From a virus (lineage: Duplodnaviria > Caudoviricetes), in the IMG/VR virus record IMGVR_UViG_3300043414_000517, positions 1 to 26,525 of that record: DNA of 26,525 nt; one strand, 5' to 3'. Positions 1 through 26,525 of the stretch are shown in pieces. The translations under genes were made by a program, and so were the position numbers. Each line of letters begins with the position of its first letter. Position 1 is the stretch's first letter. The notes beneath the pieces were generated by a model, which worked only from the letters and a program-made list of their open reading frames with translations, was not told the DNA's origin and did not search any database.

Positions 1-38
1 TCCATATTAACCGAGTATGTTCGTTAATTGGACTATTA

Positions 39-362
39 TTATCTTTTAAGTGATTTGTAAAGAAACTCTAGTAGATTCTGGTTTTGATATAGTATATGGC
101 AAATTCCGTTTGCTAATGAATTGCAAGATATTTCTTCAGCTTTTGCACTTAAATCTATTTTATATTCGTCATGTAGTAAGTGGAATAGTTCGTGCAACAA
201 AGTATTACTCATTTCAATAGGGTCTAATGATTTGTCTATAGTCATTAAGTTTTTGCTTGATTCAAATTCGCCAAACATATTTTTCTTAGAAGCTATATCG
301 TGTTCAATGAAGTCTAACTTAATCAGTCTGCTTCCAAAGACTATCTCGTTAGGTAAGTTCAT
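39..362 (-). CDS. HEXXH-motif metallopeptidase-like phage protein
   Basis: 107 aa with NTLLHELFHLL zinc-binding motif; start overlaps the stop of the upstream gene at 362. Confidence 0.65.
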   Translation of the reverse strand: MNLPNEIVFGSRLIKLDFIEHDIASKKNMFGEFESSKNLMTIDKSLDPIEMSNTLLHELFHLLHDEYKIDLSAKAEEISCNSLANGICHILYQNQNLLEFLYKSLKR

Positions 363-979
363 TATATTTTGCCTTTGTATTTAATTAAAATTTCCTTAAC
401 ATGATTTGTGTATAAAATGCTAGTAGAAAAGCTATCTAGTTTCTCAACTAACTTCATTGGGTCTTTTGTCTTGTTTCTTAGGTTTCTAAATTCAGAATAA
501 TGATGGTTGTTGTTAATAGTATTAAGGTAATCAGCTACACTTTTGCATTTTGTATTGTATGTTTTTATTCTCCAGTTAATTGATGGGTCTTGTTTTAATG
601 GCAGTATTCCTTCTTTTGACCAAACTCTTATTCCAAATAAATTATTTCCAAGTTCAGCAAAACGTGAAGTGCCAAAGTTGCTCTCAACTATTGATTGTGC
701 GATTATAAGACTTGTTGGTACATGCTGATCTTTAGGCAAATCAAGGTTAATATAATTTATGCACTTAGTTATAGTTGTTATGTATTTGTCGCTGGAACTT
801 GTGTCTATCTTGGGTTCATAGAATGAACCTATTGCTTTGATGTGCTTAATTGTTTCTTGCCTGATCTTTTCCTTGACAGCTTCATTGGGGAAAAATCCCC
901 CTATGAGGAATACAGAAAATAGGAATATAGCTATAATTGTATAGTCGTAGAACTTCTGCGACATAAATTTAATGTTCAT
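362..979 (-). CDS. GH73 glucosaminidase (Bax/FlgJ-like peptidoglycan hydrolase) with N-terminal membrane anchor
   Basis: IIAQSIVESNFGTSRFA..GNNLFGIR and SV.DY...IN....Y..FR motifs; hydrophobic segment IIAIFLFSVFLIGGFF. Confidence 0.8.
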   Translation of the reverse strand: MNIKFMSQKFYDYTIIAIFLFSVFLIGGFFPNEAVKEKIRQETIKHIKAIGSFYEPKIDTSSSDKYITTITKCINYINLDLPKDQHVPTSLIIAQSIVESNFGTSRFAELGNNLFGIRVWSKEGILPLKQDPSINWRIKTYNTKCKSVADYLNTINNNHHYSEFRNLRNKTKDPMKLVEKLDSFSTSILYTNHVKEILIKYKGKI

Positions 980-1029
980 TATTTTTGAGGTTACGATAAC
1001 CTTCCAGCTTTACAGCTTATCTGATTAGA

Positions 1030-1224
1030 TTATTCTTCAGTATCTTCATCTTCTTCTGAATCTTTAAAATCTTCATCTGAATCATTATCAAATTCAGAAT
1101 CTTCTTCTTCGTATTCATCAAGTGAAGCTTCTACTTTGTCCCTGATCTTAGCATTAAGATCATCAGCTTTATCTAAAAGCTTTAGGATTTGTTCTAGTGT
1201 TTTGTCCATAACTACATTTTCCAT
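1030..1224 (-). CDS. Small protein with a strongly acidic C-terminus
   Basis: 64 aa; helical N-half and D/E-rich tail (DEYEEEDSEFDNDSDEDFKDSEEDEDTEE). Confidence 0.7.
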   Translation of the reverse strand: MENVVMDKTLEQILKLLDKADDLNAKIRDKVEASLDEYEEEDSEFDNDSDEDFKDSEEDEDTEE

Positions 1225-1303
1225 TTAGTTAATAACGAATCACTAATGTTATTTTGTAATTATGTAAATATATAATTATCCTAGAGTTAAATAGTCAATA
1301 AAA

Positions 1304-1879
1304 TCAAGAGTTTAATTTTCGCAGAACCCATTTCTCATAATCCTGAGCATCAAGTCGTTCTTTCATAATTTCGTATTCGTTCTTGTCTCTTGGTTTTTCA
1401 ATGATCTTAGTTTTTAAGCTTTGCAGTATAGGTATTTCAAATTTCTTATGTTTATTAGTCATACTGCTAAGATTTACCTTATTTTTATCTATACTAGTAG
1501 TATTAGTATATATGGTTGTTGTTCTGTGCAGCGATTCTTGTTTCACCTCTGGTGGTAAATCTTGATATTTGCTATATTTAACAACAGAAAAAACACTTAA
1601 TCGTTTGTGCAAAGTTTGTTTCACATTACCTGACTTAACTAAGTTTTTTATAACAGTTGTTATTTTTCTTGTAGATAAATTAAACTTTTTAGCCAAGTCT
1701 CTGTAAGCAATAGATATTTCACCTCTTTTAAGATTTATAAGCTTTTTTCTGTAAATAACTTGTACTGGCTTATGAGAAGCCATAGCCACTAGATATAAAA
1801 ATACAGCAACTTCTAATTGATTGTTAAAATCGCTAGAATTATAAATTTTCCGGTGTAGTGCTATCCAACCATTATTCAT
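1304..1879 (-). CDS. Phage replication initiator / replisome organiser (winged-helix N-terminus)
   Basis: GWIALHRKI N-terminus, FLYLVAMASHK, LKRGEI...YRDLAKKF, VVKYSKYQ, a pattern typical of phage O-like initiators. Confidence 0.75.
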   Translation of the reverse strand: MNNGWIALHRKIYNSSDFNNQLEVAVFLYLVAMASHKPVQVIYRKKLINLKRGEISIAYRDLAKKFNLSTRKITTVIKNLVKSGNVKQTLHKRLSVFSVVKYSKYQDLPPEVKQESLHRTTTIYTNTTSIDKNKVNLSSMTNKHKKFEIPILQSLKTKIIEKPRDKNEYEIMKERLDAQDYEKWVLRKLNS

Positions 1880-2166
1880 TTTAAATCTTCCTTAACAAGT
1901 TCTATTACTTTACTTGTAAAACCTTTTAATCCATTTTTCTGTGTATCTTTAATACTTGCGTAAGCTGAGAACCAACTTTTTTTATAGTGCTTACCAATCT
2001 CATTGTATGATTGATTTGTTATTGCCCTGATGACTGCCAAGCAAACTTTTTTATGTGGAACTTCAAAGAAGTTTATTTCTTTATAAAGTTTTGTGTTGCA
2101 AAGTATCTTTTTTGTTGAGTCTATAATGTTCTGCGTAGTTAAGTTTACCATTGTATTTACCTTCAC
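1876..2166 (-). CDS. DnaA domain IV (C-terminal HTH)-like protein
   Basis: KKVCLAVIRAITNQSYNEIGKHYKKSWFSAYASIK resembles the DnaA_C pattern AMYL.R.LT..SL.EIG..F.RDHTTV..A.RKI; start codon uncertain. Confidence 0.55.
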   Translation of the reverse strand: MKVNTMVNLTTQNIIDSTKKILCNTKLYKEINFFEVPHKKVCLAVIRAITNQSYNEIGKHYKKSWFSAYASIKDTQKNGLKGFTSKVIELVKEDLK

Positions 2167-2476
2167 TCTTTCCTTTGTTGATTTTATCGCATGGAGAAAT
2201 TGTACTTATCTTCATGGCGATAGCAACTGGGTTTATATTAAATTTATAGAAAAAAGCAAGTTCTCCTATTTTGTGTTGGAGTACATGACAATTATTACAC
2301 ATTGGTATTGTAAAAAAATCGTCTCTTACACCCTTACCAACATTACCTAGTTTAGGGATTGACCTTATATGGCAGCATTGAACTTCAGTATCATTACCAC
2401 AAACAACGCATGGAAAAGATGCTACAAATCTTCTGTGCTTCTCAGAGTGGATTATGTTTGCCTTCGGTATTTGCAC
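2081..2476 (-). CDS. DUF968/HNH-like zinc-binding nuclease-family protein
   Basis: PCVVCG, CCHIR, G.G...D.FTIPMCNNCH..QH; GTG start overlaps the upstream TAG. Confidence 0.7.
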   Translation of the reverse strand: MQIPKANIIHSEKHRRFVASFPCVVCGNDTEVQCCHIRSIPKLGNVGKGVRDDFFTIPMCNNCHVLQHKIGELAFFYKFNINPVAIAMKISTISPCDKINKGKSEGKYNGKLNYAEHYRLNKKDTLQHKTL

Positions 2477-2625
2477 TACTTATATTTTTTAGCTTTTTGT
2501 CTGGCCTTAGATGCAACTGATAAAGCTATTGCTATACTTTGCTTTTGAGAATGGCCTTTTTTGAACTCCCTGCTAATATTCTTTGAAATGCTTTTAGAAC
2601 TGTAACCTTTAATAATTGGACTCAT
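2476..2625 (-). CDS. Small basic phage protein (49 aa, not in ORF track)
   Basis: MSPIIKGYSSKSISKNISREFKKGHSQKQSIAIALSVASKARQKAKKYK; GGAG RBS upstream; stop overlaps next start. Confidence 0.75.
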   Translation of the reverse strand: MSPIIKGYSSKSISKNISREFKKGHSQKQSIAIALSVASKARQKAKKYK

Positions 2626-2646
2626 TTATTCTCCATTGGTTTAACG

Positions 2647-2678
2647 TGGGCAAAAAAGGGAAGGCACTTTTCTACCCA
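2647..2678. other. Imperfect hairpin in the leader of the leftward operon
   Basis: tgggcaaaaaag...cttttctaccca arms enclosing ggaaggca. Confidence 0.5.
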
Positions 2679-2699
2679 CAATTACAATTACATTAGATA

Positions 2700-2714
2700 G
2701 AACAAAATGGCAAC
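2700..2714. promoter_or_regulatory. Alphaproteobacterial-type LexA (SOS) box
   Basis: GAAC-aaaatgg-CAAC versus consensus GAAC-N7-GAAC (one mismatch); overlaps a minus-strand TTGCCA -35-like hexamer. Confidence 0.55.
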
Positions 2715-2718
2715 ACTT

Positions 2719-2731
2719 TAAGTCATTGTTT
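2719..2731 (-). promoter_or_regulatory. IHF-like binding site
   Basis: taagtcattgttt is the reverse complement of WATCAANNNNTTR with one mismatch. Confidence 0.35.
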
Positions 2732-2752
2732 TTAAGGCATATTACTTTTATA

Positions 2753-2761
2753 TTATCCACA
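2753..2761 (+). promoter_or_regulatory. Perfect DnaA box
   Basis: TTATCCACA in the divergent intergenic region. Confidence 0.6.
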
Positions 2762-2780
2762 AGTATTTTGATATTTAAAG

Positions 2781-2813
2781 TTGCAACAAGAAAACAAATC
2801 ATTATATTGTTTT
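2781..2813 (+). promoter_or_regulatory. Sigma70-like early promoter with overlapping inverted repeat (candidate operator)
   Basis: TTGCAA-16 bp-TATATT; aaaacaa-N9-ttgtttt at 2791-2813 spans the -10. Confidence 0.5.
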
Positions 2814-2838
2814 TATATTAATAAACATAAAGGGAAAT

Positions 2839-3273
2839 ATGAAATATATAATTAAACTAAACGACAAAATTATAAGCAAAAGAAATACTATAAGAGTTTA
2901 TAATTATTGTTGGGTAAGAGTTGTCCAAAGAACGGAAACTACTTATTTTTATAAAAATACTGGAGAAACAATTTCTTTTAAAGACAAATATCCATTTACA
3001 AAAGAAATAGTTTTAAATGGTCAAATGGTTAATCAAAGTGAAGATTCTTATTGGGAATATAAAGATCACATTGACGAAACAAAAACTATTACAAAACTTT
3101 TAAATGATACTTATGTTTTTAATGAGTGTTCTTTAAACCCAAATTCAAGCTGGGTTGAATGGAAACAAAGTAGATTACTATTTTCTGAAATGGGTAAATT
3201 TTCAGAAGAAGTAAATGGTGTTAGAACTGTTGAGTTCAAGCACTATGCAAGTACAGAAAAAAAAGTAGCTTAA
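2839..3273 (+). CDS. Hypothetical early protein
   Basis: 144 aa ORF with AAGGGA RBS, first gene after the promoter. Confidence 0.75.
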   Translation: MKYIIKLNDKIISKRNTIRVYNYCWVRVVQRTETTYFYKNTGETISFKDKYPFTKEIVLNGQMVNQSEDSYWEYKDHIDETKTITKLLNDTYVFNECSLNPNSSWVEWKQSRLLFSEMGKFSEEVNGVRTVEFKHYASTEKKVA

Positions 3274-3282
3274 TAAATTAAC

Positions 3283-3304
3283 TGGGTGGTGTAAAAGCCA
3301 CCCA
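3283..3304 (+). other. GC-rich hairpin with GUAAAA loop and no U-tract
   Basis: tgggtggt-gtaaaa-gccaccca between two genes. Confidence 0.7.
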
Positions 3305-3321
3305 AAACAAAGGAAGGAAAT

Positions 3322-3513
3322 ATGAACTGTCTAAACTGTAAAGACTTTGGAGTTAAAAAATCTTGGGACGGGTGGAGAACCTATGCCAATGTAAGTGATG
3401 GTACAAATAGTGGCTTGATGCCAATTAATTGGGCTAATGGTTTATTTAAAACAAAATCAGCAGCAAACAAATCAATTAAAAAATTAGCAGCAGAATGGGG
3501 TTGGAACAAATGA
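3322..3513 (+). CDS. Hypothetical early protein
   Basis: 63 aa, N-terminal CxxC, AAGGAAGG RBS. Confidence 0.7.
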   Translation: MNCLNCKDFGVKKSWDGWRTYANVSDGTNSGLMPINWANGLFKTKSAANKSIKKLAAEWGWNK

Positions 3514-3929
3514 AAAAAGAAATACAAGTTAAAGTTAGTGGTAATATGCTTGAAGAACTAAAATATCTTTCATCATTACCATCAATAGAAGAAGATAAAA
3601 AAGCATATAAGATTAAAAAACAAATAAATAATTATCTTTATGAATTTAATACTTATGGTCTTTTAAAACCAAAAGAAACTATTATTAATATCAAACAAGA
3701 AGAATTTAAGATTTGGTATTTTTGGTGGTTGTTTGAAAAAAATGAAACAAGTTTAGAATCAAAACAAACTGGCTTAAAATATAATAAAGATTTACACGCA
3801 GAACGTATGGAACTGTTTGTTAAACTTATGAATTATTTTTCTCCTATAATAGCAGCAGAAGCATTAAAACGTGGGCAAACAAAACAAGAAGATAAAACAA
3901 TAGCTACTTACAACATAACAATTAATTAA
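3510..3929 (+). CDS. Hypothetical early protein
   Basis: ORF track gives 3495; ATGA overlap with the upstream stop favours 3510. Confidence 0.65.
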   Translation: MKKEIQVKVSGNMLEELKYLSSLPSIEEDKKAYKIKKQINNYLYEFNTYGLLKPKETIINIKQEEFKIWYFWWLFEKNETSLESKQTGLKYNKDLHAERMELFVKLMNYFSPIIAAEALKRGQTKQEDKTIATYNITIN

Positions 3930-3930
3930 T

Positions 3931-4020
3931 ATGAAAAAACAATTAGCAAAACTATTAAAAGCTTATCATAAGAAGTTTGATTGCTTTGGGAACTTAATTA
4001 AATGCAAAAAAAAGAAATAG
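3931..4020 (+). CDS. Micro-ORF, basic 29 aa
   Basis: MKKQLAKLLKAYHKKFDCFGNLIKCKKKK, fills the gap between neighbours. Confidence 0.45.
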   Translation: MKKQLAKLLKAYHKKFDCFGNLIKCKKKK

Positions 4021-4184
4021 AAATGATCTTTTCAATGACTGATTTTGAAATGAAGCTTGTATTAGAGTCTATAAAAAAGACATTAGTTGAAAAAACAATG
4101 GAAAATAATAGACATAATACTTCTTTGAAAAGACTGCAAATCAAAATAGTAAGAATGGTAGAAAGACAAAAACCTTATGTATGA
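4002..4184 (+). CDS. Hypothetical protein
   Basis: 60 aa ORF in the tiled early operon. Confidence 0.55.
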   Translation: MQKKEIEMIFSMTDFEMKLVLESIKKTLVEKTMENNRHNTSLKRLQIKIVRMVERQKPYV

Positions 4185-4263
4185 ACTAATTAATGATGTT
4201 GGATTTTGGTGGTTTTGTTTTTCAATTATTTTGGCAATTTTAATATGGGAGAATGGTAAATGA
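4177..4263 (+). CDS. Micro membrane peptide (28 aa)
   Basis: MYELINDVGFWWFCFSIILAILIWENGK; overlaps both neighbours. Confidence 0.55.
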   Translation: MYELINDVGFWWFCFSIILAILIWENGK

Positions 4264-4352
4264 GTAGAGAAAATAAAGATGGATTGTTATTTCTGGTAGC
4301 ATTTGTTATTGGAATTGCAAATATTTTATTAATGTATTTTTTATTATATTAG
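4260..4352 (+). CDS. Micro membrane peptide (30 aa)
   Basis: MSRENKDGLLFLVAFVIGIANILLMYFLLY; ATGA overlap and GGAG upstream. Confidence 0.6.
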   Translation: MSRENKDGLLFLVAFVIGIANILLMYFLLY

Positions 4353-4529
4353 ATGAAAAAATCTATTGATATAGATATACTGAATGGTTGTGCTGAAATT
4401 ATGCAAAAGTATTTTGTTGTACAGGAATTTTCAGGAAGCAAAATATCAAGCTATGAAAAAGCAATTTACAACGCATTAAAACTAGCTATAAAAGGCAAAG
4501 GCAAAGATGAACTTTTTAAAAAAAGATAA
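4353..4529 (+). CDS. Hypothetical protein (58 aa)
   Basis: MKKSIDIDILNGCAEIMQKY...; starts directly after the previous stop. Confidence 0.6.
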   Translation: MKKSIDIDILNGCAEIMQKYFVVQEFSGSKISSYEKAIYNALKLAIKGKGKDELFKKR

Positions 4530-4662
4530 TAGTAAAGCATTAGGAGATTCCATTATGCGTGTTAAAATGGAAGAAGCTTTAAAAAAGTACCAAGAACGAT
4601 TAGAGAAACAAAAACTGGAGAAGGCAAATGACAACAAAGACAGATCACAAACTAGCAACTAG
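4507..4662 (+). CDS. Hypothetical coiled-coil peptide (51 aa)
   Basis: MNFLKKDNSKALGDSIMRVKMEEALKKYQERLEKQK... Confidence 0.5.
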   Translation: MNFLKKDNSKALGDSIMRVKMEEALKKYQERLEKQKLEKANDNKDRSQTSN

Positions 4663-4855
4663 AGTCTTAGAAATTTTAGTAAAGAATCGTAGAACCGAAA
4701 CTTTATTGGAATACATAACTTTAGCTTGGAAGCAAAAACCAATTTTAAAAAAAATTGATATTGCTAATATCCAAACTGAAGATTACTTAACCAAAACAAA
4801 TAAAGGGAAAAATGAAAACATTATTAAGTTTAATAATTATTTTATTGCTAAATAA
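4628..4855 (+). CDS. Hypothetical protein
   Basis: 75 aa, GGAGAAGG RBS. Confidence 0.65.
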   Translation: MTTKTDHKLATRVLEILVKNRRTETLLEYITLAWKQKPILKKIDIANIQTEDYLTKTNKGKNENIIKFNNYFIAK

Positions 4856-5120
4856 TTGTAGTACATACTCGCCAATAATTGACTCCAAAGGGAGATCAGG
4901 AAGTTGGAATGAAGCCAGAGCAACGGAGATCACAGATGATATACACCATTGTAGAATGTTAGCTGACCAACATTTAACTTCAAGCACAGAAGCACAAGCT
5001 TGGATTATTACTAATATACTTCGTCCAATGTCGCTGGGTGTTGTTCAGGTAAGTGAAGATACTAAAAAAAATTACATTAAAAAATGTTTGGCTGGACGCA
5101 ACCATAATGTGATTAACTAG
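4812..5120 (+). CDS. Putative lipoprotein
   Basis: MKTLLSLIIILLLNNC signal/lipobox-like Cys; two further Cys; AAGGGA RBS. Confidence 0.7.
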   Translation: MKTLLSLIIILLLNNCSTYSPIIDSKGRSGSWNEARATEITDDIHHCRMLADQHLTSSTEAQAWIITNILRPMSLGVVQVSEDTKKNYIKKCLAGRNHNVIN

Positions 5121-5127
5121 GAGAAAT

Positions 5128-5358
5128 ATGATAACTGTAAAACAAGAAATAGAACGACTATTTTTGAAGTCTCAAAAGAATCCACATATTGTTCAAACTT
5201 ACTTTGAATACTATTATGCTCTTTTAGATCACAGCGATTTAACTTTAGATGAGTTCTATAAGTTATATCCACAATATGATGTTGAAAAAACAGACTCATT
5301 ATATTGGCAACAATTTATGAAACAATGGAAGGAAACATGGACACAAGACAAAGCATAA
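5128..5358 (+). CDS. Hypothetical protein
   Basis: 76 aa, AGGAG RBS. Confidence 0.7.
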   Translation: MITVKQEIERLFLKSQKNPHIVQTYFEYYYALLDHSDLTLDEFYKLYPQYDVEKTDSLYWQQFMKQWKETWTQDKA

Positions 5359-5636
5359 CAAACACATTAGCAAGTAACGTAAAGTTCTTGCGAATAAACA
5401 CTAAAGTAGAAGAAGCAGTAACTGGTAAAGTCAGATATATGAGCCAAAGACAATTAGCTGAATTTATTGGTTCAATAACACAACAGGTTTCTAAATTTGA
5501 ACTTGCAAAAAACCAAATGAGTGCAATTCAACTTTATAAAGTTTCAAAACTATTTGAAGTTTCTGTTGATAGTTTGTTTGGAGATTTAACCAAAACAGAC
5601 TATAAGAAAACAATTAAACAAGATATTTATGCTTGA
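5337..5636 (+). CDS. XRE/Cro-type HTH transcriptional regulator
   Basis: NVKFLR...MSQRQLAEFIGSITQQVSKFELAKNQMSAIQLYKVSKLFEVSVDSLF; start moved to 5337 because of the GGAAGG RBS. Confidence 0.85.
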   Translation: MDTRQSITNTLASNVKFLRINTKVEEAVTGKVRYMSQRQLAEFIGSITQQVSKFELAKNQMSAIQLYKVSKLFEVSVDSLFGDLTKTDYKKTIKQDIYA

Positions 5637-5697
5637 AGTTTTATTTATAGTAATAATTTTTATTGTATTATTATATCTAATAAGCATAACAAACTAA
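5629..5697 (+). CDS. Micro membrane peptide (22 aa)
   Basis: MLEVLFIVIIFIVLLYLISITN. Confidence 0.4.
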   Translation: MLEVLFIVIIFIVLLYLISITN

Positions 5698-5719
5698 TAA
5701 ACAAAAAAGGGAAGGTAAA

Positions 5720-6457
5720 ATGGAAGAAATCAAACTATACGAAGGCAAAGAAACATTATTCTTTGACCAAGCTGCACATCAATACTTTTGGAACAATGAA
5801 CAGTTGCCTAGTGCCACCGGCATAACCAAAATATTGACACCGGCAAACGTGATCGGCATGTGGAGTTCTAAAATTTGTAGCGAAGAATTTAAGAAGTTAA
5901 TTAGAGCAGGTGTTAGCTATGATGAGATTGAGTTAATTAAAATTGCAGATCAAATTAAAAAAGCACCAAATCAAAGTATGGGAGATGCTGGTTTAATTGG
6001 AACTCAGGTACACAATTTAATTGAAGATTATATTCATAAAGGAATTACTCCTGAGATTATTAATCCTGAGATTAAAAAATCATTTGGTAAATTTAAAGAA
6101 TGGTATGATAAACAAGAAGGCCTAGAAATTGTTTTTACTGAACGCAAAGTTCTTAGTCGTATTCATAAATTTACTGGAACTCTTGATGCTATATTTAAAA
6201 ACAAATCTGGCGAACATATTATCTATGACTGGAAGTCTAGTTCAGGAATTAGAGATTCTATGTTTGTCCAAATTTATCTTTATAAGATTTGTGTTAAAGA
6301 AGAACTTGGGATTGATGTTAAGCAAGGTGTAATTGTTAATTGCACTAAGCAAGGTAAATTAAATATTAAGGAATTTCCAATAAACGAAATACAGGAAGAA
6401 GTAGCGATTGCCTGTCTAAAAATGTATCGCTACTTAAACCAAAAAGGAGAAAAATAA
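5720..6457 (+). CDS. PD-(D/E)XK exonuclease (phage recombination type)
   Basis: LPSATGIT, GTQVHNLIE, E...FTGTLDA...IYDWKSS...QIYLY. Confidence 0.85.
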   Translation: MEEIKLYEGKETLFFDQAAHQYFWNNEQLPSATGITKILTPANVIGMWSSKICSEEFKKLIRAGVSYDEIELIKIADQIKKAPNQSMGDAGLIGTQVHNLIEDYIHKGITPEIINPEIKKSFGKFKEWYDKQEGLEIVFTERKVLSRIHKFTGTLDAIFKNKSGEHIIYDWKSSSGIRDSMFVQIYLYKICVKEELGIDVKQGVIVNCTKQGKLNIKEFPINEIQEEVAIACLKMYRYLNQKGEK

Positions 6458-6458
6458 C

Positions 6459-6968
6459 ATGAACGTACAAGGAGTAATAAAATACGTTTACGATAACAGA
6501 CTTGGAAAAGACGGAATGACCAATAAATTTCCTAATTTCAAATTTGGAATCGGAGAACAACAAATAGTTTTATGGAGTGCCATACTCCACCCTGCCATAT
6601 CTAAGGGAAAAACTGTTTCCGTAACTTGTGGTGCTTCTAAAAAGAATGGTAGTTTGTTTGTTCTTACTAAAGAAGATAAAAGCCCAATGATACAGGAGTT
6701 GCCTACTAGTGCTAATGCCAAACCTGATGTTAGCTTCAATGTTGATGACTTTGAGTCTGAAAACTTTAACGAAGCAGTAACTAGTATTGAAAAAGACATG
6801 GCTAGTTCTCCAGTAGCAACTAAAGCTTTTAACAAAGATGAATATATGTTTGTTATGGCTTTGGCTAAATCAGCTATTGAATCTGGTAAAGTTAATGTTA
6901 ATAAGGAAGAAGTTGATTTGTTGATTAAGGATTTAAAGTTCTTATTCCAAGTTAATTTCTGTAAATAA
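6459..6968 (+). CDS. Putative single-stranded DNA-binding/recombination protein
   Basis: Beta-rich OB-like N-half, acidic/aromatic linker (DVSFNVDDFESENF), located after the exonuclease. Confidence 0.45.
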   Translation: MNVQGVIKYVYDNRLGKDGMTNKFPNFKFGIGEQQIVLWSAILHPAISKGKTVSVTCGASKKNGSLFVLTKEDKSPMIQELPTSANAKPDVSFNVDDFESENFNEAVTSIEKDMASSPVATKAFNKDEYMFVMALAKSAIESGKVNVNKEEVDLLIKDLKFLFQVNFCK

Positions 6969-6973
6969 TATTC

Positions 6974-7036
6974 TTATGGCGAGGGTTCTTTTTGATTCGT
7001 AGAATCTCATAAATCCCTTATGACACTCTCGCCATA
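6974..7036 (+). ncRNA. Candidate structured RNA (three-way junction)
   Basis: Outer stem tatggcgagggt/actctcgccata enclosing gattc-gta-gaatc and tcataa-atccc-ttatga hairpins. Confidence 0.45.
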
Positions 7037-7039
7037 TAC

Positions 7040-7067
7040 TTGCAAAATGTTATAAAAAATATATAAG
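7040..7067 (+). promoter_or_regulatory. Sigma70-like promoter, possibly giving a leaderless transcript
   Basis: TTGCAA-16 bp-TATAAG, ATG at 7072 with no SD. Confidence 0.4.
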
Positions 7068-7071
7068 TAAA

Positions 7072-7305
7072 ATGACAAAGGCAGTTAAAGAACAAACAAT
7101 AGAATGTACTTTGATAATTAAAGAATTATTCAGTAGTACAGAAGATGCTTTAACTGAAAATAAACAAGGTACAATTATTTCGGTAGATATAATTAATACA
7201 AAGTTTATCAGAAATAATATTAAACTATTTGATGACACAACAACAAGTAGTTCAAACGATCAGGAACAGAAGCCAAAAGATTCTGAACTTGGAACTAGAA
7301 TATAA
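7072..7305 (+). CDS. Hypothetical protein
   Basis: 77 aa ORF. Confidence 0.65.
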   Translation: MTKAVKEQTIECTLIIKELFSSTEDALTENKQGTIISVDIINTKFIRNNIKLFDDTTTSSSNDQEQKPKDSELGTRI

Positions 7306-7390
7306 AATGAAGCTTGAAAAAGCCAAAAGACTTAAAGACATTTTAAATTCTAAGTATGTGTTTGAATTTGAAAAGCTACTTAGTAAGTAA
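7232..7390 (+). CDS. Hypothetical coiled-coil protein (52 aa)
   Basis: MTQQQVVQTIRNRSQKILNLELEYKMKLEKAKRLKDILNSKYVFEFEKLLSK; fills the gap to the next gene. Confidence 0.6.
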   Translation: MTQQQVVQTIRNRSQKILNLELEYKMKLEKAKRLKDILNSKYVFEFEKLLSK

Positions 7391-7423
7391 TAAGTAGTAC
7401 AACTATAAACTGTAAAGGAAGGT

Positions 7424-7762
7424 ATGCACGATCTTGCTCTAAAAAACCCCGATCAAATAAAACAAGAATTAGATTCTATCTCAGAACAAATGTCAGAAGC
7501 ATTATATACTTTTAGACGTTGCGAAGAATTTAAGAAAATTACATTTAGCCAAATAACTTTAACTAAGAAATTAGAAAAAAACTGCTCTGTTTCGGAAGCT
7601 GAAAAGTGGGCTTATTCAGATCAGAACTATGCAACAATAATTGAAGGTTTGTTAGTTGCAGAAAAGAACTATTCTATTCTTAAAGGTAAATATGCAAATC
7701 TGCAGAGTTGGGTAGACCTCTATCGCAGTTGGCTAGTTACACAAAGAGACTTGGCTAGATAA
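7424..7762 (+). CDS. Helical protein, possibly UvsY-like recombination mediator
   Basis: All-helical, SVSEAEKWAYSDQNY pattern, AAGGAAGG RBS; family call tentative. Confidence 0.5.
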   Translation: MHDLALKNPDQIKQELDSISEQMSEALYTFRRCEEFKKITFSQITLTKKLEKNCSVSEAEKWAYSDQNYATIIEGLLVAEKNYSILKGKYANLQSWVDLYRSWLVTQRDLAR

Positions 7763-8302
7763 ATGAATGATAAAAAATACATTGAAAACTTTAATCATCA
7801 ATCTTATGAAGTACGCAGCAATAATTATTTATCTATTACTGAATCTCGCTTTACTGATTATTGTACTGTGCGTGGGTATCTTTATAAAAAGCTTGGTCTT
7901 AATGCTGTCAATGATAGCCAAAACTTTTCTGAAAGTGTCATACCACTTTACAGGCACTTGCCACTCATATTCAAGGGGTTACCAGACTACTTCATTTACA
8001 AATCAAAAGAAGAACATGAAAAAAGTGGTAATCAGGAAAAATGCCAATGGTTCGTTGAATTAAAAAATGCAACTTGGGAACAGGGTAAGACTTTAGCTAA
8101 GATTAAAGTTAGAGATTTAAAAAGATATACTTACTTTGAGCAGTCTTTTACAAATCATCATACTAGATTTACTATTTGCTTTCCGTTGGCCGATAAAATT
8201 ATATTTAAAAGTGTAGATCAAATATTAAGGTTATTGCCAAAATCGCAATTAAAAAAGTTTCCAAATGATGGAATAGAATATTTTGAAATTGTAATAGGTT
8301 AA
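7763..8302 (+). CDS. PD-(D/E)XK endonuclease (restriction-like or resolvase-like)
   Basis: E...GLPDYFIY...WFVELK catalytic signature. Confidence 0.7.
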   Translation: MNDKKYIENFNHQSYEVRSNNYLSITESRFTDYCTVRGYLYKKLGLNAVNDSQNFSESVIPLYRHLPLIFKGLPDYFIYKSKEEHEKSGNQEKCQWFVELKNATWEQGKTLAKIKVRDLKRYTYFEQSFTNHHTRFTICFPLADKIIFKSVDQILRLLPKSQLKKFPNDGIEYFEIVIG

Positions 8303-8532
8303 TGTATATTGTTTGAAATGTTGTCATCATAATCCCACCAGTTACATTTTTCCACTTCGTAATCAACATGAGTAATTCTTAACTTTTTAACGTGCTTTAA
8401 TGAAGCTAAAAAAGAAGAACAGTTTGCAAAAGAATCAGTATCAAAGAACTTGCAATAAGCTATATCTTCTTTAAGATTATCTTTGTTCACCCTTACAAAA
8501 CTTATTGAGTATGTAACGTGATAGAAATTCAT
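8299..8532 (-). CDS. Hypothetical protein, last gene of the late operon
   Basis: 77 aa, converges on the early operon with a 4-bp overlap. Confidence 0.65.
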   Translation of the reverse strand: MNFYHVTYSISFVRVNKDNLKEDIAYCKFFDTDSFANCSSFLASLKHVKKLRITHVDYEVEKCNWWDYDDNISNNIH

Positions 8533-8545
8533 TTAATTTCTTTAA

Positions 8546-8977
8546 TTATCCGTTTTGATCTTCTTTATTTTGTACTGGTCTTGTTGCTAAAGTTCTAGCA
8601 ATAGATTCGCCAGATCGTCCAACTACATAACCACCAAGTCCAATGTTTAAACAAGTCCAAACATCAGATGGTAATTCAATGCCAACTTTTTTAGAAAACA
8701 AAGCTAAGATAATTGGTGAGATAATATAATTAAGAACTAATATACCAATTAAAATATACATAAGTAATGGTCTCCAAGAACTTGCAAACCACCCAGCTTT
8801 TGCTTCGGCTTCTACTATTCTTGCAGATGCTTTTAATTCTTCAGTTCCTGATTGAAGTAATTGCATATTCAAATCAGCTTTTAATTTCTCCTGCAAATCT
8901 TTATCAGGAATAGATTTCTCTATTGATTTAAAAACTGTATTTAAAAGTGGTGCAAAAGCACCAAGCATTGGAAGCAT
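8546..8977 (-). CDS. 3TM holin (GTA-type holin family)
   Basis: IPDKD...KLKA, SWRP motif followed by two TM segments, GYVVGRSGE. Confidence 0.8.
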   Translation of the reverse strand: MLPMLGAFAPLLNTVFKSIEKSIPDKDLQEKLKADLNMQLLQSGTEELKASARIVEAEAKAGWFASSWRPLLMYILIGILVLNYIISPIILALFSKKVGIELPSDVWTCLNIGLGGYVVGRSGESIARTLATRPVQNKEDQNG

Positions 8978-8978
8978 A

Positions 8979-9275
8979 TTAATCTACTGCTACGATTGAA
9001 AGATCACCAGCAGAACTAGAAGATCTTATGAAAGCTACTTTATGACCAGATATAAATGAAAATATTTCTACATGGTCAGGTGGCATTAATACATCTGAAG
9101 TAGTTGCTGTTGGGTTAGCACCAAATTTAATATGTGCTTCAGTTCCTTTTGTTGCGACTCTAATTAAACCAGAACCAGTAATTATTACTGCTGATTGTGC
9201 TGTTGATGTTCCGACAGAATAAACCAACGGAGTAAAATCAGGGTCTAAATTTGTTATGTGTGTTATTTGTGCCAT
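8979..9275 (-). CDS. Small beta-rich protein, paralogue B
   Basis: GLIRVA..AHIKFGANPTATTSDVLMP...F...SGHKVAFI. Confidence 0.75.
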   Translation of the reverse strand: MAQITHITNLDPDFTPLVYSVGTSTAQSAVIITGSGLIRVATKGTEAHIKFGANPTATTSDVLMPPDHVEIFSFISGHKVAFIRSSSSAGDLSIVAVD

Positions 9276-9571
9276 TAGATAGTTACAGATTCCATAGCTG
9301 TTACAGTCGCAGTTCCAGTAGTCCCAACTAATCCTAAAAGAGCAACTTTGTCTCCACTTGCCATTTTAAAAAAAGAAGTTGAACCTGCAGGAAGTAATAC
9401 GTCAGCAGATGTAGCAGTTGGTGTTCCAGCTATTTTCATATAGCAAGAATGAGTTACTGCGATTCTTACTAAACCATTAGATGTTGAAACTGCGTTTGTT
9501 GTAGCTACTGATGAGTTTGTTAAGCTAATTAATTGTGATGAATAATTTGAATTGTCTATTTCTTGTATCAT
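9275..9571 (-). CDS. Small beta-rich protein, paralogue A
   Basis: GLVRIA..CYMKIAGTPTATSADVLLP...F...SGDKVALL. Confidence 0.75.
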   Translation of the reverse strand: MIQEIDNSNYSSQLISLTNSSVATTNAVSTSNGLVRIAVTHSCYMKIAGTPTATSADVLLPAGSTSFFKMASGDKVALLGLVGTTGTATVTAMESVTI

Positions 9572-9707
9572 GTTCTTTAAATGTTCCTTATTGTAGTGTT
9601 TAAACCCTTAAATTACCTCTAAATTTTGATGAGATAGAAGTTTTTAAGCTAGTTCTCATTATAAAGCCACAATGCCTTAAAATGCTTTAAAATTGATTTA
9701 ATTGATA

Positions 9708-9917
9708 TTACTTACTTTTAGATGAATCTATTAGTAGTTCTATATAGTGTTTAGCTTTTTCTAAGTCTAAAACTCCACCCTTCTCTTTAAATCTTAAAAT
9801 ATACTTTATGACATTTCCTTCTACAAATCCAATATTATTTTTAACTATAAACTCAATAGGTTGAATCTTGTATTTAAGGTAGTGATTGCCACCAACTTGT
9901 TTTTTAGATGACTTCAT
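9708..9917 (-). CDS. DUF3310 / T7 gp1.7-like protein
   Basis: QVGGNHY..IQPIEFI..N..GF.EGNVIKY..R...KGG..DLEKAKHY. Confidence 0.85.
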   Translation of the reverse strand: MKSSKKQVGGNHYLKYKIQPIEFIVKNNIGFVEGNVIKYILRFKEKGGVLDLEKAKHYIELLIDSSKSK

Positions 9918-10353
9918 AGATAGTTCTTCCGTTTCCTTTGTATGCTTTTAAATACATCTTACGATTTCCTGAAGTTTTATAAGAACAATGAACCCAACCA
10001 GAATTAGGTTGTTCAGGTTTCCAAAATTCTAAAATACATTGGTCAAAATCTAAATGATTAACTATCCAATCAGAAACTTCTTTATTAGGTATTCCAAGTA
10101 TTTCAAAATCTACTGCCATTCCAAATGCGTGTTGGCTTGTAGCAGAAGAACCTATTGCTTGGCATAAAGCAGGAGAACGATAACCAGAAGTTATTACAAT
10201 TTGACTATCAAAGTTATTGCTTACAGGTTCAAGAATAAACTGTACTACGTTTTGTAAGTTAATAAGAATTTCATCTGTTGGAGTGTTGTCTATTCCAAGT
10301 CTAATTGCTGTGTCTGAATAAGTAAGTTCTTTTATAGAAAAACTTTGAGTCAT
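9904..10353 (-). CDS. Peptidase M15A-family endolysin
   Basis: SGYRSPAL..AIG....SQH..G.AVD and WVHCS zinc motifs. Confidence 0.9.
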   Translation of the reverse strand: MTQSFSIKELTYSDTAIRLGIDNTPTDEILINLQNVVQFILEPVSNNFDSQIVITSGYRSPALCQAIGSSATSQHAFGMAVDFEILGIPNKEVSDWIVNHLDFDQCILEFWKPEQPNSGWVHCSYKTSGNRKMYLKAYKGNGRTIYEVI

Positions 10354-11060
10354 TAAATGTAGATATTGTTATCCCAGTCTCCGTTACGTTTTAAATACAT
10401 TGGTGTTAAAGAAGGCATACCATTAGTTATTAATCCACAAGATAGAATCGGTTTCTTTAAATTAAGTCTCATATAATTCATAGCAAGTGCATCTTTGTTA
10501 ATTAAGCAACCAACAGTCATTCCAAAGTTTAAATGAAAATCATTTCCATGAAATCTTACTTCGCTGATAGTATGATAATGACCCTGAACTACTGACAGAG
10601 CATATTGAGCAACTGCTTTAGAAACATCAGGTGAGAATTGATGTCCAAATAATATTCTTCCTTTGCCTGTGTCTATAAAATGTTTTTCTTTCCAGTTCCA
10701 ACCATTACCAACTTCTAATATTTGATTGTAAGACTTAATAAAAGACTTTGTCATTCCTTTTGCCATAGCACGTCTTAAAACCATAGAACCATGATTTGAT
10801 TCTAATAAAGTCATTTGTGGAAATAGTTTATGTAGTCTATGTATTTCTTTTTTACCAAGTTCTAATTCATCTTTTGGAGATGGAAGATCAGGGTCAATAG
10901 TGTGAGATACATTGATAGAATGAAAATCCATTTCATCACCAATATTAACTACTGTATCTGGTTTATATTTAGCTTTAAGTTTTGTAAGAAATCCATGCCA
11001 GTCTTTATGAGCAAATGGAAAGTGTAAATCAGATATGACTAATATTCGCTTATTTTTCAT
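10353..11060 (-). CDS. Calcineurin-like metallophosphoesterase
   Basis: ISDLH, IGDEMD, SNH, GH, GHYH motifs. Confidence 0.9.
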   Translation of the reverse strand: MKNKRILVISDLHFPFAHKDWHGFLTKLKAKYKPDTVVNIGDEMDFHSINVSHTIDPDLPSPKDELELGKKEIHRLHKLFPQMTLLESNHGSMVLRRAMAKGMTKSFIKSYNQILEVGNGWNWKEKHFIDTGKGRILFGHQFSPDVSKAVAQYALSVVQGHYHTISEVRFHGNDFHLNFGMTVGCLINKDALAMNYMRLNLKKPILSCGLITNGMPSLTPMYLKRNGDWDNNIYI

Positions 11061-11087
11061 ATACCTTTCCTGTTAGTTGTATTTGTA

Positions 11088-11276
11088 TTACTTAGCAAGG
11101 AATAAAGTTAATAGTGCCATGCTTAAAGTACCTAGTGCAATAAAGATTGACCAGAATAGCTTTTCTAAACGTCTCTCCAATTTATATACTGAACAAGACA
11201 ATATTTTGATTGAATTTTTAATGCCTGTAATATGTCCCTTTAGACTAATTAATTCTTCGTTTGTAGTTCGTGCCAT
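11088..11276 (-). CDS. Small coiled-coil protein with C-terminal TM (XhlA-like architecture)
   Basis: LERRLEKLFWSIFIALGTLSMALLTLFLAK. Confidence 0.65.
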   Translation of the reverse strand: MARTTNEELISLKGHITGIKNSIKILSCSVYKLERRLEKLFWSIFIALGTLSMALLTLFLAK

Positions 11277-11303
11277 ATATACCCAAATAATGGTATTTGT
11301 TTG

Positions 11304-11540
11304 TTATCTAGCTAAAGGATTTGAACTAGATGCTCTAAGTTCTTTTATTTGAACTTTAAGCAATTCAATTTCTTTTTGTGCGATAGCTAAGTCTTGTTTA
11401 ATCTGTCCAGCTTTAGAAGGGTCAATAGAATCAATTTTTGACATGATTTCTCCGTACTTAATAAAGCCACCACCAATAACACCTATGATAGTTACTGTTG
11501 CTATAATTTCTTTTAAGTTATCTCTAATCTTTGTAAGCAT
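11304..11540 (-). CDS. Membrane-anchored coiled-coil protein
   Basis: IIATVTIIGVIGGGFIKYG TM segment, heptad tail ending NPLAR. Confidence 0.7.
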   Translation of the reverse strand: MLTKIRDNLKEIIATVTIIGVIGGGFIKYGEIMSKIDSIDPSKAGQIKQDLAIAQKEIELLKVQIKELRASSSNPLAR

Positions 11541-12992
11541 TTAACCTCGTTTACCTTTTAACAATTCTAGTTGAATAATGATCTCGTTTTGTTCTTCTTG
11601 TATATCATTTAATATTTTTTGTCTAGCTACCAGAGGGTCTTTGGATATGTAAGAGTTTAAATTAACATTTTGGTAAACTGGTTCTTGTGCCAAAGTATAT
11701 TGCATAAAGAAATCAGGATTAGGAACTCCCACCATTTGTCTTTGCTGATAAAATGGTTTAGATTCATATACACTTAAACTAGGTTGATTAATTTTTAATG
11801 CGTCAATTTTTATCTCTTGTACTGATTTTACTTTTAAGTCTCCTATTTTTATTTCCGTTCCTACTTTACTGTCTGTTAGTTTTGTTTTTACTTCCTGTGG
11901 TGTACTTGTTGCAGTTTGTTTTTCTTCGGTTACTGAAGTCTTAGTTTCCTTAGGAGTTTCTTTAGTTTCTTCCTTAGCAACTTCTTTAGGTGTTTCTTTA
12001 GCAGTTTCTTTTGTTTCTTCTTTTGGAGATTCTTTAACTACTTCCTTAGGTGCTTCTTTTACTATTTCTTTTGGTGGTTCAATTTGTTGTTCTGCAATTT
12101 TTTTATCTTCAGGTGGTGCTTGGATAATAAATGGTGTTGTGTCTCCCACAAACTCTTTAATCATTACTGGTTCTTGAACTGGTGCTATTGATGCAGGAAC
12201 AATAGATATGTTAGTGTTTTGTAATGTAGTTAATGCAGTTTGAGTTGAAGTATCTAATGGACAAGTTGATGGAGTATTTTGCCAACAATAAATTATCTCA
12301 GTTGTAGTTATTAATTCAGAAGTAGTTTGAGTATTAATTTTATTATAAGAAACACTAATGCTTGGAGATGCTACATCATAGCCACTATAATTTGATGATG
12401 CAGAATTAAAATCAAATCTTAACTTTCCTGAGTAAGTATTATTGTTTGAGTTAATAATTATGTTATCTAATGGAATGTAAGTATACCCAGCTATGTTACC
12501 AGCACCATTTCCACTTGCTGTATTGCTAGACAAAAATCTATTTTGCGTAATTACTTCTCCAGTAGTTAAGTTCATTACTGATTGAGATATTGTTAAACTC
12601 TTTTGATTATTAAACCAACTATCAACATAAGCAGAAGCAGATTGAGTAAATCCTAAATTCTGTTCAGCTTTGGTTATCCCAATAGAAGTATAAGGAGATG
12701 TAGTCTCAGCATAAGAACTAGAACCTTTGCCTGTAATATAATTACAACCCATATCACTAGAACCACCAGTTATATTTGTTCCAGTCCAATTAGATGAGCA
12801 GAAGTTTTTATTAACTAGTAAGTTACCTGTGTTGTAAGGAAGTATTGTAGTTGTAGTTGTATCAACTTTAGTAATTGTTATTTTAGTTGCATCTCCAACT
12901 TGTGGAGTGTTTGGAGTTATCTTAACGTCTATGATTTGAGAGTATGCTGTACTAAAGAATAATAAGCTACTTAGTATTAGCTTTAGTTTCAT
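11541..12992 (-). CDS. Exported protein with beta-rich domain, KE-repeat stalk and C-terminal coiled coil
   Basis: Signal peptide MKLKLILSSLLFFSTAYS; two Cys pairs; repeat tract. Confidence 0.75.
   Translation of the reverse strand: MKLKLILSSLLFFSTAYSQIIDVKITPNTPQVGDATKITITKVDTTTTTILPYNTGNLLVNKNFCSSNWTGTNITGGSSDMGCNYITGKGSSSYAETTSPYTSIGITKAEQNLGFTQSASAYVDSWFNNQKSLTISQSVMNLTTGEVITQNRFLSSNTASGNGAGNIAGYTYIPLDNIIINSNNNTYSGKLRFDFNSASSNYSGYDVASPSISVSYNKINTQTTSELITTTEIIYCWQNTPSTCPLDTSTQTALTTLQNTNISIVPASIAPVQEPVMIKEFVGDTTPFIIQAPPEDKKIAEQQIEPPKEIVKEAPKEVVKESPKEETKETAKETPKEVAKEETKETPKETKTSVTEEKQTATSTPQEVKTKLTDSKVGTEIKIGDLKVKSVQEIKIDALKINQPSLSVYESKPFYQQRQMVGVPNPDFFMQYTLAQEPVYQNVNLNSYISKDPLVARQKILNDIQEEQNEIIIQLELLKGKRG
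11940..12077 (-). repeat. Degenerate 12-bp (4-aa xKEx) tandem repeat
   Basis: PKEIVKEAPKEVVKESPKEETKETAKETPKEVAKEETKETPKETK; edges approximate. Confidence 0.8.
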
Positions 12993-13578
12993 CTTCTTTT
13001 CGTTTATCTTCTATGATCTTTAATTTCTCAACATATAAATTATAATCTGGTCTAAGCTTATCGTATTTTAACCATTGAGCAGTTGCGTCAGCACCAATCT
13101 TTCCTTCAAATGGACATGGTGTTCCTGAGTTCTCCATAGCATGAAATACTCTTGGGTCTTGGCATAAAATAGAAACAGAAGCTACTTTCATTCCTAGATC
13201 ATTTAATACTTTAGATAGTTTAATTCTTTCGCAGTTTTCATCTCTTGTGTAGTTACCACCTGAGAATCCAAAACCTACTGTTGATACTCCACCTGAATAA
13301 CCAACTACACATAAATCTTGTGAATAAGCAGACATAGAAGGTGCAGAAGCCATAGAAGCAACTCTTGTATCTCCAGTATAAGAAGTTGTATTAGAAGTTG
13401 TAGTTGAGTTTACAGAAGAACCAGATTCGTAAGTTGAAGCTGATGATGAAGTATAACCACCAGAAATGCTTGTATTAGAACCAGCAGTATTATTTTGAGT
13501 AGTAGTTTGTGCAAACGTAGCAACGAAACTTAATGCGATTGTAAAAGCAATAAAGAGATATAGGATTTTTTTAAGCAT
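12967..13578 (-). CDS. Exported Cys-containing phage protein of unknown function
   Basis: Signal peptide, S/T-rich linker, DLCVVG...DENCERIKLS..L...GMKVA.VS.LCQDPRVF.AM..SGTPCPF.GKIG. Confidence 0.8.
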   Translation of the reverse strand: MLKKILYLFIAFTIALSFVATFAQTTTQNNTAGSNTSISGGYTSSSASTYESGSSVNSTTTSNTTSYTGDTRVASMASAPSMSAYSQDLCVVGYSGGVSTVGFGFSGGNYTRDENCERIKLSKVLNDLGMKVASVSILCQDPRVFHAMENSGTPCPFEGKIGADATAQWLKYDKLRPDYNLYVEKLKIIEDKRKEDETKANTK

Positions 13579-13635
13579 AAAATATAATTATGCCTTCCAA
13601 CTAGAAGTTGTTTTACCAAAGTTAGCTTTAAAAGT

Positions 13636-13746
13636 CTATTTAATGTTTAAATGAATCTTAATTGATTCTATGAAGTCGTTAATTGCAAGTTCGTACTTCC
13701 AACCTAAGTAAACACCTATAATAATTCCAATTATTAAATATATCAT
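13636..13746 (-). CDS. Micro membrane protein (36 aa)
   Basis: MIYLIIGIIIGVYLGWKYELAINDFIESIKIHLNIK. Confidence 0.65.
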   Translation of the reverse strand: MIYLIIGIIIGVYLGWKYELAINDFIESIKIHLNIK

Positions 13747-13752
13747 GTAATT

Positions 13753-13781
13753 GTTATATTTTAAATTTGCAAAATCTGCAA
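13753..13781 (-). promoter_or_regulatory. Sigma70-like promoter just outside the left inverted repeat
   Basis: TTGCAG-17 bp-TATAAC on the minus strand, ATG 6 nt downstream; TTGCA-N5-TGCAA dyad at 13767-13781. Confidence 0.55.
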
Positions 13782-13793
13782 GATGTGTTTTTC

Positions 13794-13820
13794 CTTCAAA
13801 CAAATGGAAGTGGGGTTTTG
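13794..13820 (+). repeat. Left 27-bp inverted repeat of the tail-fibre cassette
   Basis: CTTCAAACAAATGGAAGTGGGGTTTTG, exact reverse complement of 15269-15295. Confidence 0.95.
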
Positions 13821-14267
13821 AGCTTTGCAGGTGTTTCTCCGAGTGCTGGACAAATTATTCAAGTAGTTAATGCAACAGATTCAACTGGAAGATCAACTAC
13901 ATCAGGTTCTTACGTTACTGGTTCAAATACATTATCAGTAACTATAACTCCTTCATCTGCTTCTAATAAAATATTTGTTACAGCAAGTGTTGGAGTGCAA
14001 GTAACTGGCACTAATAATACTGCAAATTTTACTGTATATAGAAATGGAAGTACAAATTTAGGTGGTGGCTCAAATAATGGTTTAATAGCTACTTATTCAG
14101 ATGCTGGTAATACTTGTGAAGGAATAGATATTTCTCTTTTAGATTCACCTTCAACAACTTCTGCAACTACTTATCAAGTTTATATGAAAACTGATACTGG
14201 CGGAACAATATATGTAAATGCACAAGGAATGAAAAATTCAATAACAGCATTTGAAGTAAAAGGTTAA
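13794..14267 (+). CDS. Silent alternative tail-fibre C-terminal (receptor-binding) module
   Basis: Begins LQTNGSGVLSF, identical to fibre residues 231-241; only a TTG pseudo-start at 13767 with no RBS; opposite strand to the late operon. Confidence 0.85.
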   Translation, partial: LQTNGSGVLSFAGVSPSAGQIIQVVNATDSTGRSTTSGSYVTGSNTLSVTITPSSASNKIFVTASVGVQVTGTNNTANFTVYRNGSTNLGGGSNNGLIATYSDAGNTCEGIDISLLDSPSTTSATTYQVYMKTDTGGTIYVNAQGMKNSITAFEVKG

Positions 14268-14269
14268 TT

Positions 14270-14557
14270 ATGAAAATAGGAATTTGTCAAACTATACTAG
14301 CTTTAAATCCTACTGCTGAAGTTTCTTGTTCAGATGATGATGTTAATCAAATTATTTGGGAAAACGGAACTACACCAATATCTAAAAATACTATTCTTGC
14401 TAAACAATCTGAACTACAAGCACTAGAAGATGTTTACGATAATAGACGTAATGAATATGGTTCTGTTGTATCTCAATTAGATGAGATTTATCATAGTGGT
14501 TTAGATTCGTGGAAAGCAAGATTAGCTAATATTAAAGCCAAATATCCTAAAGAATAG
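14270..14557 (+). CDS. Putative fibre assembly chaperone for the alternative module
   Basis: ILALNP.AE...IIWE.GTTP...Y..RR.EY....QLD.IYH.G...WK....IKAKYPK; directly follows the alternative tip. Confidence 0.7.
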   Translation: MKIGICQTILALNPTAEVSCSDDDVNQIIWENGTTPISKNTILAKQSELQALEDVYDNRRNEYGSVVSQLDEIYHSGLDSWKARLANIKAKYPKE

Positions 14558-14759
14558 ACTTAACTTCTTCTTCAGTTAAACCAAGTGCTTTTAACTTAGT
14601 AATAGCTGAGTCTTTTCTAATTTGTTCTAACGCAAGTTTTTCTTGTTTTAATTGTTCTGCATCAATAACATTTTGATTTTCAATCTGCATTTGATTTAAT
14701 TCTTCTTGTGTTAAATCAACTAACTGATTTCCTTGTGGAGTTATAATTAATTTTTTCAT
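14547..14759 (-). CDS. Putative fibre assembly chaperone for the currently fused module
   Basis: VDLTQEEL...SAITKLKALGLTEEEV; ATGA overlap with the fibre stop. Confidence 0.7.
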   Translation of the reverse strand: MKKLIITPQGNQLVDLTQEELNQMQIENQNVIDAEQLKQEKLALEQIRKDSAITKLKALGLTEEEVKSIL

Positions 14760-15985
14760 TTAATTCCGTATAAAGTTATTTTATCTATTGTGAATGTATA
14801 ACCAGCTTGATTTAAAATAGTTATCCCACTAATTGCAGATGTAACATTGTGTACTCCTGCACCAGCAGTCCAAGTAGCATATGAACCATCTAATCCATTT
14901 GTAGTCCAAGTAAATGCTTTTGCATAACTAGTTCCAAGTGGATTATAAATTTCAATAATTACATCATTTCTTCTTGTTGTTGAAGCCGACCAATATCCAA
15001 TATGAAAATAATCTGTTTCACTAAGATATACATCTGCTGGTTGATTAGATTGATATTCAGTAGCCATGTCATAGCTACCAGTTTGTGCTGTGCCAGATTT
15101 ATTAACTTTAAAATTAATACGATTAGCTGTATTCATATATCCACCATTTAAGTATAAAATATATTTGTCATAAGTAGATGTAAAGTAACCATCTATACTT
15201 ACTGCTGAACTTGCACTTGCACTTGTAGATAATAGTTTAACAAAATCCGAGCCAACCGAACTGAACGACAAAACCCCACTTCCATTTGTTTGAAGCACTT
15301 GACCTGAAGTTCCGTCTGCACTTGGTAGAGTTAAAGTTAAATTTGATGCGATTGTGTCTGGTGCTTTTATTGCAATATAGTTTGCACCATTGTCAGTATC
15401 TTCAGGCAATCTAATTTCAGAACCAGCAGTAGCATTTCCAATTACAGCAAGAGGAGTAGAAAAACTCAAAGAATCAAAACTTAAATTCCCAGCACCATCT
15501 GTCTTTAAGAACTGACCAGCAGAACCATCAGCAGAAGGAAGAATCCAAATTTTATCAGCACTCAAACTAGCAGGTGCTTTAAAGCCAACATAATTTACTC
15601 CGTTAGCAGTAGTTTCACTAAAACGAATTTCTTTTTGATTTTGTAAAATTAAATTAACAGAAGAAGTTTGAGAAGTATCTGAAAGTGTTAAAACAGTTCC
15701 AGTAGCAGTAGTAGTTAAACCAGTTACAGAAACTGTACTGTCTAACCAGTTTACAGTATTACCTACGTGGTCAATTGTTGCTAAAGAGATGTCATCAGCA
15801 CCATCGTAATACTTTAAAGTTGGAGATGTTGCTGATGTCGTATCAAGCCAAATTGTACCAGCTACAGCACCAGATGGTCTAGATGTTCCTGATTGAGATG
15901 TGTTAATAGCTTGTAATGCAGAATTAAGATCGGTTCTAAAAGAAGGGAAAGATTGGTTTGCTATTACTAAATCGTTTTGGCTCAT
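14756..15985 (-). CDS. Tail fibre / receptor-binding protein
   Basis: D.VIANQSFPSFRTDLN.AL attachment region after the J-like gene, two internal repeats, variable tip. Confidence 0.9.
   Translation of the reverse strand: MSQNDLVIANQSFPSFRTDLNSALQAINTSQSGTSRPSGAVAGTIWLDTTSATSPTLKYYDGADDISLATIDHVGNTVNWLDSTVSVTGLTTTATGTVLTLSDTSQTSSVNLILQNQKEIRFSETTANGVNYVGFKAPASLSADKIWILPSADGSAGQFLKTDGAGNLSFDSLSFSTPLAVIGNATAGSEIRLPEDTDNGANYIAIKAPDTIASNLTLTLPSADGTSGQVLQTNGSGVLSFSSVGSDFVKLLSTSASASSAVSIDGYFTSTYDKYILYLNGGYMNTANRINFKVNKSGTAQTGSYDMATEYQSNQPADVYLSETDYFHIGYWSASTTRRNDVIIEIYNPLGTSYAKAFTWTTNGLDGSYATWTAGAGVHNVTSAISGITILNQAGYTFTIDKITLYGIK
15263..15631 (-). repeat. Two 52-aa fibre shaft repeats
   Basis: EIR..E...NG.NY...KAP........LPSADG..GQ.L.T.G.G.LSF at 15476-15631 and 15263-15418. 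Confidence 0.85.
15269..15295 (-). repeat. Right 27-bp inverted repeat, inside the fibre gene (codons 231-239)
   Basis: CAAAACCCCACTTCCATTTGTTTGAAG on the + strand. Confidence 0.95.
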
Positions 15986-16004
15986 ATTCTATCTAATATA
16001 TTAT

Positions 16005-18857
16005 TTAAAATCCTTTTGCAATATAATCAAATGTTCTACTAACTCCAGTACCACCACTATTTTTAAAAGCTATATTGAAGCCATTAATAGTCTTACTGTT
16101 TAAGGTATAAAAATCACCAGTAGCCATTCCTTGATTAGTAATACCGATAGCATAATTAACAGAATAAAATGGTCTTGTAAAGGTAACAGTATAAGTTCCA
16201 GTACCACTTACTAGATCATTTCCATTTTGAATAGTATCTTCAACATCTATTGTTACACTTAAAGCAGATACAACTGGAGTAGAAGCTAAATCATCTGATC
16301 TCATCATAAGTCTAAATTTAAAATATCTAGCTGTGTAATCGCCAACTACAAAATTTCTAAAAGAAGTATAAGTTATATTGTCAGGAGATAAAGCAATTTC
16401 TAAATGAGCATTACAGTTAGCAGGAGAATCTCCGTCAAAGTTAGAAGCACTATCGTCAAATAATCCAAGATTAGAATCAAAAAGGTTATCTATATTATCA
16501 ACTGTTTGTGTAAGAGAAGCAGTTACACGAACTGTGTAACTTCCACCAATGTCAATAGGAGAAGTAAATTCATAATAACCAGTTGGAGATAAATCGTATG
16601 TAGTTACACCAGCATCAAAAAAAGCAGTAGCAGAATCAAATAGTCCAACAGCAGAATCAAAAGATTCAGTAGAGTCTAATCTCAAAGCACCACTATCAAC
16701 ATAAACATTAGTTTTAGTTCCTGAGAATGTAGGTGATTCAGTTTGTGTTACAACAGCATTAAAGTTTCCAACCTCTAATAAGTTAGTTGATATAATAGCT
16801 TCATTAGATGAGAAGTTTCCGTTTTTATCAATCGCTTTGATTAGGTACGAACCGATACGAGCAGGTAGAGTAACTGATGTAGCTGGTCTTGCAACTTTTT
16901 CAACAAGAGAAACTGAGTTCTGCCATTCAGCACCAGTAGTTAATGTAGAGAAACGAATTGCATAATAAGCTAAGTCTAAATCTGGTATTTGTGTCCAAGA
17001 CAAGTGAGCATCACGACCAATAATATTACAAGAAAAATCTTCAACATCAGCAGGTGGTAATAATCCACCGACAATAGTTCTTGATGCAGAAGTATATGTT
17101 GAACCAACTCCTAAAGTATTAAATGCTTTTACTCTTACATTATAAAGAGAACCATCTACTACGTTTAATATTCTTTGAGTTAATCCTTTTCCTTGTCCAT
17201 GAATAATGTAATCAGTAGCTGTACTTAATTTGTATTCAACTTGGTAGTAATCTACAAAGCTATCTGGTGATGCACCAATAGTGCAATCCAAACAAGTTAT
17301 GACAACTCCGTCTGAGTATTCCACTAGTTGATCTGATAATGTTACTGAAGCTGGTGCAGATACAGAAAATGGATTAGGTAATACAGTATCAGCTATTGTT
17401 GGTGCTTGTGATTTTGATTCCCAGACGTAAAATGAATCCTGATGTTCCTCTAAGCCAAGATTAACTGTGCTGTCAGCATTAATAGATAATGACATAACTC
17501 GGAATGGTTTAGCACTAAATCCTGTTGTATCATAAGTTGCTGTAACTATATCTCCAATGGCTAAGTTTAATCCTTCTGAAGTAATAGTTACTTCTGCCTT
17601 TAAACAATTTCTTGATCTCTTTAATATGTTCTCGCAAATTTCTTCAGCTTGATAAGGTGATGTAACATGAATCATGTCAAAACTTCTTTCAAGTATTGTA
17701 TCGTTATCAGCAGATAACATTGTTGCGTATTTATCTTCTGTAGCTAATGCTGAATCGTCATAAGGTGGGTATGAAACTGTATCTGATTGATAATCTTTAT
17801 CTGGGTTTGTAAATGTTCCTACAACTCTATTGTATTTCTCAGATTTGCTTTCACCTTGTAATTTAACTTCGCTTACAACATTATCTTTAGTTAATAATAA
17901 TTGTGATGAACCAGTACCTTCAATAATAACTTTGTATTTACCTTGAGTGTAATTAAAGATTGCTCTCATAGGTACAAGTAATTCTCTTACATTATCAATT
18001 ACTTTTTTCTCACTATCTAATACTGCATGTGTTTCAAATAAGTTAATTGCAGTTCCACTTGTGTAAGGTGTTACCTGAGTCTCGCAAGTATTTGCAGAAG
18101 TTTTAAATGAATCGTAATTAGTTTCAAACGCAGAATTAGGTAAACCTTTTCCGTATCTAGCATTTCTTAAATAGTCTAAAAGAATTAAAGATGAGTTCTT
18201 AGAATAAGCCCAAGTAGAAGCTGTGTCTTGTCTATGTGAACCTGAACCACCTTTAGTTGAATCTAATCTTGGGTCGTAAATCTTTTTACCTTTTAATGTA
18301 ACTCTAACTTCTGGTATTCCACTAAATGCGTCTTGATTCCATTTTAAACGAATAGCTAAATAAGCAAGGCCAGATAACTTATGATTAGTAGTCCAGTTAG
18401 CTTGTTCTTGTAATAATGAAGATGCAGATTGATTATCTAAACCATAAAATCCTTGAACTGATATTAAGCTGCCATCTTTATAAAAATTAGTATCTGTACT
18501 ATCTACTGTTCTTAATGTTCCGTCAGTTAATGCACCACTCCAAGTTACTAGTTTGTCATCAACATAAATCTCATCTATGCTTTCAATTCCTGCACCACCA
18601 CCTTCGCAGAGAACCCCAGCGATATAAAGGTATTGATTATCAGCACCAGAACTTTCAACATAAACTCTTGTAAGTCCAACTTGTCTTTGACCATACACAA
18701 CAGGTATTGGATTATTGTTTGCGTCTTTGTTTACTAAGATACCTTTAACTTCATCATTAGATGATTGTCTTGGTGCTTTAGGTTTTGGTGCAATTAAATA
18801 ACTTACTGCTGTTGTTATTAGTGTTACTATAATTGATGTTAATAATGCTTCACCCAT
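16005..18857 (-). CDS. Tail tip / host-specificity protein (lambda J-like, FN3 domains)
   Basis: 950 aa; PIPVVYG, LKGKKIYDPR, LLDYLRNARYGKG, YNVRVKAFN FN3-like strand. Confidence 0.9.
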   Translation of the reverse strand: MGEALLTSIIVTLITTAVSYLIAPKPKAPRQSSNDEVKGILVNKDANNNPIPVVYGQRQVGLTRVYVESSGADNQYLYIAGVLCEGGGAGIESIDEIYVDDKLVTWSGALTDGTLRTVDSTDTNFYKDGSLISVQGFYGLDNQSASSLLQEQANWTTNHKLSGLAYLAIRLKWNQDAFSGIPEVRVTLKGKKIYDPRLDSTKGGSGSHRQDTASTWAYSKNSSLILLDYLRNARYGKGLPNSAFETNYDSFKTSANTCETQVTPYTSGTAINLFETHAVLDSEKKVIDNVRELLVPMRAIFNYTQGKYKVIIEGTGSSQLLLTKDNVVSEVKLQGESKSEKYNRVVGTFTNPDKDYQSDTVSYPPYDDSALATEDKYATMLSADNDTILERSFDMIHVTSPYQAEEICENILKRSRNCLKAEVTITSEGLNLAIGDIVTATYDTTGFSAKPFRVMSLSINADSTVNLGLEEHQDSFYVWESKSQAPTIADTVLPNPFSVSAPASVTLSDQLVEYSDGVVITCLDCTIGASPDSFVDYYQVEYKLSTATDYIIHGQGKGLTQRILNVVDGSLYNVRVKAFNTLGVGSTYTSASRTIVGGLLPPADVEDFSCNIIGRDAHLSWTQIPDLDLAYYAIRFSTLTTGAEWQNSVSLVEKVARPATSVTLPARIGSYLIKAIDKNGNFSSNEAIISTNLLEVGNFNAVVTQTESPTFSGTKTNVYVDSGALRLDSTESFDSAVGLFDSATAFFDAGVTTYDLSPTGYYEFTSPIDIGGSYTVRVTASLTQTVDNIDNLFDSNLGLFDDSASNFDGDSPANCNAHLEIALSPDNITYTSFRNFVVGDYTARYFKFRLMMRSDDLASTPVVSALSVTIDVEDTIQNGNDLVSGTGTYTVTFTRPFYSVNYAIGITNQGMATGDFYTLNSKTINGFNIAFKNSGGTGVSRTFDYIAKGF

Positions 18858-19270
18858 TAAATATGAAACTCCCTTTTAAATTTTTCTGATGTTCTGTAAA
18901 TAATGTTATTGTCTTTAATTCTTAACCATTTAACACATTGATCTACTTCTAACTTTTCTCTAAAATATTCTTTAGTCCAAGACATAATCTCTCTTAAATT
19001 ACTTTTAGCAATAGTTTCAATATGCCATATATTGTTTCCTGATTTCCATTCATTTGGTTTTATTTTTCCAGTAAGTTTAAATCGTTCTTCAACTGTATCG
19101 CTTAAATAAGCCCAGTTAGTAAAACCAATATCTTTTCCATCAACTCTATGAATTTGGTATTGATCTAAATTTAAAGATGGAATTACTTTTTTAACTATAT
19201 CTTCGTAAGTAAGTTTATCATATCTAGGAAATTGTCTAAACAAATGAACTACTCTATATAAATCAGTCAT
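18857..19270 (-). CDS. HlyC/RtxC-like toxin-activating acyltransferase homologue
   Basis: PSL.L.QY.IHR.DGK.IGFTNWAYLS..VEERF......PNEWKSGNNIWHIE.IA matches the HlyC pattern; TAATG coupling on both sides (start 19270). Confidence 0.75.
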   Translation of the reverse strand: MTDLYRVVHLFRQFPRYDKLTYEDIVKKVIPSLNLDQYQIHRVDGKDIGFTNWAYLSDTVEERFKLTGKIKPNEWKSGNNIWHIETIAKSNLREIMSWTKEYFREKLEVDQCVKWLRIKDNNIIYRTSEKFKREFHI

Positions 19271-19824
19271 TAAGCTGTTCCCCATTTAATCTTCTGTGCT
19301 GTTTGACTTGCAAACTCCATACCTTTATCTGTTGAGAATAATAATTTTTGAGAGTTTTCAGATGTTCTTCTTCCTTGTATCTTTTCAAAATCTGCCCAAT
19401 GTGAAGCTATAATAATATTAATTGATGATGTAGTTGCGTTTTCTTCTAATGAGAAGTTAGCTATTCTTCCTTCAAATAATAAAAATGGGTCAGCTATTAA
19501 AGCACCAGTATCATCTAAGAAACCTCTATAAAGATTTGCAGGTTTATTCATGTAATCATTATTTAGTAAAAGACTAATCATTGTTGTATCTGCACCTGAG
19601 AATTTTAATGTAAGATTGTTTACTGATACGTCAGCAGTTTCTTGAACTTCAGAACTTCCTAAAAATAATGATGAAGATGTGTATGTATTGCCATTGAAAG
19701 TTAAGTTAGCAAAATGATCTGTGTAATATGTTCCTGTGCTTATACCTAAGTAAATAAGTTCTACTGGATTAAGTTTGTTTGTAGCTAATTCTGCTATGAC
19801 ACCAGCAGTTAATGATCTTGTCAT
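19270..19824 (-). CDS. Tail hub / minor tail protein (gpL/DUF2163-like)
   Basis: TD....LTFNGNTY, L.FSG.D, LFEGRI, D.GMEFA; lies between Dit and J. Confidence 0.75.
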   Translation of the reverse strand: MTRSLTAGVIAELATNKLNPVELIYLGISTGTYYTDHFANLTFNGNTYTSSSLFLGSSEVQETADVSVNNLTLKFSGADTTMISLLLNNDYMNKPANLYRGFLDDTGALIADPFLLFEGRIANFSLEENATTSSINIIIASHWADFEKIQGRRTSENSQKLLFSTDKGMEFASQTAQKIKWGTA

Positions 19825-20426
19825 TATAGTACCTCTATAAGATCAACTTCGTATTGGAAATAGTTTTCTGTGCTAATATTAAACTCTTGAACATCTCCAG
19901 TTAATCCGACTGTAAAATCTACATTAGAATAAATTAATATAGCATTATCAGATACAGCAGTTCTTAATGGTGGTTCAAATGTTAATGTTCCTGCACCAGA
20001 ACCATTAGATGATACATCTGCCATAACCATATAAACTTTGTTCTGTCCTGTGAATCTAAAATAATCCCCTGCTTTAAATACTCCTGATGTACTATTTGCC
20101 ATACCATCTATTGCTACTGAAGTTACTCCAGCACTTATAGAACCATTAACTGATATAACTCCAGTCGCTACTCCTAAAGAATTATAAACAGTAGGTGGTA
20201 CAAATGTAAAAGATTCCATCTGTGATCTTTGCTTTAATATAAAAGCATTAATAGGTGCAAACTCAATTCTTGTCATAACAGGAAATCTAATTCTTAATCT
20301 AAATTTTTGTGCATCAATTTGTCTTGCTTGTCGTCTGCCAGAAGCAGTAGTTGTAACAAGAGTATTTTGTTCTGAAGATATTGCTACCGAACTTGGTGTT
20401 GGACTTGTTGGGAATGTGCCACTCAT
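19824..20426 (-). CDS. Distal tail protein (Dit-like)
   Basis: T.SGRRQ.R, F...QR...ESFTF, FKAGDYF.F, LTFEPPLR; follows the tape measure. Confidence 0.75.
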   Translation of the reverse strand: MSGTFPTSPTPSSVAISSEQNTLVTTTASGRRQARQIDAQKFRLRIRFPVMTRIEFAPINAFILKQRSQMESFTFVPPTVYNSLGVATGVISVNGSISAGVTSVAIDGMANSTSGVFKAGDYFRFTGQNKVYMVMADVSSNGSGAGTLTFEPPLRTAVSDNAILIYSNVDFTVGLTGDVQEFNISTENYFQYEVDLIEVL

Positions 20427-22246
20427 ACTACGTTTGATCTACCTTTCGCATTAGCACCTTGATTAACTAAGTTAATTATAGTTGCTCTATTATCAATTAA
20501 TAATTCTTTAATACCTCTAACATCATTTGCTTGAATATTAAATGTTATATTCATTCCACTTCCTAGATCATGGTTTGGTACAATAGTTCCATTTGTTGAA
20601 GGAACAAATAATTCTCTGCCACGTTCTCCTACTGTTATTGGAACACCACCTTTAACAGAACCACCTTCTGCAAATGGAGATGACAAAGCAGCATTAATAG
20701 GAGTCATTTCTCCACCACCACCACCGAATAAAGAACTTAAAAAGCTTCCACTACCACTAAATGCACTACTCATACTTGCTGCTAACTGTGCATATAGTTC
20801 TGTTGTTTTAATTTTTTGATAAGCAATATCTAAAAGTAATGTTGCAATATATTCTAATTGTTTAGAGATCATTCTAACTAAAATATCATCTACTATTTTT
20901 CTAAATGTAACTCCTAGTTTTTCTCCAAGAACTATTGACTTAGCTATTCCTAATGAAAAATCTTCAATACCTTTTTTTAAACCATCAGATATTGTTTTTG
21001 TTACACCATCTAATGAATACATTTCTTTTGTAAGATCAGACAAGTTATTACTATTCTTTTGAAACACTCCGTTTAATACGTTTTGAAAGTTTAATATTTG
21101 ACTGTTAGCACCAAACTGTTCTAATGTTTTCATTAGAGTATCTTCAAAGCATTTATCAATTTCTGTTATGTTATCTATTGCTTCTTTGGTATTTGTTTTG
21201 TTAAATGGGTTAAGATCAGACCATTTAAGATTTTTAATAGTTTCTTTAAATGATTCAAATTTCTTTATAATCCAATCTAAGTTATCCCATATAAGAACTG
21301 CTGATATTGCAATACCTGCTGCTATTGCTGTAAATGGATTTGCTGCTGCAACTAAGGCCAATCCAAAAAATGCTTGTGTCAGTAATCTTATATAGTCTAA
21401 TGCTTTTAAAGCTGCCATACCAATTAAAACATCAAATAAAATTACAAAATTATCTTTAATAAATACTAATGTTTTACCAAATGCTATCAATACATTTGCT
21501 AAAGCAGCACCTAATTCTTCTGAAAATTTATTTATGCTTTCACCATTTTTTTGAAAGTATTTATCTAGTTCATTTAATTGTTTAGTTAATGTTGTAAAGA
21601 ATCCTTTAGACACAGCAGCTTCAAATGCTGTGACAAAATTTTGTATTGCTATTGTGCTACCGGCTAATCCTTTTTTTAAATCTTCATTAGCAGAACCAAA
21701 TTTTCCTCTAGCACCAAAAGCTTTTTCTAATGATTGATTAAATCCATTAAAACTTTTGTCAGCATAATCTCCAAATCCTTGTATGCTTTTAATTCCTTTG
21801 TCTTGAAATAATCTTGCAGAGTCAGCACCTTTTAATAATCCTTTTGCTATTTGATCTGAAGCATCAACAAAACTTATTTTAAAGTAAGCTGCTGAGTTAG
21901 CTGCTTGTTCTAATTTCTTTGCTAATTCTTCTGGTGATTTAGCAACTGATAATAAATCTCCTGATGCTTGTAGTACATCTAATAAAGGTATTCTTGCTTT
22001 GATTGCGAATTGAGTTAATTGGTCAAATGCTTGGCTTCCACCATAACCTGATTTTGATAATTGTTCTAATCTTGCTCTTACATCTTCTGTTGCTTTTCCT
22101 ACATCAACAAAATCTTTAACTACTAAACCAGCACCAAGTCCTAAAAGAGCATTTCTTACATTGAATATAGAATTTTTTATATCTGTAAAAGCTTTAGACG
22201 CATTGTCTATTGCATTAAGTCTTATGTTTAGTTGCTGATCGGCCAT
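20423..22246 (-). CDS. Tape measure protein
   Basis: IRLNAIDNASKAF N-terminus, helical/hydrophobic middle, FAEGG.V..G.P..VGERGRELFVP C-terminus. Confidence 0.92.
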   Translation of the reverse strand: MADQQLNIRLNAIDNASKAFTDIKNSIFNVRNALLGLGAGLVVKDFVDVGKATEDVRARLEQLSKSGYGGSQAFDQLTQFAIKARIPLLDVLQASGDLLSVAKSPEELAKKLEQAANSAAYFKISFVDASDQIAKGLLKGADSARLFQDKGIKSIQGFGDYADKSFNGFNQSLEKAFGARGKFGSANEDLKKGLAGSTIAIQNFVTAFEAAVSKGFFTTLTKQLNELDKYFQKNGESINKFSEELGAALANVLIAFGKTLVFIKDNFVILFDVLIGMAALKALDYIRLLTQAFFGLALVAAANPFTAIAAGIAISAVLIWDNLDWIIKKFESFKETIKNLKWSDLNPFNKTNTKEAIDNITEIDKCFEDTLMKTLEQFGANSQILNFQNVLNGVFQKNSNNLSDLTKEMYSLDGVTKTISDGLKKGIEDFSLGIAKSIVLGEKLGVTFRKIVDDILVRMISKQLEYIATLLLDIAYQKIKTTELYAQLAASMSSAFSGSGSFLSSLFGGGGGEMTPINAALSSPFAEGGSVKGGVPITVGERGRELFVPSTNGTIVPNHDLGSGMNITFNIQANDVRGIKELLIDNRATIINLVNQGANAKGRSNVV

Positions 22247-22394
22247 GTTCTAGTTTCTCTTTATCTGCCTTCACAGTAAAATAAGCTATCCAATAATAAA
22301 ATTCATCTTGTGTCATACACAAAATTTCTTCCATACTTTTTTTTAATTCGTGACCTAGAGCAAGTATAGAAAACAACTCAGGGTCAAATCTTAC
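22215..22394 (-). CDS. Tail assembly chaperone -1 frameshift extension (gpGT-like T portion)
   Basis: -1 frame reads VRFDPELFSILALGHELKKSMEEILCMTQDEFYYWIAYF... to TAA at 22215. Confidence 0.8.
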   Translation of the reverse strand, partial: VRFDPELFSILALGHELKKSMEEILCMTQDEFYYWIAYFTVKADKEKLEHGRSATKHKT

Positions 22395-22726
22395 TTTTTT
22401 TCGGCTTGATCGTAAGAAATACCGGACAACATTTGTGTCGCTACAGAAGCTATAACATTTGCGTCAGCATTATTCAATAATGTTAGTTTATCATCTAACT
22501 TAAATAATTTATTTCCTTCTCCGTCTTTTGCTTTTAAAACTATTGCATCTACCAATACTCCTAGATCATCATTTTTAGCACCTTTAAAAAGGTTTCTTTT
22601 CTCACCCAAAGTAAATGGTGAACAATATATTATTAAAGGTTTGCCTTCCTCGCCCCATTCAGCTACCTCAATCTTTGTTATACCAAGACTTTCAAACTGT
22701 GCCTTCACTCTATCTATTACGTTCAT
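22391..22726 (-). CDS. Tail assembly chaperone (gpG-like)
   Basis: Between tube and tape measure; IEVAEWG, AKDGEGNKLF; ends EKK on a slippery site. Confidence 0.85.
   Translation of the reverse strand: MNVIDRVKAQFESLGITKIEVAEWGEEGKPLIIYCSPFTLGEKRNLFKGAKNDDLGVLVDAIVLKAKDGEGNKLFKLDDKLTLLNNADANVIASVATQMLSGISYDQAEKK
22394..22400 (-). other. Slippery heptamer A AAA AAG
   Basis: GAA AAA AAG TAA at the end of the chaperone gene. Confidence 0.85.
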
Positions 22727-22750
22727 TATATTCTTCCTATGTTTAATTAA

Positions 22751-23137
22751 TTAAGCAGTTGCGAATGTTAAAGCACCAGTTCCTTGAAAAGAAATTGATG
22801 ATTCAACTAATCCGTCAAAAGAAGCACTTACAGATTTAGCAGTTATAATTGCTGAACCTGAATAATATTTGTCTCCTGTTGATGCACCTTCTGGGTAAAC
22901 TTTGATCGTTACACTTGTTCCTAAAGCTAATGCTAATTGACCAGCATCAGTTTCGTCCCAAAATAAAGAAGCAGTACCTGACCAAGCTGTTAATCCAGCT
23001 TTGTAAGTTCTTGCTGTTGTTCCCATGTTAGAAGTCTCAATAGTATCGCCAGTTGTTTCTAAACTGAATGATCTAAGTTCTCCAACTGTATCTGTTCCTA
23101 CTTTAACTGTTCCTTCTGAACCAGTATGAGTTGCCAT
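22751..23137 (-). CDS. Tail tube (major tail) protein
   Basis: G.EG.VKVG, IETS.MG..ARTY..GL..WSG, YSGSAIIT, SISFQGTGAL. Confidence 0.9.
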   Translation of the reverse strand: MATHTGSEGTVKVGTDTVGELRSFSLETTGDTIETSNMGTTARTYKAGLTAWSGTASLFWDETDAGQLALALGTSVTIKVYPEGASTGDKYYSGSAIITAKSVSASFDGLVESSISFQGTGALTFATA

Positions 23138-23161
23138 TATGTTCTCCTTGTATTGTTAATA

Positions 23162-23602
23162 TTAAGGTGTGCCAGAAGTGTATTGATACATTACTCGCAC
23201 CACCATTCTGATACCACCTATAGGGAACAAGACTCCCTCATCTGTTGAAACTTCAACAATTTGAGTTTGTTTTGCGTACCCATTTCTTGTTCTATCAGAA
23301 TTTAATCTTGTTTCAATCGTAGTGATTAACTCATTACGTTTTGTGTCTATATTTGATGTTGTTCCTTTTACATATCCAACAATTACAAAGTCAGCAGTTG
23401 CTTGTCTTGTAATAGTGCTTGAAGTCATTGTCTCATCTGATCTTACTTCGTTACCAGATTGAACAAAACAAGCAGGATATTGTTGTTCAGATAATTCATC
23501 TACATTAAATGGTTCTCTAGTAATCTTCTTTAATGTAATTGGAGATGTCCCAGTTGAAATTACTGTAACTATATTAGCAGCTATATCTTCTCGTTTACTC
23601 AT
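23162..23602 (-). CDS. Tail terminator protein
   Basis: MSKREDIA, YPA, position upstream of the tube gene. Confidence 0.7.
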   Translation of the reverse strand: MSKREDIAANIVTVISTGTSPITLKKITREPFNVDELSEQQYPACFVQSGNEVRSDETMTSSTITRQATADFVIVGYVKGTTSNIDTKRNELITTIETRLNSDRTRNGYAKQTQIVEVSTDEGVLFPIGGIRMVVRVMYQYTSGTP

Positions 23603-24099
23603 AATATTTTACTTAGTTTTGTATATTCTTTCATAAATACATTTATAATAGGTTGTTGTTCTCTTTGTCCTATTGCAAAGAATTTACGTTTCTTTTGATT
23701 ACCTAATGCTTTCGTATTCTCAAATTTATTTGCAAAGTAAATTATAGCTTGTGTTGGCGAAGATTTTTGAGTTATGTTAGATAACATATTACCTGAAAAA
23801 TTTAAGTCAGGCCTAGAATTTTGTCTGCCCATAAAACTTCTGTATTCTTTATAACCACCTTGAAAAGTTTTGTAAGTTGGTCTTGATTTAGGTGTTATGT
23901 TAAAAAAGAATGGCCTAGTTGAATATGAGGGAAATGAATTTCCATCAGCACCAGTACCTTTTGAAGTTCTTTGTTTAATTAAACCCATTAAGAACTCAGC
24001 AGTTCTTCCTAATGCAGTTTTAACTATTTGTGGTTGTTCTCTTATTTGCCTTTCAAAATTTTGTGCAACTTGTAGAGAATTATCTTTAACAGTAATCAT
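23599..24099 (-). CDS. Tail completion / neck protein (virion morphogenesis family)
   Basis: IKQRT.KG...DG..F..YS, DL.FSG.ML.., RKFF.I. Confidence 0.7.
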   Translation of the reverse strand: MITVKDNSLQVAQNFERQIREQPQIVKTALGRTAEFLMGLIKQRTSKGTGADGNSFPSYSTRPFFFNITPKSRPTYKTFQGGYKEYRSFMGRQNSRPDLNFSGNMLSNITQKSSPTQAIIYFANKFENTKALGNQKKRKFFAIGQREQQPIINVFMKEYTKLSKIL

Positions 24100-24560
24100 C
24101 TGATAAGTTGAAGTCTATGATAAGGTGCTTTTTCAGAATCAGCTATTGTATCGTTATTATCAGCATCATACTCAACACCATCTCTTAGTATATCTTCCAT
24201 TTCGTTAGCATACATTGTTTGGTAGTGCTTCATCATTACTTGGAATCTATCTAGGTTGTCGTTAGAATTAAATTTAGTTAATTGTGGACAAGCATAAAAA
24301 CCAATTACTCTATAAACACTTGCTCGTTTAAATTGTGCATCAGTTAATTTAGTTGAGTCCATTTCATTTGAATTTAAAACAGAAATATCTCTGTAAGTTG
24401 TCTTTGCGTAAATTGGAAACCATTTGATTCTTAAATCTCTTAAAATATCTTCTCTTGCTTGTGCGTGATAATCGTTAGGTGTTGTGAATGATGAAATACC
24501 AAATGTTAAAATATCTGGTTGGTAAAATGTTAAATCTGTTTCTGTTGAATAGTTTGCCAT
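24096..24560 (-). CDS. Head-tail adaptor
   Basis: YST..DL..Y.P N-terminus, helical, first gene after the capsid. Confidence 0.7.
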   Translation of the reverse strand: MANYSTETDLTFYQPDILTFGISSFTTPNDYHAQAREDILRDLRIKWFPIYAKTTYRDISVLNSNEMDSTKLTDAQFKRASVYRVIGFYACPQLTKFNSNDNLDRFQVMMKHYQTMYANEMEDILRDGVEYDADNNDTIADSEKAPYHRLQLIR

Positions 24561-24578
24561 TGTATAATCTTGTTAAGA

Positions 24579-24602
24579 TGATGGGGCTTTTACACCCCAT
24601 CA
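24579..24602 (-). other. GC-rich hairpin with GUAAAA loop after the capsid gene (weak terminator or processing/binding site)
   Basis: tgatggggt-gtaaaa-gccccatca, no clear U-tract. Confidence 0.65.
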
Positions 24603-24612
24603 AGGTCGTTAA

Positions 24613-25467
24613 TTAAAGTGCTGAGTCCACTAATACTGTGCAACCATTAGCATCTTTAGCGATACCAACTCCGTACACAACAGTAGCTACTAACTCGTCT
24701 GCTCTCAAACTTGCATCTCTTTGAGATTCAATTTTGAAATCTTGCTTCATAGCTAATCCGATAGCTGATGGGTGAAATACTGCCCCATTAATATCGTCAT
24801 AAGCATTGATAGTAAAGTTAGCATCTTCAAATACGTTGATACCAGCGATAGTACCAATATATCCGTTTCTAAGAACGTCATCTCCTAGAGCAGAAATTGA
24901 AGTAGCAGTTGAAGCAACATAACCTGATTGAGTTAAAGTCTTTTTCAGATTGAATAATGCTTTAGGGTGAAACACAGCATTGTATGGTGCTGGTACTCCA
25001 CCTGATCTTAAAATTGCTTGTGCTTTGAAAAGCAAGTCAGCAGTAAGTTCAGTTCCTGCACCACCTAAGTCATTCGCAGAAGCGAAGTCAGAGAATAATG
25101 CAACTAAATCTACATCAACTTTTTTAGCAATTGCTTCACCAAATAATCTACCTAGATCAGCACCTACGTTTCTTGATGCTGTATTTCTAGCCATATCAGT
25201 TAGTGTTGCCATAATTCCTTTTTCGCCAACTGTGATAGTTGCGTTTGAAGTGCTTACAGCAGTATTTGTTAAATCAGTTGCTTCATTTACTGCAGCAGCC
25301 GATACAGTAGGATATATAGGTATATCAACTGTCTTACCTGCACCTGTTATAGGGTACATAGTTACTAGATTTCTTACAACTCCCATGTCTTGGAAAGTGA
25401 AGATCGCTTCTTGGATTATATTTTCGTATAGATCGTCCAGCGTTGTGTTTGTTGTTTCTGATGCCAT
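24613..25467 (-). CDS. Major capsid protein (HK97 fold)
   Basis: GKTVDIP, E.TDL, AIAKKVD.DL, G.IGTIAGINVFE, FHPSAIGLA...IE.QRD, YGVG. Confidence 0.9.
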   Translation of the reverse strand: MASETTNTTLDDLYENIIQEAIFTFQDMGVVRNLVTMYPITGAGKTVDIPIYPTVSAAAVNEATDLTNTAVSTSNATITVGEKGIMATLTDMARNTASRNVGADLGRLFGEAIAKKVDVDLVALFSDFASANDLGGAGTELTADLLFKAQAILRSGGVPAPYNAVFHPKALFNLKKTLTQSGYVASTATSISALGDDVLRNGYIGTIAGINVFEDANFTINAYDDINGAVFHPSAIGLAMKQDFKIESQRDASLRADELVATVVYGVGIAKDANGCTVLVDSAL

Positions 25468-25494
25468 TTTATTATTTTTTTTTATTGTTAGTTG

Positions 25495-26220
25495 TTAGTT
25501 TTTTATTGTTACTGCCTTCATTGTAAAGTTACCTTGTTCTCTTTTTCTTCTGATTTCAGCATATACTTTTCTGTCCTCTGAATTATTTAAGTCAAGATCA
25601 CCTATTTTGAATTGCTTAGGGGAAGCACCACCAACTTTACCTTGTGAACCACTACCACTTTGAGTAGCCATCACATGATGAGGGTTGTTTTTTAAATATT
25701 CGCTAACCAAATCATTAACTGACATTGGTTCGCCTTTGTCTGAATATCTCGGAGTTCCGTTATCGTTTATCACTTCAACAGAACCGGTATCAGATAATCT
25801 AACACTTGATCTTAGTAACTGTTTAACTTCTGCTGGTTTAACAGCTTTCAGTCCACTAGCTACATTGACTAATGTTTCGTCTATTCTGATTCTTTGCAAT
25901 TCAGATTCCAACGATTGGATTTTTGTATCCTTTTTTGAAACAGTTTCTTTCAAAACTTTATCAAATTCACCACGTTGTGTAGCGATTTCTATTTCCTTCT
26001 GTTTCTTTTCATCAAGAAGTTTTTTAGCTTCTTCAATGTCCATTCCATCTAGCTTATTAGATACAGATTTTTTATATCTCTCTAATCTTCTTTGAACAAT
26101 GTTCTCTAGTTGTTCTTCACTAAATACTTTTTGCTCTGCTACTGTAGAAACTTCTGGGTTGCCAACATTTTCCTGAGATGTTGTGTTCTCAACCGACACT
26201 TGATTTACTTTGTCGTTCAT
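25495..26220 (-). CDS. Capsid scaffolding protein
   Basis: FSEEQLENIVQRRL.R, coiled coil, NPH....SGSGS; upstream of the capsid gene. Confidence 0.85.
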   Translation of the reverse strand: MNDKVNQVSVENTTSQENVGNPEVSTVAEQKVFSEEQLENIVQRRLERYKKSVSNKLDGMDIEEAKKLLDEKKQKEIEIATQRGEFDKVLKETVSKKDTKIQSLESELQRIRIDETLVNVASGLKAVKPAEVKQLLRSSVRLSDTGSVEVINDNGTPRYSDKGEPMSVNDLVSEYLKNNPHHVMATQSGSGSQGKVGGASPKQFKIGDLDLNNSEDRKVYAEIRRKREQGNFTMKAVTIKN

Positions 26221-26300
26221 TGTTTGTTCTCCTTCTATATTGTTATATTAGCTAATTATCAAGATAATTGTAAAAATGCAACAGAGTTGTTGCTTAAATG

Positions 26301-26525
26301 TCAAACAGTATATTCAAAAGTGCCATCTTCATTTACAGTTCCCCAATCTGTACTTATTGGTTGCCAATGATGTCTGCAATTATATCCACCTCTATCTAAG
26401 AATGGGTCGCTTCCTGATTTACCTTGCCACTCACTTTGCCATAAATCTCTAGCTTCTTCTTCTGTAAATATTTTGTTTGTATGTTCAACGCAAAAATCTC
26501 TACTGTCTCTAATGATTGAACCATA
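26301..26525 (-). CDS. Minor head / head morphogenesis protein (MuF/SPP1 gp7-like), 3' end only
   Basis: YG...DSRDFC...W.GK...DPF..RGGYNCRHHW; runs off the window end. Confidence 0.8.
   Translation of the reverse strand, partial: YGSIIRDSRDFCVEHTNKIFTEEEARDLWQSEWQGKSGSDPFLDRGGYNCRHHWQPISTDWGTVNEDGTFEYTV

Follow-up and report, generated by a model that had tools for sequence, protein, structure and literature searches.

The tail-fibre gene of this phage is laid out as an invertible switch, and such cassettes with alternative tips, found among the relatives in both orientations, are a family trait and not peculiar to one phage. Throughout, the window is the whole stretch of DNA that was analysed, 26,525 nucleotides long. 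Slow flipping of the cassette by general homology-driven recombination, swapping the predicted sugar-binding tip and with it, likely, the host strain bound, is the explanation that we consider probable, if only somewhat so.

An earlier note on this DNA had described a perfect 27-bp inverted repeat around 1502 bp, and this is what we find: the two arms are 100% complementary over 27 nt and form the top inverted repeat of the window, the runner-up exact repeat being 16 nt and the longest in 30 triplet-shuffled windows 14-20 nt. The family core of the repeat is 26 bp, base 27 being mostly unlike between arms. The right arm encodes LQTNGSGVL within the 409-aa fibre, and the left arm starts a 157-aa frame; between them the segment holds two in-frame tips and, behind each tip, its own small gene, the two pairs converging with an 11-bp overlap. 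Inversion in silico replaced the 409-aa fibre by one of 387 aa, as had been predicted, and the J-like gene and the 36-aa peptide lie on the flanks where the note had placed them (Table 1). Its label "start-less" for the silent frame is correct in that there is no ATG, but is not strict because an in-frame TTG lies 9 codons upstream, at 13767.

Table 1. Features of the cassette, its flanks and candidate recombination genes (positions in the window)
Feature	Position	Strand	Remark
PD-(D/E)XK exonuclease, may belong to a phage recombination module	5720..6457	+	present also in cassette-free relatives
169-aa protein adjoining the exonuclease	6459..6968	+	cultured relatives have here a protein whose tail is acidic and SSB-like
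Restriction-endonuclease-like protein of 179 aa (lead only)	7763..8302	+	89% in cassette-free G003 (via G001)
Hydrophobic ORF of 36 aa, nearest gene on the downstream side of the cassette	13636..13746	-	conserved there in relatives with and without cassette
Outward promoter-like motif TTGCAG-17 nt-TATAAC	13753..13781	-	12 nt outside left arm, 6 nt before next ATG
Left arm, silent side	13794..13820	+	first 26 bp = family core a
Tip B, silent, 157 aa including hinge	13794..14267	+	predicted TNF/C1q-like lectin fold
Small gene behind tip B, 95 aa, likely assembly chaperone	14270..14557	+	homologues in 11 cultured Pelagibacter phage records
Small gene behind tip A, 70 aa, likely assembly chaperone	14547..14759	-	weak, family-level
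Tip A, currently expressed, 179 aa including hinge	14756..15295	-	predicted beta-sandwich, galectin/ConA-like, middling Z
Right arm, expressed side	15269..15295	-	fibre-gene codons 231-239
Constant N-terminal part of tail fibre, 230 aa	15296..15985	-	first 80 aa match "putative tail fiber" of HTVC111P/112P and gp47 of HTVC202P
Exact copy of the 30-bp site b without partner, starting at codon 158	15483..15512	-	outer arm of nested switch in relatives
J-like central tail protein, upstream flank	16005..18857	-	PHROG 31, E 1e-69

Among relatives with the same 26-bp core, 35 distinct cassettes were compared: 19 were A/B (class A expressed), 13 were B/A (class B expressed) and 3 were B/B (class B on both sides), the last of which may be chimeras. 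The flipped orientation, which the earlier note had proposed to look for in related contigs, is present among them, and breakpoints of orientation differences fall at the repeats; in one relative, L176, the constant protein (P0221) is 100% identical and the whole segment is reversed exactly at the arms. The tree of the fixed flank contains at least 7 orientation changes, 5 of them forced by starred branches.

The silent tips are under purifying selection, being intact in 48 of 49 cases, with a dN/dS of 0.33 across 3 silent-silent tip pairs. A second switch with a third tip is nested in 12 contigs, where two different repeats (26 and 30 bp) are used at two hinges of one fibre gene and all four states occur; locus L231 carries three tips behind a 61-67 bp repeat, a three-site version of the two-tip arrangement in the window. 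The predicted structure of tip B, a TNF/C1q-like lectin fold, matches the PLTL lectin 9ib7 (TMq 0.76, E 3.8e-6). That of tip A, predicted to be a galectin/ConA-like beta-sandwich, had no Foldseek match at E 0.001, and its comparison with VIA gave middling scores (Z 8.6 or less). Both orientations, breakpoints at the repeats, intact silent tips and lectin-like predicted folds together back the note's comparison with the S/U layout of Mu, and with it the existence of a switch. A small gene follows 91 of 101 cassette tips across relatives; these genes likely encode assembly chaperones, a weak assignment, Phage_tail_APC scoring above its cut-off in 1 of 16 small-gene tests. In the protein database, other proteins contain homologues of tip A (up to 93%), and fused class-B products are present, 38 of the 120 matches listed having a homologous constant part. 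A locus scan with the single tip B sequence gave 1 locus, and in six regions of cultured pelagiphages that carry homologues of a tip or a small gene the longest repeat was 12-14 bp.

We propose that the switch would work as follows: a crossover anywhere in the 26-bp core would fuse the constant 230 aa in frame to the other tip; the same crossover would bring the small gene of that tip into the transcribed direction; and, since the reversed cassette would block read-through, the promoter-like element outside the silent arm would likely restart the downstream genes. The motif was found in 9 of 10 distinct cassette-bearing upstream regions vs 0 of 48 without cassette; a consensus promoter scanner did not call it, and across the genome it is no commoner than expected by chance (2 in the window vs a shuffled mean of 2.45). 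The common hinge sequence would likely also permit tip trading between phages. Strand exchange could be carried out by host RecA-type recombination or by the phage's own exonuclease/annealing module, with no dedicated invertase. We infer a host-range effect of the tip swap, as we do the reversibility of flipping within a lineage, its rate and its enzyme.

In line with the earlier note, no serine or tyrosine recombinase was recognisable in the 26.5 kb, as Resolvase and Phage_integrase profiles matched neither the 48 ORFs of the window nor its six-frame translation. This extends to the near-complete relative G001 and to 7 other cassette-bearing contigs: PF00239 was absent from G000, G001, G004 and G010-G013 (control profiles matched in 12-13 of 14 genomes), and PF00589 from G000, G001, G004, G006, G008, G009 and G010-G013 (controls in 14 of 14). 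The search among relatives left out the 32-kb nested-switch contig of L155. Because no flipping enzyme is recognisable in relatives that carry both orientations, general recombination likely flips the cassette. Five different repeat sequences, 19-67 bp long, occur in three lytic pelagiphage-like families; families a and d share 17 bp, and all other pairs at most 7 bp. The homology route is further favoured by the lack of dyad symmetry (two-fold half-sites) in families a-d, whose best self-complementarity is 0.36-0.43 (0.71 in the 19-bp family e), by ten substitutions present in both arms of family c at once, and by a variant of arm a that is about 24 bp longer than usual. Minimal pairing lengths are reported as 23-27 bp for Red-beta and 31-34 bp for RecA (PMC3945230), so that the modal 26-bp arm lies inside the former range, which counts for this route, and just short of the latter, which counts against it, as does family e (19-20 bp), below both. 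Also against it stand the protein-site-like features of core a, considered below, the absence of a flipped junction of this phage from the Logan contigs and the protein database and of a near-identical flipped pair among the 35 cassettes, and the lack of the Pfam annealases RecT, ERF, Sak and Sak4 in the window and in G001. The 169-aa protein beside the exonuclease was considered as an annealase and set aside, since it matched no Pfam, PDB or Atlas family. A hairpin or folded-strand site at the arms was likewise rejected (z +1.0 to +1.6).

The homology-driven switch ranks ahead of a site-specific recombinase of the host (Xer-like tyrosine or serine invertase) that would work in trans and be relaxed in its specificity, which we regard as unlikely but as the foremost competitor. 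Core a does not differ by a letter in 122 of 124 site contexts, most of them retrieved with this very sequence; its codons include rare ones (GGG 0.02, TCG 0.02), and GGG encodes the second Gly of the hinge in 10 of 10 paired 30-mers vs 7 of 65 unpaired; and the bases directly inside the arms recur in a set pattern, with inner flanks common to sites a and b. This is the pattern of a protein-recognised site, and an unrelated HTVC023P-like phage retains 17 bp of core a, the likely host being the sole thing common to the three phage families. Trans-acting invertases have been proposed for recombinase-less loci (PMC6109161, PMC7672463). However, families c and e have no site in common with a, b and d, families a-d are without dyad symmetry, the changes in the arms of family c are concerted, and no exact copy of the core exists in 185,579 GTDB genomes.

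That a core gene of the phage, such as those for the 179-aa nuclease-like or 169-aa proteins, encodes an enzyme that targets the hinge is improbable. Several core proteins are without family, and room exists for further genes, as the window contig is about 89% complete (lacking about 11% of the genome) and G001 lacks about 1 kb. However, apart from the cassette genes and one shadow frame, no gene common to the cassette-bearing window and G001 is missing from cassette-free relatives, no other gene tracking the presence of the cassette, and in the contigs examined from the two other pelagiphage-like families with the cassette, only tail-cassette genes and a terminase matched proteins of this phage or its relatives. 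Of the drivers that the earlier note listed for the switch, we consider short-homology recombination the more likely and an unrecognised phage enzyme the less likely.

Slightly less probable still is the view that no intragenomic flipping takes place now, the orientations being old alleles spread by inter-phage recombination and the silent tip a donor or relic. No strand-changing junction of this phage was seen in the Logan contigs of its samples, small-share runs X6-X24 being left out, nor were mixed orientations seen in the Logan contigs of its own sample; some 31-mers of low depth at the left arm (4-5 vs 43 in X1) could stem from relatives. The protein database holds no exact flipped fibre product (best 65%), the flank tree groups like orientations weakly (7 changes vs a shuffled mean of 10.4, with 10-13 of 500 shuffles as low), partner tips differ in every shared-tip pair, and no pair among the 35 cassettes has both tips near-identical yet flipped. 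Against this view, purifying selection acts on the silent tips, which are intact, the arms of all five sequence families stay exactly matched, both tip classes are found beside one and the same 120-bp silent flank, all four nested states exist, and the promoter-like motif goes with the cassette. Chimeric assembly of related phages as the source of the repeat or of the orientation differences can be dismissed as very improbable: the data are all from metagenomic contigs, many relatives with the same hinge share one sample and the 3 B/B pairs may be chimeric, but Logan contigs of run X2 cross each arm with 0 deviating letters, dozens of independent contigs repeat the layout, and a cassette-specific promoter-like motif and non-coding flank cannot come from mis-joining.

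SAR11 is among the most abundant freshwater lineages, and a cultured LD12 host exists. From the relatives, the GC content of the window (31.6%) and the freshwater origin of its source runs X1-X2, the host would be a freshwater SAR11 bacterium; of 7 MAG contigs carrying the capsid gene, none is titled Pelagibacterales. The phage belongs to the HTVC111P group by homologous and syntenic capsid, portal, terminase and tail genes, without DNA polymerase or integrase; portal and terminase stand at 53-56% vs HTVC111P-type phages (via G001). The closest cultured relatives, HTVC111P, 112P, 026P and 202P, have capsids 47-50% identical, a similar gene order and about 32 kb, whereas these marine pelagiphages have no inverted repeat of at least 18 bp and all tail genes on one strand. 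The cassette itself is present in HTVC111P-, HTVC023P- and HTVC010P-like phages. A survey of 80 HTVC010P-like capsid loci gave one AT-rich 20-bp repeat and is uninformative because the 10-kb flank probably falls short of the fibre gene.

Textbooks describe fibre-tip inversion in temperate phages that encode an invertase of their own, and Gin and Cin act at sites of two-fold symmetric half-sites, with a Fis-dependent enhancer. The present system varies the Mu/P1 theme: as in Mu G/Gin (for the role of G-segment inversion, see bioRxiv 10.64898/2026.02.14.705889) and P1 C/Cin, a constant fibre N-terminus has the crossover site within the gene, and two tip and small-gene pairs converge between repeats of about 26-30 bp. 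Unlike Mu and P1, it has no serine invertase adjoining or recognisable anywhere, the place of gin being occupied by the outward promoter-like motif, arms without dyad symmetry, five unrelated repeat sequences, likely SAR11 hosts, and relatives reported as lytic and without integrase (bioRxiv 10.1101/2019.12.14.876532). The shufflons of p15B (Min) and of bifidophages (Rin) likewise have more than two tips, as do L231 and the nested cassettes, but are described as flanked by a recombinase that uses a single repeated site, of 11 bp in Rin (PMC6109161), whereas two repeats (26 and 30 bp) and no recombinase are found here; PF00589, the family of the tyrosine recombinase flanking the Rin shufflon, is absent from the contigs searched.

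Recombinase-less phage inversion has a precedent in the bifidophages Bb423phi2 and 689b-1, which differ by a gene-altering inversion in a phage structural region without flanking recombinase; the report concerns one 500-bp inversion at an 8-bp site, between two prophages, in genes of unknown function, with a trans invertase proposed (PMC6109161). In contrast, the present system is population-wide, in lytic-type phages, with arms of 19-67 bp and about a dozen tip families. Genome isomers of Anabaena cyanophages also arise by inversion at inverted repeats, and the excerpted account names no dedicated recombinase; their repeats are of 400-700 bp around a segment of about 30 kb, and fibre-tip fusion does not figure in that account (bioRxiv 10.64898/2026.02.14.705889).

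In the present case the fibre-tip inversion layout recurs across lytic-type phages related to SAR11 viruses. We advance only tentatively, as possible rather than probable, the wider proposal that freshwater SAR11 lytic phages practise programmed receptor switching without a dedicated enzyme. In this scheme, hinge repeats of 19-67 bp would have arisen in three unrelated phage families, at several hinges, would be flipped by general recombination and nested to give a third tip, and would serve as the connector for a community-wide pool of more than 100 lectin-like tips. The hypervariable island of SAR11 contains glycosyltransferase genes (PMC6018831), and a switchable spare tip together with a common connector for tip trading would offer a concrete mechanism by which phages track surface-glycan diversity. 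If general recombination does flip the cassette, it would represent a class of phage phase variation that invertase-anchored searches have missed.

The 27-nt inverted repeat reported in the earlier note bounds the fibre-tip cassette with perfect complementarity and is the window's longest inverted repeat (the second-longest exact repeat is 16 nt; 14-20 nt in 30 triplet-shuffled windows). The right arm indeed forms codons 231-239 of the 409-aa fibre gene, which expresses tip A; the left arm starts the 157-aa frame of silent tip B, the computed product of inversion is a 387-aa fibre, and the small genes associated with the two tips converge with an 11-bp overlap. The silent frame, described as start-less, has no ATG, although an in-frame TTG is present nine codons upstream. 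At 15269-15283 (minus strand), the G-rich core end and the TTG after it are similar to a ribosome site and start codon for tips of class A; gene finders have called some tip-A proteins (P0242, P0249) as starting there. By analogy with cultured pelagiphages, in which tip-B homologues are separate ORFs, tip A might possibly be a stand-alone product.

The proposed comparison with relatives revealed the flipped orientation. In contig L176 the segment is reversed with breakpoints at the arms; its constant fibre region is identical to the window's in protein (100%, P0221) and 93.7% identical in DNA, and the two segments can be aligned over their full length in opposite sense (76.8%). L210/L222 (817 bp, 96.3%) and L130/L136 (916 bp, 90.8%) each have a half-cassette in common that faces opposite ways. 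A tree built from the fixed silent flank (32 rows, three pairs with class B on both sides excluded) shows seven orientation changes, five of them forced by starred branches. Shuffled orientations gave a mean of 10.4 changes, and because so few shuffles (10-13 of 500) were as low as seven, orientation appears to be partly inherited. Phage-phage recombination could be an added source of these changes.

The 27-mer is present in 27 IMG/VR contigs, 24 of which carry an inverted partner with an identical 26-bp core 1.4-1.7 kb off. The core, used as a metagenome query, returned 101 stretches (91 distinct loci, the first 80 with flanks); across every locus collected, it was exact in 122 of 124 distinct site contexts, a count biased because most contexts were retrieved by the core itself. 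The bases immediately inside the arm tell the tip classes apart: with three contexts re-classed, the class A count is 30 expressed and 25 silent, the class B count 29 and 37, and one context is unclear. Nineteen of the 35 distinct complete pairs express A, 13 express B and three are B/B. Tips vary widely: 122 of them fall into 115 clusters at 95%, and protein clusters number 13. The cassette is absent from most fibre relatives: a repeat of at least 16 bp occurred in 12 of 80 loci chosen by constant region, many of the remainder being too short to judge, and such a repeat in 4 of 16 that were chosen by a hub gene and extended 2.5 kb or more downstream of it. Three loci (L010, L035, L045) have one site and no partner within available contig DNA, and are possibly locked or ancestral forms. 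In three others (L139, L141, L158) the silent arm is ~24 bp longer, the extension is coding-like and partner sites lie beyond the contig ends; their identical 120-bp flank occurs with either tip class. Tip A also occurs, at 72-93% identity, on different N-termini and without repeats (L237, L310, P0241, P0243), and therefore tips transfer between phage types.

In 12 contigs, a second repeat (30 bp, from codon 158; site b) surrounds the first switch, with its 26-bp inner repeat, and a third tip of 159-225 aa. The outer switch is forward in seven (inner A in four, B in three) and flipped in five (inner A in two, B in three). The window, which holds a lone copy of site b, looks like a nested switch having lost, or never acquired, the third cassette.

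Coordinates of features in the window and in relatives' loci
Feature	Position	Strand	Remarks
Inverted-repeat arms	13794-13820 / 15269-15295		27 nt
Site b copy	15483-15512	-	exact, unpaired, inside constant region
Tape measure, tail tube, Dit genes	20423-23137	-	
HlyC-family acyltransferase	18857-19285	-	PF02794, E 3e-18; between baseplate-hub and J-like genes
483-aa protein	11541-12992	-	N-terminal hydrophobic stretch
Two peptidoglycan hydrolases (glucosaminidase, N-terminal hydrophobic stretch; peptidase M15) and 3-TM holin	362-979, 9904-10353, 8546-8977	-	
Nested switch			L406, L210, L212, L213, L214, L216, L219, L222, L225, L155, L166, L175
Three-site shufflon-like form	L231:4113-6496		expressed, direct silent and inverted silent sites; 61-67 bp; HTVC023P-like phage
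Repeat e	L322:4986-6572, L325:327-1895		19-20 bp; L322 in G010, HTVC010P-like

Five repeat sequences were distinguished: a (26 bp), b (30), c (41-57), d (61-67, three sites; HTVC023P-like phage) and e (19-20; HTVC010P-like phage). Repeats a and d have 17 bp in common; otherwise the five share at most 7 bp. At repeat e loci, the silent flank carries a degenerate copy of the coding DNA upstream of the expressed arm, with a 15-bp offset. No dyad symmetry was found in a-d, and no stable fold at site a, the only site tested. In L375, repeat c carries ten substitutions in both arms (reference L039). A length of 26 bp is within the minimal range of Red-beta and just under that of RecA (PMC3945230). 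Together, these observations favour identity between the arms as the putative requirement, and on balance we lean towards flipping by general recombination.

Against this reading, core a is invariant and contains rare codons, its inner flanks are stereotyped, and GGG was found in 10/10 paired hinge 30-mers versus 7/65 unpaired ones. A host site-specific recombinase, which we consider unlikely, could account for this pattern, and so could shared ancestry of a, b and d or selection for compatibility with a shared tip pool. The five repeat sequences, the paired substitutions in c and the asymmetry of a-d favour general recombination over such a recombinase.

The claim that the window has no recognisable serine or tyrosine recombinase stood, Resolvase and Phage_integrase searches being empty in the window, which is the entire contig (~89% complete). 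The same two profiles found none in cassette-bearing G001, G004 and G010-G013, nor did Phage_integrase, the sole profile run there, in G006, G008 and G009. A Pfam scan of 48 window ORFs and 22 further ORFs of G001 (32.6 kb, CheckV 100%, apparently short of only ~1 kb, head genes) detected no recombinase or annealase. An unrecognised phage enzyme is improbable, as the only genes that the window and G001 have in common and that cassette-free relatives lack are those of the cassette and one shadow frame.

A frozen polymorphism, which we judge even less probable, would fit the lack of any flipped joint or product for the window phage. Logan contigs (assembled from metagenome runs) of freshwater run X2 cross each arm unbroken in the window's orientation, with no strand-changing joint at the arms among the matches listed; minor 31-mers at the arm in run X1 were not assignable to a source. 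The flipped product was missing from the protein database, and no near-identical flipped pair occurred among the 35 complete pairs. Contigs argue only weakly against fast switching, because rare variants are lost from them. Against a frozen state, silent tips are full length in 48/49, with a dN/dS of 0.33 (three silent-silent pairs); no ATG lies within 20 codons upstream in 53/56. An artefact is barely credible.

The cassette works like the Mu G and P1 C segments but is without a linked recombinase, their defining feature; its three-tip forms resemble Min and Rin, which likewise differ in having one. Inversion at recombinase-less loci has been described in two bifidophages (PMC6109161) and in bacteria (PMC9881135, PMC7672463). 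Cyanophage isomers involve repeats of 400-700 bp (bioRxiv 10.64898/2026.02.14.705889), and the viral invertons of PMC13501310 derive from gut contigs. No account of pelagiphage or SAR11-phage inversion was found in the literature searched, which covered few subscription papers; "invert" is absent from the main text of a Fonsibacter phage paper (PMC6811365) and of a freshwater metaHi-C preprint.

The tip B model (pLDDT 84.5) resembles the TNF-like lectin PLTL, BC2L-C and Pgp3 domains. Tip A is modelled as a beta-sandwich; its matches, to one tail fibre and to galectin/ConA-like domains, are only middling. A small gene follows 91/101 tips, 83 falling in one cluster; "chaperone" is a weak label for these, because just 1/16 products tested matched Phage_tail_APC above cut-off.

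The window encodes capsid, scaffold, tail tube, tape measure, Dit, hub and J-like proteins. Among cultured phages it is nearest to HTVC112P, 202P, 026P and 111P, phages of marine Pelagibacter (capsid 47-50%) that have been characterised as lytic and lacking an integrase (bioRxiv 10.1101/2019.12.14.876532). The bulk of its sequence was found in two runs, both freshwater metagenomes from one sample, and we infer a freshwater SAR11 host; GTDB genome scans gave no link to a host. The tail genes suggest a short non-contractile tail, in contrast to HTVC111P, reported from microscopy to be a podovirus (bioRxiv 10.1101/2019.12.14.876532). The acyltransferase gene is also present in HTVC111P, 112P and 026P, and tail-protein acylation is its candidate role. 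The 483-aa protein gene, with a Glu/Lys-rich repeat (12-bp period, 11907-12086), has no match in the list of matching regions of G001. In G001, a glycosyltransferase-like cluster (L199:9129-11766) lies immediately ahead of terminase.

Directly flanking the outermost silent arm on its outer side is a motif, TTG-N3-17 nt-YATAAC, 6 nt ahead of the ATG of the 36-aa gene; it occurs in 9/10 distinct cassette-bearing upstream regions versus 0/48 cassette-free ones, where that gene directly follows another, while on its own its frequency is not above chance. It lacks the final T of the -10 box, as do many alphaproteobacterial promoters (PMC7703639), and we infer that it may act as a promoter. The M15 peptidase and holin genes sit downstream of it.

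The tip cassette is thus a real, well-supported invertible element, widespread in freshwater pelagiphage-like phages, and belongs to a family with nested forms, several independent repeats and a linked promoter-like element, in which no invertase is recognisable.
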